Below are positions 1 through 64,000 of a stretch of 64,000 nucleotides of DNA, one piece after another. A model generated the notes under the pieces. It did no database searches, was not told the origin of the DNA, and was given only the letters and a program-made list of their open reading frames with translations. The translations under genes and the position numbers were made by a program. The stretch comes from Nitrosopumilaceae archaeon (lineage in GTDB: Archaea; Thermoproteota; Nitrososphaeria; Nitrososphaerales; Nitrosopumilaceae), in contig CBDATR010000024.1 in assembly GCA_965200155.1 (NCBI GenBank), positions 128,001 to 192,000 on the forward strand. The letters run 5' to 3'. Each line of letters opens with the position of its first letter. The first letter of the stretch is position 1.

Positions 1-495
1 ATCCGCATCCATGGCCCGCCGCAGCTTACCCTTGCTACCCTCAAACCAGTGCAGCAATACAGTGCAACGAAAGGAGCTCAGAGTATCCAGTATCATGTCC
101 AGACTCTTGCGCGAGTGTACCGAGACAGGGAGGCCCAGTCTTTCGGCCATCTCCAGCTGGGCCACAAATATGTCCATCTGCTGAGATAGCCCCACATCAT
201 AGGTGGGATCCAGCCCGATCTCACCCACTCCGCATGCACGGCCGTTATCCAGCATATGCTCCACACAATCCAAATCCCCGGAGCTAGCAAACTGGGGGTG
301 TATCCCCACAAAGGGTATTACAGGAGCGCCCGACTCCGCCAAGGCCAGCGTGGCTTCAGAGTCAGCCACATTGGTGGATACGCAACAGGCCTTTATGTGC
401 ATACGATTCATTGCCAGAATTATCTGCGGCATGTTGCCCGTATAATATGCGTCAGATAGATGTGCATGTGAGTCGTACAAAAATGTGCCCGGCAA
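1..495 (-). CDS. tatD: TatD-family hydrolase/DNase, N-terminal part (runs off window edge)
   Basis: Manual translation of the minus strand: LYDSHAHL...FVGIHP...GVGEIGLD...LPVSVHSR...LLHWF, the TatD motifs. TTG start approximate; not in the ORF track. Confidence 0.85.
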   Translation of the reverse strand, partial: MPGTFLYDSHAHLSDAYYTGNMPQIILAMNRMHIKACCVSTNVADSEATLALAESGAPVIPFVGIHPQFASSGDLDCVEHMLDNGRACGVGEIGLDPTYDVGLSQQMDIFVAQLEMAERLGLPVSVHSRKSLDMILDTLSSFRCTVLLHWFEGSKGKLRRAMDAD

Positions 496-541
496 CAGGT
501 CATTGTTTGGTGTCCTTTTATTCTAATTTTTCCAATCACAT

Positions 542-769
542 ATGGATATGGTTGATGTGGAATTGGGACTGGCTCCCATGTACCGAATACTCAAGAATAA
601 CGGCGCGGGAAGAATAAGCGACGAGTCGGTTGCAGAGCTGCGTCGCATAACGGAGGATACTGCAAGCGCCATAGCCAAGAGTGCAGTGGAGTTGGCAACT
701 CATGCTGGTCGAAAGACTATCAAGGCAGAGGATATAAGACTGGCATCAAAGATGCTCGTAGTCAAGTAA
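542..769 (+). CDS. Archaeal histone (HMf-type histone fold)
   Basis: ELGLAPMYRILK..GAGRIS...A.HAGRKTIKAEDI signature. True start may be 548. Confidence 0.92.
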   Translation: MDMVDVELGLAPMYRILKNNGAGRISDESVAELRRITEDTASAIAKSAVELATHAGRKTIKAEDIRLASKMLVVK

Positions 770-913
770 TCGTATAGGTCGCGTAAAATATCAGGCACCC
801 ATACGATGATGGAAAACAAGAATGGATGTGTATTTCAAACTGTCCAGGGGTGACCTAAACTGTTACCAAAGTCCTAAAGGGTTTAATTGTACGTGTCAAA
901 TTTGAAAAGGAGC

Positions 914-985
914 GGTGAGGTGGCAGAACGGTTATGCGTGGGCCTGCAGAGCCTATACAAGAGGGTTCGACTCCCTTCCTCACCT
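914..985 (+). tRNA. tRNA-Cys (GCA)
   Basis: GGTGAGG/CCTCACC acceptor stem, TGGGC-CT-GCA-GA-GCCTA anticodon arm, GGTTCGACT T-loop. Confidence 0.92.
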
Positions 986-1002
986 TTTTCAAGATTGGCA
1001 CA

Positions 1003-1443
1003 TTATGTGACTTCCACTATTCCATCCATCCAGGGGTGTAACGTGCAGTGATACACAAAGGTGCCCGGCTCCGCAAAGACGTAACTGAATCTGTCTGTAG
1101 GCTCCATGTGACCGCTGTCAAATTCGTATGGCGGATCCCCGTACATGCCAGAGGTCACACTGTGGAATGCAGAGTCCTGGTTCTCCCATACCACTTCCTG
1201 ACCGGTGGACACTTGTATCAGATAAGGTGTATAGCATTGCATGTTAACCTCGCAGCCGGGCCTGGAAGACTTTGTAGTCATTATGACATGGGTGTCAGAT
1301 GGGAGTTCCGGCGTATCGGCGGTTCCTGGAGTTGATGAGACCTCCGTTGCCTGAGTCGATGCCATGGACACCAAATACCACAGTAATACAACCATCAAAA
1401 CAACCGACGCGGCGGCCACAAGAGGCAATCTACCCTGACCCAC
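1003..1443 (-). CDS. Membrane-anchored cupredoxin (plastocyanin/azurin-like blue copper protein)
   Basis: N-terminal TM helix; W.N.DS..HSV and YHCTLHPWM type-1 copper ligands. Confidence 0.9.
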   Translation of the reverse strand: MGQGRLPLVAAASVVLMVVLLWYLVSMASTQATEVSSTPGTADTPELPSDTHVIMTTKSSRPGCEVNMQCYTPYLIQVSTGQEVVWENQDSAFHSVTSGMYGDPPYEFDSGHMEPTDRFSYVFAEPGTFVYHCTLHPWMDGIVEVT

Positions 1444-1533
1444 GGAAACATATACGACGGAACTTTATATATAAAATTGCAATACTAACATGGTTGTCCC
1501 CTTCCCAGTATACTCACAGCCCATGTGTGTGAC

Positions 1534-2088
1534 ATGTCACTGGTGCCCTTCCTAGAAGAGGCTTGGGAGTTCCCCATATTTTCCATAATTGCCATAGGGG
1601 GAGCCGTCGTTGTAGGGTTGGTACAGGGAAGAGTGCTTGGCAAGGCAATTACCGCAAGATTTGCCAGAATTCGCCGTCACGCATGGATATCATCCATAGG
1701 ATTGCTGGTACTGTTTTTGTCCAATGCTCTGATAAGCCTGCCGCGCTTCTCGTCGCCGGACAAGATACGCATCTCGGATTTATTTGCGTCAACGGATCCT
1801 CAGGCGTTCGCGGAGACGCTCTTTACGCTGATGGGTGTTGGAACAGGCTTCTTGGCAATATTTGCCATATCAGTTACTGTAATGAGCCTGTTATTGCTTC
1901 GTCTAGCTCCCATAAGAGGGGCATCCAAGGCCTTTGTCATAATAGTCAGCTCCCTGGTCATGCTGCTAACGATTCTCTCCAGGTTCACGTACTTGTCACC
2001 CAGTAACCTGGAGGTTGTACTGTTCTTTTTGTACCAGATTGGCATAACGGCAGGAATATTCATTTGGACCTTGCGCTGTAAGAGATAG
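1534..2088 (+). CDS. Hypothetical multi-pass membrane protein
   Basis: ~184-aa ORF with about five hydrophobic helices. Confidence 0.7.
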   Translation: MSLVPFLEEAWEFPIFSIIAIGGAVVVGLVQGRVLGKAITARFARIRRHAWISSIGLLVLFLSNALISLPRFSSPDKIRISDLFASTDPQAFAETLFTLMGVGTGFLAIFAISVTVMSLLLLRLAPIRGASKAFVIIVSSLVMLLTILSRFTYLSPSNLEVVLFFLYQIGITAGIFIWTLRCKR

Positions 2089-2096
2089 AGTCGTTA

Positions 2097-3422
2097 TCAC
2101 GAATAGCCTGCCAGACGGAATCCTGCTAACATCCAGCGCTCATCCATACGAAAGAAGTTACGGTAGCTTGCACGTATGGACATGGAGGGCGTTCCAAAGG
2201 ATCCTCCCCGCAGCACCTTTTGTGATGTGAACCACTTGTCGTTATACTCCTCAAAGGCAGACTGAAATCCCGGATACCCCACAAACTCCGAGGAGGTCCA
2301 TTCCCACACATCACCAATCATCTGCTGGCACCCACAGGGACTGGCCCCCTGGGGATAGCTCCCTATGGGGGCAACCTTCCAGGTATGGGACTCCAGAAGA
2401 TTGCAGTGTTGTGGCGATGGTGACCGGTCCCCCCAGGGAAACTCCCTGGGGATATTGCCATCCCAGCAGGCTGCCTTTTCCCATTCAAACTCGGTAGGAA
2501 GGCGCATGCCTGCCCATTTAGCATAGGCATCAGCCTCATAGTAACTGACATGGACTACAGGTTCGGCCATGTTTACCGGTCGGATACCGGCAAAGTCGCG
2601 GGTGTGCCATTTATTATCAATATACTCCCAGTACATGGGAGATTCCCACTCTTCCTCCTGTGCAGTCTTCCATCCGTCAGAGAGCCAGTACTTGTAACTC
2701 TCATACCCACCATCTTCCATGAATTTTATGTACTCGCCATTAGTGACAGGAAACCTGCCCATGACATAATCGTTAAGGTATACCCTGTGCCGGGGCAATT
2801 CCACATCATAGCAGAACCCATCCCCCGCATATCCGGCCTCATATATGCCGCCATCTATGGATATCATATCAGTACGGACCGGTCCCGGCGGTCTTGGGGT
2901 CTCTGAGTACTTTAGCGGAATGTACTGATCCGCGAGCAGGTGCTGCAGGTCATATACCAGCAGCTCCTGGTGCTGGCATTCATGATTCAGTCCCATCTGG
3001 AAGAGTGATTGTGTCCTTGAGTCTCTGTTATTCTGGAGAAACTCACCTACACGACGGCTTACTTCCACATAGTAGTCCAGAATGCGATCCAGGGTAGGTC
3101 TAGATACCACCCCCCGACGATCCTTGCGATGCGGTTCGCCGAACTGGTTATAGTATGAATTGAGATAGGTGGAGAATTCCTCCCTGTAGAACTGGTAGGA
3201 GGGATCAAGTCGCTTCATTATAATCTGATAAAGCCAAGAGACATGTCCCAGATGCCACTTGGGAGGGCTCATATAAGAGGCGGTCTGTACCACAAAGTCA
3301 TCATACTCTAGTTTTGCAACCAAACCCAGTGTCCTGAGTCGCGTCTCTACAAACTGTCCCTCCAGGGAATCACGGGTTGTCGTATGAGGTATCTCCTGCA
3401 TGATACTTTTTATGGCATCCAT
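2097..3422 (-). CDS. egtB: Ergothioneine biosynthesis sulfoxide synthase EgtB (DinB_2 + FGE-sulfatase)
   Basis: SPPKWHLGH, HECQHQELL iron-binding motif, RLPTEFEWE, GDVWEW, VLRGGS, GFRLA. Confidence 0.88.
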   Translation of the reverse strand: MDAIKSIMQEIPHTTTRDSLEGQFVETRLRTLGLVAKLEYDDFVVQTASYMSPPKWHLGHVSWLYQIIMKRLDPSYQFYREEFSTYLNSYYNQFGEPHRKDRRGVVSRPTLDRILDYYVEVSRRVGEFLQNNRDSRTQSLFQMGLNHECQHQELLVYDLQHLLADQYIPLKYSETPRPPGPVRTDMISIDGGIYEAGYAGDGFCYDVELPRHRVYLNDYVMGRFPVTNGEYIKFMEDGGYESYKYWLSDGWKTAQEEEWESPMYWEYIDNKWHTRDFAGIRPVNMAEPVVHVSYYEADAYAKWAGMRLPTEFEWEKAACWDGNIPREFPWGDRSPSPQHCNLLESHTWKVAPIGSYPQGASPCGCQQMIGDVWEWTSSEFVGYPGFQSAFEEYNDKWFTSQKVLRGGSFGTPSMSIRASYRNFFRMDERWMLAGFRLAGYS

Positions 3423-3480
3423 GTGACGGCAGGGAGTAATCGCTTTTTAATACGTTCTGAATTTGATGTGAAAATTCTCC

Positions 3481-3572
3481 GTATGAGTTCACCTGTGTCT
3501 AAATTTACGCATAACTGATCGCTACAGTTAATGTGATTTGTGCATAAGATTCCGGAAGACGTGAACTCATAC
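3481..3572. mobile_element. 92-bp IS66-type MITE
   Basis: TIR GTATGAGTTCAC/GTGAACTCATAC; 8-bp TSD AATTCTCC. Confidence 0.95.
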
Positions 3573-3697
3573 AATTCTCCCATGACCTCTCCGCTACGCG
3601 CATGCACGTAGTGCCGCTTTTATGATAATGGCGGTACAGGCTCAACTAGGTTTGATTAGGTCAGACCAGCGTACAGTTTAATTATTTTGTATTTGTC

Positions 3698-4843
3698 TTG
3701 GCGCTTATGCTAACTCTTGTACTGGTCGCGGCAATCATATCCTCCGCAGCGGCCCAGGAGGCAGACTATGCACCCTACGTCGAGAGTATACAGATGTTGC
3801 TGGATAAAGATACAGAACAGGCCCATGTGTCGGTATTGCTGCAGAGTATAAGTGTAAATGACATAATGATTACAGGCCCTCTTGAGCAGGATTTACGGGA
3901 ACATGACAGGATACTGGCGATGCTTCTCACCAATACGGATACCTGCGTTCCGGGGGTCACCGACGAGGCATGCATAATACTGAACATGCTAAGAGTGCCC
4001 GACGAGAAAGATATCATAACAGTACAACAGAATGTAAGGACCGAAGGAGACAAATTCATAGATGAATTGAATACCACTTTTGGTACCAATGCCGAATTCC
4101 ATTCGGTATTTGTCCATCATGACAATACGCAAAGTCAGACCCTAGGAATGTCAGGGGCAGTTGATCGTAACACGGTCTCTGCGGTATATACCATACCGCA
4201 ACAGGATACTACTGATCTCTTTGAGATGCTGGCAGCCAAACTGCTCGCGCCTGACATATACCAGGGGGGCGGGTTTGTTGACGCTGCAAGAATCCTAGCT
4301 GCCCAGGACAATGCCACAGTCACCTTTGCGGCCATTCCCGGTAACACCAACAGCCTAATGCAACTTCGAGTCCTAATGCCATACCAGCATGCACAGGATA
4401 CCGTGAATCCGCTGGAGCGAATTGGTAGTGTGGCAAGATCAGCCTATTTTGATGAGGGATTCTATCCCCTAAATTCACTTGTTCGCGTTGTTATAACATC
4501 AGGAGAGGGTATAGCGGTATCGGATGTGCAGAGTCCCCTACTGCCTACAGCCATAACCAATGGCAGAATCATCCCTTCGGAGATCTCTGGTGCGGGCTGG
4601 GTCTTTGATCCCGCATCGGGAATAATAATCAGGGGCACGTACCTAATTGGAGCCGGGGGACAGGCGAACTTGGAGCAGACGGCAATTGTGCTGGGTGAAA
4701 CCGTATTGGAGACACCTGTCGCGACTCCCATAGCAGAGGAGGCCGAGAATATGTCCTGGGACAATATTATGATAGTTGTTATAATAGTAGTGACAGGTGC
4801 CGCCGCCGGTGTATTCTACTTACGCGGGTACAAAAGATCCTAA
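3698..4843 (+). CDS. Secreted, C-terminally anchored hypothetical protein
   Basis: Signal peptide, C-terminal TM helix followed by basic tail (YLRGYKRS). Confidence 0.75.
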   Translation: MALMLTLVLVAAIISSAAAQEADYAPYVESIQMLLDKDTEQAHVSVLLQSISVNDIMITGPLEQDLREHDRILAMLLTNTDTCVPGVTDEACIILNMLRVPDEKDIITVQQNVRTEGDKFIDELNTTFGTNAEFHSVFVHHDNTQSQTLGMSGAVDRNTVSAVYTIPQQDTTDLFEMLAAKLLAPDIYQGGGFVDAARILAAQDNATVTFAAIPGNTNSLMQLRVLMPYQHAQDTVNPLERIGSVARSAYFDEGFYPLNSLVRVVITSGEGIAVSDVQSPLLPTAITNGRIIPSEISGAGWVFDPASGIIIRGTYLIGAGGQANLEQTAIVLGETVLETPVATPIAEEAENMSWDNIMIVVIIVVTGAAAGVFYLRGYKRS

Positions 4844-5391
4844 AGCAGCAAAACTGCCGCCGCAAATACAGTGGTCCATAGACCATTCTTGTCCCCGGTA
4901 GCGGTCTGTGTGATGTTGGATGTCTTGTATATCTGGCCGGATATGTTCCACTGCTGTTTTTTTTCATCCCAGCTCTGGTCTATATCAAAGGGTATGCCCA
5001 AAGACGAGGCCAGCATTTGCGCAGCTATATCCTCTGCATAGTCACCAGCCTGTCGCTCATTCTCTCCGAAGGAAATGTGCTCGGACAGGTAACCATAACG
5101 GGAGGGATCCTTGGGACGGGCAAGTCCCACAGAGGCGGCGCACAGTCTATGAGGCTCATTGACCTGATTTTTAGAGTAAATGGTAAAGAGAATTTGGCCA
5201 GGCTGTATCAGTTTTAGACCCTCTATCTTTGACACCAAACGTGCATTGGGGGGAAATATGCTAGATATGAGTACCAGGTTGGTTCCAGCGATACCGGCAT
5301 CTCTCAGTGCATATTCGAAACTTGTTAATTTGTCAGGATGAACTCCCTTACCCTTTGTTAGGAATAGTTTCTTTGCAACCAAGTCCAGCAT
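4840..5391 (-). CDS. pdaD: Pyruvoyl-dependent arginine decarboxylase
   Basis: SFEYALRDAGI..NLV.ISSI.PP with the Ser-Ser cleavage site; GYLSEH. Start taken at MLDLVAKK. Confidence 0.9.
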   Translation of the reverse strand: MLDLVAKKLFLTKGKGVHPDKLTSFEYALRDAGIAGTNLVLISSIFPPNARLVSKIEGLKLIQPGQILFTIYSKNQVNEPHRLCAASVGLARPKDPSRYGYLSEHISFGENERQAGDYAEDIAAQMLASSLGIPFDIDQSWDEKKQQWNISGQIYKTSNITQTATGDKNGLWTTVFAAAVLLL

Positions 5392-5532
5392 AAAGAGGCG
5401 ACGCTTGCTGAAATAATTTAATTGTACGGATGGAGAACACGTCAGCATAAAGCGTCAGGTTAGCAAATACCAACCAATGACAAAAGTACACGCATATGGA
5501 ACTTAATATGATGCGGTGTCTACGTTGTAGTA

Positions 5533-6093
5533 TTGACTGAGTGGTTCGGGGATTTTTTGGGGTTGGCATACCGATACTATGACCTAAGAATGAATGTGGT
5601 TCCGCTATTTTTGGACAGACGTGAAGGACTCAAAATATGGCAGAATGTGATACACTGGTGGTCAGACATGTCCGTCAGGATAAGATTCGTGGAGAACGAT
5701 AAGCAATACTGGTTTATCATGGGCGCGGAGTCAAAAAGACCGGATACGAACTTGTCTTTTTACAAGGTGCTAACCCGCTCCCCCCATTATGAGAGATTCA
5801 AGGCAGGATGGGACGAGGCAGCATACCTGCGCTTTGGGGAGTATTCAGTACAGGATATCAAGAAAGCCAAGGACTCAGACATGTGTAACTGCGGACATCT
5901 GGCAGGGGATCACGCTGATGATGATGGCAGTAGTGAATGCCTGGAGGAGGAATGCTCCTGTAAAGAGTACGCGTCTACCCAAATATACATGCTAAAGAGG
6001 AAGAAGACAGTTACAGATATCATATTCATGGATGAATCCCAAGTGCGCGATGATCCCCTAGCATGGAACTGTATAAACGCCAATAGTTCCTAG
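5533..6093 (+). CDS. Hypothetical protein with Cys/His cluster (C.CGH...H...C....C.C)
   Basis: 186-aa ORF with possible Zn-binding motif. Confidence 0.7.
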   Translation: MTEWFGDFLGLAYRYYDLRMNVVPLFLDRREGLKIWQNVIHWWSDMSVRIRFVENDKQYWFIMGAESKRPDTNLSFYKVLTRSPHYERFKAGWDEAAYLRFGEYSVQDIKKAKDSDMCNCGHLAGDHADDDGSSECLEEECSCKEYASTQIYMLKRKKTVTDIIFMDESQVRDDPLAWNCINANSS

Positions 6094-6260
6094 TCTTTAC
6101 CCAACCGCACATGCTTGCCGGGATAGTGCTTGTGAATCCCGTCCGAGTAGCACTGGCCGCACAAGGAGCCGGTGACTGACCACTCCTTCATTGGGGCATA
6201 AGATTTAGATATACGCTCACCACATATAGCGCAAGAACCGCGTTCCAAGACAGCCTGATG
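6090..6260 (-). CDS. Small Zn-finger-like hypothetical protein
   Basis: CAICG...LCGQCY pattern; start uncertain. Confidence 0.55.
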   Translation of the reverse strand, partial: HQAVLERGSCAICGERISKSYAPMKEWSVTGSLCGQCYSDGIHKHYPGKHVRLGKD

Positions 6261-6531
6261 AGCACAAAGTTCGTATAAATACGTTGTAAGTTTACCGGGA
6301 ACAGCCATTTTAGTCTATTTGTATATGTGTCCATGCCGTGAAGTGTACACCAAGATTTGTTGTGCCGCCAATATTCCGGAATTACTCCAGCCAATCCCAA
6401 CGGATATCGAACTATAGCGCCATACCAGAACAGTATTCCCGTGACAATAGTCTCTGCCAAGGGCTTGTTCCCCGCATCATGATGCAGATAACGTATGTTG
6501 AGAGTGACTCAAGTGATTCTCAAACTTAGAG

Positions 6532-7559
6532 TGTATTATACAAAAATTAGGTCGCACTAATTTTAAGGCCCTTGCAAAGGATTACTTTATGATTCATCGT
6601 TCTACACGTGCTTCAAAGAAACTCACAGACAAGCAGATTGAATACGTAATCCGGCTCTGCAAGAAAGGAGAGTCAAGCAGGAACATTACAGCAAGTATGA
6701 AGGTCTCACAGAGACATATTCAGCGCCTGTATGCAGAGAATCGTAATGCCGGTACAATATACACGCACAATCAGAACCAGGCCGTCCAATCCAAAACCCG
6801 ACTCAGATACAATTGATGCGGTACTGCGCCAGTGCAAGAATGATCCAGCAGGAGTGTTACAAACAGCAAAGGTACTCCACATCACCCAAATACAATACAG
6901 TGTACAAAATCATGAAAGACTATGATTTAATGGCACCACCGACACGGAAGGGACGACGCAAATGGGTTAGTTTTGAGAGAATGTACTCAAACGCCATGTG
7001 GCACGTGGACTTGCACATCATGAAGAGCAAAAAATGGGCAGGAATGAAACCTTGTAGTATACCTGGATGATGCCTCTCGATGCGTTGTTACAGACAGACT
7101 ATTCCAGCATGCCACCTCTAAGATCGGTCCTGGCTCTGCATGATGCAATCAGTATGTTTGGTCACCCTGCCACCATACTATCCGATAACGGTTCATGCTT
7201 TGTAGGCCCAATGACACGTAAAAGAGAGAAACCAAAAATGTACCTGGAAGCCTACAGTCTTTGAGGCGGCTCTCATTGATCTTGGAATCCCCATGATAAA
7301 CTCAATACCACAGACTAATGGTAAGATGGAGCGGTTCTTCAGGAGTCTTGGGGAAGGCATGGAATACTATGGTGGCATGTCCAAATACATCGAGTATTGT
7401 AATGAGCGCAGACTGTACTGGTCCCTTGACATCGATAACCTGGAGACTCCGCTCACGGCGTTTCACAACAAAAGAGATACACAGTCAATCAGGAAGAGTG
7501 ACACAAAATGGATGGAGTGTGATGCCAATTACTATCGGACCGACTTTTCATACATTACA
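6532..7559 (+). mobile_element. IS481-family element, frameshifted transposase pseudogene
   Basis: TGT...ACA ends; 15-bp TSD TTCTCAAACTTAGAG (6517-6531 / 7560-7574); HTH, NAMWHVD, DDASR, ILSDNGS, PQTNGKMERF fragments in several frames. Confidence 0.9.
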
Positions 7560-7610
7560 TTCTCAAACTTAGAGAGCTAAATTTAATAACACTTATTGCA
7601 ATCAGTTGAC

Positions 7611-7892
7611 ATGGTCGCATATAGGACTAGTATGCAGATAATAGCAGATCTGCTAGTCGCCACACAAGATTCCGGTAGAGAGGGAATAAGACCTACCACA
7701 TTACTTAGCAAGGCGAATCTTTCACACTCCAGATTAGGTAAATTTCTGGGGAACCTTATCAGCGCGGGCTTGGTCAACAAAATAGAATATGACGGCAGGC
7801 ACACGTTTGTAATTACACCCAAGGGTAGACAGTACCTTGAATCATACCAGAGATTTTGCAGTATAGCAGAGTCCTTTGGACTAGAGCTGTAA
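7611..7892 (+). CDS. Winged-helix DNA-binding protein
   Basis: YRTSMQII.DLL...ANLSHSRL...F.IT.KG..YL pattern. Confidence 0.8.
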   Translation: MVAYRTSMQIIADLLVATQDSGREGIRPTTLLSKANLSHSRLGKFLGNLISAGLVNKIEYDGRHTFVITPKGRQYLESYQRFCSIAESFGLEL

Positions 7893-7896
7893 CACA

Positions 7897-8061
7897 TTAT
7901 CTTTTCCTTTTATATTGACGACGGTTTTTTGCCGTAGAGTAAAAAATTACCGCTATGGCACCGGCCAGCATTGCGTAGAACTCAATCCAGCGCGCTTGAG
8001 CTGCCATTATAGCCATACCACCCACCAGTAATATGAACACCACCAGCAGATACTTGTCCAT
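7897..8061 (-). CDS. Small two-TM membrane protein
   Basis: MDKYLLVVFI... hydrophobic pair, basic tail. Confidence 0.6.
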   Translation of the reverse strand: MDKYLLVVFILLVGGMAIMAAQARWIEFYAMLAGAIAVIFYSTAKNRRQYKRKR

Positions 8062-8174
8062 GAAACTCAAGAGCAATACGTTTGGTATAACTGTTAAGGG
8101 CACAATGCTGAATCAGGATCGATTATACCCAACAAATTTGGACATTGCCGCAAGTGATATGACAGATACAAAGA

Positions 8175-8381
8175 TTACCGTTTTCGCCGTCGTCGGTCAC
8201 GAGAAGTAGGATCCTGTGTCAAAAATCTCCACCCGAAGAACCCGCCCAGACATAGTTGCGACACACCCAACATTGTTAGGAGAAACACCGATTGTGAGAG
8301 GCCGACATATATTCCAAAGACGCCAGTACACAAGAACATAATCATGATATTACGCAGTTTATGCGGAGGAAGACGTCTCAC
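8175..8381 (-). CDS. Small two-TM membrane protein
   Basis: Probable GTG start at (V)RRLPPHKLRNI; two hydrophobic helices, Arg-rich tail. Confidence 0.6.
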   Translation of the reverse strand: MRRLPPHKLRNIMIMFLCTGVFGIYVGLSQSVFLLTMLGVSQLCLGGFFGWRFLTQDPTSRDRRRRKR

Positions 8382-8795
8382 AAATAAGCACTTACATACT
8401 GAGTATAATACGTTGTGGTTTTGATCGCGGGAACGGGCTCCATACGGCACATTCAAGGTTGCCGCCAAACGAGGTACTAATGCATGGACACGGGAATCAA
8501 ATGTCGACAAGATAGCCTGAATTAATCTGTCACGGGTTAAGCAAACTACCGAATCATGGTCTTGGGTTCATCTCTCTATATCAGGTAGGCCAAACGAGGC
8601 ATGTCACTAGATTCGGCACTCTTCGCACGATCATTGCATAAGATCAAAGTTGGTACCCTCAATGGCTACGGGATGGTGTATTGCATGGAATGCAAAGAAC
8701 CATCTTGCGCACAGATGGCTCCATTCTGTAATGGTAAGTGAAAACCTGCATCTTGCATACGGTTTAAATCAATGGATCATGACACTGTCCACAGT

Positions 8796-8873
8796 GCCAA
8801 TGTAGCTCAGCCTGGCTAGAGCATTCGCCTTGTAAGCGAAAGGTCGCGGGTTCGGATCCCGTCATTGGCTCCA
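8796..8873 (+). tRNA. tRNA-Thr (TGT)
   Basis: GCCAATG/CATTGGC acceptor stem, TTCGC-CT-TGT-AA-GCGAA anticodon arm, GGTTCGGAT T-loop, followed by T-CCA. Confidence 0.93.
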
Positions 8874-8926
8874 TATTCTGTATAAAACCAAACATGTTAA
8901 TATCCCCACATCCGCGAATTCACATT

Positions 8927-9928
8927 ATGAGCAAGGATTCCACCGAGTCCAACGATAAACCCAACACCCAATCGGATGACCCAGCTGAGAACGACGCGAC
9001 AGGAGATGAGTCTCCGGATACCAATACACAAGAGTTTGAAGAAACCAATGCGCCACAAGATGCGGTTCCGGTTATTGAAGAAAAGCAGGAGGCAATACCA
9101 GAGAAGACTGCTAGAGCAAGACAAGGTGGTATGAACAAGGGCGTATACGGTGCCCTGATTGCCACAGTAGGAGTGGCGGCGTTCTTTGCCGGACTATCGG
9201 TGCCCGTACTGAACAGCGATCCCATAACCATGTCAGACTTGGAACAAGCCGTGATGTTTCTTGAGGACAAGATAGACACGCTTTCAGATGACCTGCAGGA
9301 GATAGAGGACAGAATGTTGACTGAGCCACAAGGCTCCACTACTGCCACCCAACCCCCGCTAAGAATTAGTGCGGACGATGATCCTGTCATGGGCAGTTCC
9401 AATGCCCCCTTGTTAATGATCGAGTTCTCCGACTTTCAGTGTCCGTTCTGTGCCAGATTCCACAGTGAGACACTTCCACTCATCAAGGAGAACTACATAG
9501 ATACCGGTATTGTAAAGATGGTGTACCGTGATTTTCCGCTGGAAAACATACATCCTAACGCGGTGGCAGCCGCGGTTGCCTCAGAGTGCGCACACGATCA
9601 GGACACATATTGGCCATATCACGACATTCTCTTTGAGAGAATCGGTGAGTGGGGAAGCCTAACGCAGGCAGGAGCAGTAGAGCAATTCAAGGCCTATGCA
9701 ACAGACCTAAGCTTGGAGTTGGAGACATTTTCAGAATGTCTGGACACGGGCAAGCACACGAATGAGGTAAGTAATGATTTCAACGATGGTAGAGCATATG
9801 GCATAACTGGCACACCAGCATTCTTCATAGGTAACGATCAGATAGGGTACTATCCACTATCCGGTGCGCGGCCCTACAGTGAATTCCAATTCGCCTTTGA
9901 GCAACTACTAAGCTTGACATCACAGTAA
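8927..9928 (+). CDS. DsbA-family thioredoxin-fold protein, membrane anchored
   Basis: EFSDFQCPFC, YRDFPL, GITGTP; acidic N-terminus plus TM and coiled coil. Confidence 0.88.
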   Translation: MSKDSTESNDKPNTQSDDPAENDATGDESPDTNTQEFEETNAPQDAVPVIEEKQEAIPEKTARARQGGMNKGVYGALIATVGVAAFFAGLSVPVLNSDPITMSDLEQAVMFLEDKIDTLSDDLQEIEDRMLTEPQGSTTATQPPLRISADDDPVMGSSNAPLLMIEFSDFQCPFCARFHSETLPLIKENYIDTGIVKMVYRDFPLENIHPNAVAAAVASECAHDQDTYWPYHDILFERIGEWGSLTQAGAVEQFKAYATDLSLELETFSECLDTGKHTNEVSNDFNDGRAYGITGTPAFFIGNDQIGYYPLSGARPYSEFQFAFEQLLSLTSQ

Positions 9929-9997
9929 ACCTGCAATATAGAGTCACACCAAATAGCATATGGCAATTATACCAACCGCCACTTTACCAGATAAGAG

Positions 9998-10089
9998 GTA
10001 TGAGTTCACCTGTGTCTAAATTTACGCATAACTGATCGCGACAGTTAATGTGATTTGTGTATAAGATTCCGGAAGACGTGAACTCATAC
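9998..10089. mobile_element. 92-bp IS66-type MITE
   Basis: TIRs intact; TSD GATAAGAG. Confidence 0.95.
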
Positions 10090-10239
10090 GATAAGAGACC
10101 TAGCAATGGGATTGAATGGATTCAATATCCATTCTAAACCAACAAGCGCTTATATTTAGCACAGTAAGTATAACATTACTGAAAATGACAAAATATGCAT
10201 CGAGGCAACCCTTGTGCCATCGATTGAGTAGAGTGGAAA

Positions 10240-11606
10240 ATGACAAATTTTGAAGAGATAGGAATAGACGAGAGGCTACAAAAAGCTCTCAGCGAGATTG
10301 GCTTTGTAGAACCATTCCCCATACAAGAGGCAACTATACCGGTTTTGTTATCGGGGCGTGATGTAGTAGGTCAGGCGCATACTGGATCGGGAAAGACCGC
10401 GGCATACTCGCTGTCTATGTTACAGGATGTAAATCCGGATCGTACAAATCAGGGACTTATTCTTGCACCCACAAGAGAGCTGGTTCTACAGATAGCCGAA
10501 GAGCTGAAGAAGTTTCCAAGTACATGAATATACGCGTTATTACCATATATGGAGGGCAAAGTATGAATGTGCAAATTAGTGCCCTAAAAGAGGGTGGCGA
10601 AATTTTGGTTGCAACGCCTGGTCGACTGATTGATCACCTTAAGCGTGGCACCATTGAGCTTGATAAAATAAGACACATGGTTCTGGACGAGGCAGACACC
10701 ATGCTGGACATGGGTTTCATAGATGACATACAGTTTGTACTGGATCTAGTACCAGAAAGGAAGGTTATGTCATTATTCTCTGCTACCATGCCAGTTGAAA
10801 TACTGCGTCTCGCGGAAGAATATCTAAAGAATCCAAAGCACTTTCTTTTGGACGCGGACGATCTTAGCGGCGAGGGCATAGATCAGTCATTTCTAATACT
10901 CAGAGACAGAGAAAAGGAGAAACATCTTCTTAATTTCATAAACGAAACAAAGGGCCAAAAAATAGTATTCTGCTCCACTAAATACCGCACTCGAGATGTA
11001 ACCCGTATGCTGCACAGGGCAAAGATGGACGCAGTAGCAATAGAGGGAGACATGACACAGCACCACAGAGAACAATCCATGGGCAAGTTCCGCAGTGGCA
11101 AGGCAGACATATTGGTAGCCACAGATGTGGCAGCTCGCGGCATAGATGTTCCCCAAGTGCAACTGGTGATAAACTATGATGTACCAAACCAAGATCTCAT
11201 GTACTTTCATAGAATAGGCAGGACGGCCCGAGCCGGGGCAAAGGGCAAAGCCATCACATTTGTCTCATATTCATCAGTATCAGACTGGAACCTCATAAAA
11301 CGGCAGATCAAGGTAGAGCTGACGGATCTGAATAAATCCATGGGCATAGAAGTAAACATACCGGATCCACTAAAGCGCCAGATAGCACCCCGGCGGCATG
11401 CAACAGGCGGTAGCACGTACCGGAATGGTAGACGACAGGGAGGCAGTCATGGCAGATTCGGAGGTCGAGATGGTGGCAGATATGGCCGGGGCCGAGTTGG
11501 TGGTCGAGATGGTGGCAGATATGGCCGGGGCCGAGTTGGTGGTCGGTTTGGTGGTCGAGATGGTGGCAGAGACGGCGGTCGGTTTGGTAACCGGGGCCAA
11601 AAATAG
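10240..11606 (+). CDS. DEAD-box RNA helicase, split by a single-base frameshift at ~10513-10516 (pseudogene or sequence error)
   Basis: Q motif, AHTGSGKT and PTREL in ORF 10240-10527; TPGR, DEAD, SAT, ARGID, HRIGRTAR in ORF 10524-11606; RGG-rich tail. Confidence 0.88.
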
Positions 11607-11698
11607 GTATGAGTTCACGTCTTCCGGAATCTTGTGCACAAATCACATTAACTGTCGCGATCAGTTGTGCGTAAATTTAGACACAGGTGAACTTATAC
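11607..11698. mobile_element. 92-bp IS66-type MITE directly after helicase stop codon
   Basis: TIRs with one mismatch; flanks AAAAATAG / GAAATATT do not form a TSD. Confidence 0.92.
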
Positions 11699-12015
11699 GA
11701 AATATTCCGCGTAATTACTAATCTGTTGCAAAAATGTGCGTAATTTAGTAAACAGGAATTATGCGAATCGGTCATGAAATACACCAATGGATTTTGTCCA
11801 TGATCATTTTGAGTTGCTGTTTTGTCAACCTATTTAAATAATCGCCGTTATTTAACAAAAGAAATTTGTACATAATTCCTGTGTTGTGTAATGAAAATTA
11901 TGGAGAATTGTATATCGTACACTAGTTGTGAAATTTGTCACCAAAATTTGTAAACATGATCATGCAGCGCAGAAGATCGAACAGTTGTTATATACGAGGA
12001 ACATTATCTGGAATA

Positions 12016-12303
12016 ATGGAGAAGATACAGTACGATGGTACAGTATGGGCCATCAACCACAAGTATCCGGATCCCTTGATAGAACATGCATTGCATAAAC
12101 TGGAGCAACACGGGGTTAACCGTGACGACATTGTATTGACTGATGCTCCAGATAATGTAAAGTTGGGCGCCGTCGTGGTGCAAATTTGGCCATACCACCT
12201 AGATGTTACCCGAATTCGCATAATACGCAACGAGTCCTTTGTGAGTGGAAAGATTATGACAATAGAGCTAAAATTGGACCAAGACGGAAACTATGCGGAT
12301 TGA
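12016..12303 (+). CDS. Hypothetical protein
   Basis: MEKIQYDG... ORF; stop overlaps the start of the next gene. Confidence 0.6.
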   Translation: MEKIQYDGTVWAINHKYPDPLIEHALHKLEQHGVNRDDIVLTDAPDNVKLGAVVVQIWPYHLDVTRIRIIRNESFVSGKIMTIELKLDQDGNYAD

Positions 12304-12779
12304 AGACTGGTATTATCATTCTTAGCATAGTGGTTGCCATATCGGCTACCTTGGGATTTTATCAGTACAATGCAGAGCAGATACGCCAAGCGGGATTTAC
12401 CTTTGGCAATGATCTGCAACAGATACAGGATGACATAAAACTGCTTCAGGATGATTTCTACTTATCCATAAAACAATGGGAGGAGGGGGACATAGACAAG
12501 GAGAATCTCATATCACGTCTGCGTGTGCATGTCGAAGAATTTGATGTGATAATGCTTAGATATGACACGCTGAGTCCCCCTAGCGGATTTGAGGGAGCAG
12601 TGGATCTTTTCCAACTTTCATCACAGGCCCAGCTGGGGAGTGATGTGCAGTATATTAAATGGTTAGAGACAGGAGAAGAATCAGCCAAGATACGGTCTGA
12701 TCTTCAGTTGACTGAGGCGTTTGAGCTGGAATTAGCTGCACTATCTGAATACAACAAAGTGCGAGATGGTGTCCAGTAA
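12300..12779 (+). CDS. Hypothetical membrane-anchored helical protein
   Basis: Probable TTG start (LKTGIIILS), N-terminal TM, acidic helical body. Confidence 0.65.
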   Translation: MKTGIIILSIVVAISATLGFYQYNAEQIRQAGFTFGNDLQQIQDDIKLLQDDFYLSIKQWEEGDIDKENLISRLRVHVEEFDVIMLRYDTLSPPSGFEGAVDLFQLSSQAQLGSDVQYIKWLETGEESAKIRSDLQLTEAFELELAALSEYNKVRDGVQ

Positions 12780-12832
12780 GTAGCAATAGATATTATCTTT
12801 TAGAAATCGACATAACAACTACCAAGATTATT

Positions 12833-15334
12833 GTATGAGTTCACGTGTTTTGATCATTCACTAAGATATAGATTGGTATGACAATATTTTACTTAAATAC
12901 CAAATTTGCAATAAGAATCTAATGAGAAGACGCCGGTCCTATAAGGAATTGGAACTGGAAAATAAACTTCTTCAGGATACCCTTGCGTCTACCGAGAAAG
13001 ATCTTGCACATTACAAGGAACGTGTGAGAGTATTGGAAGCATATGTGTCCCGCACCACAAAAGAAATACGAAATCTCACACAAGATTTCCAAATGTATGA
13101 GTTCACGTCTTCCGGAATCTTATGCACAAATCACATTAACTGTCGCGATCAATTGTGCGTAAATTTAGACACAGGTGAACTCATACTTCCAAATTATTAG
13201 GAATTATGTAAATGAATTGAATGAGAAATTAAAAGAAAAACAGGGGAAAATTGCGGTACTCACAACGCGACTTAAATATTATGAGAATGCTCACTCGCCA
13301 CCATCCCTTCAATCCCTCCAGTACAAGAAGCGAAAACAGGAGGAGCAGAAGCGAAAACAGGGAGATAATAAGCAACAGAAAGAAGCCAGTACGAAATCAG
13401 CCAAAAAGGCTGGCGCGCAAAAGGGACACAAGGGGGTTTCCCGTTCCCACAACCCCGGCAGAGTAGTGCATCACACCTTTGAGTACACACCAATATGTGA
13501 GTGCGGCAATATAATGACAAAAATTGGTTGGAAACAACGACACATAACGGAATTAATACCAGCCAAAATAGAGGAGACCCTTCATGTGATAGAAATGGCT
13601 GCATGCAAGTGCGGCAAAAAACAACTGGCCCCAGCAGCGGGCGTCCCAAAGAGTGGTGATTTTGGAGTTCAATTATGCGGTGCCATCACTGCATTGCGTG
13701 CGGAAAAGATTCCAATAAAACGCATACCTGTAATTTCGAAGGATCTCTTCGGCCTAAATATATCGGTGGGTGCAGTAAACAACATAATTGCCAGGGCCGC
13801 CGATGCATGTGAATCATTTATGGAAACAATTCATGAGAATATAATAAAATCACCCAGCATTCATGTGGACGAAACTGGTATATCACTGGCGGGTAGGCGT
13901 GGCTGGGTATGGGGGATGCGAGCCGAAGAGTGGATGATATACAAAAGTAGGAGTTCAAATGTAGTGAACAAATACCTGAACGGTTACCAGGGAGCGATAG
14001 TAACGGACAGGTACGTTGTGTACCGCCGGTTTGATGACGGTGGGAAGCACCAGTTGTGTTGGGCGCATTTATTGCGCGATACCCAGGCATTACATGCAGG
14101 ATTCTATATCGATCCCGGTGCTCAGGACGCCCGGATCAAACTTGACAACGACCTGAAAGGATTGTTCCGGAGCGCACGGGAATCCCTGAATCACTGCGGG
14201 CCGTCCGCGCAATTACGACACTCATTTGAGACAGGAGCAGAATCCATTCTGCATCAGTACTGTGATGTTGATGATACTGAACTACAAAAGAAGGTAAAAG
14301 GATTGAATAAGGCCATACCATGCATGTTCGTATTCTTAGAATATGACTGTGTAGAGCCCACCAACAATCCAGCGGAGCAGGCTTTGCGATACGCAGTGGT
14401 ATTCCGCAAGATTAGTGGTCAGATAAAGGGTGGCGAAAGGGCAATGCGCCGCATGTCTACATTTGTATCATGTGTTCAGACATGGAGGGCTCAAGGCCTT
14501 TCTGTTATGAACGAGGTTGCTGCCAGAATGCAGTTATAATTAAAAAACTGGGACGCATTTGCCAGGGCCGCCGATGCATGCGAATCATTTATGAAAACAA
14601 TTTATGAGAATATAATAAAATCACCCAGCATTCATGTGGACGAAACTGGTATATCACTGGCGGGTAAGCGTGGCTGGATATGGGGGATGCGGGCCGAAGA
14701 GTGGATGATATACAAAAGTGGGAGTTCATATGTAGTGGACAAATACCTGAACGGTTACCAGGGCGCGATAGTCACAGACAGGTACGTTGTGTATCGCCGG
14801 TTTGATGACGGTGGGAAGCACCATCTGGGCGCATTTATTGCGCGATACCAGTATATTACATGCAGGATTCTATATCGATCCCGGTGATCAGGACGCCCGG
14901 ATCAAACTTGACAACGATTTGATCCGGAGCGCACGTGAATCGCTGCGGGCCGTCCGCGCAATTACGACACTCATTTGAGGCAGGAGCAGATGCATCAGTG
15001 CTGTGATGTTGATGATACTGAACTGCAAAAGAAGGTAAAAGGATTGAATAAGGCCATACCAGGTATGTTCGTATTCCTAGAATATGACAGTGTGGAGCCC
15101 ACCAACAATCCGGCGGAGCAGTGGAACCGGTTCTGATACGCAGTGGTATTCCGTAAGATTAGTGGCCAGATAAAGGGTGGTGAAAGGACCATGCGCCGCA
15201 TGTCCATATGTGTTCAGACATGGCGGGCTCAGGGCCTTTCTGTAATGAACGAGGTTGCTGCCAGAATGCAATTATAATTAAAAAACTGGGATGCATTCTA
15301 TCTTATTATGTGATCAAAACACGTGAACTCATAC
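12833..15334 (+). mobile_element. IS66-family single-ORF (ISBst12-like) element interrupted by a MITE, followed by a tandem partial decayed copy (~14559-15334)
   Basis: 24-bp TIR GTATGAGTTCACGTGTTTTGATCA; transposase 12922-14539 with NSHSPPS-like, GAQKGHKG, HVDET, TDRY, QLCWAHLLR, TNNPAEQALR motifs. Confidence 0.92.
13095..13186. mobile_element. 92-bp MITE inserted in IS66 transposase
   Basis: TSD TTCCAAAT; removing 100 bp restores the frame seen in the 29637 copy. Confidence 0.96.
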
Positions 15335-15369
15335 AATGTTTTAGTGTCTAAATTGTACCAATAATTGTG

Positions 15370-15447
15370 ATATGAGTTCACGTCTTCACTATGCGCATAA
15401 CTTATCACTATACGTTGTGCCTGATTTAATTACGAGTGAATTTATGC
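15370..15447. mobile_element. Degenerate older MITE with IS66-type ends
   Basis: ATATGAGTTCACGTCTTC ... GTGAATTTATGC. Confidence 0.5.
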
Positions 15448-15546
15448 TAACGCATATCATCTCCCAAGAATGATGCCAAATTTCTACAAGCGCGCCTATC
15501 ACGCGTGCTATTAAAAAGATAAATCATGGTACATATCAGGTTATTT

Positions 15547-15830
15547 GGCGAGCCGGAGCGCGACACGCTGCTAACGCAGAGGAAACTCCTCCCTCCTGGC
15601 AGGAAGCGCGACCCGGAGACAGGTAGTTGGAGACAACTGGCGACGGCACAGAAACCAGTCCTCCCCTCATACAATGAAGGCCAACGCCGGAGGTTCGGGG
15701 ATATAGGACGTGAAAAGGCCGACCCGCGCGGAGAAAGGCCAAACAAGACCTTAGCATCCTGCCGCAGGTCTAGGTAGGCCGCATAGCTAAATATCGCTAG
15801 AAACAGAAGGAGGGTTACTTCCGGCGCGCC
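15547..15830 (+). ncRNA. rnpB: RNase P RNA
   Basis: P1 GGCGAGCCGGAG/TTCCGGCGCGCC; CR-I GAGGAAACTCC; ACAGAAAC; TGAAAAGGCC; CR-V AACAGAAGGAGGGTTA. Confidence 0.92.
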
Positions 15831-16059
15831 AATATTATACTAGGTGATTTTTGCGTTACAATTCAGATCGTCATGTGACTTATTCTGTAACAAAATACAT
15901 TTCATTCATGTCTGAATTCATGTACCATGAGTTGTAAAGATTAGTGTGGTTTAAACACGTGATCGTGTTCTCTGATTGTTTTCGCTCATGATGGGAGGAG
16001 CCAATTTTCTGCATAACAGCATCCGGCCTGTATGAGTTCACGTCTTCCGGAATCTTGTG

Positions 16060-17114
16060 TGTAATGTATGAAAAGTCGGTCCGCTAGTCATTGGCATCCC
16101 GCTCCATCCATTTTGCATCATTTGCCCTAATTGTCTGGGTCGCCTTTTTATTCCTGAAGCGGCGTTTCGCCGTTATCTATATCCAGTGAGAAGTGCAACC
16201 TTCTCTCATTGCAGTAGTCAACATAATCCCGGAGACTGTCATAATGCCATATCTCATTGGACTCTTAAATAAGAGTCCCCTCGTCCTCAATCATTCTATG
16301 GAAGCGCTCCAGTTTGCCATTTGTCTGCGGGTGGTATGGCCTGGAATTGATTAGTATGATGTCTTGATTCAGCAGTTCTTCCTAGAATAGTGGGTTTCCA
16401 GTTCTTTTTGCTCTTTTATTGTCCTACGAAACACGCGCCGTTATCCAAGATGCAGGGGCGCCGAATCGCTTCATTGCCAGTCTCAGTAGAGTGGCGTTCT
16501 CTGAGGTTGCATGCTCAAATAGTGCCGCTCCGACTATACACCTGAATGCATCATCTATGAGATTCAGTCCCTTGAAGCTCTCATCTTGTATGAGTTCACG
16601 TCTTCCGGAATCTTGTGCACAAATCACATTAACTGTCGCGATCAGTTGTGCGTAAATTTAGACACAGGTGAACTCATACCTCATCTTTTCATGACATGCC
16701 AGTGCCACATTGCATTGGAATATTTACGCTCATAGCGTACCCACTCTGACTTTGCAGGTGATGATCCTGCCGTACCGTTCTTTTTCATTATGCGATATAC
16801 TGCGCGATATATTGTAATTCTGTCTAAGCCTCTTTGCAATACGTACTACTCCGGCGGGATCCCTGCTGTATGCTTCAGTTACCATTCGTATCTGGGTGGC
16901 GGTGATTGGTATCATGGACTGTCCATCTTTACTCGAGTCGTTCCCGTTCTCTGGTTCACAATCTTCGTACGTGTCTTGTCTCAGGTCTTGAGCTATGTTG
17001 GTTGTGGCAACGCCTCTTGTCTTGATTCCTCTGTTATTCTCTTTACCATCTGGCTTGTGCAATCTGAGCTACTGTACGCCGGATCCTAAGCGGACTTACT
17101 TTTCGCACTATTGA
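16060..17114 (-). mobile_element. Decayed IS481-family element (subfamily 2)
   Basis: Ends TGTAATGTATGAAAAGTCGGTCCGC / ...CTTTTCGCACTATTGA; 16-bp TSD CTTCCGGAATCTT(G/A)TG. Confidence 0.9.
16588..16679. mobile_element. 92-bp MITE inside IS481
   Basis: TSD CTCATCTT. Confidence 0.96.
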
Positions 17115-17242
17115 CTTCCGGAATCTTATGCACAAATCACATTAACTGTCGCGATCAGTTGTGCGTAAATTTAGACACAGGTGAACTCATACTCCGGCCT
17201 TGTGTACCATTTGTAAGATGCTCCTACTGAAACATAGGTTGT

Positions 17243-18115
17243 CTAGATGTTCTCTATTGCAGTAGAAACGCCCACCCGGTATCCGGGGCACTTGAATTGA
17301 TATATGTCGGATATGCGTTTGTTTGATACTGATGTGGGGGCGCACAGTAGCCGGATCATATCTCCGCCTAGCTTCAATTTTGCCACAAACGCGGGTATGC
17401 TCTTGGGTTTCTTTACGCCCAGAACGTGTGCCGTATACTCAAAGAACTCCTGAAGTGTTACTATTTCAGGATCTGCCACCACATATCGCGAATGCCTCAA
17501 TCCATCACTGTATATGGCCACCAAACTGCCTACTGCATCCTCCACAGTAACAAACGCCTTGCGGTTGTTACCACCGCCTGGTATCATAAAAGTACCACTA
17601 CGCATCTTTTTCACTACCAGTTCCCTAAACCATCCGCCACATCCATAGACGTCACCAAAATACGCTACCGAGAAACGAATTCCCGCATCACGGCACTCTT
17701 CTTCCATATGCCTCTGTGCATACATGCGCATGCGGGTAAATTCCGTATCTGGATTGTACGGAGTGTCCTCATCAATTATACCATTCACACTCCCAAACAC
17801 GCCCAGGCCAGATGCGTATATGAGCGATTTTGTTTTGTCTCGTATTGCGGACATTAGATTTTTGGCACCATCCACGTTAGTCTGGCGCAGTTTTTTGGAA
17901 TTCTTCTCCAGTGGGGTCAGTGCCGCCATGTGAAATACGCAGTCAAACTCATGATCGCCTACCGAAAAAGACAAGTCTCGTATGTCGCCTTGAAGTGTAA
18001 ACTTGTCTGCATGTAACTCTCTTGATAACCCATAAACTTGGTAGTCTGGCTTTAGTCTCTGTACAAGGTGTGATCCTATAAATCCGGATGAACCTGTCAC
18101 CAGCACCTTGTTCAT
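17243..18115 (-). CDS. NAD-dependent epimerase/dehydratase (extended SDR)
   Basis: VLVTGSSGFIG, VFHMAA, NVDG..N, VYG motifs. Confidence 0.88.
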   Translation of the reverse strand: MNKVLVTGSSGFIGSHLVQRLKPDYQVYGLSRELHADKFTLQGDIRDLSFSVGDHEFDCVFHMAALTPLEKNSKKLRQTNVDGAKNLMSAIRDKTKSLIYASGLGVFGSVNGIIDEDTPYNPDTEFTRMRMYAQRHMEEECRDAGIRFSVAYFGDVYGCGGWFRELVVKKMRSGTFMIPGGGNNRKAFVTVEDAVGSLVAIYSDGLRHSRYVVADPEIVTLQEFFEYTAHVLGVKKPKSIPAFVAKLKLGGDMIRLLCAPTSVSNKRISDIYQFKCPGYRVGVSTAIENI

Positions 18116-18167
18116 GAATACAATGGTATAGTATGGTATTTTAAGTCAGTGAATGAGAACTATACAA

Positions 18168-19098
18168 TCAATAGTACGAAAAGTAAGTCCGCTTAGGATC
18201 CGGCGTACAGTAGTTCAGATTGCACAAGCCAGATGGTAAAGAGAATAACAGAGGAATCAAGACAAAAGAGGTGTTGCTGTCACCAAAATAGCTCAAGACC
18301 TGAAACAAGACACGTACGAAGATTGTGAACCAGAGAACGGGAACGACTCGAGTAAAGATGGGCAGGCCCATGATACCAATCACCGCCACCCAGATACGAA
18401 TGGTGACTGATGTATACAGCAGGGATCCCGCCGGAGTAGTACGTATTGCAAAGAGGCTTAGACATGATACATATCGCGCAGTATATCACATAATGAAAAA
18501 TAACGGCACGACAGTCGCCTCACCTGCAAAGTCAGAGTGGGTACGCTATGAGCGTAAATATTCCAATGCAATGTGGCACTGGCATGTCATGAAAGATGAG
18601 CGATTCAGGGGACTGAATCTCATAGATGATGCATCCAGGTGTATAGTCGGAGCGGCACTATTTGAGCATGCAACCTCAGAGAACGCCGCTCTATTACTGA
18701 GACTAGCGATAGAACGATTCGGCGCCCCTGCATCTTGGATAACGGCGCGTGTTTCGTAGTACAATAAAAGTGCAAAAAGAACTGGAAACCCACTATTCTA
18801 GGAAGAACTGCTGGATCAAGACATCATACTAATCAATTCCAGACCATACCACCCGCAGACAAATGGCAAACTGGAGCGCTTCCATGGAATGATTGAGGAC
18901 GAGATTTGGCATTATGACAGTCTCCGGGATTATGTGGACTACTACAATGAGAGAAGGTTGCACGTCTCACTGGATATAGATAACGGCGAAACGCCGCTTC
19001 AGGAATAAAAAGGCGACCCAGACAATTATAGGGCAAATGATGTAAAATGGATGGAGCGAGATACCAATGACTAGCGGACCGACTTTTCATACATTACA
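18168..19098 (+). mobile_element. Decayed IS481-family element (subfamily 2)
   Basis: Same ends and fragments (RYERKYSNAMWH, DDASR, PYHPQTNGKLERFH); no matching TSD. Confidence 0.9.
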
Positions 19099-19138
19099 CA
19101 CGAAAAACCATGGGTAAAGACTTATGGTGACTGCTATA
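19099..19138 (+). mobile_element. Orphan right end of the TIR-bounded tnpB element family
   Basis: TAAAGACTTATGGTGACTGCTATA is 20/24 identical to the TIR at 41751-41774; upstream CACGAAAAACCATG resembles the subterminal sequence of the other two copies. Confidence 0.65.
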
Positions 19139-19151
19139 GTATAGCGAAAAT

Positions 19152-21104
19152 ATGTCATCGGATCCTGCCAAGATGGCCAAGTACGAGCTCAGAAAGTTGG
19201 TCACTACCTGCATGCACAGCGATATACTGATCATGGAAAAGCATACAGAGACACGGGCGGCTGCTGAAAAGCTGCGCCATCACTATCGTGACGAGATAGT
19301 GGTAACTGAGGAAGGCAGGGGAATAGGAATGGTCACCGACAAGGATATACTCAGGAAGGTAGGCGATATCACGGTATATGCAGAGTCCACCATGCTTGTG
19401 GATGTAATGTCCTCGCCCCTGGTTACTATTCGAGATAACAAAAGCCTTCGTGATGCCCTCACCCTTATGAATAAGAGGCACTGTCGTAAGCTGCCCGTAT
19501 CGGACAGGAGTGGACACATACTGGGTATAATATACAAGAGTGACATACTGGTGGCCGCGGAGCGATCCATACTGGCACTATCACGGGGCATAAGTCCCTG
19601 GGGAAAGGCCATCATAGGAAACCTTGGATTTGTGTTACAGTTTGCAGGCATACTTATGATAGTGCCAGCCTTGGTGGCCACATTTCTTGGTGACACCATA
19701 ACGGCCACGGGCATATACCTGAGTATGGTTTTGTTGTTATCTACGGGTTTCTTCCTGAACTCATACGGCGAGAAGGCCAAGATGGACATGCGGCAGGCAT
19801 CCATACTGGTACTGTCCAGCCTCTTTATACTATCGCTCTTTGGGACTGTACCATATCTGTATGTGCCCCCTGGAATGGAATATGCCGAGGACTCTGTAGT
19901 AGCGGCAGTATTCTTCAGTATGCGCGAGGGTCAGACCTCTCCTTTGGAGATGTTCTCCGGCGCATTCTTCTCCAGCGCGGCTGGGTTCACTACCGGTGGG
20001 ATATCCTTGTATGAGACACCAGAAGATCTGCCCCAGAGCTTTACGTTCTACCGCAGCTATACCCAGCTGGTGGGAGGTATGAGTTTCATTTATCTTGTAA
20101 TAACTGCCTTCTACCCATCCAGCAGACTTGAAGGCATGCGGAGCTTCATAACTGGCAAGGAGCTGCATCTAAGGGAACTCTTCAGTACTATAACTGCAAT
20201 ATTCGCCATTTACATAGTGGTGGTGGCCGCGTTGCTGTACATACTGGGTGACAACAACATACTGGACGACTTTTCGCTAGCCATGAGTACCCTGGCCACC
20301 GGGGGCTTTGTACCTGACTCGGGTATGGTGCAGAACATGAGCTGGCCGAAACAGGGCGTGCTTGTGGCCGCCATGATATTGGGAGCCTTGCCCTTTACCT
20401 TCCATCACGCCTTTGTGACCCGAAAACTCAGGCCCAAGCTGGGCAAAGAGGTTCTGGCATACTTTACACTACTTGTGTCTGCCATACTATTGTTCAGTAT
20501 AGTTGGGGGCTTAAACGCCCTGGAGTCTGTGTTCTATCCAATATCTGCTAGCACCACAGCGGGTTTGCAGATATCCTCACTGGAGAGCCTCCCCATCCCA
20601 GGCCAATACATACTCATCATACTAATGCTGGTGGGAGGTTGCGGCTTCTCCACTGCCGGCGGCATCAAGGTATTTCGCATCTTCCATATGACAGGACTGG
20701 CAGTATACCTGCGTCCCCGGTATATGCGGAATAACATCAGGAGGATTCTGCGTCTCAACAAAACTTCCATTATAGCATGGTCAAGACATATTCGCAGTGT
20801 TGATCCAAACGGTAACTCGCGCCGCCAGGATATACTGTACTCCATTATAGTTATCGCCGCCTTTCCGTTCATCGCGTTCCTGACTGGTTCATACCTGGTT
20901 ACCTTTGAGGGGGCAAATCCTGATGCGGCATTCTTTGATGCAGTAGGTGTTATAACTACCGGGGGACTCTCTGCCGGTGTCATAGATTTTGATACATCTG
21001 TCCACACCAAAATACTGCTGTCGGCGCTGATGATATTTGGACGCTTGGAGATAATTGCCCTGATATACCTGATAATTCCCCCCATATACACAGCTAAACA
21101 CTAA
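19152..21104 (+). CDS. trkH: CBS-domain + TrkH-family potassium uptake protein
   Basis: N-terminal CBS pair; pore-loop motifs GFTTGG, LATGGF, STTAG, FSTAGGIK, ITTGGLS, GRLE. Confidence 0.88.
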   Translation: MSSDPAKMAKYELRKLVTTCMHSDILIMEKHTETRAAAEKLRHHYRDEIVVTEEGRGIGMVTDKDILRKVGDITVYAESTMLVDVMSSPLVTIRDNKSLRDALTLMNKRHCRKLPVSDRSGHILGIIYKSDILVAAERSILALSRGISPWGKAIIGNLGFVLQFAGILMIVPALVATFLGDTITATGIYLSMVLLLSTGFFLNSYGEKAKMDMRQASILVLSSLFILSLFGTVPYLYVPPGMEYAEDSVVAAVFFSMREGQTSPLEMFSGAFFSSAAGFTTGGISLYETPEDLPQSFTFYRSYTQLVGGMSFIYLVITAFYPSSRLEGMRSFITGKELHLRELFSTITAIFAIYIVVVAALLYILGDNNILDDFSLAMSTLATGGFVPDSGMVQNMSWPKQGVLVAAMILGALPFTFHHAFVTRKLRPKLGKEVLAYFTLLVSAILLFSIVGGLNALESVFYPISASTTAGLQISSLESLPIPGQYILIILMLVGGCGFSTAGGIKVFRIFHMTGLAVYLRPRYMRNNIRRILRLNKTSIIAWSRHIRSVDPNGNSRRQDILYSIIVIAAFPFIAFLTGSYLVTFEGANPDAAFFDAVGVITTGGLSAGVIDFDTSVHTKILLSALMIFGRLEIIALIYLIIPPIYTAKH

Positions 21105-21127
21105 TTTACCATTGGTATACGCCACTC

Positions 21128-21913
21128 ATGACCCAGGCAAGAAAGGGGACATTACTCATTGCAGGAGGGTTGGCACTAATAGCTCTTCTCTTTGTGTGGT
21201 ATTATAGATATCAGGATCCCCAGACATTTACACCCATGGCCGCTGATTCCATTCAGTGGTTGGCGACCATGTTCTATGTACTTCTGGTTTCATGTATGGG
21301 ATTGGCGGCATGGGGGGTTTACCTGTTCCGCAAACACTCCCTGGATGATGACAGCCTGGTTGGTATCATTGCGCGCACCACCTGGAACCCAAAGTCTAGC
21401 CGGATATTCTTGATAGTCTTTGCATCATACGGAATATTCTTCTCGCTGGTATCCGGCACATTGGTGTATCAGCCACAGATAGACTTTGAAGTACATTATG
21501 GGGCAGAGATACCTTCCGCGTTCATAGCTCCCTGTTGCGGCGAGATGGGATATATGCCCAAAATAATCATATATCTTGCCAATCATGTGGGCCTTCAGGT
21601 AATACCGCTCAATCTTGTTCTGCAGATTGCCGTGTCGTATCTGGTTGCATTAAATGCCTCCCTGGCAACGGTGGCCTATTCCGCGTCAAGGAAGCGCCGG
21701 GGCGTGGGTATCATAGGGGCACTGACAGGCCTGTTTGTGGCATGTCCTACCTGCGCGGGTACAGCCGCGTCCATATTCGTGGGGACCGCTAGCGGCATAG
21801 CCATTAGTCTGGCACTGGCACAACTACAGACTGTATTTATCGCGGCATCCATACCATTGCTCTTGGCTACCCCGTTCCTGCTCGCCCGCCAGCTTAGATC
21901 ATGCACTGTGTGA
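21128..21913 (+). CDS. Hypothetical multi-pass membrane protein with PCC and ACPTC motifs
   Basis: Hydrophobic helices; Cys motifs suggest metal or thiol handling. Confidence 0.7.
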   Translation: MTQARKGTLLIAGGLALIALLFVWYYRYQDPQTFTPMAADSIQWLATMFYVLLVSCMGLAAWGVYLFRKHSLDDDSLVGIIARTTWNPKSSRIFLIVFASYGIFFSLVSGTLVYQPQIDFEVHYGAEIPSAFIAPCCGEMGYMPKIIIYLANHVGLQVIPLNLVLQIAVSYLVALNASLATVAYSASRKRRGVGIIGALTGLFVACPTCAGTAASIFVGTASGIAISLALAQLQTVFIAASIPLLLATPFLLARQLRSCTV

Positions 21914-22150
21914 TATGAACTGGTTCTCGTGGCCGCCTATATTGTAGCCTTCCTGACGTAGGTACTTGAGGCATAGCTTGTACACCACAGCATCAAACTG
22001 GGCGCGTTTCATCACGTCGTCCCAGGATACCTGTCCCCTCCTGCGTACATCCTCTGCTATGGTGGGTACCAGTAATTTGGCAGCATCTTTACACTCCTGA
22101 AAGGAACGACCTCCCTTGTACGCGGTCAGTCGTGTATCACAAGCGTCCAT
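21899..22150 (-). CDS. Hypothetical protein
   Basis: 83-aa ORF abutting the upstream gene's stop codon. Confidence 0.6.
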   Translation of the reverse strand: MDACDTRLTAYKGGRSFQECKDAAKLLVPTIAEDVRRRGQVSWDDVMKRAQFDAVVYKLCLKYLRQEGYNIGGHENQFISHSA

Positions 22151-22522
22151 TTACAGATCAGATGCTAGAGTCTTTATCTTTGTTACCATCATTACCTTCT
22201 GGTCTATGGGCATCTCCGGTTCCATGGTGAAATATATGATGTTGCGGGGTGTGTATATGACCATCTGTGTAACCTTCTCGCGCTCCACATGCACGTATCG
22301 CACCTTGCCCAAGGTTTCATCAAAGTCTTTGCGCATCTGTCTCCGCTGTGCAACCTGTTTGCAAAAGTGTTCTTCCTCCATCTGGGATTTTAAGTTGGTC
22401 TTGCCAGACTTCATTATAGCTTCCCGTATGTTACCGCGCACATCTATAACGGCGGCAAAGCGCATCTTTGGATCCAACCCTATTATCTCCTCTACCAACT
22501 TCAGGAGGGCGGCCCCATTCAT
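22151..22522 (-). CDS. Roadblock/profilin-like (DUF6659-type) protein
   Basis: MRFAAVID..G.I, DFDETLGKVRY.HVEREKV pattern. Confidence 0.7.
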   Translation of the reverse strand: MNGAALLKLVEEIIGLDPKMRFAAVIDVRGNIREAIMKSGKTNLKSQMEEEHFCKQVAQRRQMRKDFDETLGKVRYVHVEREKVTQMVIYTPRNIIYFTMEPEMPIDQKVMMVTKIKTLASDL

Positions 22523-22949
22523 AAGACGCAAGCGTGAGTGGGGCAATATAACTTGAACGTAATTGTATAAACTAATCTTTGTCCAAACAGTCCTTGGTAC
22601 TAAATTTATGCAGAAATACATCACTGAAATGAATGAAAATGCATGTATCAAGGGGATTACGTATCATTTACGCGTATTTGTACACTACTGTAATAGTGGT
22701 AACAGTTTAGGCCACCTTAGTAACTTTCCCTACAGACAACAAAGGCAGGGAATGGTGGGAATCTCACTTTCTACGTAACACTTGCATGATGGGGTGGCAT
22801 GGTATTATCTGGGGACTCATTCTGGCGTATGGCCGGTTCGAGGAATACAATCTTGTCGAATTTTGTGTCACAAGCGCGCCCCAACTTAAACGGTTATCTA
22901 ATTTTTGTACACTGAATTTATAAGTACCAAATGTAATACATAACCTTAA

Positions 22950-23858
22950 ATGTTATCAAGCAATAACAAGGAGAGGTGCTCCCGATGCTCGTGTGACATG
23001 CTGATCACCGACAGTGAATCCGGTGAGTTATGTTGTGCCAAGTGCGGATATGTCATCACTGAAAGAATACAAGAGTCTGGTCCCGAATGGCGCTCCTTTA
23101 CGAATAACGAGCGCGGAGACCGGTCCCGGGCTGGCGCTCCCACATCACTGAGTATACATGACATGGGACTGGCCACAGTCATAAATCCAATCAACAAGGA
23201 CGCATCCGGAAGGCCGCTGACTGCATCAATGAAGAATACCATAGAGCGACTCCGAACTTGGGACAACCGTAGCCAGGCACACGAGCCTACGGACCGTAAC
23301 TTTAGGCAGGCGTTTAGTGAGCTGAACCGCCTTAAGGACAAACTTGCACTGTCTGACAACGTTGTAGAAAAGGCTGCATACATTTATCGCAAGGCGCTAG
23401 ATAAGGGCTTGGTACGCGGCCGGTCCATATCCGCGTTAATGGCATCATCTCTTTTTGCTGCGTGCCGCTATACTGAGACGGCGCGTAACATAAAAGATAT
23501 CGAGAGTGTGTCCAACATAAAGCAGAAGGATATAGCCCGGTGCTATAGGTTACTGGTCAAGGAGCTGGATCTACGAATGCCCGTACCTGATCCCGTGCAG
23601 TGTGTCTCCCGTATAGCTAGCCGTATAGACATCGCCGAAAAGACAAGAAGGCTTGCCATCAAGGCACTTAAGATGGCTCAGGAGAAGGAGGTCTCCGCGG
23701 GAAAAGATCCCATGGGGTTGGCCGCGGCCGCATTATACTTGGCATGTGTTGAGAATGGGGAAGATAAGACCCAGCGAGACATTGCCAACGCTGCCAGCGT
23801 TACCGAGGTTACCATACGTAATCGCTACAAGGGCCTCAAGGAGTCCTTGGACATTTAA
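22950..23858 (+). CDS. tfb: Transcription initiation factor IIB
   Basis: Zn ribbon, GPEWRSF, HDMGL.T, VRGRS, GKDPMGLAAAALY, VTEVTIRNRY. TATA-like TTTATAA ~30 bp upstream. Confidence 0.96.
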   Translation: MLSSNNKERCSRCSCDMLITDSESGELCCAKCGYVITERIQESGPEWRSFTNNERGDRSRAGAPTSLSIHDMGLATVINPINKDASGRPLTASMKNTIERLRTWDNRSQAHEPTDRNFRQAFSELNRLKDKLALSDNVVEKAAYIYRKALDKGLVRGRSISALMASSLFAACRYTETARNIKDIESVSNIKQKDIARCYRLLVKELDLRMPVPDPVQCVSRIASRIDIAEKTRRLAIKALKMAQEKEVSAGKDPMGLAAAALYLACVENGEDKTQRDIANAASVTEVTIRNRYKGLKESLDI

Positions 23859-23964
23859 GCTGTTTGTATAAATTCACTTTTACTTATCTGGTGTGGGGGA
23901 TTTCGCACTATTGACCTTGCAGCAGGCTTGAAGAATTTTATATTATACAAGATATTGGTTATAC

Positions 23965-24120
23965 ATGCCAACTAAGATGTATTGTGAATCCTGTAACGAG
24001 GTCTTTGCCTCGCAGGAACATTATGATCGCCACTTAAAGTCTTGTAATATGGGTGGGTGTGGTGAGTCATGCATTATAGACGCGGTCATATCGCGTATAT
24101 GGAATAAATTAAAAAAGTAA
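23965..24120 (+). CDS. Small Zn-finger protein (51 aa; below ORF-track cut-off)
   Basis: MPTKMYCESCNEVFASQEHYDRHLKSC...; TTTTATA ~28 bp upstream. Confidence 0.6.
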   Translation: MPTKMYCESCNEVFASQEHYDRHLKSCNMGGCGESCIIDAVISRIWNKLKK

Positions 24121-24155
24121 GAGTTATTTTTATTCTACTATTACAATATTACCAT

Positions 24156-24620
24156 ATGCTAAAGCAGGTCTTTACCGCACCATATGTAGCACTGGCCGTT
24201 GCCATTACAGGCGGCATGGCCTTTGGTTTGTTATTATTATCGGAGTTCATATTCCTGGTGCCCTATATCATAGGTCACATACCTTCTGGTACTGAGATAG
24301 GGTTTGCCCTCGTACTGGCTATATCTGTCATGTCCGGTCTGGTCATACCCATGAACGTCTATCGCATAAGAACCATGAGGAATAACAAGACCATGGGCGG
24401 TGGAGTTGCGGGCTCGCTGATAGGGGCCGCAGCCGGTGCTTGCAGTTGCGGACCGGTGGGATTTGCCTTAATATCGACCTTTGGCAGTGCAGGTGCCGCA
24501 GCATCTTCGTTTCTGACCAACTATGATACACCCATTCGTATAGTGGCACTGGCCATACTGTTCGTAACCTTGTATACCACTACCCGCTCCTTAAACGTAC
24601 AGTGCCGTATACCCCAGTAA
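24156..24620 (+). CDS. Hypothetical membrane protein with ACSC motif
   Basis: Four hydrophobic segments. Confidence 0.7.
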   Translation: MLKQVFTAPYVALAVAITGGMAFGLLLLSEFIFLVPYIIGHIPSGTEIGFALVLAISVMSGLVIPMNVYRIRTMRNNKTMGGGVAGSLIGAAAGACSCGPVGFALISTFGSAGAAASSFLTNYDTPIRIVALAILFVTLYTTTRSLNVQCRIPQ

Positions 24621-24634
24621 CCCTTGGTGACCCA

Positions 24635-25789
24635 ATGATAACATCGTCCCGAGAGGCCAGGGAGGCCGCGACTCTTCAATGGAACCGCATGCTGGCTGCC
24701 CAGACCGATTTACTCTCCGCAGACGGACTACAGGGTTCCAGTCCACCGTCGGTCTTTGTAGGCGAGGCAGGGTATCCCCGGGTGAGGGTGGGTCCTATGA
24801 TTCCTCCCCGTCTTGGCGACACCTCAATTCTGGATGCTCCCGAGAGGTGGGCGGGTCTAACCTTGCAGGATATAGTATCCCATCGACTCTCCCTGGTGCG
24901 GGGTGTGCGCAGCATCCCTGTGGGTGCTACCACGGGCACATACATAGAGGAGTTGCAGGGTTTGGCCATGGGGGAGCGACCTACTGATTCTGAGATTGCC
25001 ATCTCCGGGGGATTCAAGCTGACCAATACCACCGACGGACACAGTGCCCCCTTTGGTCCTGTAGGGAACATAAAGAATATGCACATATCCAGCGTTACCG
25101 CCAACCGGCAAATTCAGAGACAGTACTATGACACAGATGTAGGCACAGCCCAGGCCATATTGGAGCTCTACCGATCTGACATCGATATATCGCGCATACA
25201 GAAATGCATGAGTATAGGAATGTTGGGTAGAAAACGACGCCTGGTACCCACCAAGTGGAGCATAACTGCCACCGATGACACAATATCTGCGCATCTGGTA
25301 CGTAACGTACAGGAGTGCCCTCTAATTGACTCATATCGAGTATTCCGGTATGAGCACCTGGGTAACACGTACTCCGTAATATTGTATCCCAATGTATGGG
25401 CTTTTGGATTCTCCGAGGCATGGTATGTTGGAAAGACACCCGTATTTGGCTCGGATTACGAGGATGGTTCCGGTTTCCGTGGATACCCAAATACTGCGGG
25501 AGCCTATTTTGCCTCGAGGCTTGCAGTGGCAGAGTATCTTGAACGGCGTCATCTGCAGGCCACGGCCATAGTCCTAAGGGAGATAGCGCCTTCATACTCG
25601 ATACCTGTGGGTGTCTGGCAGGTACGTGAAGGTGTGCGTCACGCTATGCGGGGCAAGCCCACATTCTGTCATAACATGACCGAATCACTAAATGTTGCCT
25701 GTAGTGGACTTAGTATACCCCGTAAAACATGGCTTGCTCAGAATGGAATAGGTCGCGTGGTATGCCAGCGCAGTATAACTGACTATTGA
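24635..25789 (+). CDS. nreA: Nre-family DNA repair protein
   Basis: GSSPPSVFVG..GYP.V.VGP, RRLVPTKWSITATDD, GAYFASRL, YSIPVGVWQVRE; C-terminal PIP box QRSITDY. Confidence 0.9.
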   Translation: MITSSREAREAATLQWNRMLAAQTDLLSADGLQGSSPPSVFVGEAGYPRVRVGPMIPPRLGDTSILDAPERWAGLTLQDIVSHRLSLVRGVRSIPVGATTGTYIEELQGLAMGERPTDSEIAISGGFKLTNTTDGHSAPFGPVGNIKNMHISSVTANRQIQRQYYDTDVGTAQAILELYRSDIDISRIQKCMSIGMLGRKRRLVPTKWSITATDDTISAHLVRNVQECPLIDSYRVFRYEHLGNTYSVILYPNVWAFGFSEAWYVGKTPVFGSDYEDGSGFRGYPNTAGAYFASRLAVAEYLERRHLQATAIVLREIAPSYSIPVGVWQVREGVRHAMRGKPTFCHNMTESLNVACSGLSIPRKTWLAQNGIGRVVCQRSITDY

Positions 25790-26225
25790 TAGATGAATGT
25801 TGAAATGATAATACCTGAATTTCGTGCTACAAGATAATGCATTGAGATGGTTCAGTATGCCTCTGGAAGAATCTTGGGCATCAAAGGCGGTCAGTTCAGG
25901 ACAGCAGACACATATGATTCCGCAACACTTTGCCACTTGCCTGTAACATTGTGCATGTCATGTCCCCATATGCCTATTCAAGTCTCTTGAAGAGTGTGGC
26001 GCCCCCCCCCCCCCATATGCCTGAATACTGAGACATGGTGACCGTTTAGGCCGCATAGAAGGTTACTAGAGCGCGAGCTTGCCAAGGTCATTATAATGAC
26101 GCTGGTCCATATCCAAGTACTGGCTGCCCAGAATCGGAAGTCACAGAGATCCATGACGGGAGTGACCTAGACGATTACACGTACGTGTGTGTAGCTTTTA
26201 TTGGAACTATTATGGTGTAGTGATA

Positions 26226-27146
26226 ATGCGGCGCACAATGATAATGGGAATCGGCGTGGCTGCTTCTCCCATAATATTTGCCCTGCTTGCATACCCGGAC
26301 AGCTTCAGCCTGAGCTGGAACCAGGGACGGGGCGGCTTTCTGTTTGCCTTGGCCTTTCTGGGTGCAGAGCTTGTGGGATTGCGCCTAGCCCCCAGCATGC
26401 GTCGCGTACTGTTCACTGTGCCACTGGCCATAGGCGTCATGGCATATCTGGCCATCATGGAGTCGGGAATGCAGGATGTTCTGGCGGCATCTGCAGAAGA
26501 GTATGGCGTACAGCTGGTATACTCGTGGATATGGATGTGGGACTTTTTGGTAATGACCTCATTCCTGGTTGCGGTATTTGTCATATACTTTGGCAAAAAG
26601 TGGGTTCGGGTGGCCCCCGCGGCACCCATGTTCCTGGGCGGCAGTGCCATAATACTGTCCCTGGACGCGTTCTTTCCTTATGACACGTTGGGTCCGCTAC
26701 AGTACATTGTCCCGTATCTGGTGCAGGCCAATGTATGGCTCATAGGATTGCTGGATCTGGGAACTGCCACTGCCCGTGATAATGTCATGTTTCTTCGGGG
26801 GGATCATGGCCCCATGGTACTACAGGTGTTCTGGCCATCCGCGGGTGTCCACAGTATTATCATATACTCGCTGGTTATGGGCGCCTTTCTGCTCAAGATG
26901 AACATAATACGACATCGCAAAATCATGTACTTTTGCCTGGGAATATTGGGCACCATAATCGTGAACATGATCCGTATATTCTCGCTGTCGTGGTACGCGC
27001 TTAAGGTGACCGCGGATCCCCAAAGGTGGGAAGAGTTCCACTCGGTAGCTGGCGAGATAATGTTTCTGCCCTGGCTCTTTGCATTCCTGTTTGTAGTAAT
27101 GTGGATAGAGACACGCAGGATGCGGCGCGCTCAGGCTCAGACGTAG
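26226..27146 (+). CDS. Thaumarchaeosortase (exosortase/archaeosortase family)
   Basis: LSWNQGRGG, VFWPSAGVHS (Ser at the catalytic Cys position), NMIRI, EEFH. Confidence 0.85.
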   Translation: MRRTMIMGIGVAASPIIFALLAYPDSFSLSWNQGRGGFLFALAFLGAELVGLRLAPSMRRVLFTVPLAIGVMAYLAIMESGMQDVLAASAEEYGVQLVYSWIWMWDFLVMTSFLVAVFVIYFGKKWVRVAPAAPMFLGGSAIILSLDAFFPYDTLGPLQYIVPYLVQANVWLIGLLDLGTATARDNVMFLRGDHGPMVLQVFWPSAGVHSIIIYSLVMGAFLLKMNIIRHRKIMYFCLGILGTIIVNMIRIFSLSWYALKVTADPQRWEEFHSVAGEIMFLPWLFAFLFVVMWIETRRMRRAQAQT

Positions 27147-28225
27147 TCTGTTATACTCTGCTGGCCCCGTACGGTACTTAGCTCGCTGACCTTTATGCCA
27201 AGTCGGCGTACGTATTGTGGCTGCTCCTGCATAGCCTCCTGAACCAGAATATGCGCTATCTCCTGCATCTTCTCCAGGCTGCTAGTGGAGTTTCTTACCG
27301 TGCGGGAGCGGGAACGGTTGGTCATGTCCGTGTGTACAAAAATGACGCTGACCGTACGAAATCGCAAACCGCGCTCTGTAACTATATCATGCAGTATCTT
27401 ACACAGTGATTGTATCTGGGAGCGCATCTCGGTATGGCTCTTTGCATCCTGTTTTAGGGTAACAATCTTGCTATATTGCAGGCTAGGCGGTCTCTTCTTT
27501 ACCGGTTCATCATTTATGCCCCGGGCGGAATTATACATGAATGTGGCACTCTTGCGCCCAAACAGTCTCTGCATCTCGAATATGTCCTGGCTCTTTAGTT
27601 GGGCTATGGTACTAACGCCCATCTTGTCCAGCTTCTGAACGGTCTTTCCGCCTATCCCCGGAATATCGCTGGGCTTGAGTGATTCAAGAAATGATTCTAA
27701 TGATTCCGGTCTTACCACCGTGAGTCCGTCGGGCTTTTTGAAGTCTGATGCAATCTTGGAGAGCAGCTTGTTCTGAGTCACGCCCACCGAGCAGGTCATT
27801 CTGAGTGATTCCCGAATCTCATTCTTCATCTGCTGGGCTATATGCGCGGCTCGCGTAAGTTCTCCGCCCACCCGTGCAGTCACATCAAGATAAGCCTCAT
27901 CCCTTCCCACATACTCGAATATGTCTGCAAATCGCTGCATTATCTCCATGGCCTTCTCGGATATGTCTGAATAGTAATCAAAATCAACCGGAATAAACTC
28001 CGCGTCTGTATCCCGTAATAATCGGCTGGCCTGGTGTATTGGCATGCCTGAGCGTGCACCAAACTTTCGTGCCTGGTAGTTGGCTGTGGCCACGGCGCCG
28101 CTTCCGCCACCTCGATTGGAGTATATGCATACGCAGACTGGTATGGTTCTGAGCCGCGGTGTCCTTATCTCCTCACACTGGGCATAAAAGTAATCAAAGT
28201 CAACATGGAGTATTGCACGATCCAA
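27137..28225 (-). CDS. dinB: DNA polymerase IV (Y family)
   Basis: HVDFDYFYAQCE, ATANY.AR.FG, GRDEAYLD, KIASD..KPDG; C-terminal PIP-like QQSITDYV. Confidence 0.95.
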   Translation of the reverse strand: MDRAILHVDFDYFYAQCEEIRTPRLRTIPVCVCIYSNRGGGSGAVATANYQARKFGARSGMPIHQASRLLRDTDAEFIPVDFDYYSDISEKAMEIMQRFADIFEYVGRDEAYLDVTARVGGELTRAAHIAQQMKNEIRESLRMTCSVGVTQNKLLSKIASDFKKPDGLTVVRPESLESFLESLKPSDIPGIGGKTVQKLDKMGVSTIAQLKSQDIFEMQRLFGRKSATFMYNSARGINDEPVKKRPPSLQYSKIVTLKQDAKSHTEMRSQIQSLCKILHDIVTERGLRFRTVSVIFVHTDMTNRSRSRTVRNSTSSLEKMQEIAHILVQEAMQEQPQYVRRLGIKVSELSTVRGQQSITDYV

Positions 28226-28247
28226 CGTTCCCTCTAAGGAATAATTC

Positions 28248-28600
28248 TATGGCGTCAACCATAAGTCTTGCGTGGTGTCTCGTGCCAAACTGCTCATCCG
28301 GTAAGATGTGACTTGTCATCACTTTTCCCCCTGATGTCTCCGGACGGCTCGCTAGGCGTCTAAACATATGCTTCCAGCTCACTGGGAACCAGCGTTGCCG
28401 GATGAACGTCTCCGGACGGCTCGCTAGGCGTCTAAACATATGCGCAAGGGAATCACGATTACTGGTGTGGCTTGCTCATGTCTGAGGAATGCGTGAACTT
28501 GTGTCCCGCATTTATGGATAATTATTGCTGCCACTATGCTACAAAGCATGATTTGAGATGTGGATACCAATCAGTACAAATGGTTCATTGTCAGACAATA
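28248..28600 (-). mobile_element. Relic 3' part of a second TIR-bounded tnpB element (C-terminal remnants, putative omegaRNA region, right TIR)
   Basis: Reverse complement aligns by eye with 41640-41774; TIR at 28248-28270; deleted remnants TSQ..C and IH..INAGH upstream. Inner boundary approximate. Confidence 0.65.
28336..28443 (-). repeat. Exact 36-bp direct repeat x2 with 36-bp unique spacer (CRISPR-like unit; no cas genes nearby)
   Basis: GTCTCCGGACGGCTCGCTAGGCGTCTAAACATATGC at 28336-28371 and 28408-28443. Confidence 0.9.
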
Positions 28601-28632
28601 CATCAATATAGAATATCCATGTATAATTAGCC

Positions 28633-28860
28633 GTGAGTGAGCCTGTAACAGTAGATGAAGAGGGTCCAAAGATAAGACCTGAGCTCATGGAGACTGAGAA
28701 ATTGTATCATTGCATATACAAGAATTGTGTTCTGTTATTCTTTCTGGATGATCAAAAGTTTCTATGCTGTTATGAGGTAGATGAACCTGATATAGTAAAA
28801 AAGATACAGAACTGCGACGGAAGTATAGAAGATATACTTGCCCAGTACGGTGGACTATGA
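28633..28860 (+). CDS. Hypothetical protein
   Basis: 75-aa acidic ORF. Confidence 0.65.
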   Translation: MSEPVTVDEEGPKIRPELMETEKLYHCIYKNCVLLFFLDDQKFLCCYEVDEPDIVKKIQNCDGSIEDILAQYGGL

Positions 28861-29226
28861 CTACAAGTAATGTGCTTTGGTGTGAACGTGATATTCTTCC
28901 TCATACTGTGTTAGGAATCCGCAGTGGGGGCAGGAGAACATTCCTGGATTGGGACGTGACTCTTTTTCAATGACTTTGCCTGTGGTGGACTTTATGAATA
29001 TGACATCGGACACCGGTACCACCTCAAAGTTGTGTCCCTCTCCTATCGATTCTAGATATTCCTGTATTGCTGTAACTACCAAACTCTTGTCCGGCTCCTC
29101 GTCGTCTATGGGTGAGAGCATAAACTCCGAGATCTTTAGCGTGGGAATGGCCTCGGCCTGATCTGCTACATATACTGCCAACTCGTTTAGTATGACCTTG
29201 ACTTGGTCGCATTTTACGGTGATCAA
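28861..29226 (-). CDS. Hypothetical protein with C-terminal C2H2 Zn finger
   Basis: FSCPHCGF.....Y.VHTKAH. Confidence 0.75.
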   Translation of the reverse strand: MITVKCDQVKVILNELAVYVADQAEAIPTLKISEFMLSPIDDEEPDKSLVVTAIQEYLESIGEGHNFEVVPVSDVIFIKSTTGKVIEKESRPNPGMFSCPHCGFLTQYEEEYHVHTKAHYL

Positions 29227-29273
29227 TTTGTCCAGATCATGACGGTGTTTAATTAAAGCCTTTGTTACACATT

Positions 29274-31491
29274 AGACCTTATGCGCATGATTGACAGTAA
29301 CAGCTTAGGTTGCTTCAAACTGGGGTGTATTTTATGGTACACAATCCGTCAAGCATAAACAATGTGAATAACATCTGCCAGCACTAACGTATGCCGTGAT
29401 TGCAAATGTCGTGTAGTGGGGCGACTGGATCTTGATGACATATATCATGAGTGAGCTAAACGGTTATCACAAAACCCATTAATTTAGTGGATTTTCTGAT
29501 GAGTAATATTCGAATTATAATATCACGGAAATTATGGACAGATATTTGTATGAGTTCACGTGTTTTGATCATTCACTAAGATATAGATCGGTATGGCAAT
29601 ATTTTACTTAAATACCAAATTTGCAATAAGAATCTAATGAGAAGACGCCGGTCCTATAAGGAATTGGAACTGGAAAATAAACTTCTTCAGGATACCCTTG
29701 CGTCTACCGAGAAAGATCTTGCACATTACAAGGAACGTGTGAGAGTATTGGAAGCATATATGTCACGCATCACAGAAGAAATACGAAATCTCACACAAGA
29801 TTTCCAAATTATTAGGAATTATGTAAATGAATTGAATGAGAAATTAGAAGAAAAACAGGGGAAAATTGCGGTACTCACAACGCGACTTAAATATTATGAG
29901 AATGCTCACTCGCCACCATCCCTTCAATCCCTCCAGTACAAGAAGCGAAAACAGGAGGAACAGAAGCGAAAACAGGGAGATAATAAGCAACAGACAGAAG
30001 CCAGTACGAAATCAGCCAAAAAGGCTGGCGCGCAAAAGGGACACAAGGGGGCTTCCCGTTCCCACAACCCCGGCAGAGTAATGCGCCACACCTTTGAGTG
30101 TGCTCCAATATGTGAGTGCGGCAATATAATGACAAAAATTGGTTGGAAACAACGACACATAACGGAATTAATACCAGCCAAAATAGAGGAGGCCCACCAT
30201 ATGATAGAAATGGCTGCATGCAAGTGCGGCAAAAAACAACTAGCCCCAGCAGCGGGCGTCCCAAAGAGTGGTAGTTTTGGGGTTCAATTATGCGGTGCCA
30301 TCACTGCATTGCGTGCGGAAAAGATTCCAATAAAACGCATACCTGTAATTTCGAAGGATCTCTTCGGCCTAAATATATCGGTGGGTGCAGTAAACAACAT
30401 AATTGCCAGGGCCGCCGATGCATGTGAATCATTTATGGAAACAATTCATGAAAATATAATAAAATCACCCAGCATTCATGTGGACGAAACTGGTATATCA
30501 CTGGCGGGTAGGCGTGGCTGGGTATGGGGGATGCGAGCCGAAGAGTGGATGATATACAAAAGTAGGAGTTCAAATGTAGTGAACAAATACCTTAACGGTT
30601 ACCAGGGAGCGATAGTCACAGACAGGTACGTTGTGTATCGCCGGTTTGATGACGGTGGGAAGCACCAGTTGTGTTGGGCGCATTTATTGCGCGATACCAG
30701 TATATTACATGCAGGATTCTATATTGATCCCGGTGCTCAGGACGCCCGGATCAAACTTGACAACGACCTGAAAGGATTGTTCCGGAGCGCACGGGAATCC
30801 CTGAATCACTGCGGGCCGTCCGCGCAATTACGACACTCATTTGAGACAGGAGCAGAATCCATTCTGCATCAGTACTGTGATGTTGATGATACTGAACTAC
30901 AAAAGAAGGTAAAAGGATTGAATAAGGCCATACCATGCATGTTCGTATTCTTAGAATATGACTGTGTAGAGCCCACCAACAATCCAGCGGAGCAGTGGAA
31001 CCGGTTCTGATACGCAGTGGTATTCCGCAAGATTAGTGGCCAGATAAAGGGTGGCGAAAGGGCAATGCGCCGCATGTCTACATTTGTATCATGTGTTCAG
31101 ACATGGAGGGCTCAAGGCCTTTCTGTTATGAACGAGGTTGCTGCCAGAATGCAGTTATAATTAAAAAAAACTGGGATGCATTCTATCATATTATGTGATC
31201 AAAACACGTGAACTCATACAGATATTTTTCAAGAATTTCTTGTATCTGGTATGCTTGTGCATAATGTGTAAATTATGCAACCCGGATACTACGAGTAGAT
31301 CTTCCCGGAATTCCTCACGAATGCCATCATATACCTGACTTAATCTACGATATACCTTTAGCATTCGAATTACATGCTCGATTAATGTGCGCCTTTTTGA
31401 TACATATTGGTTGTATTTCCTTTCAGTGTTAGTGAGTGATTCCCTACCCCTGTATGGAATTATGACCTTTGCGCCGGGTAGGAAGTCTTTC
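29274..31491 (-). mobile_element. IS5-family (ISL2-like) relic: right end plus 3' part of transposase, split by IS66 and truncated by a MITE
   Basis: 29274-29547 and 31220-31491 match the reverse complement of ~60700-61309. Confidence 0.9.
29548..31219 (+). mobile_element. Full-length IS66 element (1672 bp); transposase 29637-31010 ends at a premature in-frame TGA
   Basis: Perfect 24-bp TIRs; TSD AGATATTT. Confidence 0.95.
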
Positions 31492-31583
31492 GTATGAGTT
31501 CACCTGTGTCTAAATTTACGCACAACTGATCGCGACAGTTAATGTGATTTGTGCACAAGATTCTGGAAGACGTGAACTCATAC
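31492..31583. mobile_element. 92-bp MITE
   Basis: TIRs intact; no TSD; marks the truncation point of the IS5 relic. Confidence 0.94.
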
Positions 31584-31629
31584 TTTTTTATACGTAAAAA
31601 CTAATAACGCTCAATACATAAAATCTATT

Positions 31630-31836
31630 ATGTCTAATCTTAATTCGGATAATGTAATCATATATGTGGTAGGAGAGCGGCTTTCATGTGACACCAAGGG
31701 CAACATATACCATATGCCTGGCGGCAAGGAAAGAAAGGTCACCACGAATGAAGCTCGTACTATTGCAAAACGGTTATTGGAATCCGGGGGGGTAAAGGGA
31801 TCCAAGTATAATATATTACAATCAGGTTCGTTCTAA
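31630..31836 (+). CDS. Small hypothetical protein between mobile relics
   Basis: 68-aa ORF only. Confidence 0.3.
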   Translation: MSNLNSDNVIIYVVGERLSCDTKGNIYHMPGGKERKVTTNEARTIAKRLLESGGVKGSKYNILQSGSF

Positions 31837-31882
31837 GTACACTAGTGGTTGTCACTCTCATTATTGAACGACTTTATTTATT

Positions 31883-32026
31883 AGACCTTATGCCATGATT
31901 GACAGTAACAGCCTAGGTTGCTTCAAACTGGTATGAGTTCACCTGTGTCTAAATTTACGCACAACTGATCGCGACAGTTAATGTGATTTGTGCATAAGAT
32001 TCCGGAAGAAAGACGTGAACTCATAC
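31883..32026. mobile_element. IS5 right-end fragment (31883-31930) abutting a 96-bp MITE (31931-32026)
   Basis: AGACCTTATGC..ATGATTGACAGTAACAGC; MITE carries a 4-bp internal duplication; no TSD. Confidence 0.9.
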
Positions 32027-32115
32027 AATCCATTACTTTCATGGGCTTCCAAGTCTATTTGTATAATGTTCATTAGAGTAAATACATATTTCAATTTAAT
32101 TACAAATAAATACGC

Positions 32116-32988
32116 TCATTTACTATGAGATTTTTTCTCAATATATTCCATAATTCCGGTATAGTCTAAGTGACCGTAGCCTTCCTTTGTGGCTTTTTGG
32201 TAGGTTTGCAAGGCCTCAGACAGCATGGGAAGATGTATCTTGGCATCTAGCATGGCATCCTGCATCGTTTCCAAATCCTTGGTCAAGTTCTCCAACATGA
32301 ATGTGGCTGGATATCTGCCCTTGGCCATCTTGAGTGCCTTCCTTTTACTCATTCCTGTGCCAAAGTATGTTGAGTTAAGCACATCTAAAAATGTCTCTGG
32401 TTCTACTCCCAAACCACGTACAATACACATACCTTCGGATAATGATAGTGCCAACATGGCTATCTGCAAGTTCATGGCCAGCTTTACAGAATGCGCAGAT
32501 CCCGCGTGACCTAGATAATGTTGTTTTATAGTCAGTGATGATAATATTTCATTTATCTGTTGATATGTTTCCCACTTCCCGCCTATCATTGCTACCAGCC
32601 GTCCTTCAGCTACGGCATCAGGACCCCCCATTACGGGAACATCTAGCCAATCTATTCCGTGATTAAAAAATTGCTGATGTATTTTACGTGATTGGGCAGG
32701 AAGTATGGTGCTCATATCCGCCACTATCATTCCTGCATGCATACCTTGTACCAGACCATTATCCCCAAAGGATATGGAACGTACAGCTGCAGCGTCCCGC
32801 ACTACTGTAAACACAACACTGCTTGTCCTTGCAAGCTCTCGCGGCGTATCTACCACCATACCGCCCGCTTCCTGTACTGAATCTGTCTTTGATTTGGTCC
32901 TGTTGTATACTGTGACGTCATGTCCTGTTTGTATGAGACGAAGCGCAACAGCTTTTCCCAGCATGCCTGTGCCTGCTATGCCTATCAT
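32116..32988 (-). CDS. NAD(P)-dependent beta-hydroxyacid dehydrogenase (3-hydroxyisobutyrate DH family)
   Basis: GIAGTGMLG, YNRT, DMSTI, DVPVMGG, KLAMN motifs. Confidence 0.9.
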   Translation of the reverse strand: MIGIAGTGMLGKAVALRLIQTGHDVTVYNRTKSKTDSVQEAGGMVVDTPRELARTSSVVFTVVRDAAAVRSISFGDNGLVQGMHAGMIVADMSTILPAQSRKIHQQFFNHGIDWLDVPVMGGPDAVAEGRLVAMIGGKWETYQQINEILSSLTIKQHYLGHAGSAHSVKLAMNLQIAMLALSLSEGMCIVRGLGVEPETFLDVLNSTYFGTGMSKRKALKMAKGRYPATFMLENLTKDLETMQDAMLDAKIHLPMLSEALQTYQKATKEGYGHLDYTGIMEYIEKKSHSK

Positions 32989-33359
32989 ATTCTTTCCTCT
33001 CCTTTTAGCTTCCAGAAGCCACCAAACAGTGGGGCCTCGAACTCCAAGTGACCAAGTGTTTGCTCTCCTCGTCGCACTATTGCGTAGTCAAACTTCGACA
33101 TGCGAAATACCCGCTCTCGTGGCTTGTAACCACCCTCTATCACCTTGACCTTAAACCTCTTGCTGGCGCGTATTACCATCTTACGAGCAGCCTGTACATC
33201 ACCCATCCACGAAAACATCTCAAACTCTCCAAAATTCTTTGTGGATACGATATGGCCATACAACCTTGCCTCCAGTCTGCCTGTTGATTGACGATTTAAC
33301 CATTCCACTACCTTCTGGCCACTTCCAAGTTCTGTACCAAATGTCTCCGAATCGCGCAT
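32985..33359 (-). CDS. Hypothetical protein
   Basis: 124-aa ORF overlapping the next gene by 4 bp (operon-like). Confidence 0.7.
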   Translation of the reverse strand: MRDSETFGTELGSGQKVVEWLNRQSTGRLEARLYGHIVSTKNFGEFEMFSWMGDVQAARKMVIRASKRFKVKVIEGGYKPRERVFRMSKFDYAIVRRGEQTLGHLEFEAPLFGGFWKLKGEERI

Positions 33360-33397
33360 TAAATATTATAGTTATTATGCCACAAATAATTATTCGC

Positions 33398-34222
33398 TTA
33401 AATTTTGCACTTCATAATCATATAGTCAATAACATTGTGTTCTGATGCCCACTTCATGTCTTGCAGGGATCTATACAGTATCCATTCTACATAACCCGGA
33501 TATTGTGACAGTATGCGCTGTCTTATGTAATGCCTGTGTTTCATGTAATATGCTGCCAATGGCTCATACACCTGACTTCCCACCATGTTCTCATATATTA
33601 TCTTGAATCCTGCTGATCTCATGGACTGCCGCACTGTACTGGAATCATATCTCTCTGATGACCATGTCAAATACAGTGTCCGTAGCTTGGATACGGTGTA
33701 ATTACCGCCTATGATGGGTATGAACAGACATGCCATACCGCCAGACTTTAAGATTCGGGCAGATTCAGTTGCAAATGAACTTAATGGATAAAAATGCTGT
33801 GCTGATTCCAAAGCCAGCACTACATCCACACTGTGTGATGCTAGGGGGATATTCATTGCGCTACCATTCACCATATCGGTGCCAGACCTGGAATTACTCA
33901 GAGTACGATAATTCACATCCACACATGTAACATGAAGATCCGGCACACGTTCACGCCATATGCGGGCCGGATCTGCAAAACCACAACCCACATCTGCCAC
34001 CTTCATGTTATTGTGTAGTTCCGCCACGCGCTCTGCATATGTTGCCATGTTGTGTTGAGCAGCTAGCGGATCATTGCACTTGTTATCCCACAATCCAAAA
34101 TTAAGGCTGGTTCCACCTGTTGCAAGGCACATTATTCCGGAGAGTTCGTTGTACAATCGTACAATATCCTGTGGTTTACGCCTGAATGTCCACAGCAGTA
34201 TGTCTTTTGGATGGATGATCAT
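33398..34222 (-). CDS. Class I SAM-dependent methyltransferase
   Basis: LNFGLW, VADVGCG, DVVLALESAQHF, RILKSGG. Confidence 0.88.
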   Translation of the reverse strand: MIIHPKDILLWTFRRKPQDIVRLYNELSGIMCLATGGTSLNFGLWDNKCNDPLAAQHNMATYAERVAELHNNMKVADVGCGFADPARIWRERVPDLHVTCVDVNYRTLSNSRSGTDMVNGSAMNIPLASHSVDVVLALESAQHFYPLSSFATESARILKSGGMACLFIPIIGGNYTVSKLRTLYLTWSSERYDSSTVRQSMRSAGFKIIYENMVGSQVYEPLAAYYMKHRHYIRQRILSQYPGYVEWILYRSLQDMKWASEHNVIDYMIMKCKI

Positions 34223-34226
34223 ACCA

Positions 34227-34358
34227 TCAGGGCAGCTCGTCGGCATCTTCTGCACAATACTTGTGCACCCATATGCCCGCAGCGTTCTTGGATATCTCCC
34301 TGCCCACTTTTATCATATCTCCACAAGCACTACATTTTGTTGCAAAGCGCGCTTTCAT
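34227..34358 (-). CDS. Small Zn-binding protein
   Basis: MKARFATKCSACG..I..G..I......WVH..C. Confidence 0.65.
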   Translation of the reverse strand: MKARFATKCSACGDMIKVGREISKNAAGIWVHKYCAEDADELP

Positions 34359-34707
34359 GAGTGTATGCTGGCGGATACGTATTTGTGTCTTGTTGCCAAT
34401 ATTGTCAGATGTTGTGTAGATGACTTTGATATAATCAAAGTCTCTGCCGTACCATGGGTCGTCACCGTGCCCATCCACTCATTGTACTTTGCCATCCCCA
34501 ATTTGATTTCCGGTACTGGAGATTATGCACATAGGTAGGGAATACTCGATAGTGATGGACTTTGCGCGTGATCATTTTTAACTTAGCTATTTTACAAGCC
34601 TATTTGCATAATATACTACGATTGTTATATAAGAATGGATAAAAATGCACAAACCGTATCTTACAGATACGATTTTTATCTATTTTATTGAGTTATGCAA
34701 CAAACTT

Positions 34708-34779
34708 GTATATCTTCACATGTGTCCAAATTTACGCACGATCAATAGTAGCAGTTTATACAAATACGTGAACTTGTAC
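34708..34779. mobile_element. Degenerate 72-bp relative of the MITE
   Basis: GTATATCTTCACATGTGTCCAAATTTACGCAC ... ACGTGAACTTGTAC. Confidence 0.6.
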
Positions 34780-34790
34780 TATGTCCTGGT

Positions 34791-36065
34791 TCAAAGTTGT
34801 GGTATGTTATACTTGACGTTATATCTTACTCCGGTGAGGCTGTATAACACCTTTTGAATACTGGCTATCTCAATTGGTATGGCATTAGCTGCAGACTGAG
34901 CCGCGTTCTTTGCATCTTCAATTCTTCTCTTTGTGTTCTCCATGTCATTCTGGAGTAAATGTAACCTGTCCTGTAATCGTTCTATACGATCTGGGTCTGA
35001 CTCCTGTATCTGCTTATGTACGCCTCTGATGAGTTCATCTACATCGTACGCTCGACTCACAAAGTCCGGTATACTCTTCTGTGTCTGTATTATGGCAGCC
35101 TCTGCCTTATCCACATCCTTGACAGATATGGATTCTGTTGCTACTGCCTTGCGTATGACTTCCAATAATGTAAGTACATCTTCCTGTTCCCCCTTGGTCA
35201 TGGTGCCATATGGATTCTGTATTACTCTACGAAGCAGGGCGCTCTGAACTTTGTCGGCAGATACATGAACGTAACGATCCAGTGGCCTTGATATCTTTGT
35301 GAACTGGGTCGCCACTTCTGATATTAACAAATCCCTGTCATTCTTGCCCATATCAAGGGTTTTTTGTAGATCCTGTAACTTGGCATATTCTATAGATGAT
35401 TTGAAAGTGTCAATGGCACCCATAGCCTTGGATATCTCCTGTGTTATTTCCTCTAGTTTGGCAGCAGTCTGGGTCTGCCTATTGTAGTTATCTCGGACTG
35501 ATTCCTCAAGTATATGGATTGATTTGACACCCTCGACTACACCTAGCGCCAGGGACTCATCCGCTTGATACTGGACGATCCGTTTGGATATGGCCTTCCG
35601 GTTAGCGTCCATCTCTTCAAGTATCTGTTTTAGGCGCGTGGCATATTTTTCTGCGAACGCGTGTATAATTCGAGTCTGTTTGCCCAATATGTTGCCCATC
35701 TTTTTGAGATGGTGTTCCAGTTCGCCGTTGGCCCGTATCATGTCATCATAGTTGTGGATGGGCTTGATCTCTATGGCATTGTTACGCAGGGTCTCCACCA
35801 ACATCTTTTTGCCTTTGACTACCAAAGGGCGTATGCGTTTGTCTACCTCTTCTATCATTACTTTGTCACGATCTAAGTCATGGTGTATCTTTACGAGCTC
35901 CCGGATGGAATCGTTGGTATTATGTAGCGCAGTAGATGCCGCCTGTACCGCGGACTCTTCTCTTCTCTGGCGAGCCTCCTGGGCCACTCTTGGCGCATCA
36001 TCTAAATTTACTACTCTTGTCTCTGTCACGGGCTTCTGAGGCTTTTTCTTACTCCATCCAAACAT
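34791..36065 (-). CDS. Long coiled-coil hypothetical protein
   Basis: 424-aa helical, charged ORF; no catalytic motif recognised. Confidence 0.75.
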   Translation of the reverse strand: MFGWSKKKPQKPVTETRVVNLDDAPRVAQEARQRREESAVQAASTALHNTNDSIRELVKIHHDLDRDKVMIEEVDKRIRPLVVKGKKMLVETLRNNAIEIKPIHNYDDMIRANGELEHHLKKMGNILGKQTRIIHAFAEKYATRLKQILEEMDANRKAISKRIVQYQADESLALGVVEGVKSIHILEESVRDNYNRQTQTAAKLEEITQEISKAMGAIDTFKSSIEYAKLQDLQKTLDMGKNDRDLLISEVATQFTKISRPLDRYVHVSADKVQSALLRRVIQNPYGTMTKGEQEDVLTLLEVIRKAVATESISVKDVDKAEAAIIQTQKSIPDFVSRAYDVDELIRGVHKQIQESDPDRIERLQDRLHLLQNDMENTKRRIEDAKNAAQSAANAIPIEIASIQKVLYSLTGVRYNVKYNIPQL

Positions 36066-36293
36066 TGTATTGTAGTATGCACAATGTATCTAAAACATTT
36101 GCCATTCAATGGTTTGCGCCCCTCAAACTGAGACTCGCATGATGACCAACATTGGGCAGTAGTATTAAAATCGGAAACGCCACTCTTGGTGACATTCATC
36201 CATGACTCCGAATACATCCGGTGGGGGAGTCTGGGATTTCAACATGTTCCAGAATAGGAGCGCGAACTCAGAAAGACCAACCGCTGTAAGATG

Positions 36294-37031
36294 GTAGGAG
36301 TTCATATGTAGTGGACAAATACCTGAACGGTTACCAGGGCGCGATAGTCACAGACAGGTACGTTGTGTATTGCCGGTTTGATGACGGTGGGAAGCACCAG
36401 TTGTGTTGGGCGCATTTATTGCGCGATACCAGTATATTACATGCAGGATTCTCTATTGATCCCGGTGATCAGGACGCCCGGATCAAACTTGACAACGATT
36501 TGAAAGAATTGTTCCGGAGCGCACGTGAATCCCTGAATCGCTGCGGGCCGTCCGCGCAATTACGACACTCATTTGAGGCAGGAGCAGATGCATCAGTATT
36601 GTGATGTTGATGATACTGAACTGCAAAAGAAGGTAAAAGGATTGAATAAGGCCATACCAGGCATGTTCGTATTCCTAGAATATGACAGTGTGGAGCCCAC
36701 CAACAATCCAGCGGAGCAGTGGAACCGGTTCTGATACGCAGTGGTATTCCGTAAGATTAGTGGCCAGATAAAGGGTGTGAAAGGGCCATGCGCCGCATGT
36801 CCATATGTGTTCAGACATGGCGGGCTCAGGGCCTTTCTGTAATGAACGAGTACGAGTTCACGTCTTCCGGAATCTTGTGCACAAATCACATTAACTGTCG
36901 CGATCAGTTATGCGTAAATTTAGACACAGGTGAACTCATACATGAACGAGGTTGCTGCCAGAATGCAATTATAATTGAAAAACTGGGATGTATTCTATCT
37001 TATTATGTGATCAAAACACGTGAACTCATAC
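36294..37031 (+). mobile_element. Non-autonomous IS66 derivative using a cryptic internal left end
   Basis: Begins at GTAGGAGTTCAT, ends at true IRR; TSD GTAAGATG (36286-36293 / 37032-37039). Confidence 0.88.
36850..36941. mobile_element. 92-bp MITE inside IS66 derivative
   Basis: TSD ATGAACGA. Confidence 0.95.
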
Positions 37032-37047
37032 GTAAGATGAGTCCACT

Positions 37048-37707
37048 TTATCCATACACTGCAAGTACCATTGCATGATCCTTGTGATATGGCATGAGTT
37101 CTACGCTTTGCAGTACTTGGAACCCCTTAAGCTTTGACGCTTCCTCCTCGAATATGGCCCTTGGGCTGCGTACCATGTTTATGCTGCGCGCCTTTATCAC
37201 CAAAAATAGGTATCCACCCTTTTTGAGGTATCTTTTACAGTTTGTAATCGCAATGTTGGTTTGATCTGGCTGGGCAATATCGCAGTATACGACATCTACA
37301 TGCCCGAATACGGAAAAGTATTCTGATGGTCTTCTGGCATTCTGTAATACCGGAATTACGTTACTTCGATAATTTGCCACCCTATCCAGTAGATCCCGTG
37401 CCACCCTGCTTGCATGTTCCACTGCAAAGACCACACCGCCTGTTCCTACCATGTCTGATACATGACTCACGGTTGTACCGGTAGATGCGCCCAGATACAA
37501 TACTCGTGAGCCATACACTATGGGGATCTCGTTTATTCCGTTAAGTATGGATGATGCCAGCTTGCTCCGGTAGGGATCCCATATCCGGTACTGTATCTTT
37601 TTGTGTTTAACCAGCTTCTCTTTGTATACGCGCACATCTGGAACTAGATTCTCAGTGGCAAGCCTCTCCTCTCCTTCGAACCGTACAGTGATGTAGTTAG
37701 CGATCAA
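37048..37707 (-). CDS. flpA: Fibrillarin (rRNA/tRNA 2'-O-methyltransferase)
   Basis: YRIWDPYRSKL, VLYLGASTGTTVSHVSD, DIAQPDQ, IKARSI, PYHKDHA. Confidence 0.96.
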   Translation of the reverse strand: MIANYITVRFEGEERLATENLVPDVRVYKEKLVKHKKIQYRIWDPYRSKLASSILNGINEIPIVYGSRVLYLGASTGTTVSHVSDMVGTGGVVFAVEHASRVARDLLDRVANYRSNVIPVLQNARRPSEYFSVFGHVDVVYCDIAQPDQTNIAITNCKRYLKKGGYLFLVIKARSINMVRSPRAIFEEEASKLKGFQVLQSVELMPYHKDHAMVLAVYG

Positions 37708-38968
37708 ATCTTCTCTTTCGCTTTACATTTTTACTGCGACGGCGAGTCTTATCATGCTTTGGTACACGGGAATGGTCTCCCTTAGATGATCTGAAGTCTC
37801 GCTGTCTGCCGATTTTAGTTTTTCTTGTGGGAAGATCCTGTTGTGGTTTTACAGGGGCTTCTTTGTATTTGTCTGCTATCTCAATAACCCTGACGTTCAA
37901 CCTCTCCAGTAACGTCTCGTTAAGCACCGGGTTATGCAGATCCATCCTTGCAGCTATGACTGTCTTGGATGCCACAGCTCTGGCTATCTTGCCTCTCTGC
38001 CATCGGGGCGCGCCGTGAACTAGGGGATGTTGGAACAGCAATCCATGTTTCGGGGGCCGGGAGCCTGTCTTTAGCGAGTGGAATAATGCCTTCTCGGCTC
38101 CAAGGACTTGAATGGTACTGGCGGCCTTGGATGCAAGTTTGTTAAGACTGCCTGCCCTGGCCAATAACCGGGCGCCCAATCCGGCACCGGTTATGATGGT
38201 GAGATTGGGTGCTGCACGTTTCATCTGTGACTCTACATGCTCATCCAAGGATTGCCGGGTCTTATACAGAGACAGCGTATCTCTTGCCATGGCCTGTGTA
38301 CACTCCAAGTCTTCATCAGTTATCTCCCCGCCACGGCTGGTTTTGGCCACAAGACTTAGCATATCCGCCTTGGATTCTGGAAAACCCATCTTTACGAATG
38401 CGTCCATGTCTAGGCCGTTCCGTCTTCCGGCCAGGACCACATTACAATAGCCTGCCATACTATCCACAAGGTTCTCCAGTTCCGGAAAGTGTAAACCGTA
38501 CCATTCCCGGAGTCTGCCAAACATTGAGTTAGATATACGATCTGTTTCATCTAGGGAATTTATTGCCTGTATGATATGCAGATCCAGCGTTCCGGATATC
38601 TGGGCCACTCTGGATGAGGAGAGATCCAGAGCAAAACTGCGGAGTTTGCCTAGCGCGTCATGTTCGTTGGACACAAATCCGGCGGTTACCAGAAGGGAAA
38701 TTTTGGAGTCCTGTATTTCATTAAGCCTGTCATCATTCATCATCTTCGCAACAACAGAGTTCCGGTTCAGTATGGAAAGAAGACCCTCGTCATTGGTCTC
38801 GACATCGGAGATATCCTCTGCCATGGGCGCAACCAGATCATGTAGGCGGGCTTTGCCCGATCGTACGTCCAAGTATTCCTTGGCATGTTCTGTAAATGGA
38901 TGCGATCTTGTGTATTCCCCGTCCTTCATAGTCATGACGCCAAGCTCTGTTAGTATAACCTCGTACAT
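37697..38968 (-). CDS. nop5: C/D box sRNP protein Nop5 (Nop56/58)
   Basis: RLREWYGLHFPEL, APNL, ASTIQVLGAEKALF, PPKHGLLFQHP, RGKIAR. Confidence 0.95.
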   Translation of the reverse strand: MYEVILTELGVMTMKDGEYTRSHPFTEHAKEYLDVRSGKARLHDLVAPMAEDISDVETNDEGLLSILNRNSVVAKMMNDDRLNEIQDSKISLLVTAGFVSNEHDALGKLRSFALDLSSSRVAQISGTLDLHIIQAINSLDETDRISNSMFGRLREWYGLHFPELENLVDSMAGYCNVVLAGRRNGLDMDAFVKMGFPESKADMLSLVAKTSRGGEITDEDLECTQAMARDTLSLYKTRQSLDEHVESQMKRAAPNLTIITGAGLGARLLARAGSLNKLASKAASTIQVLGAEKALFHSLKTGSRPPKHGLLFQHPLVHGAPRWQRGKIARAVASKTVIAARMDLHNPVLNETLLERLNVRVIEIADKYKEAPVKPQQDLPTRKTKIGRQRDFRSSKGDHSRVPKHDKTRRRSKNVKRKRRFDR

Positions 38969-39158
38969 ATCGTTGGTCGGCACATTCACCTTTAAAAACG
39001 ATATACATTTCATGAAACGTAACCGTTTAGATCGCAAAAGTTTGGGTACGAGTTTGCAGGGATCATTGATGATAAGGGTATATTGTTCAGTTTTAGAATA
39101 CGTTAGTCTAGGTTCTGGCCGCCCGGATTAGAATCACGCCTGGAATTACCTAAACGGT

Positions 39159-39250
39159 GTATGAGTTCACCTGTGTCTAAATTTACGTATAACTGATCGC
39201 GACAGTTAATGTGATTTGTGCATAAAATTCCGGAAGACGTGAACTCATAC
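39159..39250. mobile_element. 92-bp MITE
   Basis: TIRs intact; 7-bp duplication AAACGGT. Confidence 0.94.
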
Positions 39251-39371
39251 AAACGGTTACTCATGGAACGAGTTTGTGTCTTTGAAACACTAGGGAATTG
39301 ACACATAAACCTGTACTTTATGGTAATATTACATAATGGCGCATCGCCTGGGTGCACATGTACAAGTTGCT

Positions 39372-40028
39372 TTACGTAACCTTGTTCGTCTCGTTATCTA
39401 TGATCATGCGCTCATCTCCTGCTATACGACACGCGGTATACCAGCTTCTTCTAGCAAAATCTGGAAACATGCCGGTGGTGTGATATATCTGGGCTACACA
39501 ATCCGCTGCCCTGGAATCGCTGGGATAGCCGCTTCCCACATGATGTGTGCGCCGTATACTTGATATGGATTTGTCTCTGGACACTTTGGCTAAAATGGAT
39601 GCTGCAGCCACTACCGTAAACTGTGAGTCTGCCTTGGTATATGCTCGTACGCGTTTGTCTCCGGCCAGTCTGGATAAACGCCTCTCAAAGAGCGAAGCAT
39701 CCGCATAACACGAGTCCACGTAGTATATGTCCGCGAATATGTGTGCCATTATGGCCGCCATGCGCTCCATCTCCAGATCCGCCAAACCATGGAACAGCAC
39801 ACTGTTGTCGATTGTACGGGGGCGCACCCGCTTTATGACGTACCCTGTAGCAACATTTAGTATTGTATCGTACAGGCGCATCCGGGTTCGTGGACTCAGT
39901 ACCTTGGAATCCCGTACCCCTTCTTCATATAGATATGGTAAGGACGTCTCCTCTATTGCAACGCCGGCTATTACCAATGGGCCTATGAAGGAGCCACGAC
40001 CAGCTTCGTCGATCCCGCATGCAATCAC
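39372..40028 (-). CDS. rnhB: Ribonuclease HII
   Basis: GIDEAGRG, VRDSK, KAD, VAAASILAKV.RD, GSGYPSD. Confidence 0.95.
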   Translation of the reverse strand: MIACGIDEAGRGSFIGPLVIAGVAIEETSLPYLYEEGVRDSKVLSPRTRMRLYDTILNVATGYVIKRVRPRTIDNSVLFHGLADLEMERMAAIMAHIFADIYYVDSCYADASLFERRLSRLAGDKRVRAYTKADSQFTVVAAASILAKVSRDKSISSIRRTHHVGSGYPSDSRAADCVAQIYHTTGMFPDFARRSWYTACRIAGDERMIIDNETNKVT

Positions 40029-40567
40029 ACCCTACACCGATCCACTCATTCTTCGTGGTTCTCATAAGTCTTATCATGTGTTATTATCGGCGTATTACAC
40101 AAAAATTAGTTCCGGCGCAAACCACGATAATTTTTACGAGGCGTAGCAATGGCGTGGTGGATACGCGAATCTATGGAGGCGCGGCTATAGTTTAGAGCCT
40201 TTATGTCTGGTATAGCGCCCACCATAAGTCTTTGCCGGGTATAGGACCGTACTTATATAGAACCACTACTAGAGTAGAATCACCAGATGATGGATGACAT
40301 AATTCAGACCGTCATTATACCGTTGAAAAATAATAGGGAATTCTTCCGGCGCGCCGAGATGTTTGGTTACACATCCGATTACGTGTATAACAGGGCGGTA
40401 TCCGAGATCACGCTGGGCGATTACTACACATCCGGAACCACTCTTGAATTGAAGCATGATCCGGCCAAGGTCAAGAATAAGAACGAGTCCGCCAAGTCAC
40501 CATATGGCCTAAAGAAGGTGACTCATTATACGTGAATCAGCTACCACGTTCTAGAACGGTTATCAAG

Positions 40568-40587
40568 AGACGGTTTACCCGTCCAAC
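40568..40587 (-). repeat. 20-bp REP-like hairpin insertion
   Basis: AGACGGTTTACCCGTCCAAC flanked by AAG/AAG; removal restores the tnpB frame. Confidence 0.8.
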
Positions 40588-40802
40588 AAGAATGGTTTGT
40601 TCCTGGAATTGACAAAGTGGCACCGTGATCTGGAGTGGGTGCGCGAGTTACCAGCTAACTATGGACGGGGTGCCATACTACAGGCGTCTGTCGCGTGCAG
40701 ACGGGCGTACAAGGATCATTCTAATTACATACCACACCGGCGCGACAATAATAGAGTAATGTGTGAGTCCACCAATAAGGCGTGGTTCTCGCGAACTATA
40801 CC

Positions 40803-40894
40803 GTATGAGTTCACCTGTGTCTAAATTTATGCATAACTGATCGCGACAGTTAATGTGATTTGTGCATAAGATTCCGGAAGACGTGAACTCATAC
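40803..40894. mobile_element. 92-bp MITE in tnpB
   Basis: TSD ACTATACC. Confidence 0.96.
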
Positions 40895-41483
40895 ACTATA
40901 CCTGCCGGGTATTGGTGTGGTGAGAACAACCAAACCAATCGATCATTCCCGGGACATGCACTCATTCAAGATAGTGGAACGAGTAACCAATAGTAGGGAG
41001 CGTCAATTCGAGATTCACATCAATATACGGGAGAAACCACCGACCGACCGGCGTTGCTCGCGGCGCGGATGTCGGCGGGAAACATCTAGCTGTAACAGTT
41101 GACACGAATGGTAGAACGATAATTCACAACACGAGACATCGTTCCATATTGCGGGAGATTAGCGCACTCCAGAGTATTAGAACGCGAAAGGGTAAGCGCA
41201 GGAAGCGAAAGATTGAGAAACAAATCACTCAATTACGACAGAAAGCGAATAATATCGCGAACGACTCCACGAATAGAGTAGTCCACACGGTCACCAAAGG
41301 TGTGGACAAGGTAATACTAGAGGATTTATAGCCGAAATCAATGACCAGTCATGGCGGGAACCGGAAAAGAGCAATGAACCGCCCCATGCGCGAGAACCGG
41401 GTAGGCGAGTTCTGCCGGAGAGTGGGGCAAAAGTGCGAGGCACTGGGGATTGAATTGGTGGCCGTGCCAGCGAAATACACGAG

Positions 41484-41503
41484 GGGCGGTTTACCCGTCC
41501 AAC
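41484..41503 (-). repeat. 20-bp REP-like hairpin insertion
   Basis: GGGCGGTTTACCCGTCCAAC flanked by GAG/GAG; removal restores KYTSQTCHVCG. Confidence 0.85.
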
Positions 41504-41654
41504 GAGCCAGACCTGTCACGTGTGTGGACACGTTGACGACAAATCACGATCAACTAGGGACACATTCAATATGTAACCAGGAATTTCACGCCGATATCAA
41601 CGCGGCGTTTAGTGACCGGTTTCCCTGTATGGGGCGGCAGAGCGTGTCGTCCGG

Positions 41655-41677
41655 GGGGGAACCGTTCCCCGCCCAAC
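41655..41677 (-). repeat. 23-bp REP-like hairpin insertion
   Basis: GGGGGAACCGTTCCCCGCCCAAC flanked by CGG/CGG; removal restores collinearity with the 28-kb relic. Confidence 0.75.
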
Positions 41678-41893
41678 CGGAGGCGTCAGGGCGGGAATAA
41701 TGGTGACAAGCCAAAGCCATGTACTGTCCAGGAACGAGGTGCCATGTTCTCAAAGACTTATGGTAGCCGCTATAACGGCGCCCGGAGTGCAGTACATGTA
41801 GATATTAGATCTGATCATGGGGCTCCTGGACGGACGCAAACTCTTGCATTATTCTCACATACCCGCGTATGCAAGAACACCAGCCCAAATTTA

Positions 41894-41985
41894 GTATGAG
41901 TTCACCTGTGTCTAAATTTACGCATAACTGATCGCGACAGTTAATGTGATTTGTGTATAAGATTCCGGAAGACGTGAACTCATAC
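41894..41985. mobile_element. 92-bp MITE inserted into an older degenerate relative (~41867-42057)
   Basis: TSD CAAATTTA; flanks resemble the MITE core (AAATTTACG..CAACTGAT). Confidence 0.93.
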
Positions 41986-42145
41986 CAAATTTACGTACAA
42001 CTGATATCGGTGAATATGAAATGATTACGGGCAAGTGTTCAAACGTGGTACCTTATAAAACAAGGTAGTACGGTAATTTTATAAATAGGTACCAGTTATT
42101 ACATTCATGAGAAGTAGAAGTGGTTCCCGAGCCTTCTTGATATAT

Positions 42146-42289
42146 ATGCACAAGCCGGTTGTGGCATCAACTGCTACAGAGTTGAGTTGCTGCCGATGCC
42201 ACCGTGGCATAGATGATGGGGTGGCCGTATCTGCCAGGAATATGCCAACAGGGGAAGTTCAGTTTTTCTGTGACATGCATTGTCCCTGA
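42146..42289 (+). CDS. Small Zn-binding hypothetical protein
   Basis: CCRC..GI.DG.......FFCDMH; TTTATAAA upstream. Confidence 0.5.
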   Translation: MHKPVVASTATELSCCRCHRGIDDGVAVSARNMPTGEVQFFCDMHCP

Positions 42290-42367
42290 TGGCGTATCCC
42301 CATCAATTATTTACGCGCATTACCCCCACTGCAAAAGTAAAACAATACCGGAGAGCGCTCTTTTCGT

Positions 42368-42532
42368 CTAGTCTATGGTATCCTGAGAACGCGATTCTTC
42401 TAAGTACGCCCGCCGCATCTCGTTTATCTTGTCTTTGTCCACTTGTGGCTCATCCTCCACAACCACTATTCCGTCATCATCCTCTACAGTATCGGAGTTT
42501 CTGGATGCGCGCTTACTGTTGGTGTATGCCAA
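42368..42532 (-). CDS. Small acidic hypothetical protein (54 aa; not in ORF track)
   Basis: TTG-start MAYTNSKRASRNSDTVEDDDGIVVVEDEPQVDKDKINEMRRAYLEESRSQDTID. Confidence 0.5.
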   Translation of the reverse strand: MAYTNSKRASRNSDTVEDDDGIVVVEDEPQVDKDKINEMRRAYLEESRSQDTID

Positions 42533-42587
42533 TTTTTAACCGAAAATAACAATGTGTAAATAAATATTGCGATTAAGAGGTTTATGC

Positions 42588-43517
42588 TCAATAGTGCGAA
42601 AAGTAAGTCCGCTTAGGATCCGGCGTACAGTAGTTCAGATTGCACAAGCCATATGGTAAAGAGAATAACAGAGGAATCAAGACAAGAGGCGTTGTCACAA
42701 CCAACATAGCTCAAGACCTGAAACAAGACACGTACGAAGATTGTGAACCAGAGAACGAGAACGACTCGAGTAAAGATGGGCAGGCCCATGATACCAATCA
42801 CCGCCACCCAGATACGAATGGTAACTGAAGCATACAGCAAGGATCCCGCCGGAGTAGTACGTATTGCAAAGAGACTGAGACAGAATTACAATATATCGCG
42901 CAGTATATCACATAATGAAAAAGAACGGCACGACAGTCTCATCACCTGCAAAGTCAGAGTGGGTACGCTATGAGCGTAAATATTCCAATGCAATGTGGCA
43001 TTGGCATGTCATGAAAGATGAGCGCTTCAGGGGGACTGAATCTCATAGATGATGCATCCAGGTGTATAGTCGGAGCGGCACTATTTGAGCATGCAACCTC
43101 AGAGAACGCCGTTCTATTACTGAGACTGGCAATGAAACGATTCGGCGCCCCAGCATCTCGGATAACGGCGCGTGTTTCGTAGGACAATAAAAGGGCAAAA
43201 AGAACTGGAAACCCACTATTCTAGGAAGAACTGCTGGATCAATACATCATACTAATCAATTCCAGGCCATACCACCCGCAGACAAATGTCAAACTGGAGC
43301 GCTTCCATGGAATGATTGAGGACGAGATATGGTATTATGACAGTCTCCGGGATTATGTAGACTACTACAATGAGAGAAGATTGCACTTCTCACTGGATAG
43401 ATAACGGCGAAACACCACTCCAGGAATAAAAAGGCGACCCAGACAATTAGGGCAAATGATGCAAAATGGATGGAGCGGGATGCCAATGACTAGCGGACCG
43501 ACTTTTCATACATTACA
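42588..43517 (+). mobile_element. Decayed IS481-family element (subfamily 2, 930 bp)
   Basis: Perfect 16-bp TSD ATTAAGAGGTTTATGC (42572-42587 / 43518-43533). Confidence 0.93.
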
Positions 43518-43681
43518 ATTAAGAGGTTTATGCCAACCCTCCAAGCGTCAGAGCATGGCACATAAACCAAGTGAGATCACCCGTGGTTACAGGGTGGTTA
43601 ACATGAACCCATACCCGGAGGTTACCGGCCATAATGAAATGCTCAAGAACTGTATAAATGCAAAGAGTGCACTTACTGAGC

Positions 43682-44071
43682 ATGGTGAGCCAATACACCA
43701 TAATCTTGGGCGTTATCGTGGGCATCATTGGCATTATGGCTGCAATATACGGGCTGGACGTACTCAAGATGTCGGTCTCCGTCCAAGATTATGACATATT
43801 TGTGGATCCAATAATAGATAAGCAGAATCTCTTTATCACCGCCCGCGTTACCATACAAAATACCGGTAGCCAACCGCTCACGAATCTACGGGTAAACTTT
43901 GGGGATGGAGATACACTGGACCTGGAACTTTTAACCCCCGGCCAAAAGATCATAGTCTCGCCACCTCATGACAACTCAATGCAGTTTGTGCAGGTATATG
44001 GCGACAACAACATATTCGTGAGTAAGGAGTATCGAGAGCCACCCAAGATGGTGGGAATGATGGGATCCTAA
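43682..44071 (+). CDS. Membrane-anchored protein with Ig-like (CARDB-like) domain
   Basis: N-terminal TM; VTIQNTG..PLTN..V...L.PG pattern. Confidence 0.7.
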   Translation: MVSQYTIILGVIVGIIGIMAAIYGLDVLKMSVSVQDYDIFVDPIIDKQNLFITARVTIQNTGSQPLTNLRVNFGDGDTLDLELLTPGQKIIVSPPHDNSMQFVQVYGDNNIFVSKEYREPPKMVGMMGS

Positions 44072-44108
44072 ATGCGCGCCCTTAAATGAGCGCCCATCAG
44101 AGTATGAA

Positions 44109-44936
44109 TTGTTGAAGTTTCTAGGATCAGGCAAGGTCAAGGATGTGTATGATGCAGGTGACGGGCTGTTGCTGTTTCGATTCTCCGACAGGGTGTCAGC
44201 GTATGATGTGCAATTCTCCGACACCATACCCAGAAAGGGCGAGGTATTGTGCAAATTTGCCCAATTCTGGTTTGAGAGTTTGGACGTATACAGCCACTTT
44301 GTAAGACGCGTCTCAGATACAGAGATTCTGGTAAGACGTATGGATATGATACCCATGGAGTGCGTCGTTCGCGGATACCTTTATGGCAGCGCAACCGAGA
44401 GATTTCGAAAGAACCAGCTTGTCCTGCCCAATGGTACCCGGGATGTGCTAGCGGCCCGACTGTCGCGACCGGTATTTGATCCTACCACCAAGGCAAAGCA
44501 GGATATTCCCATAAACAAAGACGAGGCAATAAGGAGAGGTCTGCTAACGGCCCCGGTGTATGATCGGCTGGAAGATACATCCATATCATTATACAATACC
44601 ATGTACGATAGGGTAGGAGATGCAGGGTTCCTCCTGGCAGATTTGAAGCTGGAGTTTGGTATGCTGGACGGGAAGATATGCCTAGGCGACTCCATAGGCC
44701 CGGACGAATATCGCATGTGGCGTCAGGACCAGTACTCAGAAGGCAGGTCACAGAATGCATATGACAAGCAGATACTGCGAGATTGGCTTTCGGATAATGG
44801 TTGGGTAGAGAGGTTCAAGGAAGACAGAATAGTAGGCAGAAGTCCCAGCCCGCCACGCATACCTAGTCACATCAGGGACAGTATAACCGCCCGCTATGTA
44901 GAGTCTTATGAGAGTATCACTGGGATTTCGCTCTAG
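44109..44936 (+). CDS. purC: SAICAR synthetase
   Basis: GKVKDVY, SDRVSAYD, IP.KG, ECVVRGYL.GS, PTTKA, LADLKLEFG, DKQILRDWL. Confidence 0.95.
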   Translation: MLKFLGSGKVKDVYDAGDGLLLFRFSDRVSAYDVQFSDTIPRKGEVLCKFAQFWFESLDVYSHFVRRVSDTEILVRRMDMIPMECVVRGYLYGSATERFRKNQLVLPNGTRDVLAARLSRPVFDPTTKAKQDIPINKDEAIRRGLLTAPVYDRLEDTSISLYNTMYDRVGDAGFLLADLKLEFGMLDGKICLGDSIGPDEYRMWRQDQYSEGRSQNAYDKQILRDWLSDNGWVERFKEDRIVGRSPSPPRIPSHIRDSITARYVESYESITGISL

Positions 44937-45207
44937 TCCGAGTCCTTTTTGTAGCGGACCGTTTGGAACTCTCTTTTCGTACCCGGGTCATGACGTCTTC
45001 GTATAATATTTCATGCATCCACTGTGTTATCTCACCCCACAGCGCCCCCAGCGTAGCCTCGTCAGTCCACACAACACTTGTCTTGACTGCGTTTAGTGCC
45101 AGAATGTTCTTGGAGTTGGCATTACCATCCTTGGACCATTTTGCCAGTGTCCGATCACAGAACTCCAGAATGTCACTCTTGCTGGGTGTCAGATCATTTT
45201 CACTCAC
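44917..45207 (-). CDS. Hypothetical protein
   Basis: 96-aa ORF. Confidence 0.55.
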   Translation of the reverse strand: MSENDLTPSKSDILEFCDRTLAKWSKDGNANSKNILALNAVKTSVVWTDEATLGALWGEITQWMHEILYEDVMTRVRKESSKRSATKRTRTRAKSQ

Positions 45208-45472
45208 TGCTTACCAACCTCACGGTATTTCCATGCGTAGTGCTCAATAAATACGGATATGTAAGGCACACAGCAGTCGTTTAGGTCTGGTAATTGAGAC
45301 CCACCAAATGGCAAATCCGGGCACGAATCTGCCCGGTTCATATATGCCAGTGTCAATGTGGAGTGAAATATGACATGGGCCGGTTGCCCAGAACAGGGTT
45401 TGGCTACATCCCTGTATGAGTTCACGTGTTTTGATCATTCACTAAGATGTATGGATTGGTATGACAATATTT

Positions 45473-45564
45473 GTATGAGTTCACCTGTGTCTAAATTTAC
45501 GCATAACTGATCGCGACAGTTAATGTGATTTGTGCATAATATTCCGGAAGACGTGAACTCATAC
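45473..45564. mobile_element. 92-bp MITE replacing the 5' half of the IS66 transposase
   Basis: Left flank is IS66 nt ~59; right flank resumes at GGCGGGTAGGCGTGG mid-gene; no TSD. Confidence 0.94.
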
Positions 45565-46225
45565 GGCGGGTAGGCGTGGCTGGATATGGGGGATGCGGGC
45601 CGAAGAGTGGATGATATACAAAAGTAGGAGTTCATATGTAGTGGACAAATACCTGAACGGTTACCAGGGCGCGATAGTCACAGACAGGTACGCCGTGTGT
45701 TACCGGTTTGATGACGGTGGGAAGCACCAGTTGTGTTGGGCGCATTTATTGCGCGATACCAGTATATTACATGCAGGATTCTATATCGATCCCGGTGATC
45801 AGGACGCCCGGATCAAACTTGACAACGATTTGATCCGGAGCGCACGTGAATCGCTACGTGCCGTCCGCGCAATTACGACACTCATTTGAGGCAGGAGCAG
45901 ATGCATCAGTATTGTGATGTTGATGATACTGAACTGCAAAAGAAGGTAAAAGGATTGAATAAGGCCATACCAGGCATGTTCGTATTCTTAGAATATGACA
46001 GTGTGGAGCCGACCAACAATCCAGCGGAGCAGTGGAACCGGTTCTGATACGCAGTGGTATTCCGCAAGATTAGTGGTCAGATAAAGGGTGGTGAAAGGGC
46101 CATGCGCCGCATGTCCATATGTGTTCAGACATGGAGGGCTCAGGGCCTTTCTGTAATGAACGAGGTTGCTGCCAGCATGCAATTATAATTAAAAAACTGG
46201 GATGCATTCTATCTTATTATGTGAT

Positions 46226-46542
46226 CAAAACACGTGAACTCATACTATTCTATATGTCTCACTGAAAACGTCACTCAACATCGTTAGATACTCTTGCAGG
46301 ATCATGTCATCATCATAGTCCTTGCCGACATTGTATGGTGGCGATGTCACCATCAAATGAACGCATGAATCCGGTATCATTCCCAGACTTGTACCGGAAT
46401 GGTTCAGTATGGTATTGCGGTATGAACAGATATCATTCTCATGCTCTAATGGGTTGGTTTCCATGTTTCTGAACATCTTTCGGGAATAGAAATCACTGGC
46501 ATCATGATTAACACGGTTCGTGCCACCGATATGTGATGCCAA
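46226..46542 (-). pseudogene. Site-specific DNA N4-C/N6-A methyltransferase, N-terminal fragment
   Basis: IPD.CVHLMVTSPPYNVGKDYD...EYL.ML.DVF.ETYR; cut by IS66 IRR. Confidence 0.85.
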
Positions 46543-47746
46543 TTTATGATATCAGTTTGGGCATGTTTTTTAATCTATAACAGTGAGTTCACATGTTTTG
46601 ATCATAAGAAACAGTGTATTGGCTTGGTGTAATGCATTCTATTAAAGACCCTGGTTCTTCCATGTCTGGACTGACATGCGGCGCATTACTATCTGGCCAG
46701 GAATCATTCCCGGAAGAGTATCAGAACCGGTTCCACTGCTCTATTGGTGGGCTCCACATATAGAAATACTAACATGCCCGGTATGACCTTATTCAGTCCT
46801 TTTACCTTCTTTTGCAGTTCAGTATCATTAATGTAGAATGGATTCTGCTCTTACCCCAATTTGCGCGGAAGGTTAGCAGTGATTCCGGTTTACGTCGTTG
46901 TCAAGTTTGATCCGTGTGTCCTGATCACCGGGATCAATATAGAATCCTGTATGTATCGCGCAAATGCGCCCAGCTGGTGCTTCCCACCGTCATCAAACCG
47001 GCAGTACTCCCTGGTAGCCGTCCAGGTATTTATCCACCTTACTGCTTTTGTATGACATCATCCCCGCCATTTCGATCACATGATTCCCTGTAACATGTTT
47101 ACCGCACTCAATATTGGAATCATTCCCACACGTAACACATCCCAAATCTTTGGAACGCCCACGGCTGGTTCTTTGCCGCATATCGGTCTCTATTCTGGCT
47201 GGATTGTTGTTTCCAATCATTCCTGTACTAGATTGGGATTGTGGGGACCAGATACGCGCGAGGCCTTTCTGACTGACTTTCGCTTCATGTAATGGAAGAT
47301 AGTGAGCATTCTCAATATTTGTGATTCCCGCAATTTCTTCTGTTCTTCCAATCTCTCTTCCAATTCACTTATATATTTTTTAATATTTTGAAAATCTTGT
47401 ACATAATTTTGCATTTTTTCTATGGTATGTAATATATCTGCTTCCAATAATCTCACACGTTCCTCGTAATGTGCAATATCTTTCTTGTAATCCTCAAGAT
47501 CTTTCTTGGTAGACGCAAGATCTTTCTTGGTAGACGCAAGGATATCCTGAAGAAGCTTATTTCTCAGTTCCAATTCCCTATAGGTCCGGCGTCTGCCCAT
47601 TCTGTTCTTATTGTAAATTTGGTATTTAAATAAAATATTGTCATACCACGTCAAAACACATGAACTCATACACATCCCTGTCTGAACTACTGGAACCCTA
47701 TACAATGAAAGTGGGTGTGGGACTTTTGTCACAAGGGTAGTAATTG

Positions 47747-48053
47747 GTATGAGTTCACCTGTGTCTAAATTTACGCATAACTGATCGCGACAGTTAATGT
47801 GATTTGTGTATAAGATTCCGGAAGGCGTGAACTCATACCCTTGGTGAGTTCTTCTACTTTTAGCATACCTGGTACTACAAAATTAGATCTTAACTTTTCT
47901 GTTTCACACGAGTCTGTGTTGGAAAACCCATGATGCTAGGTCAATTGCTCATATCTAACAACTTGGTTTAGATGTGCAGGGTGGGAGAAGTGATTCTGCG
48001 CATACAGTCTAATGTGATTTGTGCATAAGATTCCGGAAGACGTGAACTCATAC
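47747..48053. mobile_element. MITE (47747-47838) + IS5 left-end fragment (47839-48010, -) + MITE right half (48011-48053)
   Basis: Outer flanks AGTAATTG/GGTAATTG (7/8 match); IS5 end abuts AAT inside the MITE. Confidence 0.88.
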
Positions 48054-48171
48054 GGTAATTGTGGTATTCCGGGAGCGACCAGTGTGCGCCCCCAGGATGT
48101 AATGCGGTCCATGCAGGCAAGGACTGGAATGTCAATCATAGCAAATCAGGATTTTATACCATTCATATGCC

Positions 48172-49236
48172 ATGGCATGTGTGGGCCTGAAACGATATGT
48201 CATATCCAGAGTGGCAACGCTGTTTGGTGTATTACTGGTTACCCTCCTGCTTACCATTGCGCTTGTGGGCTCCAACATGGACATAATTCTCAAGCAGGGA
48301 GTAGCCATACAGATCAGGCAGGAGATGGCACAGATACCGGAACTGGCTCAGAGATTTGATACTGTTGAGTCTTTTGAGACCTATGTGCAATCGGTGATTG
48401 ATCAGCGCATTGTCCAGATGGGCCTGGACGAGCCATGGTACTCGCCTCAGCGAATAGGGCTCTCCATGTACAAGATATTAGTACTGGACTTTGGACACGC
48501 GTCATTTCTTACCAGTGATGCGGGCTCCACCAATGTGGCCGACATAATATACGAGAAGATGCCCAGGACCATACTACTGTTTACCACTGCTACGGTGATT
48601 ATCTCGGTGATAGGCATATTCTTGGGAGCTCTCTCTGGAAGCAGGGTGGGATCCATACTGGACAGGATCACGTCCACCTTTGCGGTCATAAGCTCTAGTT
48701 TTCCGGTGTGGTGGGTCGGGATGCTACTCATAGTACTGTTTGCGTTTACCTGGCAGATATTTCCGGCTAGGGCCACCCCGCCCATACCCGCGGATGATCC
48801 CAATTACATACCGGCTCTCATATATCACATGACACTACCGCTGATCACCATAGTTTTAATCGGGTTTGGTGCTTGGGCGTATCTGGTGCGCAACTTTATG
48901 GTAGGCGTACTGCAGGATGACTTTATCTTTGCCAAGAAGGCAATGGGCATACCAAAGCGCCGGATAATATACAAACATGCCCTCAAGAATACGGCGCCGC
49001 CCATAATTACAGTTCTGGCGCTCAGTCTGTCAGGGTCACTGGGGGGAGCCATAATCACTGAGGCGGTATTTGACTGGCCGGGCATGGGAAGACTGTATTA
49101 CGAGGCCATTACAGTCATGGACCTGCCAGTCATAATAGGTTCCACATATGTGCTTACGGCATTCTTTCTTGCCAGCATATTTGTGGCAGACATATTGTAC
49201 GGATACTTTGATCCCAGAGTAAGGACAGGAACATGA
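48172..49236 (+). CDS. ABC peptide/nickel transporter permease (DppB-like)
   Basis: SFPVWW.G, HMTLP, AKKAMG.....IIYKHALKN, ITEAVFDWPGMG, DILYGYFDPRVR. Confidence 0.92.
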   Translation: MACVGLKRYVISRVATLFGVLLVTLLLTIALVGSNMDIILKQGVAIQIRQEMAQIPELAQRFDTVESFETYVQSVIDQRIVQMGLDEPWYSPQRIGLSMYKILVLDFGHASFLTSDAGSTNVADIIYEKMPRTILLFTTATVIISVIGIFLGALSGSRVGSILDRITSTFAVISSSFPVWWVGMLLIVLFAFTWQIFPARATPPIPADDPNYIPALIYHMTLPLITIVLIGFGAWAYLVRNFMVGVLQDDFIFAKKAMGIPKRRIIYKHALKNTAPPIITVLALSLSGSLGGAIITEAVFDWPGMGRLYYEAITVMDLPVIIGSTYVLTAFFLASIFVADILYGYFDPRVRTGT

Positions 49237-50591
49237 GTAGTGTATCCACGCCGGAAATATGGAGGGAGTTCATATCCAGCCGAACGGGTATAGTGGGTTT
49301 GGTGGTGCTGTCAGGACTGGTACTTATGTCCATACTTACCGTAGCAACGGTTCCGCTGGAGACATTTCAGAAATGGAGCAACCCAAACAGCTGGTTGCAG
49401 TATCCCAAGACCGCGATGCCCGCATGGATAAACCTGTTTCTGACGGAGAATATACCGGAGCACATGATAATGGACAATCCCCTTTCAAGTACGGATGCAC
49501 TGGGAGACATAACCCTGTACCAGGATACATTCGTATTTGACTACATGTATGACTACTTTCCCGGGGGTTTCATGTATGATCATACCATCCAGTATACTGG
49601 CGCACCACTGCTCAGTATGGTAGTATACAGACCTGACGGCATGGAGATGGAACTACTCTCAAGGCCACTCCCGGTGGGCGGAGGCACACACTCGGACAGG
49701 ATATTCTCCGCGGATGCCGCCATACACAAGAATTTGGAGCTAATGGGTGGGTTTGATTTTGACATAAGAGGACTGCCCTCAGAATCCATAGTATTCTCAG
49801 AGACTCAATCCAACATGCCCCTAAAAGGCCAATATACCTTTGTTGTTAGCGTGTACGGGAATAAGCCTGACATTACCCTGCATAACTCCACGCTGATAAT
49901 TGATGGCAAAGTCTTCGGTGTCATGGGGACCGATGAGCTGCGGAGAGACTTGATAGTAGGATTGTTGTGGGGTACACCGCTGGCACTGTTTATTGGCTTG
50001 GCCGTGGCCATGGGCTCGGTAATAGCCGGTATGGTGTACGGTGTATATGCAGGATACAGGGGCAAGCTTACCGACGAGTCCATGATGAGATTTAATGATA
50101 TAGTGTATGCCTTGCCAGCCCTACCCTTCCTTATCATACTGGCAGTTACAATAAGTAACAGCATATTCCTGATGATTGGATTTCTCATGTTATTTGGATG
50201 GGTCGGCATAGCCAAGGTGTCACGAAGCATGGCACTGCAGATAAAGACCAAGGGATACGTGGAAGCGGCCCAGATGATGGGGCAGCGCCAGCATGTGATT
50301 ATATTTCGACACATAATACCGCAACTTCTCCCCTATGCCTTTGCCAGTATAGCCATATCCGTACCCGCTGCCATTACCACCGAGGCAGGGCTAAGTTTTC
50401 TTGGGCTGGGCGATCCATCATTTCCCACATGGGGAAACATATTGTATGATGCCAACATATTTGGTGCCGCGGCGCGCGGGCTGTGGTGGTGGATAGTGCC
50501 TCCGGGCATGATGATAGCCCTGACTGGACTTGCCTTTGTGTTTATAGGAAATGCACTAGATGCCATCGTGAATCCTCGACTCAGAAGATAG
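49233..50591 (+). CDS. ABC peptide/nickel transporter permease (DppC-like)
   Basis: MGTDELRRD, YVEAA..MG, RHIIP, EAGLSFLGLG, PTWG. Confidence 0.92.
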   Translation: MSSVSTPEIWREFISSRTGIVGLVVLSGLVLMSILTVATVPLETFQKWSNPNSWLQYPKTAMPAWINLFLTENIPEHMIMDNPLSSTDALGDITLYQDTFVFDYMYDYFPGGFMYDHTIQYTGAPLLSMVVYRPDGMEMELLSRPLPVGGGTHSDRIFSADAAIHKNLELMGGFDFDIRGLPSESIVFSETQSNMPLKGQYTFVVSVYGNKPDITLHNSTLIIDGKVFGVMGTDELRRDLIVGLLWGTPLALFIGLAVAMGSVIAGMVYGVYAGYRGKLTDESMMRFNDIVYALPALPFLIILAVTISNSIFLMIGFLMLFGWVGIAKVSRSMALQIKTKGYVEAAQMMGQRQHVIIFRHIIPQLLPYAFASIAISVPAAITTEAGLSFLGLGDPSFPTWGNILYDANIFGAAARGLWWWIVPPGMMIALTGLAFVFIGNALDAIVNPRLRR

Positions 50592-51174
50592 GATGCAGAT
50601 TTTACGCCAAGCCACAATGGAGCATGTAAAAAGATTAATCATTGATATCACCGTACTCAATAGTACGAAAAGTAAGTCCGCTTAGGATCCGGCGTACAGT
50701 AGTCCAGATTGCACAAGCCAGATGGTAAAGAGAATAACAGAGGAATCAAGACAAAAGAGGCGTTGCCGCCACCAAAATAGCTCAAGACCTGAAACAAGAC
50801 ACGTACGAAGATTGTGAACCAGAGAACGGGAACGACTCGAGTAAAGATGGACAGTCCATGATACCAATCACCGCCACCCAGACACGAATGGTAACTGAAG
50901 CATACAGCAAGAATCCCGCCGGAGTAGTACGTATTGCAAAGAGGCTTAGACAGAATTACAATATACCGCATAATGAAAAAGAACGGTACGGCAGGATCAT
51001 CACCTGCAAAGTCAGAGTGGGTACGCTATGAGCGTAAATATTCCAATGCAATGTGGCACTGGCATGTCATGAAAGATGAGCGCTTCAGGGGACTGAATCT
51101 CATAGATGATGCATCCAGGTGTATAGTCGGGGCGGCACTATTTGAGCATGCAACCTCAGAGAACGCCGTTCTAT

Positions 51175-51266
51175 GTATGAGTTCACGTCTTCCGGAATCT
51201 TATGCACAAATCACATTAACTGTCGCGATCAGTTATGCGTAAATTTAGACACAGGTGAACTCATAG
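51175..51266. mobile_element. 92-bp MITE inside IS481
   Basis: TSD CGTTCTAT; terminal base C>G. Confidence 0.95.
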
Positions 51267-51483
51267 CGTTCTATTACTGAGACTGGCAATGAAACGATTC
51301 GGCGCCCCTGCATCTCGGATAACGGCGCGTGTTTCGTAGGACAATAAAAGGGCAAGAAAAGCTGGAAACCCACTATTCTAGGAAGAACTGCTGGATCAAG
51401 ACATCATACTAATCAATTCCAGGCCATACCACCCGCAGACAAATGGCAAACTGGAGCGCTTCCATGGAATGATTGAGGACGAG

Positions 51484-51507
51484 GGGACTCTTATTTAAGA
51501 GTCCAAT
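51484..51507 (-). repeat. 24-bp REP-like hairpin insertion (also at 16256-16279)
   Basis: GGGACTCTTATTTAAGAGTCCAAT flanked by GAG/GAG; absent from the IS481 copies at 18168 and 42588. Confidence 0.85.
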
Positions 51508-51756
51508 GAGATATGGCATTATGACAGTCTCCGGGATTATGTGGACTACTACAATGAGAGAAGGTTGCACTTCTCACTGGATATAGATAACGGCGAAACA
51601 CCACTCCAGGAATAAAAAGGCGACCTAGACAATTAGGGCAAATGATGCAAAATGGATGGAGCGGGATGCCAATGACTAGCGGACCGACTTTTCATACATT
51701 ACAACTGTGTTCAAAATATCATAAGACTTATACGTATAACACAGACTCTTGGTATT

Positions 51757-52071
51757 ATGATTAACCTCAAGATGTATTTTATTATTTTGGGGTGCTCACT
51801 AGCTCTTAGTATTGGTTTGCAGATGATACTACCCTTCCCGTATGGGTTGGGGGTAACGCTGGCCATATTTGTATTGGTTCCCATACTGCTTCAGCGAAGG
51901 TTTAATCGTATGGGTGCCAGATCACCGGGTGCAAGAGGTGGACTCTTTGGAATGGGCCGCTCTCGCATGGGTTCCCCAGAAGTAACATACTCCTGTCTGG
52001 TATGTAACAACAAGTACAAGGGCGGTTCATGTCCTCGTTGTGGTTCAAAGATGAAACGGGCTGACTTTTAG
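51757..52071 (+). CDS. Membrane protein with C-terminal Zn ribbon
   Basis: Two TM helices; YSCLVC......CPRCGSK. Confidence 0.7.
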   Translation: MINLKMYFIILGCSLALSIGLQMILPFPYGLGVTLAIFVLVPILLQRRFNRMGARSPGARGGLFGMGRSRMGSPEVTYSCLVCNNKYKGGSCPRCGSKMKRADF

Positions 52072-52075
52072 CGAC

Positions 52076-52396
52076 ATGACACTCGAAGATTTACGACGAC
52101 AGGTGATGTTTCACAATTCCATAGATGTTTGGATAGAATATTGTAATGAGGAATCTATACCGTGGAATGATCCACAAGAGTATGGTAAGTTCATTGCATA
52201 CCTGCTAAAGAATAACATGAACCTAAAGGCGTTCAATCTTTGTGCACATGAGGCAGGAGATACACAGATAGAGAAGAAGGAGTTTGCCGAGAGACTGGCA
52301 AATCTCAAGGTAAGCGACCGCAAGTATGCAACATATACCATACGTCTTGGCACGCCAGCCATAGGGATGATACGGGCGTATGATAAGAGCGACTAG
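52076..52396 (+). CDS. Hypothetical protein
   Basis: 106-aa ORF 4 bp downstream of the previous gene. Confidence 0.7.
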   Translation: MTLEDLRRQVMFHNSIDVWIEYCNEESIPWNDPQEYGKFIAYLLKNNMNLKAFNLCAHEAGDTQIEKKEFAERLANLKVSDRKYATYTIRLGTPAIGMIRAYDKSD

Positions 52397-52414
52397 CAAG
52401 TATGCAACAGGGCG

Positions 52415-52816
52415 CTAGTCCTCAATTGTCAAATCTATTTGGCGGCCTTGACTGTCCCATGCGAAGAGATCTTTCTCACTATATGGCCACTTAATTATAA
52501 GTGAGGCCAGACCAAAAAAATTATTCAAATCTGTCACAGAGGGTTCCGCAGAACCGCTAGGGTGGGAATGCACCGTACCCACATAGCTCATGTCAAACGG
52601 CAAGAATGAATGTGGAAATCCAGCAAATGTTGGACCCGAGTGACTAAAGGGCGGGATTACAAGACCGTCTACGCTGACGATACCGCTCTTCGACTTACCC
52701 TTGAGTATTAGAATGGCCTCATTGGGATGGCGCATTTTACAGTATGAAATAATGCCATCCATCGCGTCTTTGTGGACTGTTACGTGACGGCGAATAACTT
52801 TTTTTTTGAACAGCAC
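52415..52816 (-). CDS. JAMM/MPN+ (Mov34) metalloisopeptidase
   Basis: HPNE, GTVHSHPSG...PS..DL motif; start approximate. Confidence 0.9.
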   Translation of the reverse strand: MLFKKKVIRRHVTVHKDAMDGIISYCKMRHPNEAILILKGKSKSGIVSVDGLVIPPFSHSGPTFAGFPHSFLPFDMSYVGTVHSHPSGSAEPSVTDLNNFFGLASLIIKWPYSEKDLFAWDSQGRQIDLTIED

Positions 52817-53282
52817 GGAAGTACATGTTATGTGGTTATATTGAAGTGTTCCTTTGCAGAACACACCAAGGCAAACAAGATATCACAAAATACAGGATAA
52901 GATTGTGTATCATTAATGAATCATTAATTCCCGTATTGATGCCAAAGGTGCAAAATTTGCAATACGCGGAATGCTAGAATTTACTCAATCAACTGCAGGG
53001 TCATACAATAAGTACATAATCGCTTAGTCCACCTCAAGTAACTTTTTCTTCAGTCATGCACTTGTGTTGCAGTATGTTGGCAGACGACGGGCCATTCCAG
53101 CATATTGCAGAAGTAAATTCAGTGTGCCCAAACTTGGTACACATTCTATGGCATGAACACACCGCAATCTGGAGCATGGATGAATCATGGTCGTGTATAA
53201 GATTGTGGTCATGCAGGGGTGCGCAAACTCCCCCACATGATCACAAAAAATGTGATAGTCGCACATGGTCTCTATGTATGTG

Positions 53283-56290
<3,008 letters not shown>

Positions 56291-56432
56291 CACGTATTAC
56301 ACGACCATGCACGACGATCACTACGACCAACCCGGGCTAGGGGGCCGCTACGTCCTTCATACACCACTTTCATGATGTACTGCATCTTGTTTGATGCTAA
56401 ACTACGTGTGCATCCGCCAATATCCGTTTTTA

Positions 56433-57903
<1,471 letters not shown>

Positions 57904-58302
57904 CATGATTTACAGTTACGCACTGTATAGTTATTGGAATTGTCGGATGCACACGTAATCTTCACATCTCAGACTCGATTGAATCAAGTCCTCATACTGT
58001 TTGCGAAACTGGAGGCCCACAACTCACTGTGTGGCATACTGCCACTACTCATTGTAGGCGCCGCTACTACGTTTCGTAAAAATAATTGGTCTTTGAAAAC
58101 CATATAAACCATACGTTTTTTATTTTTGACGCCATATTAGAGCATGGATAAACGCACATTGTGTTTGTTGCATGTATACTTAATAGATAGATTGCCAAAT
58201 TGGTTAAATACAGTATTTGATAAGACAAACTATCAGATATTACACAGTTTAACTATGTATTTGATTTACGATGACCTAACTACAGAGCATAGGTTGTAGT
58301 TT

Positions 58303-58394
58303 GTATGAGTTCACGTCTTCCGGAATCTTATGCACAAATCACATTAACTGTAGCGATCAGTTATGCGTAAATTTAGACACAGGTGAACTCATAC
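58303..58394. mobile_element. 92-bp MITE
   Basis: TSD TGTAGTTT. Confidence 0.96.
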
Positions 58395-58486
58395 TGTAGT
58401 TTTGATGGTAGCTGTTAATAATAAATTATAATGTTAAATTTACACCAAAACCTCGATTTGTGATTAAATACCATATGTACAAATTT

Positions 58487-58600
58487 GTATGAGTTCACGT
58501 CTTCCGGAGTATGAGTTCACGTCTTCCGGAATCTTGTGCACAAATCACATTAACTGTAGCGATCAGTTGTGCGTAAATTTAGACACAGATGAACTCATAC
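58487..58600. mobile_element. MITE with duplicated 22-bp left end
   Basis: 58487-58508 repeated at 58509; TSD ACAAATTT around the whole 114 bp. Confidence 0.94.
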
Positions 58601-58883
58601 ACAAATTTTACCTTACCGCATAGTATTTTTAATGAGTGAAAATTACATTTAGTAAATCAAATTACAGATGCGCATATACCACATTTACCTACTACTACCA
58701 TCAATAATTAACATAATTTAAGCATGAATATTAATAATATTGGAACAAGTCCAGACTTTTTGGTAGTTTGTAATTATAACTGATGAGATTATCATACATT
58801 TGATTGGTTATATTTGTAATTGCTTTACTAATGTTAGAATTTAGGGACAGGTTTAATATTACAATGCCTGCCAATGTGTTATT

Positions 58884-59441
58884 ATGCTACCACGTCTAGA
58901 TTCCATACGTCAGATAAGAGTTAAGCTGAGCATAACTCAAAAAGAGTTGGCGCAAGCATGTAATATTAGTACATCGATGATAAATCAGATAGAATCTGGC
59001 CGTACCAAACCTAGCTACGACACAGCGAAAAGAATCTTTGATACACTAGTCACGCTGGAAGGGAAGACGCGTACACACAAGGCTGGAAGCCTTTGCAGTA
59101 AGGAGATAGTAAAGCTGGACGTGCAAGATACACTGCACGATGCTGTGCGCAGTATGCGACAGCACTCCATAAGTCAAATCCCTGTCTTTATGGACGGGCA
59201 TCCGGTAGGGGTTGTTACTGAGGATGGATTGGTACGCCACTTAGTGGACGATGGCGAAGATGTACTAAAGGAGACGCGCCTAAAAGATGCCATGGATCCA
59301 GTACCGCCGCTGATAGATCACACAACCCCTACTGAGGCACTAGTTACTTTAATTCGTCATTCTAAATGTATATTGGTTACAAAAGAATCAGAAATAATTG
59401 GAATTATAACCGCATCAGATACTTTAAAAATTATGGAATAA
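58884..59441 (+). CDS. XRE-HTH + CBS-domain transcriptional regulator
   Basis: ITQKELA...S.INQIESG...PSY; CBS pair (ISQIPV, GIITASD). Confidence 0.9.
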   Translation: MLPRLDSIRQIRVKLSITQKELAQACNISTSMINQIESGRTKPSYDTAKRIFDTLVTLEGKTRTHKAGSLCSKEIVKLDVQDTLHDAVRSMRQHSISQIPVFMDGHPVGVVTEDGLVRHLVDDGEDVLKETRLKDAMDPVPPLIDHTTPTEALVTLIRHSKCILVTKESEIIGIITASDTLKIME

Positions 59442-59448
59442 ATATTTG

Positions 59449-59719
59449 GTATGAGTTCACGTCTTCCGGAATATTATGCACAAATCACATTAACTGTCGC
59501 GATCAGTTATGCGTAAATTTAGACACAGGTGAACTCATACAGATTAGTGGCCAGATAAAGAGTGGTGAAAGGGCCATGCGCCGCATGTCCATATGTGTTC
59601 AGACATGGAGGGCTCAGGGCCTTTCTGTAATGAACGAGGTTGCTACCAGAATGCAATTATAATTAAAAAACTGGGATGCATTCTATCTTATTATGTGATC
59701 AAAACACGTGAACTCATAC
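59449..59719 (+). mobile_element. 271-bp hybrid: MITE (59449-59540) fused to IS66 3' end
   Basis: TSD AATATTTG (59441-59448 / 59720-59727) around the whole unit. Confidence 0.9.
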
Positions 59720-59814
59720 AATATTTGTATTAAATAGACCGTATGCGCAGAATCACTTCTCCCACCCTGCACGTCTAAACCAAGTTGTTAGATACGAACA
59801 ATTGACCTAGTATC

Positions 59815-60978
59815 ATGGGTTTTCCCACAGACTCGTGTGAAACAGAAAAGTTAAGACCTAATTTTGTAATACCAGGTATGCTAAAAGCAGAACTCACCAA
59901 GGAGCAGTTAGTCACAGAGTACTACCGGCTACGCACCAGGTCCGAGGCCGAAGTAACAAACCTGCACGCCAAACTTGAAGCTCAAACAAAGAATGCCCTC
60001 GTTTCAAATCTCGATGACATCATAGAACGCAAGGATCAGCTTCATTCCCTGACCGGATGCACTCCGGAAGAGTTCAAATGGATACTAATCAGATTCACAG
60101 AATACGTAGAGTCCCTGGAAGGCGATGATGCACGGCGATTCTTAGAACTTACAAATGATCGCGGGCACGTGAACAAATTTCCGGTCAGGCATGTACTCTT
60201 AGTTACACTGATACGCCTGCGCTGCAATACAAAGCAGGAGCTGCTGGCAGCAATACTCAAGATAAACCAGTCAAACATATGCCGTTACATCCAGTTTACA
60301 AAGCAGGGACTGATCAAGATACTCCCAACGGCCGATACCGTTGCAAAAGCAATATCACAAATCAAGTCAACACCCGACTTTAAGGAAATTGTTCCAGGCC
60401 GAGCCGGAGGGGAGATAAAGACTGACGGGACACATGTACGCGTACAACGTCCTAAAAAAAATCAGGAGGCAATGTACTCTGGTAAACAAAAAACCCACAC
60501 GTATAACGTACAGATAACATCAAACAAGAAAAGACTGATAATTCACGTAAGTGGAGTATATGAGGGAAAAAGACACGATTATGGTATATTCAAGAATGAT
60601 ATTCCCCTCGGTGGCAAATGGGGCAAGTCCCTAAAAGAATCAACCACGCCACCATCCGATAAGATAACAGTAATAGCAGATGCAGGATACCAGGGTATGA
60701 AAGACTTCCTACCCGGCGCAAAGGTCATAATTCCATACAGGGGTAGGGAATCACTCACTAAAACTGAAAGGAAATACAACCAATATGTATCAAAAAGGCG
60801 CATATTAATCGAGAATGTAATTCGAATGCTAAAGGTATATCGTAGATTAAGTCAGGTATATGATGGCAGTCGTGAGGAATTCCGGGAAGATCTACTCGTA
60901 GTATCTGGGTTGCATAATTTACACATTATGCACAAGCATACCAGGTACAAGAAATTCTTGAAAAATATCTGTCCATAA
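59815..60978 (+). CDS. IS5-family DDE transposase, apparently intact
   Basis: HTH (LTG...EF, LL.TL..LR), TDGTH...RP, YSGKQKTH, IADAGYQG, YN....KRR..IE. Confidence 0.92.
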   Translation: MGFPTDSCETEKLRPNFVIPGMLKAELTKEQLVTEYYRLRTRSEAEVTNLHAKLEAQTKNALVSNLDDIIERKDQLHSLTGCTPEEFKWILIRFTEYVESLEGDDARRFLELTNDRGHVNKFPVRHVLLVTLIRLRCNTKQELLAAILKINQSNICRYIQFTKQGLIKILPTADTVAKAISQIKSTPDFKEIVPGRAGGEIKTDGTHVRVQRPKKNQEAMYSGKQKTHTYNVQITSNKKRLIIHVSGVYEGKRHDYGIFKNDIPLGGKWGKSLKESTTPPSDKITVIADAGYQGMKDFLPGAKVIIPYRGRESLTKTERKYNQYVSKRRILIENVIRMLKVYRRLSQVYDGSREEFREDLLVVSGLHNLHIMHKHTRYKKFLKNICP

Positions 60979-61033
60979 TTTCCGTGTTATTATAATTCGA
61001 ATATTACTCATCAGAAAATCCACTAAATTAATG

Positions 61034-61132
61034 GTATGAGTTCATGTCTTCCGGAATCTTGTGCACAAATCACATTAACTGGTAACCGGTTCTATCAGTT
61101 GTGCGTAAATTTAGACACAGGTGAACTCATAC
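61034..61132. mobile_element. 99-bp MITE variant in the IS5 3' region
   Basis: TCGCG replaced by GTAACCGGTTCT; replaces 11 bp of IS5 relative to the 29-kb copy; no TSD. Confidence 0.92.
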
Positions 61133-61413
61133 AACCGTTTAGCTCACTTCCGATATACTTCATCAAGATCCGGTTACCCCACTACACGACATACGTTAGT
61201 GCTGGCAGGTGCCATTCACATTGTTCATGCTTGACGGATTGTGTGCCATAAAATACACCCCAGTTTGAAGCAACATGGGCTGTTACTGTCAATCATGCGC
61301 ATAAGGTCTAATCTTTTGAAAATTATTTGTAAAGCATAGGTTTGATTATTCTTACATGACAGATAGTATAAGTCAAGCATGAAATAAAGAATTGTAAATT
61401 TACACATTAATTT

Positions 61414-62416
61414 GTATGAGTTCACGTGTTTTGATCATTCACTAAGATATAGGTATGAGTTCACGTGTTTTGATCATTCACTAAGATATAGATTGGTATG
61501 GTAATATTTTACTTAAATACCAAATTTGCAATAAGAATCTAATGAGAAGACGCCGGTCCTATAAGGAATTGGAACTGGAAAATAAACTTCTTCAGGATAC
61601 CCTTGCGTCTACCGAGAAAGATCTTGCACATTACAAGGAACGTGTGAGAGTATTGGAAGCATATGTGTCCCGCATCATAAAAGAAATACGAAATCTCACA
61701 CAAGATTTCCAAATTATTAGGAATTATGTAAATAAATTGAATGAGAAATTAGTAGAAAAAGACAGGAAAATTGCGGTACTCACAACGCGACTTAAATATT
61801 ATGAGAATGCTCACTCGCCACCATCCCTTCAATCCCTCCAGTACAAGAAGCGAAAACAGGAGGAGCAGAAGCGAAAACAGGGAGATAATAAGCAACAGAC
61901 AGAAGCCAGTACGAAATCAGCCAAAAAGGCTGGCGCTCAAAAGGGACACAAGGGGGTTTCCCGTTCCCACAACCCCGGCAGAGTAGTGCATCACACCTTT
62001 GAGTACACACCAATATGTGAGTGCGGCAATATGATGACAAAAATTGGTTGGAAACAACGACACATAACGGAATTAATACCCGCCAAAATAGAGGAGACCC
62101 TTCATATGATAGAAATGGCTGCATGTATGTGCGGCAAAAAACAACTGGCCCCAGCAGCTGGCGTCCCAAAGAGTGGTAGTTTTGGGGTTCAATTATGCGG
62201 TGCCATCACTGCATTACGCGCAGAAAAGATTCCAATAAAACGCATACCTGTAATTTCGAAGGATCTCTTCGGCCTAAATATATCGGTGGGTGCAGTAAAC
62301 AACATAATTGCCAGGGCCGCCGATGCATGTGAATCATTTATGGAAACAATTCATGAAAATATAATAAAATCACCCAGCATTCATGTGGACGAAACTGGTA
62401 TATCACTGGCGGGTAG
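61414..62416 (+). mobile_element. IS66 left-end stub (61414-61452) plus 5' half of IS66 (61453-62416), truncated by a MITE
   Basis: Two IRL copies; ORF 61542-62534 reads into the MITE. Confidence 0.92.
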
Positions 62417-62508
62417 GTATGAGTTCACGTCTTCCGGAATCTTGTGCACAAATCACATTAACTGTCGCGATCAGTTGTGCGTAAATTTAGACACAGGTGA
62501 ACTCATAC
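62417..62508. mobile_element. 92-bp MITE
   Basis: TIRs intact; no TSD. Confidence 0.95.
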
Positions 62509-62572
62509 TAGCAGCAGTTTACGTACACGATTAAGACGCGAACATACACTAGTAAATTAAATACGACTAATC

Positions 62573-63325
62573 CTAGATAAATTTTGGTGGATAGTATTTC
62601 CGTGTTGATTCTTTCATAAAAGATATCAATTCGGCCTCATACCAAGTATGAGCATCCTGTATAGGAAATTTGTCTCGATACATGTTTTGTATGGAATCCA
62701 CATCATCTGATGCAACGCCGTTACGCTCCATACCGACACGATTTATTTTTGTAAATCGCTGTTGATTAATAAGAGAAAATGGCAATACATCCTTTGTTAT
62801 AGAATTGCCCATTCCCACCATGGCATGGCGTCCTATCTTGCAGTATTGATGTATCTTGGTACCCTGCCCAATATTGGCGTACTGACGTATCTCTATGTGC
62901 CCACCCAAAGTTACGCGTGTAGCCATGACTACGTTATTACTGATGATGCAATCATGAGCTATGTGTGCATATGCCATGATGTAGCAGCCTGATCCAATGC
63001 TTGTTCTCTCATATTTTATGGGCCGGTGTACGGTAGCAAACTCCCTTATGACATTATTGTCTCCAATTGATATACTATGTAAATCTGCCAGTGCATTTTT
63101 ATCCACAAATTCCCTGTGCTGCGGGTCAGTTCCTATTACGCAGTATGGGTAAACCCAATTGTTCTTACCTATAGTAACTGTACCTCTTATTATACAGCCG
63201 TGATCAATACGAGTTCCTGACTCTATAGTGACATGACCTTCAAGTATTACATTATTGCCAATACAGGCCGAATCTGCCAAGCGCACATCAGGTCCAAGAG
63301 TTGTATTACTGCCCACCTCTGCCAT
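62573..63325 (-). CDS. LpxA-like hexapeptide-repeat acyltransferase
   Basis: IG.DPQH, IGDNNVIREFATVHR, IMAYAHIAHDC, LGGH, IHQYC.IG, N.VG..R motifs. Confidence 0.85.
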   Translation of the reverse strand: MAEVGSNTTLGPDVRLADSACIGNNVILEGHVTIESGTRIDHGCIIRGTVTIGKNNWVYPYCVIGTDPQHREFVDKNALADLHSISIGDNNVIREFATVHRPIKYERTSIGSGCYIMAYAHIAHDCIISNNVVMATRVTLGGHIEIRQYANIGQGTKIHQYCKIGRHAMVGMGNSITKDVLPFSLINQQRFTKINRVGMERNGVASDDVDSIQNMYRDKFPIQDAHTWYEAELISFMKESTRKYYPPKFI

Positions 63326-63383
63326 ATACTATCTGTACTAGAATGGATTTGATTATTATTTGTACTAATACCAACAGGACCGG

Positions 63384-63515
63384 TCAATAGTATGAAAAGT
63401 AAGTCCGCTCAGGATCCGGCGTACAGTAGTTCAGGTTGCACAAGCCACGATAGGCAATGGTAAAGAGAATAACAGAGGAATCAAGACAAAAGAGGGGTTG
63501 CCGTCACCAAAATAG
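63384..63515 (+). mobile_element. IS481 subfamily-2 left-end fragment
   Basis: TCAATAGTATGAAAAGTAAGTCCGC...GGAATCAAGACAAAAGAGG. Confidence 0.85.
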
Positions 63516-63657
63516 TGTGTTGTGCATAAAATGAGTCTCGTTTACTATTTTGCCACCAATAGGAACTACATTAGTTAGTACATATTCTCGCAACAAAGCA
63601 ATTTAGTACGCACCGACCTTTGATTTGATTTTTATATTCATGATGAAAACGCGCTAT

Positions 63658-64000
63658 ATGGAGATCACAGTAGGTCATACACCCGACGTAGATGACGCTT
63701 TTATGTTCTATGCGATGCTGAACAAAAAGTTACCGGCGCGTGACTTTGAGATTACACAGGTTGTGCAGGATATAGAAAAACTAAACCAGCGAGCCGGGAA
63801 GGGAGATCTGGACGTAACCGCCATATCGGTACATACATGTGCATTTATATCCGGATATACTATACTTAGAAGCGGAGGTAGTTTTGGATTAGGATACGGT
63901 CCCATTGTGGCCACCAGAAAAGGGTTTGATGTTGAGTCTTTGCAAGATGTCAAGATAGCAGTGCCGGGTAAGATGACCTCGGCATTTTTATTACTTCAGT
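63658..64000 (+). CDS. mqnD: 1,4-dihydroxy-6-naphthoate synthase MqnD family (futalosine pathway), partial
   Basis: Manual translation MEITVGHTPDVDDAFMFYA...DIEKLN...DVTAIS...GGSFGLGYGPIV...IAVPGKMTSAFLLL. Confidence 0.88.
   Translation, partial: MEITVGHTPDVDDAFMFYAMLNKKLPARDFEITQVVQDIEKLNQRAGKGDLDVTAISVHTCAFISGYTILRSGGSFGLGYGPIVATRKGFDVESLQDVKIAVPGKMTSAFLLLQ

Follow-up and report, generated by a model that had tools for sequence, protein, structure and literature searches.

A 36-nt repeat–insert–repeat unit in an archaeal genome as the probable scar of one misplaced CRISPR spacer

A 36-nt sequence repeated exactly around a 36-nt insert, at positions 28336–28443 of the window, is very probably the scar of a single off-target spacer integration by the resident type I-G Cas4/Cas1 fusion and Cas2. 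The window is the whole stretch of DNA that was analysed, 64,000 nt in length (C24:128001–192000 of assembly G000, a metagenome-assembled genome of 2.38 Mb in 51 contigs that is 87.6% complete). A sequence-only reading of this stretch had proposed that the unit arose either by ectopic acquisition of a spacer through Cas1–Cas2, or as an intermediate on the way from TnpB to a type V system. The first of these proposals is strongly supported by the lengths of repeat and insert, by a donor in the fbp gene, by the existence of an empty allele and by some 70 sister events elsewhere in the genome. The object of interest is this genome-wide record of misplaced spacers, and not a proto-array derived from TnpB.

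The unit, its donor and its alleles

The sequence GTCTCCGGACGGCTCGCTAGGCGTCTAAACATATGC occurs twice in the window, on the plus strand at 28336–28371 and 28408–28443, each time without a mismatch. None of 100 dinucleotide shuffles produced any match, and the 36 nt between the two copies (28372–28407) are unique within the window, so that the exact repeat around a unique insert, as originally described, is borne out. When the neo-repeat was searched for genome-wide, as had been advised, the 2.38-Mb assembly yielded only these two copies at up to three mismatches and no longer array; there was likewise no match in a metagenome contig collection from which records of G000 may be excluded. The further claim that the window holds no cas genes agrees with our searches, in which the sole cas1 and cas2 matches lay on another contig, C9. 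The unit and its neighbours are laid out as follows.

27137–28225, minus strand: Y-family DNA polymerase (DinB/IMS family), the left neighbour (PF00817, 2.4e-41; PF11799, 3.8e-13)
28250–28345, minus strand: 3'-terminal block of a decayed TnpB-type element, with AAGACTTATGGT (alignment to window 41480–41800)
28336–28371, plus strand: neo-repeat copy 1 (exact match; one of two genome copies)
28336–28407, unstranded: 72-nt indel, repeat plus spacer, present or absent between strains (metagenome contigs and unitigs)
28372–28407, plus strand: ectopic spacer of 36 nt, a perfect copy of C24:85416–85451 in fbp (36/36 identity)
28408–28443, plus strand: neo-repeat copy 2 (exact match)
28633–28860, plus strand: 75-aa ORF, the right neighbour, kept in relatives (comparison with relatives)
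29637–31010, plus strand: IS66-family transposase gene with an unoccupied HS1 site at 29697–29732 (PF03050, 1.8e-31; HS1 with two mismatches)
41341–41775, plus strand: TnpB relic (the 41.6-kb copy), 3' end and terminal motif (PF07282, 3e-05, 24.5 bits, cut-off 26.3)

A 79-aa ORF that spans the 28336–28443 unit has no Pfam match. Among 40 other genomes, all belonging to other species, only dinB and the 75-aa ORF gave matches (65–76% identical, with dinB at 72% on the DNA level in genomes of the same genus); the region 28226–28632 had no match in any of them, and hence they offer no empty site. The gap between dinB and the 75-aa ORF measures about 122 nt in the relative G006, compared with 407 nt in G000. 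The window also contains an archaeal rRNA operon and the RNase P RNA.

The right-end motif AAGACTTATGGT lies on the minus strand at 28258–28269, and about 100 nt of that strand (28250–28345) are alignable with the 3'-terminal part of the 41.6-kb TnpB relic. In that relic, whose TnpB model match is at C24:169050–169610 and whose motif is at C24:169753, the homologous site is single-copy and unoccupied. The integration target is found at the inner edge of the aligned block, and only the last ∼10 nt of the 36-nt neo-repeat fall within the part that is clearly alignable with the 41.6-kb copy. With up to one mismatch allowed, the motif itself occurs 133 times in the genome, and terminates several different element families. 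The TnpB-element context reported by the sequence-only reading can therefore be kept in part: the right-end motif and the alignment of the 3' block stand, whereas no TnpB coding remnant was detected at the unit with the guided_TnpB model (E≤0.001), the nearest match being 12.7 kb away. The same model finds 37 matches in the genome at this threshold, all of them below the family cut-off and 13 with internal stops, so that these look like relics.

The insert is identical over 36/36 nt to C24:85416–85451, its sole other copy in the genome, which lies beyond the window, 71 kb upstream of the unit. The donor gene is that of a host fructose-1,6-bisphosphate aldolase/phosphatase (fbp), with PF01950 matching at 6.1e-148, above the cut-off, and NF041126 at 9e-154 and 512.1 bits, just below the curated cut-off of 520. 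The spacer thus matches a gene of the host and not a foreign element. One objection raised at the outset, that the insert might belong to the ordinary scaffold of other members of the element family, falls away, as the insert aligns to the fbp gene. Metagenome contigs with the flanks of the donor site show up as loose ends.

Seven sponge metagenome runs from two studies (P1 and P2) contain the stretch, and four of these runs (X1, X3, X4 and X5) were compared. A 10152-nt contig from study P1 (X1, DNA) omits exactly the 72 nt at 28336–28407, and a 2890-nt contig from the same study (X3, an RNA library) omits the same 72 nt, which defines the empty allele; these contigs are assemblies and attest the presence of that allele only. 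Apart from the 36 nt over which the position of the gap is ambiguous, the P1 empty-site contigs show no difference over 1001 nt. The filled allele is seen in study P2, where 60-nt unitigs of X4 and X5, runs which may be the source of the G000 assembly, span 28342–28401 and 28378–28437, that is, both junctions. The depth of the junction unitigs is 62 in X4, against 77–86 in the flanks, and 31–33 in X5, against 33–37 in the flanks. The metagenomes thus contain both alleles, the empty one in P1 and the filled one in P2. Since a precise deletion through the direct repeats is also possible, this polymorphism may reflect either gain or loss.

The type I-G system and sister units across the genome

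Beside an array on contig C9 lie the genes for Cas2 and for a Cas4g/Cas1g fusion (NF049935, 1.1e-213; 710.7 bits, where the cut-off is 560). This array has 289 repeats of 36 nt, ATTTCCGCAGCCTAACGGTTGCGGCCTCATTGAAGG, of which 287/289 are identical. The 288 spacers of this array are 34–57 nt long, and 249 of them fall within 36–38 nt (85 of 36 nt, 101 of 37 nt and 63 of 38 nt). The cas1 and cas2 genes for which a search had been recommended are thus present in the genome, and the 36/36/36 unit has the geometry of their array, with an equal repeat length and an insert within the range of the spacers. Donor–recipient pairs connect the contigs of the assembly, and the C9 module is taken as part of the same genome. 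On the other side of the array are a Cas3-extension gene, Cas3g, Csb2 and Cas7g, with IS5 fragments upstream of cas7g. A type I-G large subunit (Cas8g) was not found with TIGR04113, TIGR04106 or the Cas8g2 protein of the relative G005 as query, nor among the small ORFs upstream of cas7g; as the large-subunit models matched no control genome and the assembly is incomplete, the absence of Cas8g is not established. A 20-kb stretch of the canonical array (C9:71001–91000; the array ends at 92087) had no match among 50,697 phage records, and the CRISPR repeat had none in the genome contig collection, from which records of G000 may be excluded.

The genome outside the array was scanned for exact direct repeats with a repeat length of 33–41 nt and a period of 68–78 nt. 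The scan returned 49 pairs and, once a tandem repeat on C2 had been dropped, 48 units, each with its own repeat and insert. These are locus-specific duplications of 33–40 nt around inserts of 32–39 nt, with periods of 71–78 nt (71 nt in three units, 72 nt in 20, 73 nt in 14, 74 nt in five, 75 nt in five and 78 nt in one). When repeat length and insert length were set against each other on a grid, 41 pairs fell in the cell covering repeats of 35–38 nt and inserts of 34–39 nt, adjacent cells held 0–3, and the rest of the row of length 35–38 held 2–23 pairs per cell. Allowing 31–35 identities out of 36, with tandem repeats filtered out, added 26 imperfect units, some of which, such as those on C2, C29 and C38 (small contigs of low GC), may not be genuine. 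Exact and imperfect units together come to 74, with 67 distinct spacers in 52 target families.

The periods of the ectopic units do not differ from those of the canonical array (chi-square p=0.18). Of the 22 units with a known donor, 17 fit a duplication of exactly 36 nt, the others fitting 33, 37, 37, 38–39 and 40 nt. The apparent lengths of repeat and insert trade off against each other (33–40 and 32–39 nt, with a sum of 71–78), as is expected from chance identity at the junctions. The inserts fold slightly better than random 36-mers (−5.7 versus −4.8 kcal/mol, p=0.0045).

Some of the units extend long reading frames by 24 codons, and some break them, reducing frames of 495, 523 and 326 codons to 57, 84 and 77, respectively. 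The period is divisible by three in 26 of the 48 exact units, compared with 35% (102/288) in the canonical array (binomial p=0.006). Of the 52 target families, 31 are situated in repeated DNA, compared with 333 of 1000 random positions (p=2.5e-4). The excess of in-frame periods and the excess in repeated DNA fit purifying selection acting on a near-random mutagen.

Type I-G Cas4/Cas1 fusions above the cut-off are present in seven of 61 genomes of the family, G000 included. A relative of the same genus, G005, has a type I-G module with a 36-nt repeat and a Cas8g2-like gene between cas3g and cas7g. In a 400-kb sample of G005, comprising an array of ∼9 kb and hence about 390 kb of non-array DNA, there was one candidate unit (L039:17928), where about eight would be predicted from the density in G000. 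A 360-kb sample of G003, a genome of the same genus in which no Cas1 was found, gave 10 size-matched pairs, all of which belong to tandem coding repeats of 75 nt at two neighbouring loci, so that none counts as a genuine unit. As there are few units in the I-G-bearing sample of G005, the module alone does not explain the burst in G000. Possible special causes are the loss of an effector subunit, an altered leader or host factor, and a relaxation of selection in a symbiont laden with insertion sequences.

Origin of the spacers, target preference and hot spots

Of the 67 distinct ectopic spacers, 31 are self-derived, having a near-full-length donor elsewhere in the genome, and for 25 of these 31 the donor is single. 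The corresponding figure for the canonical array is 0/288 (Fisher p=3e-26). The sole match outside the array among the 288 canonical spacers is itself an ectopic unit: the spacer of the unit at C25:4760 shares 26 nt, at an offset of nine, with canonical spacer 58 in reverse complement, and the source of the overlap is absent from the assembly. It follows from this overlap that one invader was sampled into both places.

Our preferred reading of the contrast in self-derived spacers is that the ectopic units would escape the autoimmune purging of self-spacers because they are not made into crRNA. An alternative is that interference was recently lost, in line with the failure of three queries to find a large-subunit gene and with the IS5 fragments upstream of cas7g. 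However, after such a loss the leader end of the array should hold self-spacers as well, and none were seen there. The PAM of type I-G systems is TTN; inspection by eye of the sequence beside 22 donor sites revealed neither TTN nor another motif. No orienting signature was found in the terminal bases of canonical and ectopic spacers.

Taken together, the targets show a slight but significant likeness to the CRISPR repeat. They share on average 12.4/36 identities with it, compared with 11.2±0.29 in random sets of matching size, and the observed mean was not attained in any of 400 null sets; the excess resides at positions 3, 5, 9, 11, 12 and 26. There was no excess of hairpins in the 52 targets, whose fold energy equals that of random 36-mers (p=0.44), and by eye no leader-like flank was seen beside them. 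A de novo motif search of the targets by Gibbs sampling, run with no null control, yielded no more than a weak terminal GCA(A/T)N, on one side, which was not used.

Sites in multicopy elements have been struck repeatedly, in the same 36-nt register and with different spacers. The foremost example, HS1, falls within the stretch of IS66-family transposase genes that encodes the N-terminal region. With up to five mismatches allowed, HS1 has 66 loci, 13 of which are occupied (six with two repeats, six with three and one with four), and occupancy at the other sites is 5/82 loci for HS2, 2/6 for HS3 and 1/74 for HS4. At up to six mismatches there are 15 HS1 arrays, which were read in the transposase sense, in which likeness to the CRISPR repeat is also greatest. 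Twelve of them carry a shared old spacer, ‘a’, and in each of these it occupies the downstream position. Newer spacers lie upstream of ‘a’, beside the constant flank, in six arrays (‘b’ in five, ‘d’ and ‘e’ in one); the three arrays that do not carry ‘a’ read R-c-R, R-f-R and R-b-R-b-R. The divergence of the repeats rises downstream. The HS1 mini-arrays thus show the polarity of a genuine CRISPR array. Since spacers ‘a’ and ‘b’ are common to several HS1 copies, the mini-array has travelled with the insertion sequence. The 72-nt unit at C24:460667 preserves the reading frame of the transposase, which remains open over 503 codons.

These observations bear on the question of whether the birth of CRISPR arrays is under way in this genome. 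In its full form the proposal is that the type I-G integrase inserts spacers throughout the chromosome and, at favoured sites and above all the IS66 one, adds them directionally as it would beside a leader, giving proto-arrays (two to four repeats, in frame, co-transcribed with the transposase gene and spread by transposition); that the events at TnpB ends are the raw first step postulated for type V arrays; and that RNAs of at least some proto-arrays are used by a Cas or TnpB protein. We put this forward tentatively, as a rather unlikely possibility.

Explanations of the unit and their significance

In the explanation that we consider by far the most probable, the integrase, with Cas1–Cas2 the likely catalyst, would have taken up 36 nt of host chromosomal DNA from within fbp. 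Two strand transfers, 36 bp apart on opposite strands, would then have taken place at a non-CRISPR site, their spacing reflecting a ruler set for the 36-nt repeat, and gap repair would have left a copy of the 36-nt target to either side of the insert. By chance, the site attacked would have lain within the 3' end of a defunct TnpB-type element between dinB and the small ORF, an intergenic position where an insertion of 72 nt may have been tolerated. The same reaction would have occurred at least about 70 times in the genome, with preferred sites being struck repeatedly. The unit itself is probably inert and without function. The neo-repeat shares 13/36 identities with the CRISPR repeat (null mean 10.5, 95th percentile 14), and has neither the predicted 8-bp stem of that repeat nor its ATTGAAGG 3' end; this dissimilarity makes processing into crRNA unlikely.

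The trade-off between repeat and insert lengths might suggest instead that some process unrelated to CRISPR adds ∼72 nt, through a short genomic copy and a compensating duplication of the target, and the slightly better folding of the inserts, as well as the scarcity of units in the I-G-bearing relative G005, could be taken in the same direction. Such a process is very unlikely: chance identity at the junctions accounts for the trade-off, 17 of the 22 units with a known donor fit a fixed 36-nt duplication, and the periods match those of the canonical array. Moreover, one ectopic spacer overlaps the source of a canonical spacer, HS1 has grown with CRISPR-like polarity, and the sample of the Cas1-less relative G003 contains no unit. 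We know of no other mechanism for a duplication of repeat length. Equally, the idea that a duplicated omegaRNA segment serves as a repeat, with the insert as a guide for a TnpB or Cas12-like nuclease, in an intermediate between TnpB and type V, draws on the position of the target within the 3'-terminal block of a TnpB-type element, and on the proposal, in the accessible part of PMC10691335, that CRISPR arrays are likely to have originated from omegaRNAs. It is also true that a TnpB match is found within 1 kb of eight of the 52 target families, compared with 1.7 expected at random (maximum of seven in 2000 trials). We nevertheless hold this intermediate to be highly improbable, since the locus has no TnpB match and none of the 37 found elsewhere in the genome reaches the cut-off, repeat and insert have the geometry of the type I-G array, the inserted sequence comes from a host housekeeping gene, and the same scar is found at about 50 unrelated sites, which, with the 13/36 repeat match, also speaks against a nascent array, the second proposal of the sequence-only reading. 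The enrichment of targets in repeated DNA generally explains part of the association with TnpB, which in our reading is mainly tolerance of insertions in dead mobile DNA. From their coordinates, only one of the nine units near TnpB matches, C1:11039, lies between a TnpB C-terminus and the end of the element, and the 28336–28443 unit is the sole other one so placed; the position of the latter inside the presumed omegaRNA region looks incidental.

The perfect match of the insert to fbp raises the question of whether the unit could be a functional mini-array, yielding a self-targeting, CreA-like or regulatory crRNA that guides the type I-G effector to this gene. Regulatory ectopic repeats are known, as described for CreTA in the available part of PMC9458426. 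However, the unlikeness of the neo-repeat to the CRISPR repeat argues against it, as do the lack of the unit in near-identical strains and the failure to find a Cas8g gene, and the derivation of 31 of the 67 ectopic spacers from scattered self genes fits unselected sampling and not regulation; we can lend this function scarcely any credence. As the genome is metagenome-assembled and in 51 contigs, an artefact of assembly or sequencing was a natural concern, and had been named as such by the sequence-only reading. The chance of this is negligible: unitigs of two runs bridge both junctions, the other study shows a precise empty site, the donor is identified, and about 70 sister units have the identical geometry.

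For isolated arrays, Shmakov et al. 2020 (CRISPR J 3:535) reportedly proposed off-target integration into repeat-like sequences as one route of origin, and the repeats of such arrays are said there to resemble mostly the cas-adjacent ones. In contrast, each unit here has its own unrelated repeat. A closer precedent is given by the ‘neo-CRISPR’ loci of Nivala, Shipman and Church 2018 (Nat Microbiol 3:310), obtained in an Escherichia coli type I-E system over-expressing Cas1–Cas2, for which the accessible text of bioRxiv 10.1101/148544, PMC11788318 and PMC6698737 was consulted. According to the same partial sources, natural signs in two other species were regarded as ‘circumstantial evidence’. 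As far as these accounts go, both cases feature a spacer-sized insert flanked by a repeat-length duplication of a non-CRISPR target, and in both the reuse of one site can found a new array. They differ, within the same limits, in that the events described here are natural, belong to an archaeal type I-G system with a Cas4/Cas1 fusion and occupy about 52 sites in one genome; in addition, nearly half of the spacers are self-derived, and there are polarised mini-arrays in an IS66 transposase gene that have been copied by transposition.

Off-target integration into repeat-like non-CRISPR DNA was also observed in vitro for Cas1–Cas2 of Pyrococcus furiosus by Grainy et al. 2019 (PMC6698737), and is covered in the available part of a review (PMC8047081). 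From the accessible text of the former, the targets in the P. furiosus system, like those in G000, share particular sequence features with the repeat; that work is an in vitro plasmid assay, whereas the alleles described here are chromosomal and either fixed or polymorphic. The omegaRNA origin of arrays put forward by Altae-Tran et al. 2023 (PMC10691335) resembles the present case, in the part of that paper available to us, in that the site of integration falls within the 3'-terminal part of a TnpB-type element, the place expected to encode an omegaRNA. The present case is unlike it in that there is no nuclease gene, the repeat owes its length to the type I-G integrase, and many other sites carry such units. 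The site at the TnpB end illustrates at most that a resident integrase can write into such elements. A limited literature search found no report of a natural genome with dozens of ectopic units, or of polarised neo-arrays borne on insertion sequences.

The genome is a natural record of dozens of off-target events, dated by divergence and with known donors, and for the 28336–28443 unit this record includes an allele with the empty site. The contrast of 31/67 self-derived ectopic spacers with 0/288 canonical ones makes the sampling of self-DNA, as against its selective removal, measurable in nature. The hot spots and the polarised growth of mini-arrays show how arrays may be born, and these mini-arrays are mobilised by an insertion sequence. 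A CRISPR integrase can also be a measurable source of insertion mutations, by which reading frames are broken and among which in-frame periods are over-represented.

Integration hot spots inside and outside the window

The window carries three unoccupied copies of HS1 and two of HS2, 36-nt integration targets that are used repeatedly in this Nitrosopumilaceae genome (G000).

Hot-spot copies in the window
12982-13017, HS1, unoccupied, 2 mismatches
29697-29732, HS1, unoccupied, 2 mismatches, inside the IS66 transposase gene at 29637-31010
61602-61637, HS1, unoccupied, 2 mismatches
43114-43149, HS2, exact, unoccupied
51271-51306, HS2, exact, unoccupied

Counted genome-wide, 13 of the 66 HS1 loci are occupied, all elsewhere in G000, with one to three ectopic spacers per site. 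A neo-array of four repeats and three spacers lies outside the window within an IS66 copy (G000:C24:500845-501098). Its downstream-end spacer is the oldest and is also present in other IS copies, and upstream of it are two unique spacers. HS2 is occupied at 5 of its 82 sites in G000, with a different spacer in each. By eye, the stretch surrounding the HS2 site at 43114 resembles a decayed insertion sequence.

Ectopic and canonical spacers

The ectopic spacer at G000:C25:4760-4868 and spacer 58 of the canonical type I-G array (C9:75210-75246) share a 26-nt overlap in opposite orientations, and so have one common source, which is absent from the G000 assembly. The sampled part of the same-genus genome G005 yielded a sole candidate ectopic unit, a 39-nt duplication with a 36-nt insert at L039:17928-18041 (G005:C1:1887928-1888041); its target contains CTGATTGAAGG, which is similar to the 3' end of G005's own repeat.

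Surroundings of the canonical CRISPR locus

Upstream of cas7g are IS5-family transposase fragments (L017:6716-8750; G000:C9:98716-100750), in a position that could be expected to hold the gene for a large subunit. Three queries found no Cas8g or Cas8g2 in the G000 assembly; in G005, a Cas8g2-like gene lies between cas3g and cas7g. The stretch adjoining the CRISPR locus, L017:8753-17976 (G000:C9:100753-109976), is a possible defence island: anti-phage proteins of the DUF1156 and DUF499 types and a DrmD-like SNF2 helicase of DISARM match it weakly, with scores under the cut-off. Truncated ORFs for a HaeIII-like restriction endonuclease and a Dam-like methyltransferase are found a few kb upstream of cas4/1 (L005:12563-13912; G000:C9:64563-65912), and imperfect ectopic units are located at C9:64790 and C9:65224.

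Contig composition and mobile elements

Many short G000 contigs (C2-C4, C6, C8, C14-C18, C26-C29, C32-C33, C38-C40, C44-C45, C47, C49 and others) have a G+C content of 35-42%, compared with 45-51% in the large ones, and bear tandem repeats, (GT)n among them. These contigs possibly belong to another organism and were binned here by mistake.

All 37 TnpB hits in G000 fell below the cut-off, and 13 contain internal stops. Across the whole genome, ∼133 elements of several internal types terminate in the motif AAGACTTATGGT(G)NC(C)GCTATA, and ∼20 of these termini are TnpB-relic ends; window examples are at 28258-28269 and 41753-41764. It seems that many non-autonomous families are moved by one transposition system.

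Follow-up and report, generated by a model that had tools for sequence, protein, structure and literature searches.

A tnpB pseudogene as cargo of a probable IS630-type transposon in a Nitrosopumilaceae archaeon

The window analysed here is a stretch of 64,000 nucleotides from a Nitrosopumilaceae archaeon, whose genome assembly (G000) has 2.38 Mb and is 87.6% complete. A tnpB pseudogene lies on the forward strand of the window at 40287..41700, as judged by matches to the OrfB_IS605 and TNB profiles and by homology to the TnpB of a sister species, G005. At least five open reading frames on this strand belong to it (40278-40532, 40555-40821, 40987-41328, 41332-41697 and 41454-41573). The gene is interrupted by frameshifts and stop codons as well as by a 92-bp MITE at 40803..40894 (no strand assigned), which sits between two copies of the 8-bp duplication ACTATACC at 40795-40802 and 40895-40902. 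The frame at 40987-41328 matched Pfam OrfB_IS605 (PF01385) with 32.0 bits, above the cut-off of 30.5. The frame at 41332-41697 matched the Cas12f1-like TNB domain (PF07282) with 24.4 bits, below the cut-off of 26.3, which sister tnpB copies pass. The intact G005 TnpB (449 aa), which itself scores 127 bits on the TnpB model NF040570, is 34-57% identical to the pseudogene. The initial annotation of this DNA had read three RuvC acidic residues and half a zinc finger in the pseudogene, and alignment to the intact G005 homologue confirmed both: the D in GADVGG, the E in LEDL and the D in HADIN are present, and CHVC of the zinc finger is kept, but ICNQEF stands in place of the second CxxC. The decay extends beyond the window, as none of the 18 genome copies examined has an uninterrupted tnpB.

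The pseudogene is the sole gene of a 1,564-bp element at 40211-41774. As the initial annotation had proposed, the element is bounded by 24-nt inverted repeats that pair at 22 of 24 positions, with TA outermost at both ends. The left arm, TATAGCGCCCACCATAAGTCTTTG (40211..40234, forward strand; end family 1, 24 copies), is 92% complementary to the right arm (41751..41774, reverse strand; end family 0, 29 copies). The left TA (40211..40212, unstranded) is presumed to be one half of a target-site duplication, the other TA being at 41773-41774; this follows from reading the sequence and from the empty sites of other elements with the same terminus. A TATA-box-like TTATATA was found at 40253..40259 on the forward strand, ~30 nt upstream of the tnpB ATG (40287), as the initial annotation had noted, and it is kept in sister copies. 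When the window was searched with the terminus pattern put forward in the initial annotation, four matches were obtained compared to 0.01 expected from shuffles: 19117-19136 (-), 28250-28269 (+, 1 mismatch), 40213-40232 (+) and 41753-41772 (-). The first two, already suspected to be further ends, proved to be solo remnants. The one at 28250..28269 (+) is a right-end remnant of a related tnpB family, in which the reported inward similarity was recovered as ~100 nt of tail-like sequence following the terminus. The one at 19117..19136 (-) consists of a terminus plus ~28 nt and is cut off by another high-copy IS.

The tnpB stop codon (41698-41700) leaves 74 nt to the element end. A conserved 3' tail, the candidate omegaRNA scaffold, spans 41585..41772 on the forward strand, overlaps the end of tnpB and contains hairpins at 41633-41651 and 41653-41674. 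In an alignment of 21 tails the conservation ended at GCTATA, and the flanks beyond were unrelated. A six-helix model, drawn by hand from the consensus and partly coding, had 93% of cells paired compared to 38-54% with the partners slid. Four of its pairs were changed on both sides, a count reached by 18 of 500 shuffles for this consensus-derived, partly coding model. The RNAalifold consensus of the same 21 tails had no pair with a compensatory change (0/21), and Rfam gave no match on 40000-42100 at E up to 1. The compensatory hairpin change that had been noted in a single comparison with the 28-kb copy is weak evidence alone, the 28-kb version having one mismatch. The hairpin at 41633-41651 has a counterpart in G005, where it lies in another reading frame and shows an A-U to G-C change. 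Should the tail RNA continue past the right end, the right flank (41775..41794, forward strand) would presumably encode the guide. We infer the guide, TAM and omegaRNA roles of this system from these features and from the flank motif described below. The depth of RNA libraries over the element relative to its single-copy flanks was about the same ratio as in DNA runs and is thus silent on expression of the element.

Genome-wide, the 22-nt terminus TATAGCNNNNACCATAAGTCTT was found at 102 sites in G000 with at most one mismatch, and at none in 30 relatives under the same threshold. With up to three mismatches there were 158 matches in G000, which sort into end families. These matches are the outer boundaries of repeated elements and form inverted pairs from 91 bp to ~2 kb apart. 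Three kinds of element are bounded in this way: ~14 full-length tnpB elements, 112-bp MITEs and 2-kb IS630-family elements. Of the 22 terminal positions, 20-21 agree between the tnpB elements on the one hand and the IS630-like element and the MITEs on the other. What looked like a nested insertion at C24:232626 did not hold up as a clean case. Single matches to the terminus also occurred in 35 stretches of species-representative genomes and 45 stretches of metagenome contigs, in unrelated taxa; none of these 80 loci resembled either the tnpB-bearing or the IS630-like element in blastn, and they are therefore chance matches.

The initial annotation had asked whether an IS630 transposase shares the terminal repeat. 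The same 22-nt terminus was found on a 2,045-bp element (G000:C13:13691-15735) and its relatives. The decayed frames of this element matched NF033545 colinearly (E 2.4e-5 over profile positions 108-213 and 2.8e-7 over 233-295) and DDE_3 (PF13358) with E 2e-5 (2-70) and 3e-4 (89-141). Being fragments of pseudogenes, these IS630 and DDE_3 matches all fall short of the curated cut-offs. No intact IS630-family transposase was found in the G000 assembly (87.6% complete), all four DDE_3 matches being below the cut-off and in broken frames. The search for the same repeat around intact tnpB copies was answered in part: the repeat bounds ~14 tnpB copies, and every one of these is dead, no intact tnpB being found in the assembly. 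Since neither an intact transposase nor an intact tnpB is present in the assembly, it is the shared ends alone that point to mobilisation in trans. Among 44 end pairs of G000 there was no element with both tnpB and a transposase, or with a separate HTH gene. The system in G000 is now a fossil, in which the tnpB and IS630-like copies are all pseudogenes and are riddled by later MITE and IS insertions.

Empty sites with a single TA, which the initial annotation had suggested looking for, were seen for MITEs, for the IS630-like element and for one tnpB copy, each in paralogous comparisons where the occupied site reads TA...TA. For a MITE inside a host repeat, TA was found in 29 of 42 empty paralogues, the remainder being mostly CA or TG, and the MITE at C9:45014 has an empty paralogous site with a single TA. 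The IS630-like element on C13 faced a single TA in 8/8 paralogous sites in one comparison and in 4/5 in another. The tnpB copy at C10:271051-272585 was compared with the empty site C24:331479-331562, which has a single TA. The bases next to the single TA are unrelated on both sides, which sets the duplication at 2 bp rather than 3-4 bp. Two comparisons for the second tnpB family were less clear: one paralogous site had GT in place of TA, and another, with only 11 nt of left-side similarity, was without any TA. A paralogue of the C22:56966 left flank was considered as an empty site and rejected, as the similarity stops at the junction. For the copy in the window TA...TA was seen, and no empty site for this particular copy was found. 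The flanking RNase HII gene has only 65-69% DNA identity in 9/9 genomes of the genus, so that the intergenic DNA is not alignable and these genomes offered no orthologous empty site. In the public sequencing runs (four of eight found), contigs break inside the termini and the 40210-41775 joint is absent among the 15 joints listed.

A TAM had been expected to the left of 40211, and a family-specific motif was found at that place. Immediately left of the left TA the family consensus reads (A)TTG, and the copy in the window has TGG at 40208..40210 (forward strand). Among 24 unique left flanks of the window's tnpB family, G was present at -1 in 22, T at -2 in 16 and T at -3 in 15. TG preceded the TA in 15/24 of these flanks compared to 8/121 of all other ends (Fisher 4e-9), and it precedes TA in 7.6% of cases genome-wide. 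TG was not enriched at the ends of IS630-like elements (1/25), at MITE ends (3/30) or at tnpB right ends (1/29). A second tnpB family with the same termini has the left motif (T)AC in 5/5 cases. Among elements with this terminus, the conserved left motif is thus confined to those carrying tnpB. In Fanzor1, the TAM borders the 5' target duplication or contains it. The left-flank motif of the tnpB elements looks like a TAM.

The sister species G005 has homologous tnpB genes in a different setting. Its 11 intact tnpB-only elements are all bounded by TIRs and flanked by 8-bp duplications, with a terminus common to IS1595-family elements; 24 further matches to this IS1595-type terminus occur in G005. 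In 9/11 the duplication was preceded by G (-1), compared to C following it in only 1/11, and the left motif is similar to that of the G000 tnpB elements. As a control for IS1595 target preference, three elements with clean 8-bp duplications in G000 had G at -1 on 3/6 sides, which is too few. Among 151 genomes of the order that were sampled, the TnpB clade is limited to this genus and one neighbour. Tentatively, and with the chances somewhat against it, we propose that one archaeal TnpB clade has used two unrelated DDE vehicles, an IS630-type and an IS1595-type, each time with a similar TAM, (A)T(T/A)G, that abuts the duplication on its 5' side. A survey of titles and abstracts found no paper treating TnpB as carried by IS1595, although the supplements of PMC10691335 may list it.

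Collectively, these results suggest that the element in the window is, in all likelihood, a dead non-autonomous IS630-type transposon, TA-inserting and TIR-bounded, with tnpB and a structured 3' tail as its cargo. The shared ends, the single-TA empty sites and the finding of no Y1 gene in the 87.6%-complete genome support the IS630-type reading already made in the initial annotation. In the mechanism we propose, an IS630-family DDE transposase would cut and paste the tnpB element in trans. The 3' tail of the tnpB transcript (omegaRNA) would run through the right end and take its guide from the right flank, and the TAM recognised by TnpB, approximately (A)TTG, would directly precede the target TA. 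Excision followed by resealing would restore the site (ATTG-TA-right flank), which would then be recut and repaired from a sister copy. Copies with a TAM on their left would thereby be retained and multiplied, and such retention by homing would explain why only tnpB elements, and only on the left side, carry the flank motif.

The left motif might instead come from an orientation-dependent target preference or from chance founder effects, with tnpB as inert cargo of an IS630-type carrier. That all copies are dead, and that covariation support for the omegaRNA is modest, would suit such an account. We consider it unlikely, as the 24 unique flanks represent independent insertions, the motif differs between the two tnpB families with the same termini (TTG and TAC), elements with these termini that lack tnpB are without it, and a similar motif accompanies a different vehicle in G005. 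Another possibility is that these are IS200/IS605-type elements of the IS1341 group moved by a Y1 TnpA, the left motif being the TnpA target (TTGTA-like) and the IS630-like ends secondary. A conserved flank motif on the left only is exactly how IS605-type elements behave; a single-TA empty site fits equally, and by itself leaves a TA duplication indistinguishable from an IS605-style insertion 3' of a TTGTA-like target; and two comparisons in the second tnpB family were without a clean TA. However, a search with PF01797 gave no match to a Y1 transposase gene in G000 (87.6% complete), and the same 22 nt lie inverted at both ends of the tnpB elements in nearly the form found on the IS630-like element and the MITEs, which have proven TA sites and no flank asymmetry. 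The homologous clade in G005 makes 8-bp duplications in every case, a DDE hallmark, and similarity among copies stops exactly at the TATAGC termini, with no homology running past the TIRs into IS605-type ends. Movement by a Y1 TnpA is accordingly very improbable. The 22-nt motif includes TATA and occurs very often in the genome, but it can hardly be a promoter or transcription factor site, since it always marks the ends of repeated elements and is arranged in inverted pairs at which similarity ends, and the insertions are missing from paralogous sites and the motif from 30 relatives.

Non-autonomous MITEs of the IS630 family are known, for example RUP. Like these, the tnpB elements have the termini of an IS630-family element, insert at TA and would borrow their transposase in trans; unlike them, they carry a protein-coding gene, tnpB, as cargo, together with a promoter-like box and a structured tail belonging to it. 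MITEs of 112 bp with the very same termini coexist with them in G000. With the IS1341 group they share tnpB as sole gene, many copies and a short conserved motif at the left boundary, and differ in the 22-24-nt TIRs common to the IS630-like element, the TA sites and the Y1 gene not found in G000. IS200/IS605 elements have no TIRs, make no duplications and need a Y1 TnpA (PMC13565253). The initial annotation had taken TIR/DDE carriers as a trait of eukaryotic Fanzor. This premise is out of date, as prokaryotic IS630-linked TnpB is described by Altae-Tran et al. (PNAS 2023; PMC10691335), and the TnpB-IS630 partnership itself has been known since then. In their account, IS630-associated TnpB forms the 'DDE-6' branch, whose elements combine TnpB with an IS630 transposase and a separate HTH gene, and solo TnpBs with ends like those of a transposase-bearing element are read as mobilised in trans. 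Similarly, tnpB lies here within symmetrical (inverted) IS630-family ends, the 3' end of TnpB is <250 bp from the transposon end, and the tnpB-only copies share ends with a transposase-bearing element. In contrast to the systems in that account, TnpB and the IS630-like transposase are here in separate elements, the host is archaeal and all copies are decayed. The elements also resemble Fanzor1 in Tc1/mariner-type transposons, as treated in PMC13565253, in having a TnpB-family nuclease on a TA-duplicating TIR/DDE carrier and in a guide that would come from beyond the transposon end. They differ from Fanzor in the prokaryotic host and the TnpB-sized protein (~450 aa in the intact sister homologue), and this TnpB is not a Fanzor member.

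These elements are a cleanly documented archaeal example of a DDE cut-and-paste transposon on which TnpB hitch-hikes; the same-ended elements that have neither tnpB nor the left-flank motif serve as internal controls. For annotation, tnpB-only elements should not be assigned to IS200/IS605 by default. The intact system of G005, with tnpB-only elements that have IS1595 ends, is suited to test whether RNA-guided homing aids transposons that make target-site duplications, and also the placement of the TAM beside the duplication. So far, the case for such a benefit from homing has been made chiefly for IS605/IS607 and Fanzor. If the two-vehicle proposal is true, the strong enrichment seen only on the left (22/24 and 9/11) would have recorded TnpB-mediated homing in nature, and homing would bias the survival of cut-and-paste DDE transposons.

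The element occupies positions 40211-41774 of the window (1,564 bp), in the 2.38-Mb assembly of the Nitrosopumilaceae archaeon (G000; 51 contigs, C1 onwards; 46.6% G+C; 87.6% complete). One neighbour is an RNase HII gene on the minus strand (39375-40028; PF01351, 123 bits) and the other side carries short ORFs; an archaeal host is consistent with the adjoining Nop56/58-type gene (PF01798, 207 bits). The terminal arms (40211-40234 and 41751-41774) are 24 nt long and 92% complementary with TA outermost on both, and the terminus pattern was matched four times within the window against 0.01 expected. The single gene between the arms is a tnpB pseudogene broken into at least five frames. Frame 40987-41328 matched PF01385 at 32 bits (cut-off 30.5), and frame 41332-41697 matched the TNB domain at 24.4 bits, under the cut-off of 26.3. 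Aligned with the intact 449-aa TnpB of a sister species (NF040570, 127 bits), its segments show 34-57% identity, and the three RuvC acidic residues and first CxxC are retained while the second CxxC is gone. The arms, profile matches and residues confirm the initial annotation of a tnpB pseudogene as sole gene between inverted, TA-ended repeats. A 92-bp MITE (GTATGAGTTCAC...GTGAACTCATAC) with an 8-bp duplication is inserted in the pseudogene at 40803-40894. This MITE also occurs at 39159-39250 and 41894-41985, and two query copies account for 1,226 HSPs confined to the MITE in a blastn search of G000, corresponding to ~600 copies. Window 42588-43200 covers the first part of a further high-copy insertion sequence (at least 30 G000 copies, 93-96% identity), whose frames include an integrase-core-like SDNG stretch, and contig C23 carries a 396-aa IS66-family frame (L062:360-1547; PF03050, 100 bits).

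A whole-genome blastn search, with MITE matches excluded, identified 55 loci related to the element in G000. Both termini are reached in 14 of these, the window's included, at lengths of 1.3-1.65 kb, and similarity between copies breaks off within 1-2 bases of the TATAGC ends. Two copies of 0.48-0.5 kb have an internal deletion; these derivatives (G000:C23:9281-9782 and G000:C5:39106-39581) keep both termini, and their left part (~380-470 nt) is retained to a greater extent than their right (40-110 nt). In all 18 translated G000 copies tnpB is interrupted; stop-to-stop frames reach at most 334 aa, and the frame of that length includes a MITE. None of the 20 TNB-domain matches in G000 lies in an intact gene. 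Over window 39400-42600, the public runs X1 and X2 (the latter labelled 'sponge metagenome') matched the unique flanks at 100% identity and gave contigs of ~1 kb and 0.65 kb with no differences; summed read depth of the element relative to its flanks was ~25-35x, consistent with copy number. The tnpB/IS630 system of G000 is extinct.

The terminus is common to several kinds of element. At up to one mismatch, TATAGCNNNNACCATAAGTCTT was found at 102 sites in G000 and at none in 30 relatives, nine of the same genus. At up to three mismatches there were 158 sites, which were grouped into end families by clustering the sequence just inside the terminus. The window's tnpB family accounted for 24 left and 29 right ends, and a second, separate tnpB family for 5 left ends; a 112-bp MITE contributed 19 and 18 sites for its two ends, a 2,045-bp element 10 and 16, and small groups made up the other 37. 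Represented by C13:13691-15735 and by partial copies at other G000 loci, the 2,045-bp element has decayed frames. These align colinearly with NF033545, the IS630-family transposase profile (E 2.4e-5 over profile positions 108-213; E 2.8e-7 over 233-295), and also match Pfam DDE_3. All of these scores are under curated cut-offs, as expected since the matches are fragments, and the G000 assembly holds no intact copy.

To reconstruct target sites, candidate empty sites were rebuilt by script and G000 was searched for paralogues across the junction. For a MITE in a host repeat (...CCTCACA-TA-TGCCCATG...), TA was present in 29 of 42 paralogues, the remainder being mostly CA or TG, and a solo IS630-like end occupies this same TA. 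The one paralogue for a second MITE (C9:45014-45107) carried just one TA, as did 8/8 paralogues for the IS630-like element in one search and 4/5 in another. The window-family tnpB copy at C10:271051-272585 likewise has a single-TA paralogue (C24:331479-331562, 74% identity over 86 nt). Because the bases adjoining TA vary between these cases, the duplication is 2 bp rather than 3-4 bp. Two paralogues of the second tnpB family count against TA duplication: one has GT where TA is expected, and the other has no TA, with left similarity of just 11 nt. A single-TA empty site cannot by itself distinguish TA duplication from IS605-style insertion after a TTGTA-like target. However, the inverted termini that tnpB elements share with others, the TA sites demonstrated for elements that lack tnpB and the lack of any Y1 transposase match in G000 all favour the DDE route. 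These results support the reading first proposed for the element, and it is probably of IS630 type, inserting at TA and mobilised in trans.

To examine the flanks, only unique ones were counted, so that each represents an independent insertion. Left of the window family's left ends, 22 of 24 flanks had G at -1, 16 had T at -2 and 15 had T at -3. TG occurred in 15/24, compared with 8/121 for all other ends (Fisher 4e-9). It was found at 1/29 right ends of the same family, 1/25 IS630-like ends and 3/30 MITE ends; genome-wide, TG precedes 7.6% of TA. Left ends of the second tnpB family instead have AC at -2/-1 (5/5), and four of the five have T at -3. The motif lies outside the symmetrical terminus, is one-sided, is confined to tnpB elements and differs between the tnpB families, and its simplest reading is a putative TAM, the presumed TnpB target motif. 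An IS630-type transposase would insert at any TA; after excision, TnpB would restore only copies with a TAM on the left, and copies landing in that position would accumulate because only they can be restored. We infer the guide, TAM and homing steps with comparative support.

The 21 tnpB 3' tails align well, and conservation stops exactly at GCTATA. RNAalifold found no compensatory pair in their fold, and Rfam gave no match. A six-helix model drawn by hand from the consensus is 93% paired, compared with 38-54% when the partners are slid; four pairs are changed on both sides, which 18/500 shuffles equal, and the covariation score is attained by 1/500. The model lends modest support to a structured tail RNA, in a region that is partly coding. 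For the hairpin at 41633-41651 (GGCGGCA/TGTCGTC), the sister species has a counterpart, GGCGGCG/CGTCGTC, in another reading frame, which suggests constraint at the RNA level. Just inside the solo right-end remnant at 28250 lies a 36-nt direct repeat (28336-28371 and 28408-28443, 72-nt period), found once more at G000:C24:85416-85451, which includes the GACGGCT-CGCT-AGGCGTC hairpin cited in the initial annotation.

That tnpB rides an IS630-type carrier is supported for the element, but the idea is not new, since PMC10691335 and PMC13565253 report IS630-linked TnpB in prokaryotes. Passages of PMC10691335 describe a 'DDE-6' branch with IS630-family transposases, a separate HTH protein and symmetrical ends, and interpret solo TnpBs within near-identical ends as mobilised in trans; PMC13565253 lists ISL2, IS630 and IS1031 among DDE partners and discusses Fanzors whose TAM adjoins the 5' duplication. 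By title and abstract, the papers found on TnpB together with IS1595 seem to be incidental co-mentions, and the supplements of PMC10691335 may hold cases of that pairing.

The complete genome of a sister species of the same genus, G005, has 50 matches to GGGAATTATATA. Eleven pairs enclose tnpB-only elements (1,420-1,479 bp) in which the frame is open over 406-486 aa, and all eleven have 8-bp duplications (nine perfect, two at 7/8). The same 12-13-nt terminus bounds two 2.7-2.8-kb elements with 8-bp duplications (L083:179-3015 and L084:148-2837), both encoding an intact transposase of the IS1595 family (PF12762, 138-140 bits) together with a passenger in which an N6/N4 DNA methylase (PF01555) is fused to an HNH nuclease domain (PF01844). 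IS1595-family elements with this terminus also occur in G000 (C22:6507-9650, C7:13053-13484 and C13:31836-32718), where one 310-aa frame is open (PF12762, 138 bits). Derivatives of ~250 bp (e.g. C5:38812-39059) are also present, and at C9:124046 one of these IS1595-family elements interrupts the end of an IS630-like element. The G005 tnpB elements have, directly left of the duplication, A at -4 in 8/11, T at -3 in 7/11 and G at -1 in 9/11, and the right-hand duplication is followed by C in just 1/11; the two motif exceptions come from a divergent subfamily whose tail differs. Judged by sequence, a related TnpB is carried in G005 by a different DDE vehicle with a similar motif at the equivalent place, the control for IS1595 target preference being too small to use. 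Of 151 genomes sampled from the order, three contained this TnpB clade at E 1e-20 or better. Together, these observations raise the possibility that one TnpB clade has been carried by two different DDE vehicles, its TAM being conserved beside the duplication, and that the flank statistics are a trace of homing. This reading could be tested on the intact G005 system.
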